From: Eledone cirrhosa
Taxonomy: Eukaryota
Assembly: GCA_964016885.1 (NCBI GenBank)
Contig: OZ024754.1
Coordinates: 12,462,001-12,526,000, forward strand
Reading direction: 5' to 3'
Length of the DNA: 64,000 nucleotides
Shown here: one piece after another, positions 1 through 64,000 of the stretch
Layout of the letters: the number at the start of each line of letters is the position of its first letter
Position numbering within the stretch: the stretch's first letter is position 1
Program-made: the position numbers and the translations under genes
Notes under the pieces: model-generated
What the model was told of the DNA's origin: nothing
Database searches by the model: none
Seen by the model: the letters and a program-made list of their open reading frames with translations, nothing else

Positions 1-140
1 AGCTCAAGCCGTTTCGACGTTGAAACGGCTTGAGCTCTGCCATCGGGGTCATACTTTTTCCTATTTCCCACTCTACTACCCTAAGTATTGAGTACTCTGG
101 TGCATTATGGTCCATCTGGTTCCTTACCACAATTCCTTTG
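1..140 (+). mobile_element. Fold-back remnant of a Penelope-type hammerhead element (3' half of ribozyme plus tail); left arm runs off the window
   Basis: 1-36 is a hairpin AGCTCAAGCCGTTTC-gacgtt-GAAACGGCTTGAGCT. It is followed by GAAA-cggc-ttGAGCTCt-gcca-TC-gggg. Downstream ctctactacc.taagtattgagtactctg matches the minus strand of 15830-15910. Confidence 0.5.
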
Positions 141-141
141 T

Positions 142-174
<33 letters not shown>

Positions 175-231
175 GTTTATTTCTCTGCAGCCCTTCTCTG
201 TCTTTGTGTGTGTGTGTGTGTGTATATATAT

Positions 232-410
232 ACTGTAAATGGGGTTAGTGTTAGGAAGGGCATCCAGCCGTAAAAAACCTGCCAGAAACAGTTCTGTATG
301 AGCGAGACACAGTCTCCCGATCAATCTTGCCTCAAGTGGGACAAACCCGTCCAACTCACGCTAGCGTGGAAGACGGACATTAAATGATGATGATGATGAT
401 GATGACAATG
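232..410 (+). mobile_element. Non-autonomous RTE-derived (Ceph-domain-like) short retroelement
   Basis: Motif gtgttaggaagggcatccagccgtaaaa ... cgctagcgtggaagacggacattaaa(TGA)n; related copies at 3085-3290, 12905-13190, 34600-34890 and 52568-52725. Confidence 0.65.
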
Positions 411-460
411 ATATATATATATATATATATATAATATATATATTATATATATATATAATA

Positions 461-517
<57 letters not shown>

Positions 518-800
518 GTTATATATATATATTATATATATAATATATATATATTATATATATAATATATATATATATATATTATATATAATATATATAT
601 ATTATATATATATATTATATATATAATATATATATATATATTATATATATATATATTATATATATAATATATATATATATAATATATATATATTATATAT
701 ATATATTATATATATATATATAATATATATATTATATATATATATATTATATATATATATATTATATATATATATATTATATATATATATATTATATATA

Positions 801-838
<38 letters not shown>

Positions 839-1010
839 TAATATATATATTATATATATATATATCTATTATATATATATATATTATATATATATATATT
901 ATATATATATATATTATATATATATATTATATATATATATATTATATATATATATATTATATATATATATATTATATATATATATATTATATATATATAT
1001 ATATTACATA

Positions 1011-1045
<35 letters not shown>

Positions 1046-1230
1046 TATATATATATATATTATATATATATTATATATATAATATATAATATATATATAA
1101 TATATATATATAATATATATATATATAATATATATATATAATATATATATATATAATATATATATATATAATATATATATATATATAATATATAATATAT
1201 ATATAATATATATATAATATATAATATATG

Positions 1231-1268
<38 letters not shown>

Positions 1269-1323
1269 TATATAATATATATATATAATATATATATATA
1301 TATAATATATATATGATATATAT

Positions 1324-1376
<53 letters not shown>

Positions 1377-1404
1377 TATATATAATATATATATATATTA
1401 TATA

Positions 1405-1446
<42 letters not shown>
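411..1446. repeat. Long degenerate (TA)n / (TATTA) microsatellite
   Basis: About 1 kb of almost pure T/A alternation. Confidence 0.95.
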
Positions 1447-1455
<9 letters not shown>

Positions 1456-1826
1456 TACATTGAGAGATGGGGAGAGATAAAGCGAAATGCAGATAGAGGT
1501 AGAGGGAGAAAGTGAGGGGAGGGAGAGAGAGAGATTCATAAAAGTGAGGGAAGGAGAAGAACAGACAGAAAGAGGAAGGAAAAAGGAAAGAAGGATAGAA
1601 GTATTGATAAAAAAGAAAGAATTATTCTCCAAATGTTGGGAAGAATGATAGTAATGAACATAAAAACATTGGAAATGAAAAGAGAGAGAAAACATTGAAG
1701 AGTTTGAGGAGAAGGAGAAGAGCGACATAGAGCAAGAGAGATAATTCAAATGGTTGATGTTTGTATGTATAAATCTACTTATCTATATATATATATATTG
1801 ATGGATATATATATATATATTGATGG

Positions 1827-1867
<41 letters not shown>

Positions 1868-1967
1868 GATATGTATATATACATATATATCGATAGATAT
1901 ATACATGTATATATATATAAGCATACACACACACCAACATATATATATGTATAGACATCATATATAC

Positions 1968-2021
<54 letters not shown>

Positions 2022-2025
2022 CACA

Positions 2026-2074
<49 letters not shown>

Positions 2075-2173
2075 TCATATATATATATATACACACACAA
2101 ATATATAAATATGCATAGACATTTTATTTATATATATATATATATAAATATATGCATATATATACATATATAA

Positions 2174-2221
<48 letters not shown>

Positions 2222-2319
2222 TTATAGATACATATATATATGTAATGTATACACATATATTTACATGTGTCGTGTGTGTGATTGTGTGAATATATGAAAC
2301 AACAAAAAAAAAACTAAAA

Positions 2320-2355
<36 letters not shown>

Positions 2356-3084
2356 TATATATATTATGTATATATATATATATATTATACACATAAAGCA
2401 AAAAAAAATATAGTGCTTACAGAAGTTGTGGTGGAATAGATTGTGAGAGAATTTAGTGTAATGGATTCTTGGAGAAAAGAAGGGGGAAGAACTAGCTGCA
2501 GATAATAGCTGTGTACACAAAAGTTGTCAGAATGGAATAATGGTGATGAATGTTGAGAGAAGATAAATGTCTCCAGCACAAAAGATACAACATACAGTGA
2601 ATGACAAAATGCTACAATGAAATATATACAAAATGTTTTTGATTTGTCTTGTCAGAGGCGAATGACACAAAATTCCAGCATTCAAACATAGATGAGTTGG
2701 TGAATAGATTTACCCATCTTCCCTTAGCCTCTTCCCTTCCGCCCTTCTATCTACATGCTCCGCCCCTATATCTATTTGCTTTATATAACTATCTATTTCT
2801 ACATTTCATTATATCACTGCCACTCTAAGTCTGTCTGTCTCTCTCTCTCTATCCCATACTAACACTATATTTCTCTATCTCTCTATGTAAATACATTGGA
2901 TATCCGGACAGCATAGTGTTGGTACTCATGGGAATATATTTACATATGTGTGTGTCTGTTTGTAGTTCATTCTTATATATATATATATGCACAAAATTGT
3001 ACACCAGTAAGGTGGCTGACTAGGTAAAGATGCGGCTGACTGTTTGTCTTATGTAACTGTACATTTTTTGCTGACACTATATAT

Positions 3085-3120
<36 letters not shown>

Positions 3121-3286
3121 GTTTAATGTCTATCTTCCACGCTAGCATGGGTTAGACGGGAGTTGTCCCAATTTGAGGCAAGGTTGGTTGGGTGACCGTG
3201 TCTCGCTCGTATAGGATTATCTGGCAGGTTTTCTACGGCTGGTTGCCTTTCCTAACACCAACCACATTTACAGTGTGGACAGTGTG

Positions 3287-3290
<4 letters not shown>
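3085..3290 (-). mobile_element. Non-autonomous RTE-derived short retroelement
   Basis: (CAT)n tail, then ttccacgctagcatgggttagacggg ... ccttcctaacacc-like motif; reverse of the family at 232-410. Confidence 0.6.
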
Positions 3291-3343
<53 letters not shown>

Positions 3344-3444
3344 CAAAGAGATATTTAATTTGTTGGTTATTCAACAAATTTATTTATAACAGATTCAAAA
3401 CTGAACCTGAACTGATAAGGTCTGGTTTCTTGGATATGTCACCA

Positions 3445-3539
3445 TTTATAAAACAAATTTTGTATTTTATCTGATGAGACCGTACCCAAATTTTGGTACC
3501 CTTGAAATATATATAATAAAATAAATATGGTTTTATAAA
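3445..3539 (+). ncRNA. Type I hammerhead ribozyme (Penelope-type)
   Basis: Stem I tattttat(3463-3470)/ataaaata(3516-3523); CTGATGA 3471-3477; stem II gtacc/ggtac; GAAA 3504-3507; palindromic TATATA; cleavage site TA 3514-3515. Distal stem I extension tttataaaac/gttttataaa. Confidence 0.75.
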
Positions 3540-3565
3540 TATAGTTTCTATTTATTATATCATTG

Positions 3566-3608
<43 letters not shown>

Positions 3609-3611
<3 letters not shown>

Positions 3612-4907
3612 TGTGTGGACGATATTTGTTCGCAATTTTCAACTGCTAATTTTATGCAAATTTTTTTACTTCTGTTGTCACTCTTGTCTTCATAAAAACA
3701 GTGACTATATTTCCAGTATTTATTTTCAGAATAATTGATTATGAATAATTTTGAACCTCCAAATTTGTGGAAGAGACACGGAGTTCTTCTTGGAATCTGC
3801 GCCGGGAGGACAAATAAGGAAATTTAAAACTTTCTCAGTGTCAGCAGGCGAATGGTGGAAAAGGTCAGAAAGGAATTGGAAGATTCAGGATTCGACTATG
3901 AAGCAACATCAGAGAGGAAAACATATGATCGACGATCTGACGCCTTCAGAACTCCCAAGTTCGTCGCTGAAGTTCAGGATATCATCAACAATGAACCTAG
4001 CAAGTCGATGCGTGCCATTGCAAGGGAGAAAGGCATGGATGAAAAGCTCATTAGGCTGGTGGTACATGTAGACATTCGCTACGTTTCATACAAGATGAGG
4101 AAAGGACAATTTCTGTCAAAGGCGATACAAGAAAAGCGACTAAAGCACGCAAAGAAGCTGATCAACAAGTTGAAACACCCACTGGAGCCAGACATGCTGT
4201 GGTTTTTCTCCGACGAGAAAAACTTCTGCCAAGACCAGAAGATCAACTCCCAGAACAACAGGTGGCACGCTGTCTCATCCAAAGACGTGCCCAGAGTCAT
4301 GCAGACAAAGTTTCCAGCGGCAACATTGGTCTTAGGTGTCGACAGCAGTCATGGTGACGTCATGCCACTTCACTTCTTCCCTGAGGGCCTCAAGGTGAAC
4401 ACCGATGGCTACATCGGCGTTCTGAGTGAGGTAGTAAAGCCCTGGATCGACCAGGTAGCTGCAGGTAGTGGTAGCAAGACTCAGCGCCCTGCCATACCAG
4501 CCGAAAGACCCAAGCCGGGCTGTCAGAGAACTTCGTCGACCACACTTCACCTGACATCTGGCCTCCCAGCTCACCTGACATCTGGCCTCCCCCTTGACTT
4601 CTTTGTGTGGGGCGCAGTGGAATGAGACACCAACAGATCTAGCTGCAATATGAAAGACGATATGAAAGCCAGGATCACAAGTGCCTTTAGGGGCCTAATC
4701 GGGGCAGAGTGACAAAGGCCTGTAGCCGGTTCCGAGGCGACCTTGAGGCCGTCATCAAAGCCAATGGCGGATTTATCAAGTGAGATCGAAAGAACAAGTC
4801 ATGAAGACAAACTGACCCAAGTTTGATAAATATACCTTAACAAATAAAACTACTGTGTTATTTTTTCCTAGACAGTAATCTCGCGAACAAATATCGTCCG
4901 CACCCTA
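3609..4907 (+). mobile_element. Tc1/mariner (maT, DD37D-like) DNA transposon, frameshifted transposase
   Basis: About 25-bp TIRs CAGTGTGTGGACGATATTTGTTCGC / GCGAACAAATATCGTCCGCACCCTA, flanked by TA. ORF 3852-4625 has WFFSDEKNF and PLDFFVWG motifs; frameshift near 4470. Confidence 0.88.
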
Positions 4908-4910
4908 TAT

Positions 4911-6240
4911 ATCTATCTAGGGTGGGTAAAATTCCCGAGATCCATGGATGAGTTCTCTCCAGCGGTCTCTGTCCCTCATTATTGCTGCCATGTCCTGCGT
5001 CTCTAACAGACCAGTGTCTGTCCTTAGGGCATCAACATACGTTAACCTTGGTCTTCCTCTTCCAGTGTGTCCATGTAGGAGCTCCCACAGGAGCACTGAG
5101 TGCAATGTCCACTCTGGATGTAGGTGAGCATGTCCAGCTAACCTCAGTTTCCTCTGTGTCACTTTTAAGCTGACTTTTGGGAGGCTCCCATACAGCTCTG
5201 AGTTTTTCATCCTCAGTGTATACTGATTAATGTTCAGAGCTATCCTCAGCATTCTCGTGTAGCACCCATCCACCATCTGAGTGAGTTTCTTGGTCAGTGT
5301 CCAAGTCTCAGACCCGTACAGCAGCACAGACTCCACTACAGCAATGAAGAGGTGGATTTTCAGGTCTTTACGAAGGTCCCACTTCCACACTGATCACACC
5401 GCCCAGGCTTTGCTCTTCCTCTCAACCACATCATCTTCCGTATTCCCAATCTTTGCTCCCAAATACAAGAAGCTCTCAACCAATTCTAGCGGCTTCCTGC
5501 CTACATTAGTGATCCCCTCTGGCTTCTCAACATTCTCTACCAATATTTTGTTTTAGTCTCATTCATTCTCAGCCCCACACTCATCGACACAGTCTCAACC
5601 TCCCGCATCAAATCCTCTGCCTCCTTCATTGTATTTGTCACCAAAACTATGTCGTCAGCAAATTCAGCATCTGATACCTTTTTCGCCTTAACTCTCCTGC
5701 TCTGAGCCGGTGCTACAGGAAAGCCAGAGTCCTGGTGTTTCTCCAGTGCAAGGCTCATACAATAGTCCACTACGATGATAAAAAGGTAGGGAGCCAATGT
5801 ATCTCCCTGGAACACTCCAGCCAGTATCTTAAAGAACTCTGTCATCCCATCAGGTGTAATGACTTGGGCTTTGGTGTTGGTGTAAAGCAGTGATATCAGG
5901 TCCACTATCTTCTTGGGGATTCCATATGCCTGTAAAATCTTCATCAGGCAGTGATGGTCCACAGAATCAAAGGCCTTCCAAAAGTCAATGAAAACCATGA
6001 CCGCAGGAAGGCACTTTGCTCTAGCTCCCTCTAATATCCTCCTCAGCATCAGGATGTGACTAGTGGTTGATCTTCCCTCTCTGAAGCCGTTCTGGTTGTC
6101 CTTGAGCTTCTTCTCCATCTCAGGCTGGATCCTGTTAAGAATCATCCTGTTGAGGGTCTTTACCACAAGTGGCGTCAGTGAGATCCCCCTGTAGTTATTG
6201 GTACTAGAGAGATCTCCCTTCTTTGGCACTGGGACGATGT
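4911..6240 (-). mobile_element. 5'-truncated RTE-clade LINE (RT domain and C-terminus), frameshifted
   Basis: ORFs 5537-6277 (NYRGISL, QNGFR, FQGDTLAPYLF, FADD) and 4917-5390 (LLYGSETW, GRGRPRLTY); (TAGA)n tail. Confidence 0.9.
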
Positions 6241-6400
6241 ATATATATATATATATATATATTAAATTGTTAAACAATATTCAATGATTATGTCAAAGAA
6301 TGAGTTTTACAGTAGATTGGAAGCACTCTATGGAAAATAATTTTCTGGAGTTATTAATATTAAAATATAAATATTAATAAAATAGATGTTCTTTTGATCA

Positions 6401-6463
6401 ATTACATTTTATTATACATATTTCGGATGTACAACAGTACGTCCTCATCAGACAAAATATAAT
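6401..6463 (-). ncRNA. Type I hammerhead ribozyme, intact core
   Basis: Minus strand: attatattttgt CTGATGA ggacgtac-tgtt-gtacatcc GAAA tatgta TA ataaaatgtaat. Confidence 0.8.
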
Positions 6464-6544
6464 GATACAAATATAATGATACAAAATATAATGATACCTT
6501 GATTAAATCTTAACCATTTAACATCTCAGGGTATATTATGTATC

Positions 6545-6607
6545 ATTATATTTTGTCTGATGAGGACGTACTGTTGTACATCCGACATATGTATAATAAA
6601 ATGTAAT
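6545..6607 (+). ncRNA. Type I hammerhead ribozyme, core mutated (GAAA to GACA)
   Basis: CTGATGA 6557-6563; same stem II as the minus-strand copy; GACA 6584-6587. Confidence 0.65.
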
Positions 6608-6667
6608 TGATCAAAAGAACATCTATTTTATTAATACTTATATTTTAATATATATATATATATATTA

Positions 6668-6888
6668 AAGGAACGATCGACTTTCGTCAAATCGGACCGA
6701 GGGAACAATGTTTCCGTTGGTCTTTCCAATTGCTAATACTATCTATCGGTCGCAACTCCAGGTAGAAGGAGCAACATGAAATAAAGTGTCTTGCTCAAGG
6801 ACATAACGCATCGCCTGGTCCAGGAATCGAACTCACAACCTTACGATTGCGAATCCAATTCTCTAACCACTCAGCCACACGCCTTCAC
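6668..6888 (-). mobile_element. tRNA-derived SINE (gtgaaggcgtgtggctgagtgg family)
   Basis: A box TGGCTGAGTGG, B box GAGTTCGATTCC and core tccttgagcaagacactttatttca; copies at 35041-35250 and 49951-50170. Confidence 0.8.
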
Positions 6889-7169
6889 AATATATATATA
6901 GATATATAAACATATATATATATAATCTCTACCAAAACACAGCCACTGTACCTGCCATTAAATAAAATGTGTGAACTCAGAACTACTGGCTGCAATTACA
7001 TTACTGCAACATGGCAGATTTATTGGCCAGGAACTGTTGAGTTAACATCAACAGTCTTTGTTAATAATCTCTCTCTCGCTTTCTCTCTCTTTCTCCCTCT
7101 CTCCCTCTCTCTCAATATAGAGAAGAGAATACACAAAAGAGTATTTTAGCTCATAACTGATCTCTCTGT

Positions 7170-7815
7170 TTAATGATATAATGAAAATATTGTGTACAGT
7201 GCTCAGGTGCACTACAACTCATGAAAAGTGTATGTATAGTACATAGGGTAATGTACAAACGTCAGGAAAATGAACAGTGCAGGAGTCATGATATACACAT
7301 GTGTGCATGTGTATGGAAGGGGGACATCAGGTGTAGTTTTGGCGAATTTCGGGAAGCATGAGGGTTTTAAAGGATGCAGTGTCTCGGCAGTTAACAACTG
7401 ATGCAGGTAGTTTGTTCCATGGAGGTTTTAAAGGGTGCTGTGTCTCGACAGCTAACAACTGATGCAGGTAGTTTGTTCCATGGAGGTTTTAAAGGATGCA
7501 GTGTCTCGACAGCTAACAACTGATGCAGGTAGTTTGTTCCATGGAGGTTTTAAAGGGTGCTGTGTCTCGACAGCTAACAACTGATGCAGGTAGTTTGTTC
7601 CATGGAGGTTTTAAAGGATGCAGTGTCTCAACAGCTAACAACTGACGCAGGCAGTTTGTTCCATGGAGGTTTTAAAGGATGCAGTGTCTCGGCAGCTAAC
7701 AACTGATGCAGGCAGTTTGTTCCATGCTTCAGCAACCCTAAGCATGAAAAAATGTTTCCGAAAGTCATGGTAGCGGTGCTGTTTTCTGACTTTGTAGGCA
7801 TGTCCACGTTTGTTG
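7170..7815 (-). mobile_element. CR1-type LINE 3' end with 6 x 61-bp tandem expansion
   Basis: RGHAYKVRKQ..RKHFFMLRVAEAWNKLP C-terminal motif; array 7361-7726; 3' UTR shared with 31375-32680. Confidence 0.85.
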
Positions 7816-8476
7816 AGCATTTTAAGTTGAGTGGTTATAGGCTGCCATTTCTAGCGGCTTTTTGATCCATTCAAGCCACTAAGTATTGTCTGGCGTGCAT
7901 ATTTTCCTTCTCTCTCCACGTGCAACAAGTCAGTTATCTAATGTTTATTTAGAAGTATGGGACATCTTCTTTAGACCTGATGAAGATCCCTGAGACTATA
8001 TGAATCTTACACTGTTTATGGTGAAACATTCCCTCTGAGTCTGTACAGGTGTTGTATAGTTATAAAGGTGTGTTTATGCATTTTAATTTATCTCTTTAAT
8101 TATAATGTATTTCCTATACCTTCCATAGTTTTTATGTTTTTCACTCTAGTGGCCTTATACCCCCTGTAATTGAATACACTCTTTCATGTTTTCTCCTCTC
8201 TATATTGTATTTTGAAGAGTCCGGCAATTTTCCCTTGAGCTCATTAAATTACAGGGATAAATGCAAAGCCTTTGTTTCATTTTATATATATATGTATATA
8301 TATGTATATATATGTATATATATGTATATATATGTATATATATGTATATATATTGTAGTAATAGGTAGGTAAAGAAGATATCTAAGATATAGAGCACTGG
8401 AAGTCCATAGGGTGAGTTAGTCATCTAACACATGGTGTTAATGAGGCTGTTTGCTTGCAAACAAATCAAATATTAA

Positions 8477-8665
8477 TAATTGTTTCTACTTTTGGCACAA
8501 GACCAGCAATTAACCAGTGCATTACTGGTACTTTATTTTATCGACCCCGTAAGGATGAAAGGAAAAGTTAACCTCGGCGGGATTTGAACTCAGAATGGCA
8601 AGGGCCGTAACTCTATACGTCAAAGCATGTCGTCCGACCCTCTACCGATACTGCCAATTCACCGA
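8477..8665 (-). mobile_element. SINE with Nin/Deu-type central domain
   Basis: gagttcaaatcccgccgaggttaacttt.cctttcatccttacggggtcgataaaataaagtaccag with (ATT)n tail. Other copies at 9410-9617, 12438-12605, 15456-15650, 18745-18930, 20385-20575, 31068-31258 and 44872-45260. Confidence 0.8.
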
Positions 8666-8851
8666 ATAATATTATAATATTATTATAATATTATTGTTAT
8701 TCACTCACAAATACACACACATATATGGTGGTCAGCCAAACTGACAACAACTGGCCCTCTTGATCGCCTTTGAGTCAAAAACGTTTTTCTCTGTTTTTTT
8801 TCTTATAGCCTCTTGGATTGTGTTTACTATTATTCCTTTATTATATAACTA

Positions 8852-8930
8852 TTATGCAATAAACATCTGATGATGTCACCGGGATCTTATGTCACCTGGC
8901 CACTGAAATGTACATAGTGTTTGCTATAAT
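8852..8930 (+). ncRNA. Type I hammerhead ribozyme (degenerate stem II)
   Basis: taaacat CTGATGA(8867-8873) ..ccggg/cctgg.. GAAA(8905-8908) TGTACA TA gtgtttg. Confidence 0.7.
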
Positions 8931-8980
8931 AAATCTTTGATGGAATTTCACCAGTCCGGCCTCCGGTCATTTTACTCAAT

Positions 8981-9235
8981 TCATCATCATCAGCATCATC
9001 ATTTTACACGCGCTTTTCTCTGCTTGCAAGGGTGGGACGGGTCCTATTCAGCACAGCATCTCTCCACTTGTCATGGTTCTTTGTTATCTCCTCTGTGAGT
9101 TTTAGTGATCTGAGGTCTGCTCTCACCACCTCCGCCCATGATTTTTGTGGTCTTCCTTTACACTGTGTCTTCCTTCTACTGGGATTTCTTGGCACTTCTT
9201 TACTCAATGGTCATCCTCTGTGCACATCACATGTC
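8981..9235 (-). mobile_element. RTE LINE 3'-end fragment
   Basis: GRPQKSWAEVVRADL...DKWR; tail cccacccttgcaagcagagaaaagcg..(TGA)n. Confidence 0.8.
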
Positions 9236-10019
9236 AATATATATATATATATATATGACCCTGTAAAGCACCCTTCTAAATGTGGCTGCCATCAGGAAGG
9301 GCATCCAGCTGTAGAAACCAAGCCAGAAACAGTTCTATATAAGTAAGACATGTTTATCTAATCTGACTTGTCTCACAACAGGACAACTTGTCTAACCCAT
9401 GCTACTATGGAATAATTGTTTCTACTTTTGGCACAAGGCCACCAATTACCCAGTGTATTACTGGTACTTTATTTTATCGACGATAAAGATGAAATTACCC
9501 AGTGTATTACTGGTACTTTATTTTATCGACGGGATTTGAACTCAGATAATAAAGGGACGTAACTCTATGCGTCAAAGCATGGCTTCCGACTCTCTACCGA
9601 TACTGCCAATCCACGGAATAATGAACATTAAACAGTAATGATGATGGTGATGATTGTGGTTGAAAGCCATGTAGAAGTAGTTTCTGTTGATTATATATGA
9701 ATTCCATGCATAAAATTAGTATATTTTTCTTTTTTAATGAATAGGAAATCATTAATTTCTTACATTTAATAATCAATTTTTATAATTGTATTCCAAATAG
9801 GCACTGTCTATCTTGTTTATTCAAACAGCACATTTCTAGTGTTTGTTTGTGTGTGTGTATGTGTGCGTTTGTGTATGTGTGTGCATGTGTGTATACATGT
9901 AGGTATGTATGCATGCATATATGTATGTAAAATGATGATGGTGGTAATGATGAAACATATATAAGTTTTAAGTTAATGTAAGTATGCGCACATACACATA
10001 TATATACACACACACACAT

Positions 10020-10090
<71 letters not shown>

Positions 10091-10094
10091 CATT

Positions 10095-10433
10095 AGAGCA
10101 TGGCCTTGGTGGTTAGAGTGGTTAGAACATTGGCCTTGCAATCAAAAGGTTGTGAGTTCAATTCTCAGACCAGGTGATGTGTTGTTTCCTTGATCAAGAC
10201 ACTTTATTTCACATTGCTCCAGTTTACTCAGCTGTAGAAATGAGACGATAGGGACTGGGGTCCCTATCATTCCACTGTAAAGTGGACGTGGAGGTGTCAT
10301 GGCAAAAAAGCACCCAGCACTCACTGTAAATGAGGTTGGTGTTAGCAAGGGCATCCAGCTGTAGAAATCAAGCCACAATCAGTTCCCGTCCCACCCTTGC
10401 AAGCAGGGAAAAGCGGATGCAAAATGATGATGA
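10095..10433 (+). mobile_element. tRNA-derived SINE with V/Meta-like core and RTE-derived 3' tail
   Basis: A box, B box gagttcaattc, core caagacactttatttcacattgctccag, tail cccacccttgcaagcagggaaaagcgga..(TGA)n. Confidence 0.85.
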
Positions 10434-10454
10434 TATACATACATACTACATATA

Positions 10455-10795
10455 TCATCATCATCATCATCATTTTACGTCCGCTTTTCCCTGCTTGCAA
10501 GGGTGGGACGGGAACTGATTCTGGCTTGATTTCTACAGCTGGATGCCCTTCCTAACACCAACCTCATTTACAGTGAGTGCTGGGTGCTTTTTTGCCGTGG
10601 CGCCTCCACGACCACTTTGCAGTGGAATGATAGGGACCCCAGTCCCTATCATCTCATTTCTACAGTTGAGTAAACTGGAGCAATGTGAAATAAAGTGTCT
10701 TGCTCAAGAAAACAACACATCACCCGGTCTGAGAATTGAACTCACAACCTTTCGATTGCAAGGCCAATGCTCTAACCACTAAGCCATGTGCCTCC
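10455..10795 (-). mobile_element. Same SINE family, inverted tail-to-tail with the preceding copy
   Basis: Full-length reverse copy; head ggaggcacatggcttagtggttagagc. Confidence 0.88.
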
Positions 10796-10941
10796 ATATA
10801 CATATATATATATATGTACGTATGGGTTATATCGAACGCTAACAATAATGTTCGATTTGTTTGTAAACTAACGGTCCGATTTGAAGGTATGCCATGCTAG
10901 TGGTCAATCGTCACCGGTTTGTTCAACATTGGCTTTGAGGA

Positions 10942-10984
10942 ACAATCAACATGTTTCTGGGTCATTACCCATCATCAGGAATGT
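10942..10984 (-). ncRNA. Minimal type I hammerhead ribozyme
   Basis: Minus strand: acattc CTGATGA tgggt-aatg-accca GAAA CATG TT gattgt; perfect 5-bp stem II. Confidence 0.7.
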
Positions 10985-11331
10985 ACATCTCTGCCAATCT
11001 GTTGAACGGTTGAAAATATATAGTATTTTCTTAAGTACACATCGGCTGAGTTGACTTATTTGCACACTAAGTGAGTTACGGCTGGCCTTGCCAAATATTA
11101 AAAATAAAATTATTATTTATTTTTTCTAGAATAATCATATTCAATATTCTTTAAACAGTGTTTAGTTCATGTCATTATTACAGTCTGGCAGTCTACTCTC
11201 AGTCCCACTCCTTTCAGGGAGGGACATGAACCATAATGCAGGCAATCTGACTGGGAAAATGTAAATCTGAAAATTATGCGTGGGAGAGTGAACTCTGCAA
11301 ACTGTAGTGAATGTAATCCATCTAAGAGAAC

Positions 11332-11366
<35 letters not shown>

Positions 11367-11561
11367 GATAAATCTACCAAAAGTTTACGGTAGTGTCCAA
11401 TCCGTATGAAGAACTCAATGTAATCCGGATATCATGAAAAGAAGAGATGCATTCAAAAATCACTTTCGGTGAAAGATAAACGGAATACAGAGTCAAGATA
11501 AAATATTAAAAAAATAATGAATAAACAAAGAAACAGTTCCTTATATTAAACAAATAAAGTT

Positions 11562-11700
11562 CATTATTTTACGATCGTTTCTAGGATATATATGTGTTAG
11601 AATTGGTATGCATATTCAAAAGATCTATGTACAAAATTATACAAACTATCAAAGAGAATATACATACCATCACATATATATGCTGTCTTCAGAAATAATA
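11562..11700 (-). ncRNA. Hammerhead ribozyme with long stem II (left arm)
   Basis: Minus strand: tattattt CTGAAGA [about 104 nt] GAAA CGATCG TA aaataatg. Confidence 0.72.
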
Positions 11701-11709
11701 TTATTATAA

Positions 11710-11850
11710 TAATTATTTCTGAAGACAGCATATATATGTGATGGTATGTATATTCTCTTTGATAGTTTGTATAATTTTGTACATAGATCTTTTGAATATG
11801 CATACCAATTCTAACACATATATGTCCTAGAAACGATCGTAAAATAATTA
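11710..11850 (+). ncRNA. Hammerhead ribozyme with long stem II (right arm)
   Basis: taattattt CTGAAGA(11719-11725) [104 nt including ggtatgtatattc/gaatatgcatacc] GAAA(11830-11833) CGATCG TA aaataatta; perfect 9-bp stem I. Confidence 0.78.
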
Positions 11851-11904
11851 ACTTTTTTTGTTTAATATAAGGAACTGTTTCTTTGTTTATTCATTATTTT
11901 TTAA

Positions 11905-11937
<33 letters not shown>

Positions 11938-11941
<4 letters not shown>

Positions 11942-12289
11942 TCATCATCATCATCATCATCATTTCATTTTACGTCCGCTTTTTCCCTGCTTGCAAGGGT
12001 GGGACGGGAACTGATTCTGGCTTGATTTCAACAGCTGGATGCCCTTCCTAACACCAACCTCATTTACAGTGAGTGCTGGGTGCTTTTTTGCCGTGGCACC
12101 TCCACGACCACTTTTCAGTGGTATGATATGGACCCCAGTCCCTATCATCTCATTTCTACAGCTGAGTAAACTGGAGCAATGTGAAATAAAGTGTCTTGCT
12201 CAAGGAAACAACACATCACCCGGTCTGAGAATTGAACTCACAATCTTTCGATTGCAATGCCAATGCTCTAACCACTAACCCATGTGCCT

Positions 12290-12291
<2 letters not shown>
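11938..12291 (-). mobile_element. tRNA-derived SINE with RTE-derived tail
   Basis: Full-length copy of the 10455-10795 family. Confidence 0.88.
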
Positions 12292-12372
<81 letters not shown>

Positions 12373-12677
12373 TATATATATATATATATATTTATTGTTA
12401 TATTTGGGGAGGGTCATATTGTTATAATATTGCCAGAAATAATAATTGTTCCTACGTTTGGCACAAGGCCAGCAATTACCCAGTGCATTACTGGTACTTT
12501 ATTTCATCAACCCCGTAAGGATGAAAGGCAAAGTTAACCTCAGCAGGATTTGAACTCAGACCATAGCATGGCATCCAACTCTCTACCGATACTGCCAATC
12601 CACCAAATAATAATAAAACACACCCACTGTTTGGTTTGGATTGGTTTTCACTTCTGTATCTTCTTTTATAACCCCAT

Positions 12678-12904
12678 AGTTAATTTATCTGGCAATCAAT
12701 GTTTATCATTGATTGACCAACAGTTAAAAATACAGATATAAATATATATATATATAGTCTATCAAAGTTCTTTTGTCACCACTGATGATGTCACAGATGT
12801 GTGACGAAAGAACTTTGATAGACTATATATATATATATATTTATATCTGTATTTTTAACCGTTGGTCAATCAATGATAAACATTGATTGCCAAATAAATC
12901 AACT
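12678..12904. mobile_element. Fold-back element with a hammerhead core at its centre
   Basis: Arms 12678-12779 and 12801-12904; CTGATGA 12782-12788, stem II gtcac/gtgac, GAAA 12806-12809, g-aa-c TT tgatagac. Confidence 0.7.
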
Positions 12905-13190
12905 CATCATCATCATCATCATCACCGTTTTACGTCCGTTCTTCCACGCTAGCATGGGTTAGACGGGTTGTCCTGTTGTGGGCAGTGTCTGGTCGGCTGA
13001 CCATGCCTTGCTCATACAGGAACTGATCTGGCTTGATTTCTACAGCTGGATGCCCTTCCTAACACCAACCTCATTTACAGTGAGTGCTGGGTGCTTTTTC
13101 GTGGCGCCTACACGTCCACTTTACAGTGTGGGCTGGGTGCTTTTTTGCCGTGGCACCTCCACGACCACCTTGCGGTGGGGGGGGGGGGGC
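12905..13190 (-). mobile_element. Non-autonomous RTE-derived short retroelement
   Basis: Near-identical to 34600-34890; gcacccagc/aggaagggcatccagctgtag body and (TGA)n tail. Confidence 0.7.
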
Positions 13191-15380
13191 ATATTGTTTA
13201 TATGCTTCAGCATGTACCCATGGGAGGTCGGGTACCCTGTATTACTGCGTGACGCCAGAAGTCACGGTCGTGTGTCATTGACTTTGAGAGGTGTAGTTGG
13301 GTAAGGTCGGCTTTTATCACCTCATCCCAAGTCATCTTGGGTCTCCCCACTCCGCGGTTTCCGTCAACTTCTAGTGCTCTGCACCTTTTTATGCAGCTGT
13401 CATCCTTCATACGCATCACATGTCCATACCAGCGTAACCGCCTCTCCTGCACGCAGCATTTGATTCCTCTTATGCTCAGTCTCTCTCTCAATTCATTTAT
13501 GCTTTGTCGTTCACGTATATTACTGTTACACATCCATCGGAGCATGCAGGCTTCGTTTCTCTCTAATCTACGTAAGTCTTCCACCTTCAGCGCCCAGGTC
13601 TCACTACCATGCAACATCGCTGTTCGGATACACGCATCATACAGTCTGCCTTTCATTCTGAGGGAGAAGCCTTTTGCAGCTAGCAGTGGTAGTAGTTCCC
13701 TAAACTTCTTCCATCCCGTTCTTACCCTAGTTATTGTACTTTCTGAGCACCCACCTCCGTTGCTAATTCGGTCACCTAGGTAGCAGAAGCTGTCTACTGT
13801 TTCTACAGGGCCCACCCAGAGATTGGTGGTACTTGTTTCCTGTGGCTGTTTGCTTGCTGTTTCAGCACAGCTGCTGCATGTGTATCCTACATTCTTAATT
13901 AAGCTTCCTGAGATCCCGCTACATCTCTTGTGTACCCATTGTTTGCATTTGGGGCAAAGAATGGAGTTCCTACCTACACCTTTCCTACATACTGAGCAAG
14001 GCCATTTCCCTGAGGGGATCTGGGTTCTGTTTTCTCGTCTACTTATAAGGACCTTAGTCTTTGTCATGTTGACTTTGAGGCCCTTTCTCTCTAGTCCCTG
14101 CTTCCAGGTTTGGAATTTATTCTCTAGTTCTACCATAGATTCAGCTATGAGTGCGAGGTCATCAGCATACAGGAGTTCCCATGGGCATCCGGTCTTAAAC
14201 TCCTCCGTTATTGCCTGCAGGACTATGATGAACAGGAGAGGGCTAAGAACAGAGCCCTGGTGGACCCCAACCTGTACGCTAAATTCCTCGCTATACTCAT
14301 TGCCAATCCTAACTTTGCTGACTGCTCCCCTATACATGGCTTGTACCGCTTTCACAAGCCATTCATCTACTCCTAGTTTTCTAAGAGCCCACCAGATTAC
14401 TGCACGTGGAACTCTGTCAAAGGCTTTCTCAAGGTCGACAAATGCCAAGTAGAGTGGCTTACTTTTAGCTAGGTACTTTTCCTGTAATTGCCTCACAAGG
14501 AAGAGCGCATCAGTGGTGCCTTTCCCTGGTACAAACCCAAATTGCATCTCGTCTATATTCACCCGGTCCCTAATCAGCTGTGCTATAACTCTTTCTGTTA
14601 CTTTCATGACCTGGTCCATCAACTTTATACCTCTATAGTTTCCTCTATCTAGTGCATCGCCTTTACCTTTGTAGCAGTTGACAATGATGCTACTGCACCA
14701 ATCTTTTGGTATGGCCCCCTCTAGTATTACCTGGTTAACGATACGTGTGGTTATAGTGTGACCTACAGACCCAGATGCCTTCAGCATCTCGGCAGCTATA
14801 CCCGATGGACCGGTTGCCTTCCCTATCTTCATATCTCTGATTGCCTTACTTACTACGCTGCCGCTGACTTGTACTGCTGGTCCCTCTATAGGGTCTACGT
14901 GGGGTAGGGTCTCTTCTTCCCATGCATTCTCCTCATTTAGTAATCTATCATAATGACTCTTCCATGCATCTTTCTTCTCAGCACTTGTGAGGGCAAGCTC
15001 ACCTTTATCATTCCGGATACACTTCTCTCCAATGACATCACAACTATCTCTGACACACTGCCTCGCAATCTTGAATACCTCCTGTTTCTGGTCCTCACGT
15101 TGTAAAACATGCTTGAATTTTCTATCCTCTGCTTCCCTCCTAGCTAAGTATACTTGTCGCCTAGCTTCCCTCTTGGTCTCTATGTAATGTACCCTGCTCC
15201 CCCCGTTCTTCCATTCTTTCCATGCCTGTCTCTTGGCCTTGACTGCTTCATCTACCTTATTGTTCCACCACCAAGTCACTCTCCTCCTGCTTGAGGTCTT
15301 ACTCCAGCCACAAACCTCATCCGTCGCCTCTAGTAAGTTATTTTTTAGGAACTCCCAGTTCTCTTCTACGTTAAATGTCT
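13191..15380 (-). mobile_element. 5'-truncated RTE-clade LINE with uninterrupted 2.2-kb RT reading frame
   Basis: ORF 13207-15429: WWN, NYRGIKL, QFGF, DLEKAFD, HQGSVLSPLLF, YADD, CxxC..CxxCxxWVHxxC, RLRWYGHV, GRP. The endonuclease region is missing and the first few residues of the ORF come from flanking DNA. Confidence 0.93.
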
Positions 15381-15736
15381 CTATCATGGGGATATAAAAG
15401 ATACAGAAGCGAAAACCAATCCAAACCAAACAGTGAGTGTGTTTTATTATTATTCAGGGCGGTAGATTGGCAGTATCGGTAGGGGGTCAGACGACATGCT
15501 TTGACGCATAGAGTTACGGCCCTTGCCATTCTGAGTTCAAATCCTGCCGAGGTTAACTTTGCATTTCATCCTTACAGGGTTGATAAAATAAAGTACCAGT
15601 AATACACTGGGTAATTGCTGGCCTTGTGCCAAAAGTAGAAACAATTATTATTTCTGGCAATATTATAACAATATGACCCTCCCCAAATATAACAATATTT
15701 GTTTCAACACACAATTTCATATGAAAAACGTTGCAA

Positions 15737-15794
<58 letters not shown>

Positions 15795-15798
<4 letters not shown>

Positions 15799-15940
15799 TG
15801 CAATAAAAAACAGTTTAGACTATTACTCAGCAGAGTACTCAATACTTGGGGTAGTAGAGTATGGTAAAATGAAAGAGTTGGGAACCCGACGGCTGAGCTC
15901 TTCCCGTTTCAACAGAGAGTCTGGAACTAGCTGTTGGAAC
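15795..15940 (-). mobile_element. Truncated hammerhead element between TA tracts (same family as 1-140)
   Basis: Minus strand: caacag..ctgtt GAAA cggg-aaGAGCTCa-gccg TC gggtt ... ctctactaccccaagtattgagtactctg; CUGANGA absent. Confidence 0.5.
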
Positions 15941-15988
15941 ATATATATATATATTGGATTATGTTGATCGATTGGTTATTGATTAGGC

Positions 15989-16106
15989 GATACCCACTGA
16001 TGAAGCAGCATAAGCCGATTGTGCATTGTTGTATAATATATGCAGACAGATGGTGCAGTGCACCTTACTGCTGCATTAGTGCTGCAGAAACTCGAGTCCG
16101 GGAATC
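15989..16106 (+). ncRNA. Type I hammerhead ribozyme with 83-nt stem II region
   Basis: gataccca CTGATGA(15997-16003) agcagca...tgctgca GAAA(16087-16090) CTCGAG TC cgggaatc; element bounded by TA tracts (about 15955-16250). Confidence 0.72.
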
Positions 16107-16247
16107 TTATAGGCACTCATTTTACGTGTGTTGTGTTGAGGCAAATAACTATGTGTATACTCTGGTAATGTATCTTACATTCCCCATTGAGTGCACTGAG
16201 ATACAACTGGTACTGGCATTGATAAATATGCTGGGTCCGTCAACCCT

Positions 16248-16316
<69 letters not shown>

Positions 16317-16888
16317 CTGTAACCATATATATATACTGTAACCATTATACTGTAACCATCGCTTAAAATCTACATTTTCATATTATAAATACCACCAGGA
16401 TTGAACGCCGTCTCTATCTCTGTTTGGTTGTCAAAATAGATATTAACATTCTCTATTAGTCTTAATTCTATCAACTCTTCTATTATTTACCATTTAATAT
16501 AAACTGCTAGAGATAAAATGAGATTTCTGATTTCTTAATTCAATTCCCTAATGCACATACCAGCTGGCTACTAGCATTGATGTTATTCAGCAGCAATCGA
16601 AATCTCCCCCTTCCTCAATTGACACTTTATAATTAATACTACTACACCAAATGACCAGCCCTGTCCACTGTCCAATTGGTCAAGTAGAGATTAAAATTGG
16701 CACTCCCAAAAATTCTTATTTAGATAAAATGAACCATTTACTCATGGTATTCTCATTAGAAACCCTTTATATACTTGTTTAGCAGTAAATTGAATTACCA
16801 TCTGTCATATACTATCCCCTCTCTTCTTCCTCTTTTACTAATATAAATACTTCAATTTTTCTGATTTTATCCAATTTATCCAAAATCT

Positions 16889-16997
16889 CTGAAGAAGTGA
16901 CAACTGATTATACATTTGCTATCGAATACTTGCTAACATTATATGATTACGCAAGCAGCGATACATAGGTATTCCGTCTGTTACAGAAACATATGTC
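16889..16997 (+). ncRNA. Degenerate hammerhead motif with long stem II
   Basis: CTGAAGA 16889-16895, gtgaca/tgttac, GAAA 16986-16989, CATATG, TC; stem I pairs poorly. Confidence 0.5.
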
Positions 16998-17193
16998 AAT
17001 ACCTAATAAATTCCTTTTTAAAAAAAGCACTTTCATTTTATATTCATCTTTTCTACATTTTCTCCGGAATATAATTTATACTCGTCGAGCAAACCTGCAC
17101 GTACGCTGTTCATCTCTAACGTAACGATACATTATCACTACATTATTGATAACCTGAAATTTTATATATATACATATATATACATATATGTAT

Positions 17194-17225
<32 letters not shown>

Positions 17226-17234
17226 ATACATATA

Positions 17235-17321
<87 letters not shown>

Positions 17322-17322
17322 T

Positions 17323-17356
<34 letters not shown>

Positions 17357-17357
17357 C

Positions 17358-17477
17358 GTTTACGGCCATATCACGCTGACAACACCGGTTCTCGTCCGAT
17401 CAACGAAGTTAAGCAACGTCGAGCCTAGTTAGTACTTGGATGGGTGACCGCCTGGGAACCCTAGGTGCCGTAAGCGT
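17358..17477 (+). rRNA. 5S rRNA: 5S rRNA copy (dispersed, probably a retropseudogene)
   Basis: TTACGGCCATATCACGCTGA...CTCGTCCGATC..GAAGTTAAGC...AGTACTTGGATGGGTGACCGCCTGGGAA...GTGCCGTAAGC; internal control region present, no T4 terminator, embedded in (TA)n. Confidence 0.93.
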
Positions 17478-17513
17478 CTAATATTTACATATATATATAT
17501 ATATATATATATT

Positions 17514-17612
<99 letters not shown>

Positions 17613-17743
17613 CCATTTAAAAATTGGTGCCCTATATTACTGCATATTGTAAGTGATTAAAATGGTTGGTGTTAGGAAGGATATCTGGCTGTAAAACATT
17701 GCTTGAGTAAAAGCTGATGCAGTATAAAAAGGGTATGTTAGTT

Positions 17744-17966
17744 TTAACCCTTTAATGTTCAAAACCAGCCAAAACCGGCCAAAATTCTCTACCTCTTTCT
17801 GTTGAAACTGGCTGTAACTGGTCACTCAAACTGAAGTTAAGGTATTGTTCTCAAAATAAATACTTTCAAAATCTCATAGATTCGATATTATGTGAGATAA
17901 TTATGTGAGGTAAAGCCTTTACCATGAAAATACAATAGTAAATATAGAGTAATGCTAAAGGATTAA
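17744..17966 (-). mobile_element. piggyBac-like (TTAA/CCC..GGG) MITE
   Basis: ttaaCCCTTTAATG ... GCTAAAGGGattaa; copies at 20733-20960, 28491-29595 and 46574-46970. Confidence 0.65.
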
Positions 17967-18184
17967 TAGAGAGATTCTCTAGTGCTAGAGGTTAAATAAA
18001 ATGTACCGAATCCATTTTGTAAAGTGGTTATAGCAAGGTATGGTATGATATGGTCCCATAACTTCAGGTAGAGTTGTAGGGGTGCGGTACATTAGTGAAT
18101 GTAGGCATGAAAGATACATAACAAGCACCCAATAACCTTTCTAGTGTTACTGGAAATGGACAATGTTATAAATGACCACAGGGG

Positions 18185-18655
18185 ATCATCCTCATCATTA
18201 TCGTATGTCCGCTTTTCCCTGCTTGCAAGGGTGGGACGCGTCCTATTCAGCACAGCATCTCTCCACTTGTCACGGTCCTTCGTCATCTCCTCGGTGAGCT
18301 GCAGTGAGCTGAGGTCTGCTCTCACCACCTCTGCCCATGTTTTTCGTGGCCTACCTCTACTGTGCCTTCCCTCCACTGGGGCTTCCTGGCACTTCTTTAC
18401 CCAGCGGTCATCCTCCATGTGCATCACATGTCCATACCAACGCAGTCTCCTCTCTTGCACACTACAACTTTATCCCTCTTATACCCAGTTTCTCTCTCAA
18501 CTCGTCTATGTTTGGTCATTCACGCACATTGACATTGCACATCCAACGGAGCATGCTTGCTTCATTTCTTTCCAGCCATCGCATATCCTCTGCAGTTGCT
18601 GCCCATGTCTCACTACCATGCAGCAGCGCACATCTCACACAGGCATCATATAACC
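18185..18655 (-). mobile_element. RTE LINE 3' fragment
   Basis: LLHGSETW, RRLRWYGHV, GRPRKTW; same family as 25770-27690. Confidence 0.88.
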
Positions 18656-18969
18656 AAGGGAATTGTAGGGGCACCACATTGACATACAGCATTTCCAGGG
18701 CATTTTTAAAACCTGGTGGAGGCAAGGGTGATAATGTTTATTATAATAATTGTTTCTATTTTTGGTACAAGGCCAGCAATTACCCAGTGTATTACTGGTA
18801 CTTTATTTTATCGACCCCGTAAGGATGAAAGGCAAAGTTAATCTCGGTAGGATTTGAACTCAGACAATAAAGGGGCGTAACTCGATGCTGGAAAGTATGG
18901 CATCAGACACTCTAATGATACTGCCAATCCAAATAATGGTAACAAATTTAGTCAATGGTTGTGATGGTG

Positions 18970-19075
<106 letters not shown>

Positions 19076-19508
19076 CATTAACTGTTTAATCATTCATTAC
19101 TGGTAGGTTGATTGGAGAAATTTATTTCCTAAATAGAAAATGTTCCACATTTCTATTTAGAAATTAAATAGAACAAATAAAATAAAATGAAATAAAATAA
19201 ATAAATAAATAATTAACTAGATAGATAGAGAGATAGATATAGAGATAAATAGAGTGATAGGGAGGGTGATAGAGAGGGGAAGAGAAAAAGTGAGAGAGGG
19301 AGGGTGATAGAGAGGGAGATAGAAAGAGAAAGAGTGCGAGAGAAAGAGTGCGAGAGAGAGGGAGGGAGAGAGTGAGAGAGAGTGAGAGAGGAAGATAGAG
19401 AGATTGGGAGAGAAAGGGAGAGAAAGAGAGAGTGAGAGAGAGAGTGAGGGAGATAGAGAGAGAGAGAGATGCTATACCAAGTGCCAATGACAAATACATA
19501 ATACATAC

Positions 19509-19958
19509 CTTCTTCGCAGTATTTCCCTATTGTTCCCAGAGAACAGTCACACCGAGGTTCATTGTTTTCTACAACACAAGTGCTGTTCTTCTGGCAAGGG
19601 TAATTTCCACATATCTGCAACCAAGCTACATTGAATGTCTCAGTAAGGAATTCCACGTGTTCAATCCCCCCTGGTGGTTTTAGATCCGAGTTCACCCCAA
19701 ATGGTTTCACATTCTTTTCTGAGGCATTTGCTTTTTCAGACCCACTCAAGTTATTTTCCTTCACTGTTTGTGTCTTATCCTTATTGAAGAAACCTTGTGA
19801 ATTATCAACAGGGTCACTGTCGAGACTTTCCGATACATGTTTATATCTCTTGATGGAACCTTCATTTTCTAAATAAATGTTGTTATGTTTTAGTTTCAGC
19901 TCCTCGTCACCATTGCTTTTAAACCGTAAATTTTGTGGATAGTTTCTTTCGATGGTTC
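19509..19958 (-). CDS. Internal exon of a host gene encoding a low-complexity spacer plus EGF-like domain
   Basis: Acceptor ttttttgtatttctttgcAG|G at 19958, donor GAAG|GTATGT at 19509; 450 bp, phase 1-1, open frame. Ends in CGNYPCQKNSTCVVENNEPRCDCSLGTIGKYCE (6-Cys EGF spacing). Confidence 0.85.
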
Positions 19959-20732
19959 CTGCAAAGAAATACAAAAAAAAAGAAATAAGTATATTATCAT
20001 AGTAACAACAACAACAACAACTATGACAACAACAACAACTATGACAACAACAACAACAACTGTGACAATAAAAACAACAACAACTGTGACAACAACAACA
20101 ACAGCAACGATTTCTACTAGAGTCACAAGACAAATAATTTGGGGGAGAGGAAAATCTAATTATATCGACCCCAGTTCATGACTGGTAGGTTATTTTATCG
20201 ACCCTGGAAGGATAAAAGACAAAGTTGACCACGGCAGTATTTGAACACAGAATGTAAGGAGGAGGAGGAGAAAAAGAAAAAGAAGAAGAAAAAGAAGAAA
20301 AAGAAGAAAAAGAAGAAGAAAAAGAAAAAGAAGAAGAAAAGGAAGAAAAAGAAGGAGGAGGAGGACAATGACGATGCACATGAAATAATTGTTTCTACTT
20401 TAGGCACAAGGCCAGCAATTACCCAATACATTACTGGTACTTATTTTATCGACCCCGTAAGGATGAAAGGCAAAGTTAACCTCGGCGGGATTTGAACTCA
20501 GAATGGAAAGGGCCGTAACTCTTTGCGACAAAGCATGGTCTCTGACACTCTACCGATACTGCCAATCCACCGCCTTTACCCACATAAAATAATGAAAGGA
20601 AAATATGTTCTTGGAAAAGATTTGAACTCTGAGTTTGGTGAGCCAGAATGATTACTACAAGACATGGGGTGTTTTATGAAGGTGACATGTACCTGCGGAA
20701 ACAATGGGTGACAAACGGTAGTGTGTTAACGG

Positions 20733-20960
20733 TTTAACCTTTTAGCATTCACATTATTTTATATATACTATTATATTTTCATGGTAAAGGCTTTACTTCA
20801 CATAATTATCTCACATAATATCGAATCTATGAGATTTTGGAAGTATTTATTTTGAGAACAATACCTTAACACCAGTTTGAGCAACCAGTTACAGCCAGTT
20901 CAACAGAAGGAGGTAGAGAATTCTGGCCGGTTTTGACAAGTTTGAACACTAAAGGGTTAA
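20733..20960 (+). mobile_element. piggyBac-like MITE (single internal unit)
   Basis: ttaacctttta..taaagggttaa termini; same body as 28491-29595. Confidence 0.65.
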
Positions 20961-22297
20961 GGTACTAAACATTTAGAAACACACACAGAGACAAACACAG
21001 AGACACACATATAGACACACACATATAGACACACACATAGACACACACACATAGACACACACTGACAAGTACTGCAGGAAAAAGTGGTGTGAATGACAGT
21101 GTGTGGGTTTTATTAACTAGATGACACATCATCGAGAAGAGTGTTGGTATGTTGCACTGTAGACCCAGTTAACCTTTGCTAGCCTGGCAGGAGTTGGATA
21201 AAAACTGATAGTAAAATAGTAATAATAATAAAATATGAACTCCAACATATATAATAAATACATACATACAACCATACATACATGCATACAGACAGACACA
21301 CATACATACATATATACATACAACCATACATACATAGATACATACAACCATACATACATATATACAACCATAGATATATACATACATTCATACATATATA
21401 CATACATTCATACATATATACATACATACACCCATACATACATATAAACATACACACATAAATACATACATACATACATACAACCATACATATATACATA
21501 CACAGACACACATACATACATACATACAACCATACATATATACATACACACAAACACATACATACATACAACCATACATATATACATACATACAACCATA
21601 CATATATACATACACACAAACACACATACATACATACATACAACCATACATATATACATACATACAACCATACATATATACATACACACATAAATGCATA
21701 CATACATACAACCATACATATATAGATACACACATAAATGCATACATACATACAACCATAGATATATACCTATGTATGTACACCTAAGTGTGCATGGTTA
21801 TGTTTGTGTTACTGTAATGTAAAAAGTATTTTTACCTTTGTTCTAAAGTAATTTGGGAGATGAAATCTCTAGAGAATAGCATGTGGTTCTAAACATCAAA
21901 AGATCATGTTTTTGACTTATCTCAGTCAAATAAGTTTCGGTGCAGTCATAACCATCAATGTTTATTTATAAGTTGTTATCCAGAACAAATCATCTAGAGC
22001 AAGTTTAGAAATCCTTTCTTATATGGAAATAATTAATAGTGCCCTGTACAATCTTCTTCAAACGTAATTTTCTTCACATGAAAACGGCTTGCAATCCTAT
22101 AAGAAGCACTGCCTCTATTGTTTGGTGGTTGATGTAATCTACCACATAGCAGCTTAGCATCACAACCCAGATCTTGGTTGCCTTTAGTAGTTTACCATTG
22201 GCTGTAGGCATTCAGATCAGGTTTGCAAATGGACATAAAATGTTGATGATGATGATGACGATGAGATTGTGTGTTCCAGTGGTAAGAAAACTCCCAG

Positions 22298-23126
22298 GAG
22301 AGCTGGACAGAAGGTGTTCAAGCCCTCAGGAAAGCTGGACAGAAGAAGGTGTTCAAACCCTCAAGAGAGCTGGGCAGAAGAAGGTGTTCAAACCCTCAAG
22401 AGAGCTGGACAGAAGAAGGTGTTCAAACCCTCAAGAGAGCTGGGCAGAAGAAGGTGTTCAAACCCTCAAGAGAGCTGGACAGAAGAAGGTGTTCAAACCC
22501 TCAAGAGAGCTGGGCAGAAGAAGGTGTTCAAACCCTCAAGAGAGCTGGACAGAAGAAGGTGTTCAAACCCTCAAGAGAGATGGGCAGAAGAAGGTGTTCA
22601 AACCCTCAAGAGAGCTGGACAGAAGAAGGTGTTCAAACCCTCAAGAGAGCTGGGCAGAAGAAGGTGTTCAAACCCTCAAGAGAGCTGGGCAGAAGAAGGT
22701 GTTCAAACCCTCAAGAGAGCTGGGCAGAAGAAGGTGTTCAAACCCTCAAGAGAGCTGGACAGAAGAAGGTGTTCAAACCCTCAAGAGAGCTGGACAGAAG
22801 AAGGTGTTCAAACCCTCAAGAGAGCTGGACAGAAGAAGGTGTTCAAACCCTCAAGAGAGCTGGACCGAAGAAGGTGTTCAAACCCTCAAGAGAGCTGGAC
22901 CGAAGAAGGTGTTCAAACCCTCAAGAGAGCTGGGCAGAAGAAGGTGTTCAAACCCTCAAGAGAGCTGGGCAGAAGAAGGTGTTCAAACCCTCAAGAGAGC
23001 TGGGCAGAAGAAGGTGTTCAAACCCTCAAGAGAGCTGGGCAGAAGAAGGTGTTCAAACCCTCAAGAGAGCTGGGCAGAAGAAGGTGTTCAAACCCTCAGG
23101 AGATCTAGACAGTAGAAGGTGTTCAA
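22298..23126. repeat. 35-bp minisatellite, about 23 copies
   Basis: Unit agagctgg(g/a)cagaagaaggtgttcaaaccctcaag; highly homogeneous, no spacers. Confidence 0.95.
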
Positions 23127-23431
23127 AGAAGAACCCCCCCCCCCCCATGCAAGTGTTTCGACCCTTAAATTATTACACTCTAAAATTTAAAAACTGACAT
23201 AAAATGTTGATTATGACGATAATGATGATGATAATGATGGCATTAATGACTAACTGTTGTATAAGATCCACTAAAACACAGAACATAGTGTCTCTCTACT
23301 AATTGACTATCATCTGTCTGTCTGTGAAAGACAATGGTGTAGTATCCAGAGATGTATCCATCTGCACTTTCACGAGTAACTGAACAGTCCAATATATGAA
23401 TGGCAGTCTCTATAGCATTTTCTGTAGATAA

Positions 23432-23835
23432 ATGATTGTTTCTACTTTTGGCACAAGGCCAGCAATTACCCCAGTGCATTACTGGTACTTTATTTTATCA
23501 ACCCCGTAAGGATGAAAGGCAAAGTTAACCTCGGCGGGATTTGAAATCAGACTGTAAAGGGATGTAACTATGCTAGAAAGCATGGCGTCCAACCCTCTAC
23601 CGATACTGCCAATTCACTGCCCAGTAGATAAATAACTGTCTCTACTTTAGGCACAAGGTCAGCAATTACCCAGTGCATTACTGGTACTTTATTTTATCAA
23701 CCCTGTAAGGATGAAAGGCAAAGTTAACCTCAGCTGGATTTGAACTCAGATCGTAAAGGGACATAACTATGGTGGAAAGCATGGCGTCCGACCCTCTACC
23801 GATACTGCCAATCCACTGCCCAGTAGATAAATAAC
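23432..23835 (-). mobile_element. Tandem dimer of Nin/Deu-domain SINE
   Basis: Two full copies, each bounded by gtagataaat. Confidence 0.8.
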
Positions 23836-23839
23836 AATA

Positions 23840-24240
23840 TCTGTTGAGGCTGTCATAGTCACATCTTCCTTCTCGTCCTTTTGTCAGAAAGGTCCTTGTT
23901 TCTTGTCTCCTTGGCTGTCTGTACACCCTGTCTGACAGTGAGGCACCACCAAGCTGCATGTTTACATGCACATCATTTCCAGGATGGAGGGGAGGTGTTT
24001 ATGTTGTACAGTTCTATGTCTTTGTAGCACAGGTGTGGCCATTCCATTAATCGTGATCCCTCAGTAAGTTCATCTAAAGGATAGGGATGTGGAGTGTGAC
24101 TGTGGCACTGAACCACAGACTGTGTAACACCTGGTATGTCCCCTTCTGGAACACCCCTGGACAGCATTGGATTTGGCAGAGTTTAATGAGAAAGGACAGC
24201 AATGTATTCAGTTGTGGCAGAATCACATCTAGCCAAGCTT
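23840..24240 (+). pseudogene. Highly decayed non-LTR retrotransposon C-terminus
   Basis: gagtgtgactgtggcactgaaccacagactgtgtaacacctggtatgtccc translates as ECDCGTEPQTV*HLVCP, a CCHC-knuckle-like motif. Confidence 0.4.
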
Positions 24241-24699
24241 TGTAGCTGACACTCTTGTGGACACTAAAAGAAGTTAGTTACTTCATCATCCAATAAGTCT
24301 TTTGGAATGTGACCCAAGGTCATTCTCCTGCCATGGCCAAGCTGATGAACACACCTCTAGCCTCAGTATGTGACAACCCATCTAACCCATGAAAACATGG
24401 AAAATAGACCCTAAATCATGATGATGCTAATGATGATAATGACATTAAATACTAACAGAATATCGTGTCTATCTTCTCTAGCACAGGTAATTGTGAAAAT
24501 TAGATTTAGAAGAAAATTAAGAATTCCATGTCATAGAAACTTCCCCGAGAATCAATATATATTGTATCTGAATGCAGAATTTGTTAGGAATTTCAAGAGG
24601 AATGCTACTGGGCTTGGTTTTGTTTCTATGTGAAGCCATTAAGGAACAGACATTTCGATTGGCAGGTGTACCTCAATTAATTGTTGCCTTTATCAACCA

Positions 24700-24918
24700 A
24701 CACTAACAATATCATCATCATCATCTCCATCAACTAATACAAATACCAATAATACCAACAACACCAACAACACTAACAGCAACAACACTGAAACCCCACA
24801 AAACAACAACACCACCACCACCACCACCACCACCACCACCACCAACAACAACAACACCACTACCAGCTCCCCTCACCCTCACCACAACACTAACAGCAAC
24901 AACACTACAAACCCCACC

Positions 24919-24950
<32 letters not shown>

Positions 24951-25275
24951 CACCACCACCAACAACAACATCATCACCACCACTATCAGTTCCCCCAACC
25001 CCACCAACACCACCACCAACAACAACATCATCACCACCACTATCAGCTCCCCCAACCCCACCACCACAACCAACAACAACATGACCTTTAACAACGTCAG
25101 CAACAATGCTATCACCATCAAGACCACCAACAATAACACTGTCGCCACCATTACTCCAACCACTTCGACCATGGTTGACCTAGGGCTAAACAACACTGCC
25201 CCTAACAAACCTATTTCCAAATGCAATGATTCCACATCTCATCATATCTTCCTCACTTACCATCACCACCACCAT

Positions 25276-25319
<44 letters not shown>

Positions 25320-25347
25320 TTACTACTACTACTACTACTTCTACCAT

Positions 25348-25380
<33 letters not shown>

Positions 25381-25720
25381 CATTACTACTACCACCACCA
25401 CCACCACCATCACCACCATTACTACTACCACCACCACCACCACCACTAACACTACTACTACTACTGCCACTGCCAATGCCACCACTACTACTACTATTAC
25501 TGCCACTACTACTATTACCACCACCACCACTATAACTATTACTACTACCACCACCACCACTACTATCACCACTACTACTACCGCTACCACTACTACTATT
25601 ACTGCCACTACTAATATTACCACCACCACCACCACCACCACTATAACTATTACTACTACCACCACCACCACCATACTACCACCACCACCACTACTACCAC
25701 CACTACTACTACTATCACAC
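24700..25720. repeat. Compound (CAA/CAC/CTA)n trinucleotide region
   Basis: Mixed trinucleotide runs. Confidence 0.85.
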
Positions 25721-25769
25721 ACCTTATGTTGTCTTGCTCCTTCTAGTTTCCTCCAAGAGATTTAGTGTC

Positions 25770-27690
25770 ATTATGAGAGACTGATGAATGTGGAGAACGA
25801 ATGGGAGAGAGAGAAATTACCCTCAGTAGATCCGACAGAGGGACCAGCTATTGAGATTGACGAATATAGGGTCCAAGAGGTGATTAAGGAAATGAAAAAT
25901 GGTAAGGCTGCTGGACCATCAGGAATAGTTGCTGAAATGCTGAAGGCATCAGGGGATGTAGGCACTAAACTGGTTCCGACAGAGGGACCAGCTATTGAGA
26001 TTGACAAATATAGGGTCAAAGAGGCGATTAAGGAAATGAAAAATGGTAAGGCTGCTGGACCATCGGGAATATATGCTGAGATGCTGAAGGCATCAGGGAC
26101 GTAGGCACTAAACTGGTTGCACGCATGATCAATCAGGCTATATATGGTGGTGTCATACCCAAAGACTGGTGCAGCAGTATTCTCATAAATTGCTACAAAG
26201 GTAAAGGAGATGCTCTGGAGAGGAGCAATTATAGGGGCATAAAACTGATGCATCAGGTTATGAAAGTGGCAGAAAGGATATTAGCACAACTAATTAGAGA
26301 AAGGGTCAAACTAGATGAGATGCAGTTTGGTTTTGTGCCTGGGAAGAGTACAACAGATGCCCTCTTCTTGGTGTGACAATTGCAAGAGAGATTCTTAGAT
26401 AAAAATAAGCCCATATACTTAGCCTTTGTTGACCTAGAGAATGCCTTTGATAGGGTACCCCGATCTGTCATCTGGTGGCCCCTAAGGAAACTAGGTGTTG
26501 AGGAATGGCTTGTGAGGAGAGTGCAAACTTTGTACAGAGGTACTGTCAGTGAAGTCAGGGTAGGAATAGAGTTTAGTGAGGAATTCCAGATACAAGTAGG
26601 AGTACATCAAGGTTCGGTCCTCAGCCTGCTCTTGTTCATTATAGTCCTCCAAGCCATAACAGAGGAGTTTAAGACTGGCTCTCCATGGGAACTTCTCTAT
26701 GCTGACGATCTGGTTCTTATAGCAGAATCAGTAGAGGAGCTAGAGAATAAATTCCGGCTATGGAAACAGCAGTTGGAAGCAAGAGGACTGAGAGTAAACC
26801 TAGCTAAGACAAAGGTGTTGATGAGTAGAAAAGAGGACAAAACTCTGATTCCGTCAGGGAAATGCCCATGTTCGATATGCAGAAAATGAACTGGCATAAA
26901 TTCTATAAAATGCACACAATGTAGATCCTGGGTACACAAGAGATGTAGCGGGATAGTAGGCAAACTAACAGGTAGGTAGAAATATGTATGCAGTAGATGT
27001 ACAGGGAAATTAGACAGTAGAAGTCGCATTGATAGACACATTTTTCAAATACAGGCGGGTGCTATAGAAGTGGTGGATAGCTTCCGGTACCTAGGAGATC
27101 AGATTAGCATAGGAGGGGGGTGTTCCGAGGCCATAGTATCTAGAATAAGGATGGGTTGGAAGAAGTTTAGGGAGCTGCTTCCTCTGCTGACGAAGAAGGG
27201 TTTCTCCCTGAGTACGAAAGACCGGTTATATGATGCCTGTGCGAGGAGCTCAATGTTGCATGGTAGTGAGACATGGGCAGCAACTGCAGAGGATATGCGA
27301 TGGCTGGAGAGAAATGAGGCAAGCATGCTCCATTGGATGTGCAATGTCAATGTGCGTGAACGACCCAGCATGAATGTGTTGAGAGAGAAACTGTGTCTGA
27401 GAGGGATAGAATGTAGTGTACGGGGGAGGAGACTGAGGTGGTATGGACATGTGATGCGCATGGAGGATGACCAATGGGTGAAGAAGTGCCAGGAAATGCC
27501 AGTTGAAGGAAGACGTGGTAGAAGTAGATCACACAAAACATGGGCAGAGGTCGTGAGAACAGACCTCAGATCGCTGAAGCTCACGGTGGAGATGACGAAG
27601 GACCGTGACAAGTGGAGAGATGCTGTGCTGAATAAGGCCCATCCCACCCTTGCAAGCAGGGAAGAGTGGACATATGATGATGATGATGAG
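25770..27690 (+). mobile_element. 5'-truncated RTE LINE pseudogene with stops and an internal tandem duplication
   Basis: Fragmented ORFs 25784-27768 with QFGF, HQGSVLS, YADD and RLRWYGHV; block PTEGPAIEID..LKASG duplicated at the 5' end; (TGA)n tail. Confidence 0.92.
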
Positions 27691-27712
27691 GATAATCAAG
27701 ATTTAGTTTCAA

Positions 27713-27942
27713 CTAGCAGAATGACCCGGCGTTGCTCGGGATTTGCTCTAGGGTTCTTATATATTTGATATATATTTATCCTTCTCGAGCCTCGTGGAGT
27801 AAATACGTTTGTTTATATTTTGTTATTGTGTATGCAAAAATATCTGTACATGAATATAGTTATGGTCTTTTACAATGCTGTCTTTTAGGGGTATTTAGGG
27901 TGATATTATTGGAGAGCATCCTGTGCTTAAGATAGTATGTGA
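27713..27942 (-). mobile_element. Short non-autonomous Helitron
   Basis: A|CTAG then hairpin cccggc-gtt-gctcggg (3' end on minus strand, as at 52978); putative 5' TC at 27942 (tcacatactatcttaag). Confidence 0.55.
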
Positions 27943-28490
27943 TTCAAGGGAGATTTTACTACTATTTCTAGTTGATCAAATGACCACATAGTGGCTTTCT
28001 TCTTCTTCTTCTTCTTCTTCTTCACCTTCTTTCTCTTCTTCTTCTTCACCTTCTTGCTTCTTCTTTCTCCTCTTTTTTTATCTTCTTCTTGTTCTTGTTC
28101 TTCTTCTTCTTCCTTCTCTTTTTTCCCTTCTTCTTCTTCTTCACCTTCTTCTTCTTCTTCTTCTTCTTCTTCTTCTTCTTCTTCTTCTTCTTCACCTTCT
28201 TCTTCTTCTACTTCTACTTCACCTTCTCCCCCCCCCCCTCCCCCTCCTCATCCTCTGTGACAGATGCTAACGATTGCTAGCAAAGAAGGAGAACAAGTTG
28301 TGATGAGAATCATGTCTTTATGTGTTGTTATGTCCCTCTTATGTTTAACCCTTTCATTACCATATTCTTAATGAAATATTTTGCATTTTAATTAAGAATT
28401 TTGGAAGGATTTACTAAAATGATAATTTCATTAAGATGGTATTTGTAACATAAAGTGTTTTTATATTAAATTATGTTGGAAGGTTTTAAT

Positions 28491-29595
28491 TTAACCCTTT
28501 AGCATTTACATTATTCTATATATACTACTGTATTTTCATGGTAGAGGCTTTACCTCACATAATTATCTCACATAACATTCACATTATTCTATATATACTA
28601 CTGTATTTTCATGGTAGAGGCTTTACCTCACATAATTATCTCACATAACATTTACATTACTCTATATATACTACTGTATTTTCATGGTAGAGGCTTTACC
28701 TCACATAATTATCTCACATAACATTTACATTACTCTATATATACTATTGTATTTTCATGGTAAAGGCTTTACCTCACATAATATCTCACATAACATTCAC
28801 ATTACTCTATATATTCTATTGTATTTTCATGGTAGAGGCTTTACCTCACATAATTACCTCACATAACATTTACATTACTCTATATATACTATTGTATTTT
28901 CATGGTAGAGGCTTTACCTCACATAATTATCTCACATACCATTTACATTACTATATATATACTACTGTATTTTCACAGTAAAGGCTTTACCTCACATAAT
29001 TATCTCACATAACATTTACATTACTCTATATATACTACTGTATTTTCATGGTAAAGGCTTTACCTCACATAATTATCTCACATAACATTTACATTACTCT
29101 ATATATACTATTGTATTTTCATGGTAAAGGCTTTACCTTACATAATTATCTCACATAACATTTACATTACTCTATATATACTATTGTATTTTAATGGTAT
29201 AGGCTTTACCTCACATAATTACCTCACATAACATTTACATTACTCTATATATACTATTGTATTTTCATGGTAAAGGCTTTACCTCACATAATTATCTCAC
29301 ATAACATTTACATTACTCTATATATACTACTGTATTTTCATGGTAAAGGCTTTACCTCACATAATTACCTCACATAACATTTACATTACTATATATATAT
29401 ACTACTGTATTTTCATGGTAAAGGCTTTACCTCACATAATTACCTCACATAATATCGAATCTATGAGATTTTGAAAGTATTTATTTTGAGAACAATACCT
29501 TAACATCAGTATGGGTGACCAGTTATAGCCAGTTTCAACAGAAAGAGGTAGAGAATTCTGGCCGGTTTTGGCCGGTTTCAACATTAAAGGGTTAA
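28491..29595 (+). mobile_element. piggyBac-like MITE with 13 x 73-bp internal tandem array
   Basis: TTAA-CCCTTTAG ... TAAAGGG-TTAA; array 28503-29452; appears nested in an older ttaaccctttc MITE starting near 28345. Confidence 0.8.
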
Positions 29596-29745
29596 GTAGA
29601 GACCCTTTAAAATAGATGGTTCTGTTTCATCAAAACTGGAATGGTTTGGGGGTGGGTGGGTATGAAAATATTCAATGTTTGTGACACATTGTGGTTTATG
29701 TAATGTAGGCCATGTGTTGCAGTGTGTAGTGTAGTGTGTGGCTAT

Positions 29746-29813
<68 letters not shown>

Positions 29814-30489
29814 TATGTAGCTATGAGTGTATGTAATATGTAGCTATGAGTGTGTGTGTGTATGTAATATGTAGCTATGAGAGTGTGTGTGTATGTAATG
29901 TGTAGCTATGAGAGTGTGTGTGTGTGTGTATGTAATGTGTAGCTATGAGAGTGTGTGTGTGTGTGTATGTAATGTGTAGCTATGAGAGTGTGTGTGTGTG
30001 TATGTAATGTGTAGTTATGAGAGTGTGTGTGTGTGTATGTAATGCGTAGCTATGAGAGTGTGTGTGTGTGTGTATGTATGTAATGTGTAGCTATGAGTGT
30101 GTGTGTGTGTGTGTGTATTGTCTATGGGATGTGTGTGTGTGTGTCTATGAGATATATGTGTGTGTGCGTGTGTATTGTCTATGAGAGTGTGTGTGTGTAT
30201 TGTCTATGTGTGTGTGTCTATGAGATGTTTGTGTTTGCAAATACATTGTCTTTGTGGTGAATATGTGTGTATTTACACATGCCTGATCTGTGTGTATGTG
30301 GTGTGTATATTTACATATACATGGTATATGTGGTGTGTATATTTACACATACATGGTATATGTGGTGTGTATATATACACATACATGGTATATGTGGTGT
30401 GTATATTTACATATACCATGTATATGTGGTGTGTATAATTACATATACATGGTGTATGTGGTGTGTATATTTACACATGTATTGTCTTT

Positions 30490-31060
30490 GTCGTGTGGGT
30501 ATTTACACATGTATTATAAATATGGTGTGTGTATTTACACATGTATTATAAATGTGGTGTGTGTATTTACACATGTATTATAAATGTGGTGTGTATTTAC
30601 ACATGTATTATTAATGTAGTGTGTGTATTTACACATGTATTATTAATGAGGTGTGTGTATTTACACATGTATTATAAATGTGGTGTGTGTATTTACACAT
30701 GTATTATAAATGTGGTGTGTGTATTTACACATGTATTATTAATGTAGTGTGTGTATTTACACATGTATTATTAATGTGGTGTGTGTATTTACACATGTAT
30801 TATAAATGTGGTGTGTGTATTTACACATGTATTATTAATGTAGTGTGTGTATTTACACATGTATTATTAATGTGGTGTGTGTATTTACACATGTATTATA
30901 AATGTGGTATTTACACATGTATTGTCAATGTGGTGTGTGTATTTACACATGTATTATTAATGTGGTGTGTCTATTTACACATGTATTATTAATATGGTGT
31001 GTGTATTTACACATGTATTATTAATGTGGTGTGTGTATTTACACATGTATTATTAATGTG
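30490..31060. repeat. About 32-bp minisatellite
   Basis: Unit gtgtgtatttacacatgtattat(a/t)aatgtggt. Confidence 0.85.
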
Positions 31061-31374
31061 TAAAGAGCAGTGGATTGGCAGTATCAGTAGAGAGTGGGAC
31101 TCCATGCTTTTCAGTATGGAGCTACGCCCCTTTACGGCCTGAGTTAAAATCCCGCCGAGGTAAACTTTACCTTTCATCCTTACAGGGTCGACAAAATATA
31201 GTACCAGTAATACACTGGGATAATTGCAGGCCTTGTGCCAAAAGTAGAAACAATTATTAATGTGGTATATGTATTTAGGTATACATGGACCGTGACAAGT
31301 GGAGAGATGCTGAATAGGACCCATCCCACCCTTGCAAGCAGGGAAAAGCGGACGTACAATGATGATGATGATGA

Positions 31375-32680
31375 TGAACGTGACCTGGGCATTACGGTCA
31401 GCAGCGATTTGCGTTGGACGAAGCACGTCTCTAAAATTGTCAGGAAGGCCAAGGGTGTCTTAGCATCACTCAGCAAGACCTTTGTCAGCCGCTCTCCAGC
31501 TATCTATTTAAGGCTGTACATGACTATGGTGCGGTCACACTTAGAATTTGCATCACCAATCTGGAACGCCTATCTTGCTCAGAACATTGACTGCCTGGAA
31601 ACTGTTCAGAGATGTGCAACCAAGCGAATACCCTCCGTCAGACATCTACTATACTCTGAACGCCTTGCTTCCCTGGGCATGGATACACTGAAGCTCCGAC
31701 GCCTGGCAACTGACTTGGCAAATGCCCACAAAATTGTTAACCATCGTGCCAACAAGAACCCTGAGTACCTTTTTGATTTCCATGTGTCTAACACACGTGG
31801 ACATGCCCACAAAGTCAGAAAACAACACAGTTCCCATGACTTTCGGAAACATTTTTTCACACTCAGAGTTGCTGAAGCATGGAACAAACTACCTGCATCA
31901 GTTGTTAGCCGTCGAGATACTGCATCCTTTAAAACCTCCATGGAACAAACTACCTGCATCAGTTGTTAGCTGTCGAGACACTGCATCCTTTAAAACCTCC
32001 ACGGAACAAACTACCTGCATCAGTTGTTAGCTGTCGAGACACTGCACCCTTTAAAACCTCCACGGAACAAACTACCTGCATCAGTTGTTAGCCGTCGAGA
32101 CACTGCATCCTTTAAAACCTCCATGGAACAAACTACCTGCATCAGTTGTTAGCTGTCGAGACACTGCATCCTTTAAAACCTCCATGGAACAAACTACCTG
32201 CATCAGTTGTTAGCTGTCGAGACACTACATCCTTTAAAACCTCCACGGAACAAACTACCTGCATCAGTTGTTAGCTGTCGAGACACTGCATCCTTTAAAA
32301 CCTCCATGGAACAAACTACCTGCATCAGTTGTTAGCTGTCGAGACACTGCATCCTTTAAAACCTCCATGGAACAAACTACCTGCGTCAGTTGTTAGCTGT
32401 CGAGACACTGCATCCTTTAAAACCTCCATGGAACAAACTACCTGCGTCAGTTGTTAGCTGTCGAGACACTGCATCCTTTAAAACCTCCATGCTTCTCGAG
32501 ATTTGCCAACACTATACCTGATGTCCCCCCTCCATACACACACACACACACATGTATACCATGACTCATACACTATTCACTTCCCTGACATTTGTACATT
32601 ATTCTATGTACTATACATGCACCTTTGACGAGTTGTAGTGCACCTGAGCACTGTACACAATAATTTCATTATATATTATA
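31375..32680 (+). mobile_element. CR1-type LINE 3' fragment with 10 x 61-bp tandem expansion
   Basis: ERDLGI, VRSHLEFASPIW, LETVQR, TRGH, FFTLRVAEAWNKLP; array 31878-32487; preceded by an RTE tail at 31285-31377. Confidence 0.9.
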
Positions 32681-32911
32681 TGATGATGGTCTATGTGTGT
32701 GTATTTACACGTGCCGTGTTTATATGGTGTGTGTGTTTACACATGCATGTGGCATGTGCTGTATAAGTGTGTCTATACAAACAATTGTATAAATATGGAG
32801 TATGTAATACATGCAGTGCGTTTCGTTAGTGTGTGTGTGTGTGTGTGTGTTTATGAGAGAGACTGTACGCATATGTGTGGCTTCTCTGTGTGATGTATAC
32901 GGTGCGTATAT

Positions 32912-33017
<106 letters not shown>

Positions 33018-33103
33018 TCTATGTATATATCATCATCATCATCATCATTTAACATCCATCTTCCACGCTAGCATGGGTTAGACAGTTTTGTTCCATTTGA
33101 TGT

Positions 33104-33147
<44 letters not shown>

Positions 33148-33349
33148 GTACACACACATATATATCTGTATACACACATACATATATATATATATGTATA
33201 CATATATATGTATGCATATATATATATATATGTATACATACATATATATATATATATATGTATACATACATATATATATATATGTATACATATGTATATG
33301 TATACATACATACATATATATATGTATACATACATACATATATATATGT

Positions 33350-33407
<58 letters not shown>

Positions 33408-33643
33408 ACATATATATATGTATGTATACATATACATATATATATATATGTATGTATACATATATATATATGTATGCATATATATATATGCATACATATA
33501 TATATATATATGAATACATATATATATGTATACATATATATATATATATGCATACATATATATACATGTGTATACATATATATATATATGTATGTGTGTA
33601 TACAGATATATATGTGTGTATACAGATATCTATGTGTGTGTAC

Positions 33644-33701
<58 letters not shown>

Positions 33702-34069
33702 GTATACATCAAATGGAACAAAACTGTCTAACCCATGCTACCGTGGAAGATGGACATTAAATGATGATGATGATGATGAATACATAGACCTATATATATA
33801 TATATATATATGTGTGTATATATAGGTGTGTGTCCATAGTATATATATCACTTGAACAGTAACACCTGACTGATTTATACAGCAAGTTGTTACCATAGCA
33901 ACATTGACATGTGAATGGCAACTGTAATTATTTACTATTTACAGGATTTAAACCATACTGGTATAGCAGTTGGTCAGGATATACATACATTGATTACACA
34001 CACATGTATATATACATACACACAGGTCAGCTCTATATGTGTGTGCACGATTTATATATATATATATAT

Positions 34070-34425
34070 GGAGGCACATGGCTTAGTGGTTAGAGCATTG
34101 GCCTTGCAATCGAAAGGTTGTGAGTTCAATTCTCAGACCGGGTGATGTGTTGTTTCCTTGAGCAAGACACTTTATTTCACATTGCTCCAGTTTACTCAGC
34201 TGTAGAAATGAAATGATAGGGACTGAGGTCCTTATCATTCCACTGTAAAGTGGTCGTGCAGGTGCCACGGCAAAAAAAGCACCCAGCACTCACTGTAACT
34301 GAGGTTAGTGTTAGGAAGGGCATCCAGCTGTAGAAATCAAGCCAGAATCAGTTCCCGACCCACCCTTGCAAGCAGGGAAAAAGCGGACGCAAAATGAAAT
34401 GAGGATGATGATGATGATGATGATG
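34070..34425 (+). mobile_element. tRNA-derived SINE with RTE-derived tail
   Basis: Full-length copy of the 10455-10795 family. Confidence 0.88.
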
Positions 34426-34505
34426 TTTATCCTGGGATCAATCGGAGGTAACCACATTAAGTAAGGTACTCAATACATAGCAGAGTATAAATATTTAATA
34501 TGGAA

Positions 34506-34560
34506 ATAGTTTCTACAGGACTAGAACTGTTTCATTTGATATAAATCATCAGGAAGCTAT
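34506..34560 (-). ncRNA. Type I hammerhead ribozyme with very short stem II
   Basis: Minus strand: atagcttc CTGATGA ttt-atatc-aaat GAAA cag-ttCTAGtc-ctg TA gaaactat. Confidence 0.68.
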
Positions 34561-34599
34561 ATCAAATAAATATAAATATATATATGTGTGTGTGTGTAT

Positions 34600-34890
34600 A
34601 TCGTCATCAGCATCATCATCACCGTTTTACGTCCGTTCTTCCAAGCTAGCATGGGTTAGACGGGTTGTCCTGTTGTGGGCAGTGTCCGGTCGGCTGACCT
34701 TGTCTTGCTCATACGGGAACTGATTCTGGCTTGATTTCTACAGCTGGATGCCCTTCCTAACACCAACCTCATTTACAGTGAGTGCTGGGTGCTTTTTTTT
34801 TGCCGTGGCACCTACACGTCCACTTTACAGTGTGGGCTGGGTGCTCTTTTGCCGTGGCGCCTCCACAACCTCTTTGCAGTGGGAGGGGTT
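34600..34890 (-). mobile_element. Non-autonomous RTE-derived short retroelement
   Basis: Near-identical to 12905-13190. Confidence 0.7.
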
Positions 34891-35040
34891 GGGGGCTATA
34901 TATATATATATTTTGTAGTTTAGACAGTAAACAAAAAACCCCAAAAAACAACATGGAAGCAAAGAGGCAGTACAAAATGTTAATATTAGTTTCACGCTTG
35001 AGAGTGGGGTGGGGGTGACATATATATATATTTTTTTGTA

Positions 35041-35250
35041 GTGAAGGCACGTGGCTGAGTGGTTAGAGAATCGGATTTGCAATTGTGAGGTTGTGATTTT
35101 GATTCCCTGACCAATTGATGCGTTATGTCCTTGAGCAAGACATTTTATTTCACTTTGCTCCTTCTACCTGGATTTGCCACCGACAGATAGTATTAGCAAT
35201 TGGAAAGACCAATGGCAACTGTGTCCTCGGTCCAATTTGACAAGCTCCAC
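35041..35250 (+). mobile_element. tRNA-derived SINE
   Basis: Same family as 6668-6888 and 49951-50170. Confidence 0.78.
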
Positions 35251-36014
35251 CCCACTTATTAAGTGAATGAGATCTGGGATCTTGTTGACCGACTATCGAA
35301 CGCGTCACGAGGCAGTACTTTTTTGACCACTGTATCATGTGTTAATTTCTCCCTCCATTTCTAGAGAATTTCTTACTTGCTACGAACGCGTCAGGAAACG
35401 GTCTTTTTAATCCTTAAAACAGCAAGAGCTCAGTTGTTGGGTCCCAAATTTTTGAGAGATATGTATACTTGTGTAGAGGTGTGTAGAGAGAGGGCGGTGT
35501 ATGTGTGAGAACGTGTAAAGGTGTGAGTGAGTGTGTATGGAGAGAGATGTGTCTACATGTGCATGTGTAGAGAGAGGGAAGTATGTATGTGTGTGGAGAG
35601 AGAGAGAGAGAGAGAGAGGGGGGTATGTCTATAGAGAAGTGTATGTGTGAATGTATTTATGATACAGTGGTAGGAAATATAAATATTATATTGTTTCTCT
35701 ACATCAAGGAGGGTGTTTGAGAGAGAGAGAGAGAGAGAGTATGCATGATATTAGTATGAGAGAGTGAGAGAAAGAGAGAGAGAGGGGGGGGAGTGTGAGA
35801 GAGAGGGGGGGGTGCGAGAGAGGGGGGGGGGTGAGACAGAGAGTGATAGGGGGGTGAGAGAGAGGGAAAGAGTGTGTATAGTTCTATCTTGTCAGCTTTA
35901 TTAAAATTATTCAGAAAATTTTACATTTCAAATTCAGTAAATATAGAAATAAATAAATAAATAAGTGGAAAGAATCTAAACATTGAAGAAAGTCAGACTT
36001 ATTAAGACTGATGT

Positions 36015-38745
36015 CACCACTAGTACTAACACCACTAGTACTAACAACACCACTAGTACTAACAACACCACTAGTACTAACACCACTAGTACTAACAACA
36101 CCACTAGTACTAACAACACCACTAGTACTAACAACACCACTAGTACTAACACCACTAGTACTAACAACACCACTAGTACTAACAACACCACTAGTACTAA
36201 CAACACCACTAGTACTAACACCACTAGTACTAACAACACCACTAGTACTAACAACACCACTAGTACTAACAACACCACTAGTACTAACACCACTAGTACT
36301 AACAACACCACTAGTACTAACAACACCACTAGTACTAACACCACTAGTACTAATGACACCACTAGTACTAACAACACCACTAGTACTAACAACACCACTA
36401 GTACTAACAACACCACTAGTACTAACAACACCACTAGTACTAACAACACCACTAGTACTAACACCACTAGTACTAACAACACCACTAATACTAACAACAC
36501 CACTAGTACTAACACCACTAGTACTAACAACACCACTAGTACTAACACCACTAGTACTAACACCACTAGTACTAACAACACCACTAGTACTAACAACACC
36601 ACTAGTACTAACACCACTAGTACTAACAACACCACTAGTACTAACACCACTAGTACTAACAACACCACTAGTACTAACACCACTAGTACTAACAACACCA
36701 CTAGTACTAACAACACCACTAGTACTAACAACACCACTAGTACTAACAACACCACTAGTACTAACAACACCACTAGTACTAACAACACCACTAGTACTAA
36801 CACCACTAGTACTAACAACACCACTAGTACTAACAACACCACTAGTACTAACAACACCACTAGTACTAACACCACTAGTACTAACACCACTAGTACTAAC
36901 AACACCACTAGTACTAACAACACCACTAGTACTAACAACACCACTAGTACTAACACCACTAGTACTAACAACACCACTAGTACTAACACCACTAGTACTA
37001 ACACCACTAGTACTAACAACACCACTAGTACTAACACCACTAGTACTAACACCACTAGTACTAACAACACCACTAGTACTAATGACACCACTAGTACTAA
37101 CAACACCACTAGTACTAACAACACCACTAGTACTAACGACACCACTAGTACTAACAACACCACTAGTACTAACAACACCACTAGTACTAACACCACTAGT
37201 ACTAACAACACCACTAGTACTAACAACACCACTAGTACTAACACCACTAGTACTAACAACACCACTAGTACTAACAACACCACTAGTACTAACAACACCA
37301 CTAGTACTAACAACACCACTAGTACTAACAACACCACTAGTACTAACAACACCACTAGTACTAACAACACCACTAGTACTAACGACACCACTAGTACTAA
37401 GAACACCACTAGTACTAACAACACCACTAGTACTAACAACACCACTAGTACTAACAACACCACTAGTACTAACAACACCACTAGTACTAACAACACCACT
37501 AGTACTAACAACACCACTAGTACTAACACCACCACTAGTACTAACACCACTAGTACTAACAACACCACTAGTACTAACAACACCACTAGTACTAACAACA
37601 CCACTAGTACTAACACCACTAGTACTAACAACATCACTAGTACTAACAACACCACTAGTACTAACAACACCACTAGTACTAATGACACCACTAGTACTAA
37701 CAACACCACTAGTACTAACAACACCACTAGTACTAACAACACCACTAGTACTAACAACACCACTAGTACTAATGACACCACTAGTACTAATGACACCACT
37801 AGTACTAACAACACCACTAGTACTAATGACACCACTAGTACTAACAACACCACTAGTACTAACAACACCACTAGTACTAACAACACCACTAGTACTAACA
37901 ACACCACTAGTACTAACAACACCACTAGTACTAATGACACCACTAGTACTAACACCACTAGTACTAACAACACCACTAGTACTAACAACACCACTAGTAC
38001 TAACAACACCACTAGTACTAACAACACCACTAGTACTAACAACACCACTAGTACTAATGACACCACTAGTACTAACACCACTAGTACTAACAACACCACT
38101 AGTACTAACAACACCACTAGTACTAACAACACCACTAGTACTAACAACACCACTAGTACTAACAACACCACTAGTACTAACACCACTAGTACTAACAACA
38201 CCACTAGTACTAACAACACCACTAGTACTAACAACACCACTAGTACTAACACCACTAGTACTAACAACATCACTAGTACTAACAACACCACTAGTACTAA
38301 CAACACCACTAGTACTAACAACACCACTAGTACTAACAACACCACTAGTACTAACAACACCACTAGTACTAACAACACCACTAGTACTAACACCACTAGT
38401 ACTAACAACACCACTAGTACTAACAACACTAGTACTAACAACACCACTAGTACTAACACCACTAGTACTAACAACATCACTAGTACTAACAACACCACTA
38501 GTACTAACAACACCACTAGTACTAACAACACCACTAATACTAACTAACTAGTACTAACAACACCACTAGTACTAACAACACCACTAGTACTAACAACACC
38601 ACTAGTACTAACAACACCACTAGTACTAACAACACCACTAGTACTAACAACACCACTAGTACTAACAACACCACTAGTACTAACAACACCACTAGTACTA
38701 ACAACACCACTAGTACTAACAACATCACTAGTACTAACAACACCA
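36015..38745. repeat. 18/15-bp minisatellite, about 2.7 kb
   Basis: Unit accactagtactaac(aac), containing the palindrome TAGTACTA. Confidence 0.95.
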
Positions 38746-40290
38746 CCATCACAACCTCAACTAACACAACTATCACCAACACCACCACCTGAAACACTAC
38801 TACCATCACCATCACCATACCCTCTACAACTATCACCAACACCACCACCACCATCACCATACCCAGCACCACTATCACCACCACCACCACCATCACCATA
38901 CCCACTACAACTATCACCACCACCACCATCACCATACCCACTACAACTATCACCACCACCACCACCATCACCATACCCACTACAACTATCACCACCACCA
39001 CCACCATCACCATACCCACTACAACTATCACCACCACCACCACCATCACCATACCCACTACAACTATCACCACCACCACCACCATCACCATACCCACTAC
39101 AACTATCACCACCACCACCACCACCACCATCACCATACCCACTACAACTATCACCACCACCACCACCATCACAACCTCAACCACTACTACCATCACCACC
39201 ACCACCACCACATTCTTCTGCTAACATCATCTCCTCACAACCACCATCACAACCACCACCACCACCACCACAATCACCACTACCGCCACCACAATCATCA
39301 CCATCACCATCACTGCCACCATTACCACTACCATCAATGCTATTAACACCCTCTCCCCACCATCACCACCGCTACCACCACCACCGCTACCACCACTATC
39401 ACCACCACCATCACAACCAGCACCAACATCACCACCATCACAATCACACACCAAATCACAACCACAATCACCATCCCTACTATCACTGCTTCCACTACCA
39501 CTACCACTACCACTACCATCAATACCATTAACATCCTCTTCCAACCACCAACACCACCATCACAACCACCACCACCACCATCACCACCATCACCACTACC
39601 ACCACTACCACCACCACTACCACCACTACCTTCACCACCACTACCCCTACCACCATCACAACCACCACCATCACCACTACCATCACTACCACCAACATCA
39701 CCACCAATCAATACCACCACCATCACAACCAATACAATCACCAACACCACTACCACTACCACCACCACCACCACTATCAACATCACCATTTCCACCATCA
39801 CCACAGCCAACACCATCACCACCAACACCACCATCATCACAACCAACACCACCACCACCACCACCACCAACATCACCACCATCCAATACCACCACCACCA
39901 CCACCATCACAACCAACACCACCACCAACACCATCACCACTAACACCACTACCCATCACCATCAACACCACTACAACCACCACCATCAACACCACCATCA
40001 CAACCACCACCATCACCAACACAACCACCATCTCCACCACCACCAACACCAACACCACTACCATCACCATCACACCCACTACAACCACCACCATCAACAC
40101 CACCATCACAACCACCACCATCAACACCACATCACAACCACCACTATCACCAACACAACCACCATCTCCACCACCACCATCACCAACACAACCACCATCT
40201 CCACCACCACCACCACCATCACCAACACAACCACCATCTTCCACCACTACCACCACCAACACCAAACACCACTACCATCACCACTACAAC
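38746..40290. repeat. (CAC/CAT)-rich low-complexity tract including a 33-36-bp unit
   Basis: accatcaccatacccactacaactatcaccacc repeats, then degenerate CAC. Confidence 0.85.
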
Positions 40291-40763
40291 CCCCCCCCCC
40301 CTTTTTCCTATATTCAGCTGAACCCATACTGGGTTGTTATATTGTGTTGACTATAATATGTGTTAGGTACATATCTCAGAGATAATTAATGTAACTATAT
40401 TTATCATACTTATAAAAATTCAAGCTGAAAACAGTTTTGCCAGGATGTCATTTTATTTCAAAGATTTCCAATAATAAATGAGAACTTTTCACATGTCTTC
40501 TATGTCTTTTACTAATTTTCTGTTTGTTACTTTTTTGTTTTGTGTTAAGATCTTTGTGGCTTTGTTCCAAAATGTTATTCAGGCATAATGCTTTCTTCTT
40601 GATAGCTCCCCATTCCTTGCTGTCCGAGTTTGGCACCAGCACTTCACCATTTCTTACTTAGGGCTAAAGACTATGTATGTATGTGTGTATGCATGTATGT
40701 ATGCATGTAGGTGTGTATGTATATATTTATGTATGTATGTATACAGGTCTATACATAGATGCA

Positions 40764-40801
<38 letters not shown>

Positions 40802-40988
40802 GATAAATCTACCAAGAGTTTACGGTAGTGTCCAATCCGTATGAAGAACTCAATGTATTCCGGATATCATGGAAAGAAGAGATGTAATGAAAATCCAATT
40901 TCGGTGAAAGATAAACGGTATACAGAGTCAAGATAAAATATTAAACAAATAATGAACAAACAATTCCTTATATTAAACAAAAAAAGTT

Positions 40989-41137
40989 CACTATTTAACG
41001 ATCGTTTCTAGGGTATATATGTGCTATAATTGGTATGCATATTTAACAGATCTATGTACAAAATTATACAAAATTATACAAATTATCAAGATTAAATATA
41101 CATACCTAACACATATATACGCCGTCTTCAGAAATAA
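40989..41137 (-). ncRNA. Hammerhead ribozyme with long stem II (left arm)
   Basis: Minus strand: ttattt CTGAAGA [116 nt] GAAA CGATCG TT aaatag. Confidence 0.72.
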
Positions 41138-41138
41138 T

Positions 41139-41289
41139 CGTTATTTCTGAAGACGGCGTATATATGTGTTAGGTATGTATATTTAATCTTGATAATTTGT
41201 ATAATTTTGTATAATTTTGTACATAGATCTGTTAAATATGCATACCAATTATAGCACATATATACCCTAGAAACGATCGTTAAATAGTG
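41139..41289 (+). ncRNA. Hammerhead ribozyme with 116-nt stem II (right arm)
   Basis: cgttattt CTGAAGA(41147-41153) ... GAAA(41270-41273) CGATCG TT aaatagtg. Confidence 0.76.
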
Positions 41290-41336
41290 AACTTTTTTTG
41301 TTTAATATAAGGAATTGTTTGTTCATTATTTGTTTA

Positions 41337-41375
<39 letters not shown>

Positions 41376-42324
41376 CTGTAATTCCTACTGAGTGTCATAG
41401 GGACATCATAGTCACATGAAGTGTCTTGGGCATTTCAAAGCTGGCACAACCCATTCTCTCTCCACTTCTGAACATAACGAATTTGTATTTGTTCCATAGA
41501 AGGAGAGAAAATGATAGAGAGGAAATGAAAAAGAGATATAGGGAGAGAAGCAACCTCAATACACGATTGATACATTTTTATTGACCTTCAAATGATGAAA
41601 GGCAAAGTTTATTTCGACTCAAATACCAGAAAGAATTCTGTCTAGTGTTCTAACATCCTTGCTTTCTCTCTGTCAATGGTGAAAGGAATTTTCAGAAAAA
41701 AAAAACTGATAGGTGAAAACTGAGACTGTTTGACATTCATGGCTTTCTGTAGAGGCCATTAGATATTTTAAATGCTGGGATAAAGGTCCAGTTAGTAAGT
41801 GAAACCTAGGTTCATATCTTCCTTAGTCCCTTGAACATTAACTGTTGAATTATCAACCATGATGTAATATCCACAATATAAATTTATAAACAAATTATAT
41901 AGTTAGCTCATGACTAATTTGATGCCTTATTTCTTATAACCTATGGCCCATATCATCATCATCATCATTTAGCATCTGCTTCTCCTGCTAGCAAGGGTTG
42001 GATGGGTCGTCAGTAGATCAGGTTGATACTCAAAGCAGAGGGACTGATCTCACAGTAAGATAGGAGTTTGCTTCTCACTTACATACATTTCAACACCCTA
42101 CTAACTAAGGTTTCTGTGTTTATGGCAATTATGTCTATGTGTTTACATGAATTTTTTCCAATGTTTGAGGATGTAACTTGTCAAAACTAGACTAGGTAAG
42201 GTGAGTGAACAGGGTGATAAAATATGGTAACACTAGCTAAATGACATGAAACCAAGTGATAAAGATGATGCAATTAATATTGTTGGGGCAGATGATAATG
42301 CAAAGAACTTCAATTTAAAAATAT

Positions 42325-43155
42325 AAGCCACCAGTTTAGAATCATGAGACACCAATTTAGAATTTTGAGCCACCAATTTAGAATATTGAGCAACCAATTT
42401 AGAACTATGAGCCACCAATTTAGAACTATGAGCCACCAATTTAGAACTATGAGCCACCAATTTAGAATTTTGAGCCACCAAATTAGAATTATGAGCCACC
42501 AATTTAGAATCATGAGCCACCAATTTAGAATCATGAGCCACCAATTTATAATATTGAGCCACCAATTTCGAATTATGAGCCACCAATTTAGAATTATGAG
42601 CCACCAATTTAGAACTATGAGCCACCAATTTAAAATTTTGAGCCACCAATTTAGAATTATTGGCCACCAATTTAGAACTATGAGACACCAATTTAGAATT
42701 TTGAGCCACCAATTTAGAATTTTGAGCCACCAATTTAGAATCATGAGCCACCAATTTAGAATTTTGAGCCACCAATTTAGAATCACGAGCCACCAATTTA
42801 GAATAATGAGCCATCAATTTAGAATTTTGAGCCACCAATTTAAAATTACGAGCCACCAATTTAGAATTTTGAGCCACCAATAATAGAATTTTGAGCCACC
42901 AATTTAAAACTATGAGCCACCAATTTAGGATTTTGAGCCACCAATTTAGAACTATGAGCCACCAATTTAGAATCATGAGCCACCAATAATAGAATTTTGA
43001 GCCACCAATTTAAAACTATGAGCCACTAATTTAGAATTTTGAGCCACCAATTTAGAACTATGAGCCACCAATATAGAATCATGAGCCACCAATTTAGAAT
43101 TTTGAGCCACCAATTTAGAATTTTGAGTCATCAATTTAAAATTAGAGCCACCAAT
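42325..43155. repeat. 21-bp minisatellite, about 39 copies
   Basis: Unit gagccaccaatttagaa(ttt/cta/tca)t. Confidence 0.93.
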
Positions 43156-43259
43156 TCATATACAGTAATCTTATCTTTTAACTGCACTCCCCCCCCCACC
43201 ATCATCATCAATATTCCTATCAACTTAAAAAATCTCAATGTCTTCCTTGTAATCATTGT

Positions 43260-44372
43260 CATTGCCATCACCACCACCACCACTATCACCACCACTACCA
43301 CCACCACCATCACCACTATCACCACCACTACCACCACCACCATCACCACTATCACCACCACTACCACCACCACCATCACCACTATCACCACCATCATCAC
43401 CACTACCATCACTGCCATCATCACCACTATCACTACCGCCATCACCACTACCATCACCACCACTACCACCACCACCATCACCACTATCACCACCATCATC
43501 ACCACTACCATCACTGCCATCATCACCACTACCATCACCACCATCATCACTATCATCACCACTACCATCATCACCACTATCACCACCACTACCACCACCA
43601 CCATCACCACTATCACCACTATCACTACCACTACCATCACTACCATCACCACCATCATCACCACTACCATCACTACTACCACTACCACCACCATCACTAT
43701 CACTACCACTATCACTACTACCACTAACATCACTACCATCACCACTATTATCACTACCACTATCACTACTACCACTAACATCACTACCACCACCACTATC
43801 ATCACTACCACCATCACTATTATCACTACCACTATCACTACTACCACTATCATCACTACCACCACCACCACTATCACTACCACTACTACTACCACCACTA
43901 TCACTAACATCATTAACAGCACCATTGTTACCTCACTCAAACATCTGTCAGTCATTCATCATCATCATCTCCATCACCACCACAACCACTAATGTCAACA
44001 CCACCGCTGTTATCACCACCATCTCTACCATCACCACCGCGTCTACCACCACCACCCACCACCATCATCTCAACCACCACCACCCACCACAAACCATCTC
44101 CACCATCACCACCACCACATCTACCGCCACCACCATCACCACCATCACCACTGCTATCATCACTACTATCACCACCACCACCACCACCCACCACCATCAT
44201 CTCAACCACCCACCACCACCCACCACAAACCATCACCACCATCACCACCACCACATCTACCGCCACCACCATCACCACCACCACATCTACCGCCACCACC
44301 ATCACCACCATCACCATTGCTATCATCACTACTATCACCACCACCACCACCACCACCACCACCACCACCACC
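43260..44372. repeat. (CAC/CAT/TAC)n trinucleotide tract
   Basis: Degenerate trinucleotide runs. Confidence 0.85.
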
Positions 44373-47139
44373 ATTTCCTTGTTCTATTTTCTTCCAGAAG
44401 AATTCTTCACAAGAACAATACAACAACAACTAAAATCCACCACAAACAAAACAATAAGTAAGACAGCCAGCAAGAGAAAAGCTCTATTATTTGATCATCT
44501 GTTGTTTTCCGGTGCATTTATTGCATCAATCTGTAATCAAGGCAGTGTGACTAATTAAAGGGAAAACCCAGTTAGAATTTTCATTAAAACCAAGGTCTTT
44601 TATTAGACTTAATTATCACATCTTATTAACTGTTTCTCTTCTGGTGAAAATCTCTCCTAAACCAAGAATTCTTTTTCCTTTTTATAGATTACCAAAATGC
44701 TGAAATACCACAAATATACTGAAAGTCAATCAGAAGTTATATTTTCTTCTTGTTTTATTAATTATTATTGTTATTATTATTATTATTATCATTATTTTTG
44801 TTATTATTATTATTATTGTTATTATTATTATTCATTTAATATCAATTCTTATGGTTTGTTATTATTATTATTGTAGAGTGTCGGATGCCATGCTTTGGTG
44901 CATAGAGTTACGGCCCTTGCCATTCTGAGTTCAAATCCCGCCGAGGTTAACTTTGCCTTTCATCCTTACGGGGGGGGGGGGTCGATAAAATAAAGTACCA
45001 GTAATGTACTGAGTAATTGGCGGCCTTGTGCCAAATGTAGAAACAATTATTATTATTATGGTGGATTGGCAGTATCGGTAGAGGGTCGGACGCCATGCTT
45101 TGTAGCAAAGAGTTACGGCCCTTTATGGTCTGAGTTCAAATCCCACCGAGGTTAATTTTGCCTTTCATTCTTACAGGGTCGATAAAATAAAGTACCAGTA
45201 ATACACTGATATAATAATTGCTGGCCTTATGCCAAAAGTAGAAAAAATTATTATTATTATTAATGTCGGCCCTCGTGGCCAATAAATGAAATCATCATCA
45301 TCATCATCATCATCATTATCATCATCATCATTACCATCATCATCATCATCATCATTTCCTATCAATTCTTATGGTTTATTTTCTCATCAGTTTTATTATT
45401 CTGTGATTCTGTTTAATTCTATTGTTTTAGTGTTTTACATATCTTTATGTCTTGTTTTTTTTTTTTTTTTTTTTTTTTTTTGTTTCTTGTTATTTTTAAT
45501 TCTTTTGGGGTTTTTTTCCGTTTATGTTTTTCTTTTCAGTTTTTTTTTTATTTCCATGTTAGAATTGTTGAATTAGCAGATGGCAAAGTGAGTGTGTAGA
45601 TTGTCTTATGACAGCTGGAGGTGGTGGTGGTGGTGGTGGTGGTGGTGGTGAGAGAGGGTGGTGGTGGTGGTGAGAGGGAGGGTGGTGGTGGTGGTGGTGA
45701 GAGGGGCTGGTGGTGGTGAGAGGTGGTGATGGTGGTGAGAGAGGGTGGTTGGGATGGTGAGAGGGTGGTGGTGGTGGTGAGTGGGGGTGGTGAGAGGTGG
45801 GGTGGGGGGGAATGGTGAGAGGGGATGGTGGTGAGAGGGTGGTGGTGAGAGGGTGGTGATGGTGTGAATGGTGAGGGGGGAGTGGTGAGAAGGAGGTGGA
45901 GGTGAGTGGTGAGAGGGGGTGGTGTGAGTGGTGAGAGGGTGGTGGTGTGAGTGGTGAGAGGGGGGTGGTGTGAATGATGCAAAGGAGGTGGTGGGAGTGG
46001 TGGGAATGGTGAGAGAGTGGTGGTGGGAATGATGAGAAGTGGTGGGAGTGGTGAGAGGGTGGTGGTGGGAATGATGAGAAGGAGGTGGTGGGAGTGGTGA
46101 GAGAGTGGTGGTGGGAGTGGTGGGAGTGGTGAGAGAGCGGTGGTGGGAGTGGTGAGAGGGTGGTGAAGGGAGTGGTGAGAAGGAAGTGGTGGGAGTGGTG
46201 AGAGAGCAGTGGTGGGAGTGGTGAGAAGGAGGCGGTGGTAGTGTGGTGCTATCTTGTCAACATTGCACTCTGTTCCTCATCAATTGTCAGAAGCATTAGA
46301 GCGTAGGACTAAGTGCCTTGCAGTATTTATTCGGCTCCTTGCATTCCGAATTCAAATCCCATCAAAACCAACATTACCTTTCATCTTTCCAAAGAAGGCT
46401 AATGAAGTATCAGTTGTGGGTGGGGTGGGGGTGAGGTGGAGGTGGGGGAGTTGATCAGCAGAGTCGCTAAAATATGAAATAGAGTACCTTGTGGTATTTG
46501 TTCGGGGTCAGTGTGTTCTCAGTTCAAATCCTATCATGGCCCACCAAGGTGAAACACTTAATTGGCCACTCAGTTTAACCCTTTAGCATTTACATTACTC
46601 TAATATATTATTATAGAGGTTGACTTTGCCTTTCATCCTTACGGGGTCGATAAAATAAAGTACCAGTAATGCACTGGGTAATTGCTGGCCCTGTGCCTAA
46701 AGTAGAAACAATTATTATATTTTCACAGTAATGTCTTTACCTCATATAATTGTCTCACATATTATCGAATCTATGAGATTTTGTTCCCGCTGAGGTTAAC
46801 TTTACCTTTCATCCTTACGGGGGTCGATAAAATAGAGTACCAGTAATGTACTGGGTAATTGCTGGCCTTGTGCCAAAAGCAGAAACAATTATTTATTTTG
46901 AGAGCAATACCTTAACATCTGTATGAGTGGCCGATTCTGGCCGGATATGGCTGGTTTAAATGCTAAAGTGTCAATCTTGAATGACTTTAAGAGAAACCTA
47001 CTCTGTTGCAAGCATTTGAGCCAGGTCTTCGCTTTGGAAATATAGTCCTCTCTTTGTTCCACTAATATTGGAGGCCTCTGGTAAAGCTCACAGATCTGCC
47101 TTTCTGTTGTAGTAAAACAATAAAAAAGAACACTGTGCA

Positions 47140-47395
47140 CTCTCAATAGTATTGTTTACCTGGTTCTATAGTTTACCTGGACACTACACAGAGATAGCTA
47201 TAGGTTCCCACTTTGAGCACTCTACTGAGCTCTCAATAGTATTGTTTACCTGGTTCTATAAAGATACTACACAGAGATAGCTATAGGTTCCTACTTTGAG
47301 CACTCTACTGAGCTCTCAATAGTATTGTTTGCCTGGTTCTATAGAGATACTACACAGAGATAGCTATAGGTTCCCACTTTGAGTACTTTACTTAG
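47140..47395. repeat. About 83-bp tandem repeat, 3 copies
   Basis: ctctcaatagtattgttt.cctggttctata...ctacacagagatagctataggttcc.actttgag at 47140, 47230 and 47313. Confidence 0.8.
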
Positions 47396-48015
47396 TTGCT
47401 TTATTCTGATGAGATTTCTAGCTTCAAGATAATCCATTACTTGTGTTATAGTCTTTTCTGTTCTACAATCTGTTTTGGCCACCTGACACGCATGCATGGT
47501 CCCGTAGCTCCTAATTAAGTTACAGGGGCACCATATTCACAAACGGCATTTCTAGGGCATATTCTAAACCTGGCAGAGCCAAGCCTCTCTAGGTCTGAAT
47601 ACAGCAGAAGGAGAGAAAGTGAGAGAGAGAGGAAGTGAGAAAGAGATATAGAGGAAGAATAGACCCCAGTATTAAACTAGTACTTTTTATCAACCTCAAA
47701 TGGATGAAAGGCAACGTTGACCTCGTTGGAATTTGAACTCAGAAAGCAGAGAACTGAAAAAAATACTCCAAAACATTTTATCCAATGTTCCAATGACTTG
47801 GACAATTTTCTGCCTGTTTTGGTCACCGTACAATAAAGTCATAATCACTGCCCTTCCTCCCCCGAATAGGCCCCATACCAACAAAATTGATAAATATTTG
47901 TTATTGCATATGCATGTGTGTGCGTATGTATGTATGTATGTATGTATGTATGTATGTATGTATGTATGTATGTATGTATGTATGTATGTATGTATGTATG
48001 CATGTATGCATGTAT

Positions 48016-48404
48016 GTTCCTTTGCCCTTTGACAGGTTTTGTTTTTATTCCTTCAGGATGTCCAAAGTCACCCTCTTCACCAAGAAACCTTGGTGGGGTT
48101 GCCAGTTTAGTCGCCAACGACCCGGGCGAGTCAATGCCCATCCAAAATCACCGGGAGAGATGACCCCTTAGCCTTTGTCAAGGCAGAATTCTAGGAGAAG
48201 GAAAACTCTGATATAACACCTGCAACCCTGATGGTATCCAATGATGTTGACTTGTTCTTCTTTTTGGTAAATATCATCTTGGTTAAGAGAGTGGGACTGG
48301 CTTTGTGCAGTGCCTTTGCTCACTATAAAAGCTTCACGGCACAGGCATTGCTTTATATCTGGAGATCTCTCTGCACTTCTCGTCACATGGTACCATGGGC
48401 CCAG
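48016..48404 (+). mobile_element. RTE-type 5' UTR fragment fused to a transposase relic
   Basis: Contains ctaggagaaggaaaactctga; 48135-48404 is near-identical to 50578-50849. Confidence 0.55.
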
Positions 48405-49367
48405 CACCTCAAGAACACCAAAACTCGTTAAAAGTGTGAGGGAAAAAATAAGGCGTAATCCAAGAAGGTCCATGAGAAAAATGGCAGAAGAAGCAGTACT
48501 ATGCGGAGGATATGTCGAGATGATCTGGGGATGTCACCCTATAAGTTCCAAAAGAGGCAGCTTCTTTCTGCAGTCACAATTGAAAAGAGGCTCTCCAGAA
48601 GTAAACTGTTATTGAACCGTATCAAGAATGGCACGCTGCAAAACATCAACTTTACAGATGAGAAGTTATTCACTGTGCAGCAGTCTTACAATCATCAAAA
48701 TGATGGAGTACTTGCAAAGTTTCAGATCAATTCCTTCAAGTGTAGGAAAAATGTTCAGAACACAGAAACCAGCATCAGTGATGGTTTGGGCAGCCATTTC
48801 TGAAAGAGGGAAGTCTCCTGTGATTTTTGTGCCTCAAGGAGTTAAAATTAACAAAGAACTTTACATAAAGGATATTTTGGAAGGAGCACTGATGCCATGG
48901 TGCACATCTGTTTATGGCGATGACATTTGGACTCTCCAACAAGATGGAGTGACGAGCCACACTGCTAGCGTAACACAACAGTGGTGTAGAGACCATTGTC
49001 TTGCATGGATCAGTAAGGAAGAGTGGCCTCCCACATCACCAGATCTCAACCCTCACGATTTTTCTTTATGGTCAATTCTTGAGAGTGAAGCCTGCTCTAC
49101 TCCTAGCCAGAATATTGAAACTCTAAAATCAAAACTGAATAAAGTATGGGAGAAAATACCCATGGAAACTGTTCTTGCAGCCATCAAAGACTTTCCTAGA
49201 AGACTTCGAGCGGTAGTGAGAGCTAGAGGAAAGCATTTCAAATAAATTTTTGTGCAGTTGTTTAATAGTATATTACTTAGTATTTGTTGAAGTCGGATCT
49301 TAAAATAAATGTTTTTTTCAAGAACTATTTGCATTTTATTTTGTAACAGTTTTTATGCCCCACCCTG
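48405..49367 (+). mobile_element. maT (DD37D) Tc1/mariner transposon, 5'-truncated and frameshifted
   Basis: FTDEKLF, VMVWAAI, QQD-(37 aa)-NPHD spacing, SPDLNP; right terminus gccccaccctg|TA. Confidence 0.88.
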
Positions 49368-49539
49368 TATATGTCTGTAGGTATATGTAGGTATATATGT
49401 ATATAGATACATATATATGTAGGTACATATATAGTTATATATGACTGTAGATATATATGTATGTAGGTATATATGTATTTAGGTGTATATATGTATGTAG
49501 GTATATATATCTGTAGTTATATATGTATGTAGATATATG

Positions 49540-49842
49540 TCTAAAGTCTAAAGTCTGTCTTAAGCCAGAAGGCTCATTTGGCCGGTGCTTATCCCGGTTT
49601 CATGGCGTGAAGCGACTGAGAGTACAAGATTCCCCCCCCCCCCCCCTGGAGAGGACGCCAGTCCCTCGCAGGGTTAAACCTCCAGCTATTGCTGGTACTC
49701 ATTTTCAGCTAAGTATATGGGAGCAATGCGAAATAAAGTGTCTTGCTTAAGGAAACAACACATCCCCCGGTCCGAGAATTGAACTCACAATCTTTCGATT
49801 GCAAGCCTAATGCTCCAACCACTAAGCCATGTGCCTTCACCG
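49540..49842 (-). mobile_element. tRNA-derived SINE with Meta-like core and a different tail
   Basis: Same head and core as other SINEs; tail cttcacgccatgaaaccgggataagc..atgagcc..(agacttt)n. Confidence 0.72.
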
Positions 49843-49950
49843 TAGGTATATGTATGTAGGTATATATGTATGTAGGTATATATATATCTGAAGGTATATA
49901 TATATGTAGGTATATATATATATGAAGGTATATATGTAGGTATATATATA

Positions 49951-50170
49951 GGTGAAGGCGTGTGGCTGAGTGGTTAGAGAATTGGATTCGCAATCGTAAG
50001 GTTGTGAGTTCGATTCCTGGACCAGGCGATGCGTTATGTCCTTGAGCAAGACACTTTATTTCACGTTGCTCCTTCTACCTGGAGTTGCGACCGATAGATA
50101 GTATTAGCAATTGGAAAGACCAACGGAAACATTGTTCCCTCGGTCCGATTTGACGAAAGTCGATCGTCCT
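49951..50170 (+). mobile_element. tRNA-derived SINE
   Basis: Same family as 6668-6888. Confidence 0.82.
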
Positions 50171-50291
50171 ATAAAAATATATATATGAAGGTATATATGT
50201 AGGTATATATATATGAAGGTATATATGTAGGTATATATATATATGAAGGTATATATGTAGGTATATATATATATGAAGGTATATATGTATG

Positions 50292-50478
50292 TTTGGGAGC
50301 CCCTACATGGACACACTAGAAGTGGAAGACCAAGGTTAACGTATGTTGATGCCCTAAGGACAGACACTGGTCTGTTGGAGACGCAGGACATGGCAGCGAT
50401 AATGAGGGACAGAGACCACTGGGGAGAACTCGTCCATGGATCTCGGGAATTTTACCCGCCTTAGATAGATAGATAGAT
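50292..50478 (+). mobile_element. RTE LINE 3' end (same family as 4911-6240)
   Basis: [16 protein letters not shown]...REFYPP* followed by a (TAGA)n tail. Confidence 0.85.
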
Positions 50479-50550
50479 GTATGTAGGTACATATGTCGTT
50501 ATATATGTAGGTATATATGTATGTAGGTACATATGTATATATGTACCTAC

Positions 50551-51008
50551 AAGGGCAAAGGAGCTCTTAAGAGTCAATGGCCATCCAAAATCAATGGGAG
50601 AGATGATCCCTTAGCCTTTGTCAAGGCAGAATTCTAGGAGAAGGAAAACTCTGATATAACACCTGCAACCCTGATGGTATCCAATGATGTTGACTTGTTC
50701 TTCTTTTTGGTAAATATCATCTTGGTTAAGAGAGTGGGACTGGCTTTGTGCAGTGCCTTTGCTCACTATAAAAGCTTCACGGCACAGGCATTGCTTTATA
50801 TCTGGAGATCTCTCTGCACTTGTCGTCACATGGTACCATGGGCCCAGCATTATGTGTCAATAATTGTCACAAGTGTAGTGTTTGTACCAGAGTTTTCAAG
50901 TCGCTGGCTGGACTAAAAAGTCACACTCGTTCAGCGCATTGGTAGGGGTTCTCCTACATGGATATAAAGTAGTGGCCGTACTCGAAAACGAGTTGGCAGC
51001 CACCATGT
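50551..51008 (+). mobile_element. Bipartite non-autonomous RTE-like element (5' UTR joined to 3' end with C2H2 finger)
   Basis: 5' part matches 48135-48404; 50868-50945 reads HKCSVCTRVFKSLAGLKSHTRSAHW*; then hairpin actcg-aaaa-cgagt. Confidence 0.6.
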
Positions 51009-51809
51009 ATATATGTAGTTATATATGTCTATAGGTATATGTAGGTATATATGTATGTATATATAGATACATATGTAGGTATATATAAATAGATACACAT
51101 GTAGGTATATATATATATATATAGATACATATGTATGTATATATAGATACATATGTAGGTATATATAAATAGATACACATGTAGGTATATATAAATAGAT
51201 ACATATGTATGGCCAAATGAGGTGTTGAGCTGTGAGTTCCACTAACATCATGTCAATATTTACGTGATCATCACAGAAAGCTAACCTCCCATGTTATACA
51301 TATGAATCAAAAGAGAAAGATATACTATGGCATTGGGTTATCTAAAATTGTTGATTTACATGGTTGTTAAAAGTGGGGAAAACACGAAGTGAATAAATTA
51401 TTGGGATAGCAAACCATGAGTCATCTGTTGATATTCACTGCATAATAAATCTAGTAGTTCTGCACACTAGTGAAAACTAAGTCACACATCACATAATTAT
51501 GTCATATCTATGAGCAGAACATTCAATTTAATATGCCTTACTTCAATTAGTTTTCAATAATATGAAAATATGAAACATGTCATCATCATCATCATCGTTT
51601 TTACATCCGTTTTTCCACACTTGCATGGTTTGGACAGGTCCTTCTCAGCGCAGCATCTCTCCACCTGATAGGTTTCTTTGTCAGCTCTTCTGTAAGTCTC
51701 AGCGATTTAAGGTCAGTTCTCACCACCTCTGCCCAGGCCTTTCTTGGTCTACCTCTGAACAAAATACCTTGTGATGTTAGGTATTTATTTTGGCACTTGG
51801 TATTCCATG

Positions 51810-51884
<75 letters not shown>

Positions 51885-52156
51885 GAAAATATAGAAATTA
51901 TTGTGAGCAAGAAGCCAACAGTATTTCAAATATATAAGTGACTATAACGTCAAAATGGAAAATAATTAACGTAAGATATGGGAAAATAATTCAAACTCAA
52001 TATATATATACAGGGATGATTTGTTATGCCTTCATCACTTTTATTGATTGGTGACATGTGTTTCGCTACTGATCAGCTCAAGATTCGATCTGTATCGATC
52101 TGGCCCGACTCTGTTGCTCACCTGGGTGAACCTACAGGAACTTCATGTTACACTCC

Positions 52157-52219
<63 letters not shown>

Positions 52220-52222
<3 letters not shown>

Positions 52223-52550
52223 AGAAGGCACTTCGTTGGTTACGACAAGACAACGAGTGTTCCAGTTGATCCGATCAATGGAACAGCCTATTCTTGAATT
52301 AATGTGCAAGTGGCTGAGCATTCCACAAACTTTCACGCCCTTAACATAGTTCTCAGGGAGATTCGGCATGACTCAGAATGTGACAAGGCTGGTCCTTCGA
52401 ATTACAGGTACAACTCATTTTTGCCAGCTGAGTGGACTGGAGCAACGTGAAATAAAGTGTCTTGCTCAAGGATACAATGTGTCGCCGGGAATTGAACTCA
52501 AAATCTTACGATCATGAGCCAAATTCCCTAACCACAAAGCCACCGCACTT
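52220..52550 (-). mobile_element. tRNA-derived SINE (older family)
   Basis: Core tccttgagcaagacactttatttcacgttgctccagtccactcagctggcaaaaatgagt; B box gagttcaattcc. Confidence 0.75.
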
Positions 52551-52977
52551 TATATATATATATATATAGGTTGGTGTTAGGAAGGGCATCCAGCTGTAGA
52601 AACCAAGCCAAAATCAGTTCTGTATAAACAAAGCATAGTCACCTGACCTAGCATTGCCCACAACAGGGCAACTCTCGCCTAACCCAATCTAGCGTTGAAG
52701 AATGGATGTAAAACAGTGATGATGATATATATATATATATATGTATATATGATGATGATGATATATATATGATAATGATATATTTATATATATGATGATG
52801 ATATATATATGATGATGATATATATATATATATATATATGTATGATGATATATATATATATGATGATATATATATGATGATATATATATATATGATGATA
52901 TATATATATGATGATATATATATATATTATGATGATATATATATATATATATTATGATGATATATATATATATATGA

Positions 52978-54665
52978 CTAGCAGATTTACCGGGCGTTGC
53001 TTGGGGTTTGAAATTATGCTAAGAATATACAGCTAGGAAGTAAAAGAAGAACATTATTTGTCCCCAACCTGTCAAAATAAGCAGAATTCTTCAATAATTA
53101 ATGCAAACGCATATTTAGTGCAATCTTTGTACACATAAAACTATGCTGATAATGAAGGAAAACACTGAACAGGATGTAGTTATACAAATGATTAAAGACA
53201 AAACACGTTGCAAATCTGTAAAAAAACAGGCAGTTTTGCTAAAGTACAAAAAGTTGTAATGAAAGCAGACTTTATACAAACAAAAAAAAAACAATGAGAG
53301 TAGAATAAGAGAAAATCTATTCTTTGAGAGCATCCTTTGCTGTGTATGGTTAAATTTTGAATTTATAATCCCAAATATCCTGCATGACATATTCATTGGT
53401 ATGTTTTGTAATGAGTAAGGTGAAGTCAAGGCAGAGCTGTAATAAGTTTTTTTGTTAACACTAAAGCACTTCAGGATAGACGATATTCTTTGTTTTTCTT
53501 TTCGGAAAAAACGCAAAGAGATTATCTCGACTGCCAACTCGTGAGCAGGCAACGTAGAATTGTCCGTGCGAAAAGCAAGGTTCATCCAAGTGAATTCCAG
53601 TGACGGACAGAGTTTGACCTTGCGACTTGTTTATGGACTTCGCAAAGGCAACACGAAGGGGAAATTGTGTTCGGCGAAAGGAGATGGGAGTATCCACGCC
53701 TGATGTAGTCAGGCTAATTTTTGCTATTATCACATCCTCGCCTTTTCCCCATCCGGATAGAATGGTAGCGTCAATACTAAGTGGAGACAGTTTTTTAACC
53801 ACAAGGCGTGTATCATTGCATAGTTTTGGAGGAGTGATATTTCTCAGCAAAATAACTGGCGTTCCCTCTTTCAGAACCAATGTATTAGGAGGTAAACCAG
53901 GAGGATTTAAAGAATTCAGAAATTCAACTGGATAGTTGACCGCATCCTGTGGATCACATACAGTATCAATAGATTTATATATCCGTGGACATCCAGAAAG
54001 AATCCTGTTCAGTATGTTCCTTCATTGTCAAAAAAGCTGGAAGCATAGATAATGCCTGCCTCAAATGTGGACGAAATTACTTTAAAAATGTAAAAGCTGT
54101 AGGTCCCAATGGTTTGAATGGAAAGTCCCATAAGGATTGTTCTAAAAATAAACAAACCATCATCAAAATCTCGTCAATTCGAGACTGCTGCGAGATTAGG
54201 CCCTTACCTCGAAAATTAACACTTAATATAGTGAAACAAGTTAAAACAATAAGTGTTTTTTTAAAACTTTGAAAGTGCAACAAAGAATAAACAAGAAACA
54301 AACGATGTTTATATTTCTGAAATTTCGTCCGACGATAATTGTTGTTTTAAAATTGAAAACGAAGGTCTCCATATCTCACTCTCTTTATAACGATTATCAA
54401 TTAAGTTGGTTATCTCCCTTTTTTTTATAAGGATTGTCAATAAAGTTGGTTATCTCCCTTACATCAATTTTGCTACCGATAATTTTGATATCGATTTTTT
54501 ATTGCTCAACGTGGGTCGATTAGAAAATTTATGATGTGACCATCTTAGCGACCTGTGCAACGTGCACAGAAAATTTGGTCAAATTCGGTTGGTAATTGTA
54601 AAAGCCTTAGGTATCCAAAGTTGTACACAGACACACACACATCCTCACTTTTATATATATAAAGA
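52978..54665 (-). mobile_element. Non-autonomous Helitron (1688 bp) carrying a PIF1-helicase C-terminal fragment
   Basis: Minus strand begins A|TC (54665) and ends CTAG|T (52978) with a subterminal GC-rich hairpin; no TSD. Confidence 0.85.
53461..53995 (-). pseudogene. Helitron RepHel PIF1-like helicase C-terminal remnant
   Basis: GTPVILLRNI, LCN, QFPLRVAFAKSINKSQGQTL, FSHGQFYVACSRV, TKNIVYPEVL*. Confidence 0.9.
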
Positions 54666-54956
54666 TGATATATATATATGATGATATATATGATGATATA
54701 TATATATATATATATATATATGATGATGATATATATATATATATATATATATATGATACATATATATGATGATATATATATATATGATAATGATATATAT
54801 ATATGATGATTTATATATATATATGATAATGATATATATATATATGATGATATATATATATGATATATATATATATGATGATGATATATATATATATATG
54901 ATATATATATATATATATATGACGATATATATATATGATGATATATATATATGATG

Positions 54957-55030
<74 letters not shown>

Positions 55031-55160
55031 ATATATTTATATATATGATGATATATATATATATATATGATGATATATATATATATGATGATATATATAT
55101 ATGATGATATATATATATATGATGATATATATATATGATGATATATATATATATATATAT

Positions 55161-55200
<40 letters not shown>

Positions 55201-55577
55201 ATATATTTATATATATATGATGATATATATATATATATATATATATGATGATGATATCAAGCTGCCATTTGTATCTTTGACATGTTGCTAAGGTAAACTT
55301 TAAAGCCATGTATGAAGGGATCAAGTTCGGAGGTAGAGAACTAACGCTAGACATTTGGTGAGTTCTACAACCATATTTTCAAATTACTCTGACATTAGCC
55401 AAGGACTGAAGGGTTTCACTTCACACCAAGTTTTATTTACAACTTTATTATATTTATCTCACTTCATTCCCAACAGTTAAAGCACATTTCCATTTCACTC
55501 ACACATATCTTACACATATCTATACATACATGAATGCTTACACAATACACATTCACATGCTTACACAACACACACAT

Positions 55578-55604
<27 letters not shown>

Positions 55605-55617
<13 letters not shown>

Positions 55618-58600
55618 TTCCATACACACACATAAACACATATATACACATTAATATACACTTCCATACACACACATAAACACATATATACACATTAATA
55701 TACACTTCCTTACACACACATAAACACACATAAACACACATATACACTTCCATACACACACATAAACACACATATACACTTCCATACACACACATAGACA
55801 CATATATACACATTAATATACACTTCTATACACACACATAAACACACATACACACATATAAACACATATATACACATTAATATACACTTCCACAGACACA
55901 CATAAACACATATATACACATTAATATACACTTCTATACACACACATAAACACATATATACACATTAATATACACTTCCTTACACACACATAGACACATA
56001 TATACACATTAATATACACTTCCATACACACACATAGACACATATATACACATTAATATACACTTCCATACACACACATAAACACATATATACACATTAA
56101 TATACACTTCCTTACACACACATAAACACACATAAACACACATATACACTTCCATACACACACATAAACACACATATACACTTCCATACACACACATAGA
56201 CACATATATACACATTAATATACACTTCTATACACACACATAAACACACATACACACATATAAACACATATATACACATTAATATACACTTCCACAGACA
56301 CACATAAACACATATATACACATTAATATACACTTCTATACACACACATAGACACATATATACACATTAATATACACTTCCTTACAAACACATAGACACA
56401 TATATACACATTAATATACACTTCCATACACACACATAGACACATATATACACATTAATATACACTTCCTTACACACACATAAACAATTATATACACATT
56501 AATATACACTTCCATACACACACATAAACACATATATACACATTAATATACACTTCCATACACACACATAGACACATATATACACATTAATATACACTTC
56601 CATACACACACATAGACACATATATACACATTAATATACACTTCCTTACACACACATAGACACATATATACACATTAATATACACTTCCATACACACACA
56701 TAGACACATATATACACATTAATATACACTTCCTTACACACACATAAACAATTATATACACATTAATATACACTTCCATACACACACATAAACACATATA
56801 TACACATTAATATACACTTCCATACACACACATAGACACATATATGCACATTAATATACACTTCCTTACACACACATAAACACATATATACACATTAATA
56901 TACACTTCCATACACACACATAAACACATATATACACATTAATATACACTTCCTTACACACACATAAACACATATATACACATATACACTTCCATACACA
57001 CACATAGACACATATATACACATTAATATACACTTCCTTACACACACATAGACACATATATACACATTAATATACACTTCCATACACACACATAGACACA
57101 TATATACACATTAATATACACTTCCTTACACACACATAAACACATATATACACATTAATATACACTTCCATACACACACATAAACACATATATACACATT
57201 AATATACACTTCCTTACACACACATAAACACACATAAACACACATATACACTTCCATACACACACATAAACACACATATACACTTCCATACACACACATA
57301 GACACATATATACACATTAATATACACTTCCTTACACACACATAGACACATATATACACATTAATATACACTTCCATACACACACATAGACACATATATA
57401 CACATTAATATACACTTCCTTACACACACATAAACAATTATATACACATTAATATACACTTCCATACACACACATAAACACATATATACACATTAATATA
57501 CACTTCCATACACACACATAGACACATATATGCACATTAATATACACTTCCTTACACACACATAAACACATATATACACATTAATATACACTTCCATACA
57601 CACACATAAACACATATATACACATTAATATACACTTCCTTACACACACATAAACACATATATACACATATACACTTCCATACACACACATAGACACATA
57701 TATACACATTAATATACACTTCCTTACACACACATAGACACATATATACACATTAATATACACTTCCATACACACACATAGACACATATATACACATTAA
57801 TATACACTTCCTTACACACACATAAACACATATATACACATTAATATACACTTCCATACACACACATAAACACATATATACACATTAATATACACTTCCT
57901 TACACACACATAAACACACATAAACACACATATACACTTCCATACACACACATAAACACACATATACACTTCCATACACACACATAGACACATATATACA
58001 CATTAATATACACTTCCTTACACACACATAGACACATATATACACATTAATATACACTTCCATACACACACATAGACACATATATACACATTAATATACA
58101 CTTCCTTACACACACATAAACAATTATATACACATTAATATACACTTCCATACACACACATAAACACATATATACACATTAATATACACTTCCATACACA
58201 CACATAGACACATATATACACATTAATATACACTTCCATACACACACATAGACACATATATACACATTAATATACACTTCCTTACACACACATAGACACA
58301 TATATACACATTAATATACACTTCCATACACACACATAGACACATATATACACATTAATATACACTTCCTTACACACACATAAACAATTATATACACATT
58401 AATATACACTTCCATACACACACATAAACACATATATACACATTAATATACACTTCCATACACACACATAGACACATATATGCACATTAATATACACTTC
58501 CTTACACACACATAAACACATATATACACATTAATATACACTTCCATACACACACATAAACACATATATACACATTAATATACACTTCCTTACACACACA

Positions 58601-59100
58601 TAAACACATATATACACATATACACTTCCATACACACACATAGACACATATATACACATTAATATACACTTCCTTACACACACATAGACACATATATACA
58701 CATTAATATACACTTCCATACACACACATAGACACATATATACACATTAATATACACTTCCTTACACACACATAAACACATATATACACATTAATATACA
58801 CTTCCATACACACACATAAACACATATATACACATTAATATACACTTCCTTACACACACATAAACACACATAAACACACATATACACTTCCATACACACA
58901 CATAAACACACATATACACTTCCATACACACACATAGACACATATATACACATTAATATACACTTCCTTACACACACATAAACACATATATACACATTAA
59001 TATACACTTCCTTACACACACATAAACACATATATACACATTAATATACACATATATATACATTAATATACACATATATATACATTAATATACACATATA
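55605..59100. repeat. 44-bp satellite with higher-order structure
   Basis: Unit cacattaatatacacttcc(a/t)tacacacacata(g/a)acacatatata; variant blocks recur at 402, 686 and 950 bp spacing. Confidence 0.92.
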
Positions 59101-59459
59101 GACACCTTAATATACATATATACACACATTAACATTCACATTAATATACACATATATACACATTAATATACACATATATACACATATGTATATATATATA
59201 CAAATTAATATACACATATATACACATATATATACACATATATACAAATTAATAAACACATATATACATACACATATATATATACACACATATATATATA
59301 TACACACATATATATATATACACATATTTACAAATTAATAAACATATATGCACACACACATATATATATATATACACACATATATACACACACACATATA
59401 TATATATACACACATATATACAAATTAATAAACACATATATACACACATATATATATAA

Positions 59460-59556
<97 letters not shown>

Positions 59557-59576
59557 CACATATATACAAATTAGAT

Positions 59577-59917
59577 GGAGGCACATGGCTCAGTGGTTAG
59601 AGCATTGGCCTTGCAATCGAAAGGTTGTGAGTTCAATCCTCAGACCGGGTGATGTGTTGTTTCCTTAAGCAAGACACTTTATTTCACATTGCTCCAGTTT
59701 ACTCAGCTGTAGAAATGAGATGATAGGGACTGGGGTCCAAATCATTCCCCTGCAAAGTGGTTGTGGGGGTGCCACGACAAAAAAGCACCCAGCACTCACT
59801 GTAAATGAGGTTGGTGTTAGGAAGGGCATCCAGCTGTAGAAATCAAGCCAGAATCAGTTCCTGTCCCACCCTTGCAAGCAGGGAAAAGCGGACGTAAAAT
59901 GATGATGATGATGATGA
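59577..59917 (+). mobile_element. tRNA-derived SINE with RTE-derived tail
   Basis: Full-length copy of the 10455-10795 family. Confidence 0.88.
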
Positions 59918-60900
59918 TATATATATACAAATTAATAAACACATGGGTGAAAAAATAAAATAGTAAAGAAAATTGCAAAGAAAGATGAAGAGAAATGGAG
60001 AATGTATAGCTGAGCAAATGTGCATCACACCGATTAACTCATCATAAAATCTGTGGTGCAACAAAATTAATTTAATCTTCTGCGCGTCAACAACACCAAT
60101 GCTATCAAGCCATCCTCGCCACTCACTCTCAAGTTTTTTGGGGTTTGTTTGCTTTGCTTCATTTCTTCTTCTTTTATCAGAGATGACAAGGATAGCTCTG
60201 TGGTTTCATTATGGTGTTGGTGGTAGGTGGTGGTGGTGGTGGTGGTAGGTGGTGGTAGGTGGTGGTGGTGGTGGTGGTAGGTGGTGGTAGGTGGTGGTGG
60301 TGGTGGTGGTAAGTGGTGGTGAAGTGTGTGGTGGTGGTTTCATTATGTTGGTGGTGGTTTCATTATGGTGTTGGTGGTAGGTGGTGGTGGTGGTAGGTGG
60401 TGGTGGTGGTGGGTGGTGGTGGTGTGGTGACAGTGGTGGTGAAGTGTGTGGTGGTGGTTTCATTATGTTGGTGGTGGTGGTGGTAGTGGTGGTGGTGGTG
60501 TGGTGACAGTGGTGGTGAAGTGTGTGGTGGTGGTTTCATTATGTTGGTGGTGGTGGTGGTAGTGGTAGTGACAGTGGTGGTGGTGGTGGTGGTGGTGGTG
60601 GCGGTGGTGGTGGTAGGTGGTGGTAGTGAAGGTGGTATTAGCAGTTGGTGATGGTGCTGGTGACAGTAGTGGTGATAGCTAGTGGGGCTGTAGTGAGTGG
60701 TGGTGGTGTTGGTAGCTGAGGGGGTTAGTTGTTAGTGGTAGTGATGGTGGTGGTAGTGGTGGTGCTGGTGGGGTTAATTGCTAGAGGTAGTGATGATGGT
60801 GGTATTAACAGATGATACGCTGGGGGTATTTGGTTGAAGATGGTATCTTTCTCCATCATCTCCTTCATCTTTGCACTCCAGCCAAATGTCACCAACACCT

Positions 60901-62897
60901 CACCACACTACACTATATTACACCATACCATACTGTGTTACACTACACTACACTATATTACACCATACCATACTGTGTTACACTACACTACACTATATTA
61001 CACCATACCATACTGTGTTACACTACACTACACTATATTACACCATACCATACTGTGTTACACTACACTACACTATATTACACCATACCATAATGTGTTA
61101 CACTACACTACACTATATTACACCATACCATACTGTGTTACACTACACTAGACCAAATCACACTACATCACACACACCACACTACACTACACTATATTAC
61201 ACCATACCATACTGTGTTATACCACACCACACCACACTACAAAACACTAAACCAACCACACTACATAACACCACACCACACCAGACCACACTACACTACA
61301 CCACACAACACTACACCACACTACACTACACTACACTACACTAGACCAGACCACACTACACTACACCACATAACACAACACTACACAATGCCACACTACA
61401 CGACATCACACCACACCACACCACACTACACCACACAACACTACACCACACCACACCACACTACACCACACCACACCACACCACACCACACCACACTACA
61501 CCACACAACATTACACCACACCACACCACACTACACCACACAACACTACACCACACCACACCACACTACACCACACCACACCACACCACACCACACCACA
61601 CTACACCACACAACATTACACCACACCACACCACACTACACTACACAACACTAGGCTACACTACACTACACCATGCCACACTACACAACATCACACCAGA
61701 CCACACTACACTACACAACACCACACTACACCACACCACACCACACCACACCACACCACACTACACTACACTACACCACACCACACTACACTACACAACA
61801 CTAGGCTACACTACACTACACCATGCCACACTACAGAACATCACACCAGACCACACTACACTACACAACACCACACTACACCACACCACACCACACCACA
61901 CCACACCACACCACACTACACCACACCACACTACACCACACCACACTACACCACACCACACTACACAACACCATGCCACACTACACAACATCACACCAGA
62001 CCACACTACACTACACCACACCACACCACACCACACCACACCACAATACACCACACTACACAACACCACACCATACTACACAACACCACACCACACTACA
62101 CAACACCACACCACACCACACCACACAACATCACACCAGACCACACTACACCACACCACACAACACCACACCACACCACACTACACCACACCACACTACA
62201 CTACACAACACTAGACTACACTACACTACACCATGCCACACTACGTAACATCACACCAGACCACACTACACCACACCACACCACACTACACTACACCACA
62301 CCACACCACACTACACTACACCATGCCACACTACACTACACCACACCGCACTACACCAGACCACACTACACCACACTACACCACACCACACCACACTACA
62401 CTACACCATGCCACACTACACAACATCACACCAGACCACACTACACTACACCACACCACACTACACCATCCCACACCACACTACACTACACCACACCGCA
62501 CTACACCAAACCACACCACACTACACCACACCACACTACACCACACCACACTACACTACACCATGCCACACTACACTACACCACACCACACTACACTACA
62601 CCATACCACACTACACAACATCACACCAGACCACACTACACCACACCACAGCATACTACACTACACTACACCACACCACACTACACTACACCATGCCACA
62701 CTACACAACATCACACCAGACCACACTACACTACACCACACCACACCACACTACACCATCCCACACCACACTACACTACACCACACCACACCACACTACA
62801 CCACACCACACCACACTACACTACACCACACTACACTACACCAGACCACACTACACTACACCATGCCACACTACACCACACCACAATACACCACACT
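60901..62897. repeat. 40-bp minisatellite grading into a (CACYA)n pentamer tract
   Basis: cactacactacactatattacaccataccatactgtgtta x about 7, then CACCA/CACTA repeats. Confidence 0.9.
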
Positions 62898-63639
62898 GTG
62901 CCAGAAAGTTGCAAGATGTGTGCATGTGTGTGTGTCTGTGTGTGCATATGTGTGTATATATGAGTTGGGGGGTGGGGGTGCATGCATATGCATGTATGTA
63001 TCTGTGTGTGTGTGTGTGTGTGTGTGTGTTTGTTTGTATGTGTTTGTGTGTGTTTGTGTGTGTATTTGTTTTTGTTTTTTTTACTTACATTTTAAACAGT
63101 ATAATATAACTTACAGAAGGTAGAATTAAGTTATTTCTTTTAAGCGGATCATATCCCACAGCTGCAGGCAAGCATAAACTGATATATTTTAAGAAAAATA
63201 ATGTTGCATAGAATAGCACACAACAGGATTATTGAACACTTCTCTATATGAAAGCCTATAAATGTACTGCAACATGTAGTGGAGTTGCCGATAGCATTGC
63301 TGAACATATTATTCTACAAGAAAATGAAACACACATTTTAAGCATACTAATACGCTATAAACTGTTTAATAGTCTTGTCTGTACAGCATTTGAAATAATT
63401 TTATTTTGTTAACATTTGTCAGGTCTATGGCAAGAAATATGAAAGAGAATCTGTAGTAAAGATACAGTGACACAGCATGGCCACTTCCCACAGTTAGCTA
63501 GAAGCAGTTGAAGAAGGGTAACATTCCCCCAACAAGTTATGTGACAAGCATATAACCTATATCAGGATCAACAGGTTCCAAGACTGGTAGCTCTATTACT
63601 TATCATAGATGCAGGATGACTATATAGTTAGGAAGCTAG

Positions 63640-64000
63640 CTAAAACTAAATTTAGCTATGTGGTTAAGAGTTTTACTAAAGCTATGTGGTTAAGAAGCTA
63701 AATTTAGCTATGTGGTTAAGAATTTTACTAAAGCTATGTGGTTAAGAAGCTAAATTTAGCTATGTGGTTAAGAATTTTACTAAAGCTATGTAGTTAAAAA
63801 ACTAAATTCAGCTATGTAGTTAAGAGTTTTACTAAAGCTATGCGGTTAAGAAGCTAAATTCAGCTATGTAGTTAAGAGTTTTACTAAAACTATGTGGTTA
63901 AAAGACTAAATTTAGCTATGTGGTTAATAGTTTTACAAAAACTATGTGGTTAAGAAGCTAAATAAAGCTATGTGGTTATAAAGTTAAATTTAGCTGTGGT
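63640..64000. repeat. 52-bp (28+24) dimeric minisatellite
   Basis: Unit aaatttagctatgtggttaagagttttactaaagctatgtggttaagaagct; continues to the window end. Confidence 0.85.

What the first reader, a model, noticed from the sequence alone, without database searches (positions are those of the whole stretch)
17350..17480. 5S rRNA copy with a 5' fold-back, inserted in a TA tract
Seen: the 5S copy starts with a perfect 10-bp hairpin ATATGGCCGT-tt-ACGGCCATAT (17350-17371). This is an inverted copy of its own 5' end whose ATAT merges into the TA tract. The 5' GC expected to pair with the 3' CCGTAAGC is replaced by GT, there is no oligo-T terminator and there is no tandem 5S spacer. Inference: this is the same signature (5' inversion plus TA microhomology) as the hammerhead fold-backs, suggesting trans-mobilisation of a cellular RNA by a PLE-type reverse transcriptase.
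Basis: partly seen in the sequence, partly recalled or inferred. Interest (0 to 1): 0.74.

Follow-up and report, generated by a model that had tools for sequence, protein, structure and literature searches.

The report
5S retrocopy primed from both ends
A young, solitary DNA copy of the ribosomal 5S RNA sits inside a TA repeat with a tiny mirror image of its own start, likely because both ends of the cut repeat started copying 5S RNA; the copying enzyme is more likely a LINE than the proposed Penelope element, though two other copies hint that Penelope elements may also capture 5S RNA.

Summary
The hairpin (17350-17371) and 5S copy (17358-17476) are real and unique in the genome. But GT is the normal 5S start here, so only four bases (GGCC) are added. 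The copy is a young tailless retropseudogene, one base off a tandem array elsewhere. Likely mechanism: twin priming. One end of the cut TA tract primed on the 3' trailer, the other on AUAU at 5S nt 11-14, and the two cDNAs joined at the near-palindromic 5' hexamer. Support: two other places hold nt 1-14 running into TA, and nt 11 is a truncation hot spot (11 of 88). Fold-backs are not a shared signature: 0 of 24 other tailless copies have one. TA flanks are enriched (46 of 167 against 4%). Most dispersed copies are fused to SINE or LINE tails (75 of 99, 61 of 73), which the scan noted before on other DNA of this genome. Six or seven copies with an inverted 5' arm involve SINE/LINE elements and two a Penelope-like element. 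Enzyme odds: LINE 0.45, Penelope 0.27. A variant of a known kind, of modest interest.

The parts
17163..17353 (.). left TA microsatellite (target)
17318..17353 (+). left copy of a possible 32-36 base target duplication (an interrupted TA unit); uncertain, because the unit is itself repeated in the tract
17350..17353 (+). last ATAT of the tract; complementary to 5S nt 11-14; inferred top-strand primer
   Evidence: for priming at this site elsewhere
17354..17357 (+). GGCC, the only added bases; reverse complement of 5S nt 7-10
17358..17363 (+). normal 5S nt 1-6, a near-palindrome with two central non-pairing bases; inferred joint of the two cDNAs
   Evidence: sequence; joint is inference
17358..17476 (+). 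full-length 5S rRNA copy, 118 of 119 bases identical to 6 of 12 units of the C4:93.02 Mb sub-array
17368..17371 (+). 5S nt 11-14 (ATAT); nt 10-13 are unpaired in the Rfam consensus
17477..17482 (+). six bases of the 3' trailer, cut before the oligo-T run; ends in AT shared with the target
17481..17584 (.). right TA microsatellite; 17481-17512 is the possible right copy of the target duplication

Best explanation
This is a young, solitary DNA copy of 5S rRNA without poly(A) or terminator, likely written by a LINE-type reverse transcriptase that primed both ends of a cut TA repeat on 5S RNA (twin priming). Shown: the copy starts at the normal +1, keeps six trailer bases, and has four added bases in exact mirror register. 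Inferred: the bottom strand paired with the AU of the trailer and copied the RNA to its 5' end; the top strand, ending in ATAT, paired with AUAU at nt 11-14 in an unpaired loop, probably of a second 5S molecule, and copied the last 10 bases; the two cDNA ends annealed over the near-palindromic first hexamer (4 of 6 pairs), whose two central mismatches became the 2-base loop. The copy is likely inert.
For: Source and youth. TA DNA primes at nt 11-14 elsewhere: 2 matches, control 0; L356 is a bare nt 1-14 stub running into TA, L337 has one before a full copy. Starts at nt 11 in 11 of 88 copies collected by their 3' end, P about 2e-6. Two-sided priming with 5S by SINE/LINE machinery: inverted SINE plus tailless 5S inside an 11-base exact duplication (L058, L305), a 12-base one with one mismatch (L299), none clear in L063/64; inverted RTE-type tail plus 5S chimera inside a 12-base duplication (L053); inverted 5S nt 3-27 with a CR1-like tail (L082). 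SINE/LINE-type 3' partners in 75 of 99 and 61 of 73 loci, and no convincing PLE 3' partner. The bare cDNA end does not fold back. Known precedent: PMC4476161, PMC5322556 (passages and sections read).
Against: No retroelement sequence lies in this insertion, so the enzyme is inferred from other loci. Self-inverted duplication is rare for SINE/LINE insertions here: 0 of 259 short stems, 1 pair in 125 and 2 pairs in 184 hits, against 3 pairs in 11 and 7 pairs in 37 hits for two PLE-type families. Two 5S copies carry PLE-type arms (L106, L232). The LINE that moves the SINE of L058, L299 and L305 was not identified (one search found none), so calling it a LINE rests on the general rule. One of 16 array units has CC before +1, which could supply half of the added bases. 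n = 1.
Confidence: 0.45

Rival explanations
1. Same two-sided priming, but by a Penelope-like element's reverse transcriptase acting on 5S RNA in trans.
For: PLE-type repeats here sit in TA tracts and are often head-to-head. L232 and L106 each have an inverted arm of hammerhead family H, outer end at a TA tract, joined directly to a 5'-truncated 5S with no 5' remnant beyond the arm. Family H has a GIY-YIG-like frame upstream in 3 of 19 loci (Atlas neighbours include GIY-YIG clusters). U6 copy L171 has an H arm and a 3' end from a PLE with Pfam GIY-YIG. A purified PLE cuts and extends both strands at AT-rich DNA (PMC11167929, main text read).
Against: 0 of 24 other tailless copies are self-folded against about 10 of 38 PLE units (Fisher P 0.005). 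With the two H-armed copies counted the gap is not significant (P 0.11). L106 and L232 could be later PLE insertions that deleted the 5S start; L328 shows a piece of another TA-flanked repeat before a truncated 5S-RTE chimera, so such neighbours arise otherwise too. Pfam did not recognise the H frame and no H reverse transcriptase was found. The purified PLE needs a binding region in its own RNA and starts at a site not homologous to the target.
Confidence: 0.27
2. One cDNA only: after reaching +1 its 3' end snapped back on itself and was extended by the reverse transcriptase or a host repair polymerase for 8 bases, then joined the TA tract by ATAT microhomology.
For: Gives the same sequence. 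Very short fold-back duplications arise at yeast breaks (PMC11724301, abstract and one section) and beside L1 insertions with 2-base homology (10.1101/2024.12.14.628481, passages). L034 fits a fold-back with 4-base homology.
Against: It needs one or two base pairs around a 2-4 base loop; the 19- and 40-base cDNA ends do not form it. It does not explain the independent nt 1-14 stubs.
Confidence: 0.15
3. Chance: four untemplated bases, or two bases of upstream spacer plus two untemplated ones, that happen to mirror nt 7-10.
For: Extra bases at 5' junctions are common among the copies; L056 has CC before +1; 1 of 16 array units has CC there; the finding was selected after the fact from a large scan.
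Against: 0 of 16,156 TA-adjacent random junctions reach a 10-bp stem; the register with ATAT and GT is exact; priming at the same site is seen independently.
Confidence: 0.1
4. Assembly error, or a DNA-level stray copy of the array.
For: The site lies in long microsatellites; reads were not checked. Stray copies with spacer exist (L047, L340, L350).
Against: Those stray copies keep spacer; this one starts at +1 and stops inside the trailer. GGCC is not a typical slippage error (own knowledge).
Confidence: 0.03

Closest known systems
Tailless retropseudogenes of 5S rRNA, tRNA and snRNA (Noll et al. 2015, PMC5322556, passages; Doucet et al. 2015, PMC4476161, sections 8 and 10)
   Same: No poly(A), 5' end intact, 3' end set by short pairing between target DNA and an unpaired RNA stretch.
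   Different: Described as dependent on L1 with an A-rich target, in therians and anole; here the target is TA microsatellite in an invertebrate, the priming is in the pre-rRNA trailer, and a 5' inverted duplication is added.
Twin-primed snRNA/L1 and 5S/L1 chimeras (PMC4476161, passages; 10.1101/2025.02.02.635956, passages)
   Same: The second target strand primes inside a small RNA by microhomology, giving a head-to-head joint; antisense 5S pieces are reported.
   Different: There the other arm is L1; here both arms are 5S and overlap (duplication of nt 5-14, not inversion with loss).
Inverted 5'-truncated arm of endonuclease-bearing Penelope-like elements (Craig et al. 2021, PMC8557442, passages; Frangieh et al. 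2024, PMC11167929, main text)
   Same: Head-to-head duplication at the 5' end, TA-repeat target, both strands extended.
   Different: No PLE sequence, hammerhead, pseudo-LTR or one-sided tail in this insertion.
U6/SINE and U6/LINE template-switch chimeras of non-L1 clades (PMC4476161 section 10)
   Same: Describes most of the other dispersed 5S copies of this genome.
   Different: The window copy has no 3' partner.

Membership tests
Tailless retropseudogene | 5' end at the transcript start, no upstream spacer | tested here: met
Tailless retropseudogene | No oligo(A) tail; 3' end complementary to the target | tested here: met
   ends in trailer AT shared with the tract
Tailless retropseudogene | Target site duplication | tested here: inconclusive
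   32-36 base candidate inside a repeated unit
Tailless retropseudogene | L1 enzyme and L1 target consensus | tested here: not met
   target is TA repeat; L1 itself was not searched for
Twin-primed retro-insertion | Inverted 5' segment whose outer end is complementary to the target | tested here: met
   4-base match to nt 11-14
Twin-primed retro-insertion | Microhomology at the inversion joint | tested here: met
   2 bases, or 4 of 6
Twin-primed retro-insertion | Two separately primed cDNAs rather than one folded cDNA | not testable with these tools
   indirect only:
PLE-mobilised insertion | PLE pseudo-LTR, hammerhead or one-sided tail in the unit | tested here: not met
   none at either junction
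PLE-mobilised insertion | Head-to-head arm and TA target | tested here: met
   met, but also met by SINE/LINE-type events
PLE-mobilised insertion | PLE enzyme accepts 5S RNA | tested here: inconclusive
   L106, L232
5S-derived SINE (SINE3) | 5S head joined to a body and LINE-like tail, amplified as a family | tested here: not met
   no body or tail; junction unique
Functional 5S gene | Array context and oligo-T terminator | tested here: not met

The most novel reading that the evidence does not exclude
A Penelope-like reverse transcriptase primes directly on 5S rRNA from either end of a cut TA repeat, so PLEs make pseudogenes of cellular small RNAs in trans; the window copy is the event in which both ends took 5S, and L106 and L232 are events in which one end took 5S and the other the element's own RNA.
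Probability: 0.27. Interest if true: 0.62.

Novelty: new variant of a known kind. Interest (0 to 1): 0.32.

Why it matters
As it stands it is one inert fossil, but it records to the base how a second target strand can start on a passenger RNA, and it extends tailless 5S pseudogenes, described as an L1 product, to TA repeats in an invertebrate. If the PLE reading is right, it would add an enzyme class to those that copy cellular RNAs into genomes and give a simple in vitro substrate (5S RNA plus a TA primer) for the open question of how PLE inverted arms form.

Tried and rejected
GC-to-GT change: rejected. GGCCG before L061: part of its 13-base target duplication, not a fold-back. GGCCG before L054: 5-base stem, within chance. 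L085: a fold-back repeat abuts the 5S trailer in an order that fits a later insertion. PLE label for L303: low-complexity match. The stem test misses long arms because alignment ends overshoot, so one search is used for those. Search for a source gene with the exact variant: none. Search for the LINE partner of SINE A2: one search showed only truncated SINE copies; left open. Reverse transcriptase of family H: not found in the one region listed (its frames gave no relevant Pfam hit). L092 gave no 5S hit; two places (C84, C1525) and two fetched regions (L354, L355) were not examined. PMC311219 was not held, so twin priming is cited through PMC4476161. Literature: no paper held 4 of 5 terms on PLE trans-mobilisation of cellular RNA; two searches listed nothing on it; this covers only the open library. 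No supplements were read; those of PMC8557442 and PMC13282606 may name the repeat families.

Full report
Observation. The window lies in a 3.0-Gb animal genome; an octopus-like host is my recollection from the repeats and the wording of earlier scan notes, not a tool result. Rfam finds one RNA family match in the window, a full 5S rRNA at 17358-17476, between two TA tracts. The inverted repeat at 17350-17371 is present as described. The true 5S genes are tandem arrays on C4 and C14 (659 exact matches to a 5' 19-mer, most of the listed ones in the C4 array). All 16 array units printed start with GT, so nothing is replaced. The left arm is four bases of TA tract, four added bases (GGCC) and nt 1-2. 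The copy differs at one base from 6 of 12 units of the C4:93.02 Mb sub-array, and keeps six trailer bases with one change; both changes are private. It is therefore a young RNA-derived copy (inference).

Chance. The fold-back occurs once in the genome. Joining 378,480 random positions from 19 arbitrary 10-kb regions to the 5S start gave a stem of 10 bp or more 75 times, and 0 times in 16,156 TA-adjacent positions. That is about 0.035 expected over 175 loci, but the window was chosen for the feature.

Census. I examined 100 loci (99 with a 5S hit), 8 more tailless ones (15 places, 5 already held, 2 not fetched), 73 loci collected by the 3' end and one stub (L356). This is a sample of exact-pattern matches, not all copies. 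A SINE- or LINE-type 3' partner follows the trailer or an A run in 75 of 99 and 61 of 73 (two of which keep array spacer); the references were cut from these loci. For one SINE, 19 of 28 chimeras lie in a non-repetitive target duplication. Partners include a near-complete LINE with endonuclease, reverse transcriptase and PHD domains (L111; 'RTE-like' is recalled), and the last 65 bases of a second LINE (L175, L177; 'CR1-like' is recalled), whose chimeras have TA upstream in 10 of 18. No convincing PLE 3' partner was found, though several partners stay unidentified. The scan had already reported these chimeras (e1-10352695). TA lies within 14 bases upstream in 46 of 167 copies against 4.3% of random positions.

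Fold-backs. Twenty-four other copies have no recognised 3' partner (sorted by eye); none is self-folded. Inverted 5' arms do occur. SINE/LINE type: L058, L305 and L299 (inverted SINE plus tailless 5S in an 11- or 12-base duplication), L063/64 (same layout, no clear duplication), L053 (inverted RTE-type tail, 12-base duplication), L082 (5S nt 3-27 inverted, TA flank, CR1-like tail) and the complex L083. PLE type: L232 and L106, each with an inverted arm of hammerhead family H joined to 5S from nt 69 or nt 13. Family H is likely a PLE end: a GIY-YIG-like frame lies upstream in 3 of 19 loci, with Atlas support but no Pfam hit and only a weak match to a Pfam-positive PLE frame. Among 16 U6 loci outside the array, L171 has an H arm and the 3' end of a Pfam-positive PLE. 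Head-to-head pairs are common in PLE-type repeats (3 pairs in 11 hits, 7 in 37) and rare in SINEs (1 in 125, 2 in 184, 0 in 52, 59 and 25); short self stems occur in 0 of 259 SINE/LINE-tail insertions.

Mechanism. 5S nt 11-14 read AUAU, with nt 10-13 unpaired in the Rfam structure. TA DNA uses this site elsewhere: nt 1-14 running into TA occurs at 2 places, control 0 (L356, L337), and 11 of 88 copies collected by their 3' end start at nt 11, about six times the neighbouring rate. Because ATAT is its own complement, a top-strand end can pair with the cDNA (truncation at nt 11) or with RNA (an inverted copy of nt 10 to 1). In the second case both cDNAs end in the complement of nt 1-6, a near-palindrome; they can anneal by 4 of 6 pairs, and the two central mismatches give the observed 2-base loop. 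This accounts for every base without trimming (inference). The lone cDNA end is not predicted to fold back, which weighs against snap-back but does not exclude it.

Which enzyme. Events in which target DNA primed on 5S and an arm names the machinery split 6 SINE/LINE-type to 2 PLE-type. Against PLE as the main source of tailless copies: 0 of 24 self-folded against about 10 of 38 PLE units (P 0.005); counting the two H arms, P is 0.11 (the P 0.04 predates L106). For PLE: self-duplication is its habit, and a purified PLE extends both strands (PMC11167929). L106 and L232 may be later insertions with deletion, as L328 warns. I put LINE at 0.45, PLE at 0.27, snap-back or repair at 0.15, chance at 0.10 and artefact at 0.03.

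Known kinds. Tailless 5S pseudogenes (PMC5322556, passages), internal priming and twin priming on small RNAs (PMC4476161, sections 8 and 10 and passages), antisense 5S/L1 chimeras (10.1101/2025.02.02.635956, passages) and PLE inverted arms at TA repeats (PMC8557442, passages) are described. PMC6007223 (passages) links RTE target choice to 3' microsatellites. PMC13282606 (passages) lists RTE, CR1, L1-Tx1 and Penelope families as recently active in one octopus. I found no paper on PLEs copying small cellular RNAs in trans, though PMC8557442 mentions PLE transfer of host genes in trans; the library is incomplete.

Verdict. A real but single and likely inert insertion; a variant of known retropseudogene kinds. 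Interest 0.32.

Noticed in passing
L034 (G000:C1:358875981-358878981), about 1430-1600: 5S nt 69-27 inverted plus nt 1-69, set between two inverted copies of the first 24 bases of an LTR-like repeat whose other copies show 4-base target duplications by eye and in one case lie near an integrase frame. Looks like a 5S palindrome inserted by an LTR-element integrase. Differs from Cassandra/Ajax elements (PMC10886601, abstract only).
   Followed up: partly
L232 (C7:50976553-50976585, minus) and L106 (C3:134868185, plus): Inverted arm of PLE-like hammerhead family H joined head-to-head to truncated 5S; best candidates for PLE capture of a cellular RNA.
   Followed up: partly
L171 (C2:210236305-210236530): Inverted H arm, U6 from nt 10, then the 3' end of a GIY-YIG PLE; the U6 joint may be at a ribozyme cut site (by eye only).
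   Followed up: partly
L245-L258: Family H copies are followed directly by truncated SINE, LINE or other PLE ends in several of 14 loci, so H RNA seems a frequent target of template jumps.
   Followed up: no
L111:477-4120 (C4:48621476 onward): 5S fused by a short A run to the 5' end of a near-complete RTE-like LINE with a PHD finger.
   Followed up: partly
L175-L186; one search list: The last 65 bases of a CR1-like LINE occur as a unit with a fixed 5' end, often fused to 5S, U6 or other sequences; a defined short RNA is possible.
   Followed up: partly
L083 (C28:66800663-66801000): Two full 5S copies head-to-head across a microsatellite, sharing private changes, plus a nt 1-19 piece and a SINE.
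   Followed up: partly
L054 (C3:324562706): Full 5S followed by a second 5S start of 8 bases before the TA tract: a jump from the 5' end of one RNA to the 3' end of another.
   Followed up: no
one search list (L362; C5:54031727; C18:35947823): SINE A2 with its own head inverted in 3 of 58 truncated copies; many of the others are TA-flanked.
   Followed up: no
window 11364-11913 and 40799-41345: Two head-to-head insertions of one PLE-type family with a one-sided tail, in TA tracts.
   Followed up: partly
window 10117-10797: Two copies of one SINE tail-to-tail, 95% complementary; not a 5' fold-back.
   Followed up: partly
G000:C14:42767410-42778556: A small 5S cluster with units in alternating orientation, unlike the head-to-tail C4 arrays.
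   Followed up: no
G000:C19:31780605-31840331: Tandem U6 array with about 1.8-kb spacing.
   Followed up: no
window 53461-54021 (minus) and 48616-49245 (plus): Frames with a Pif1 helicase 2B match and a weak DDE transposase match.
   Followed up: no
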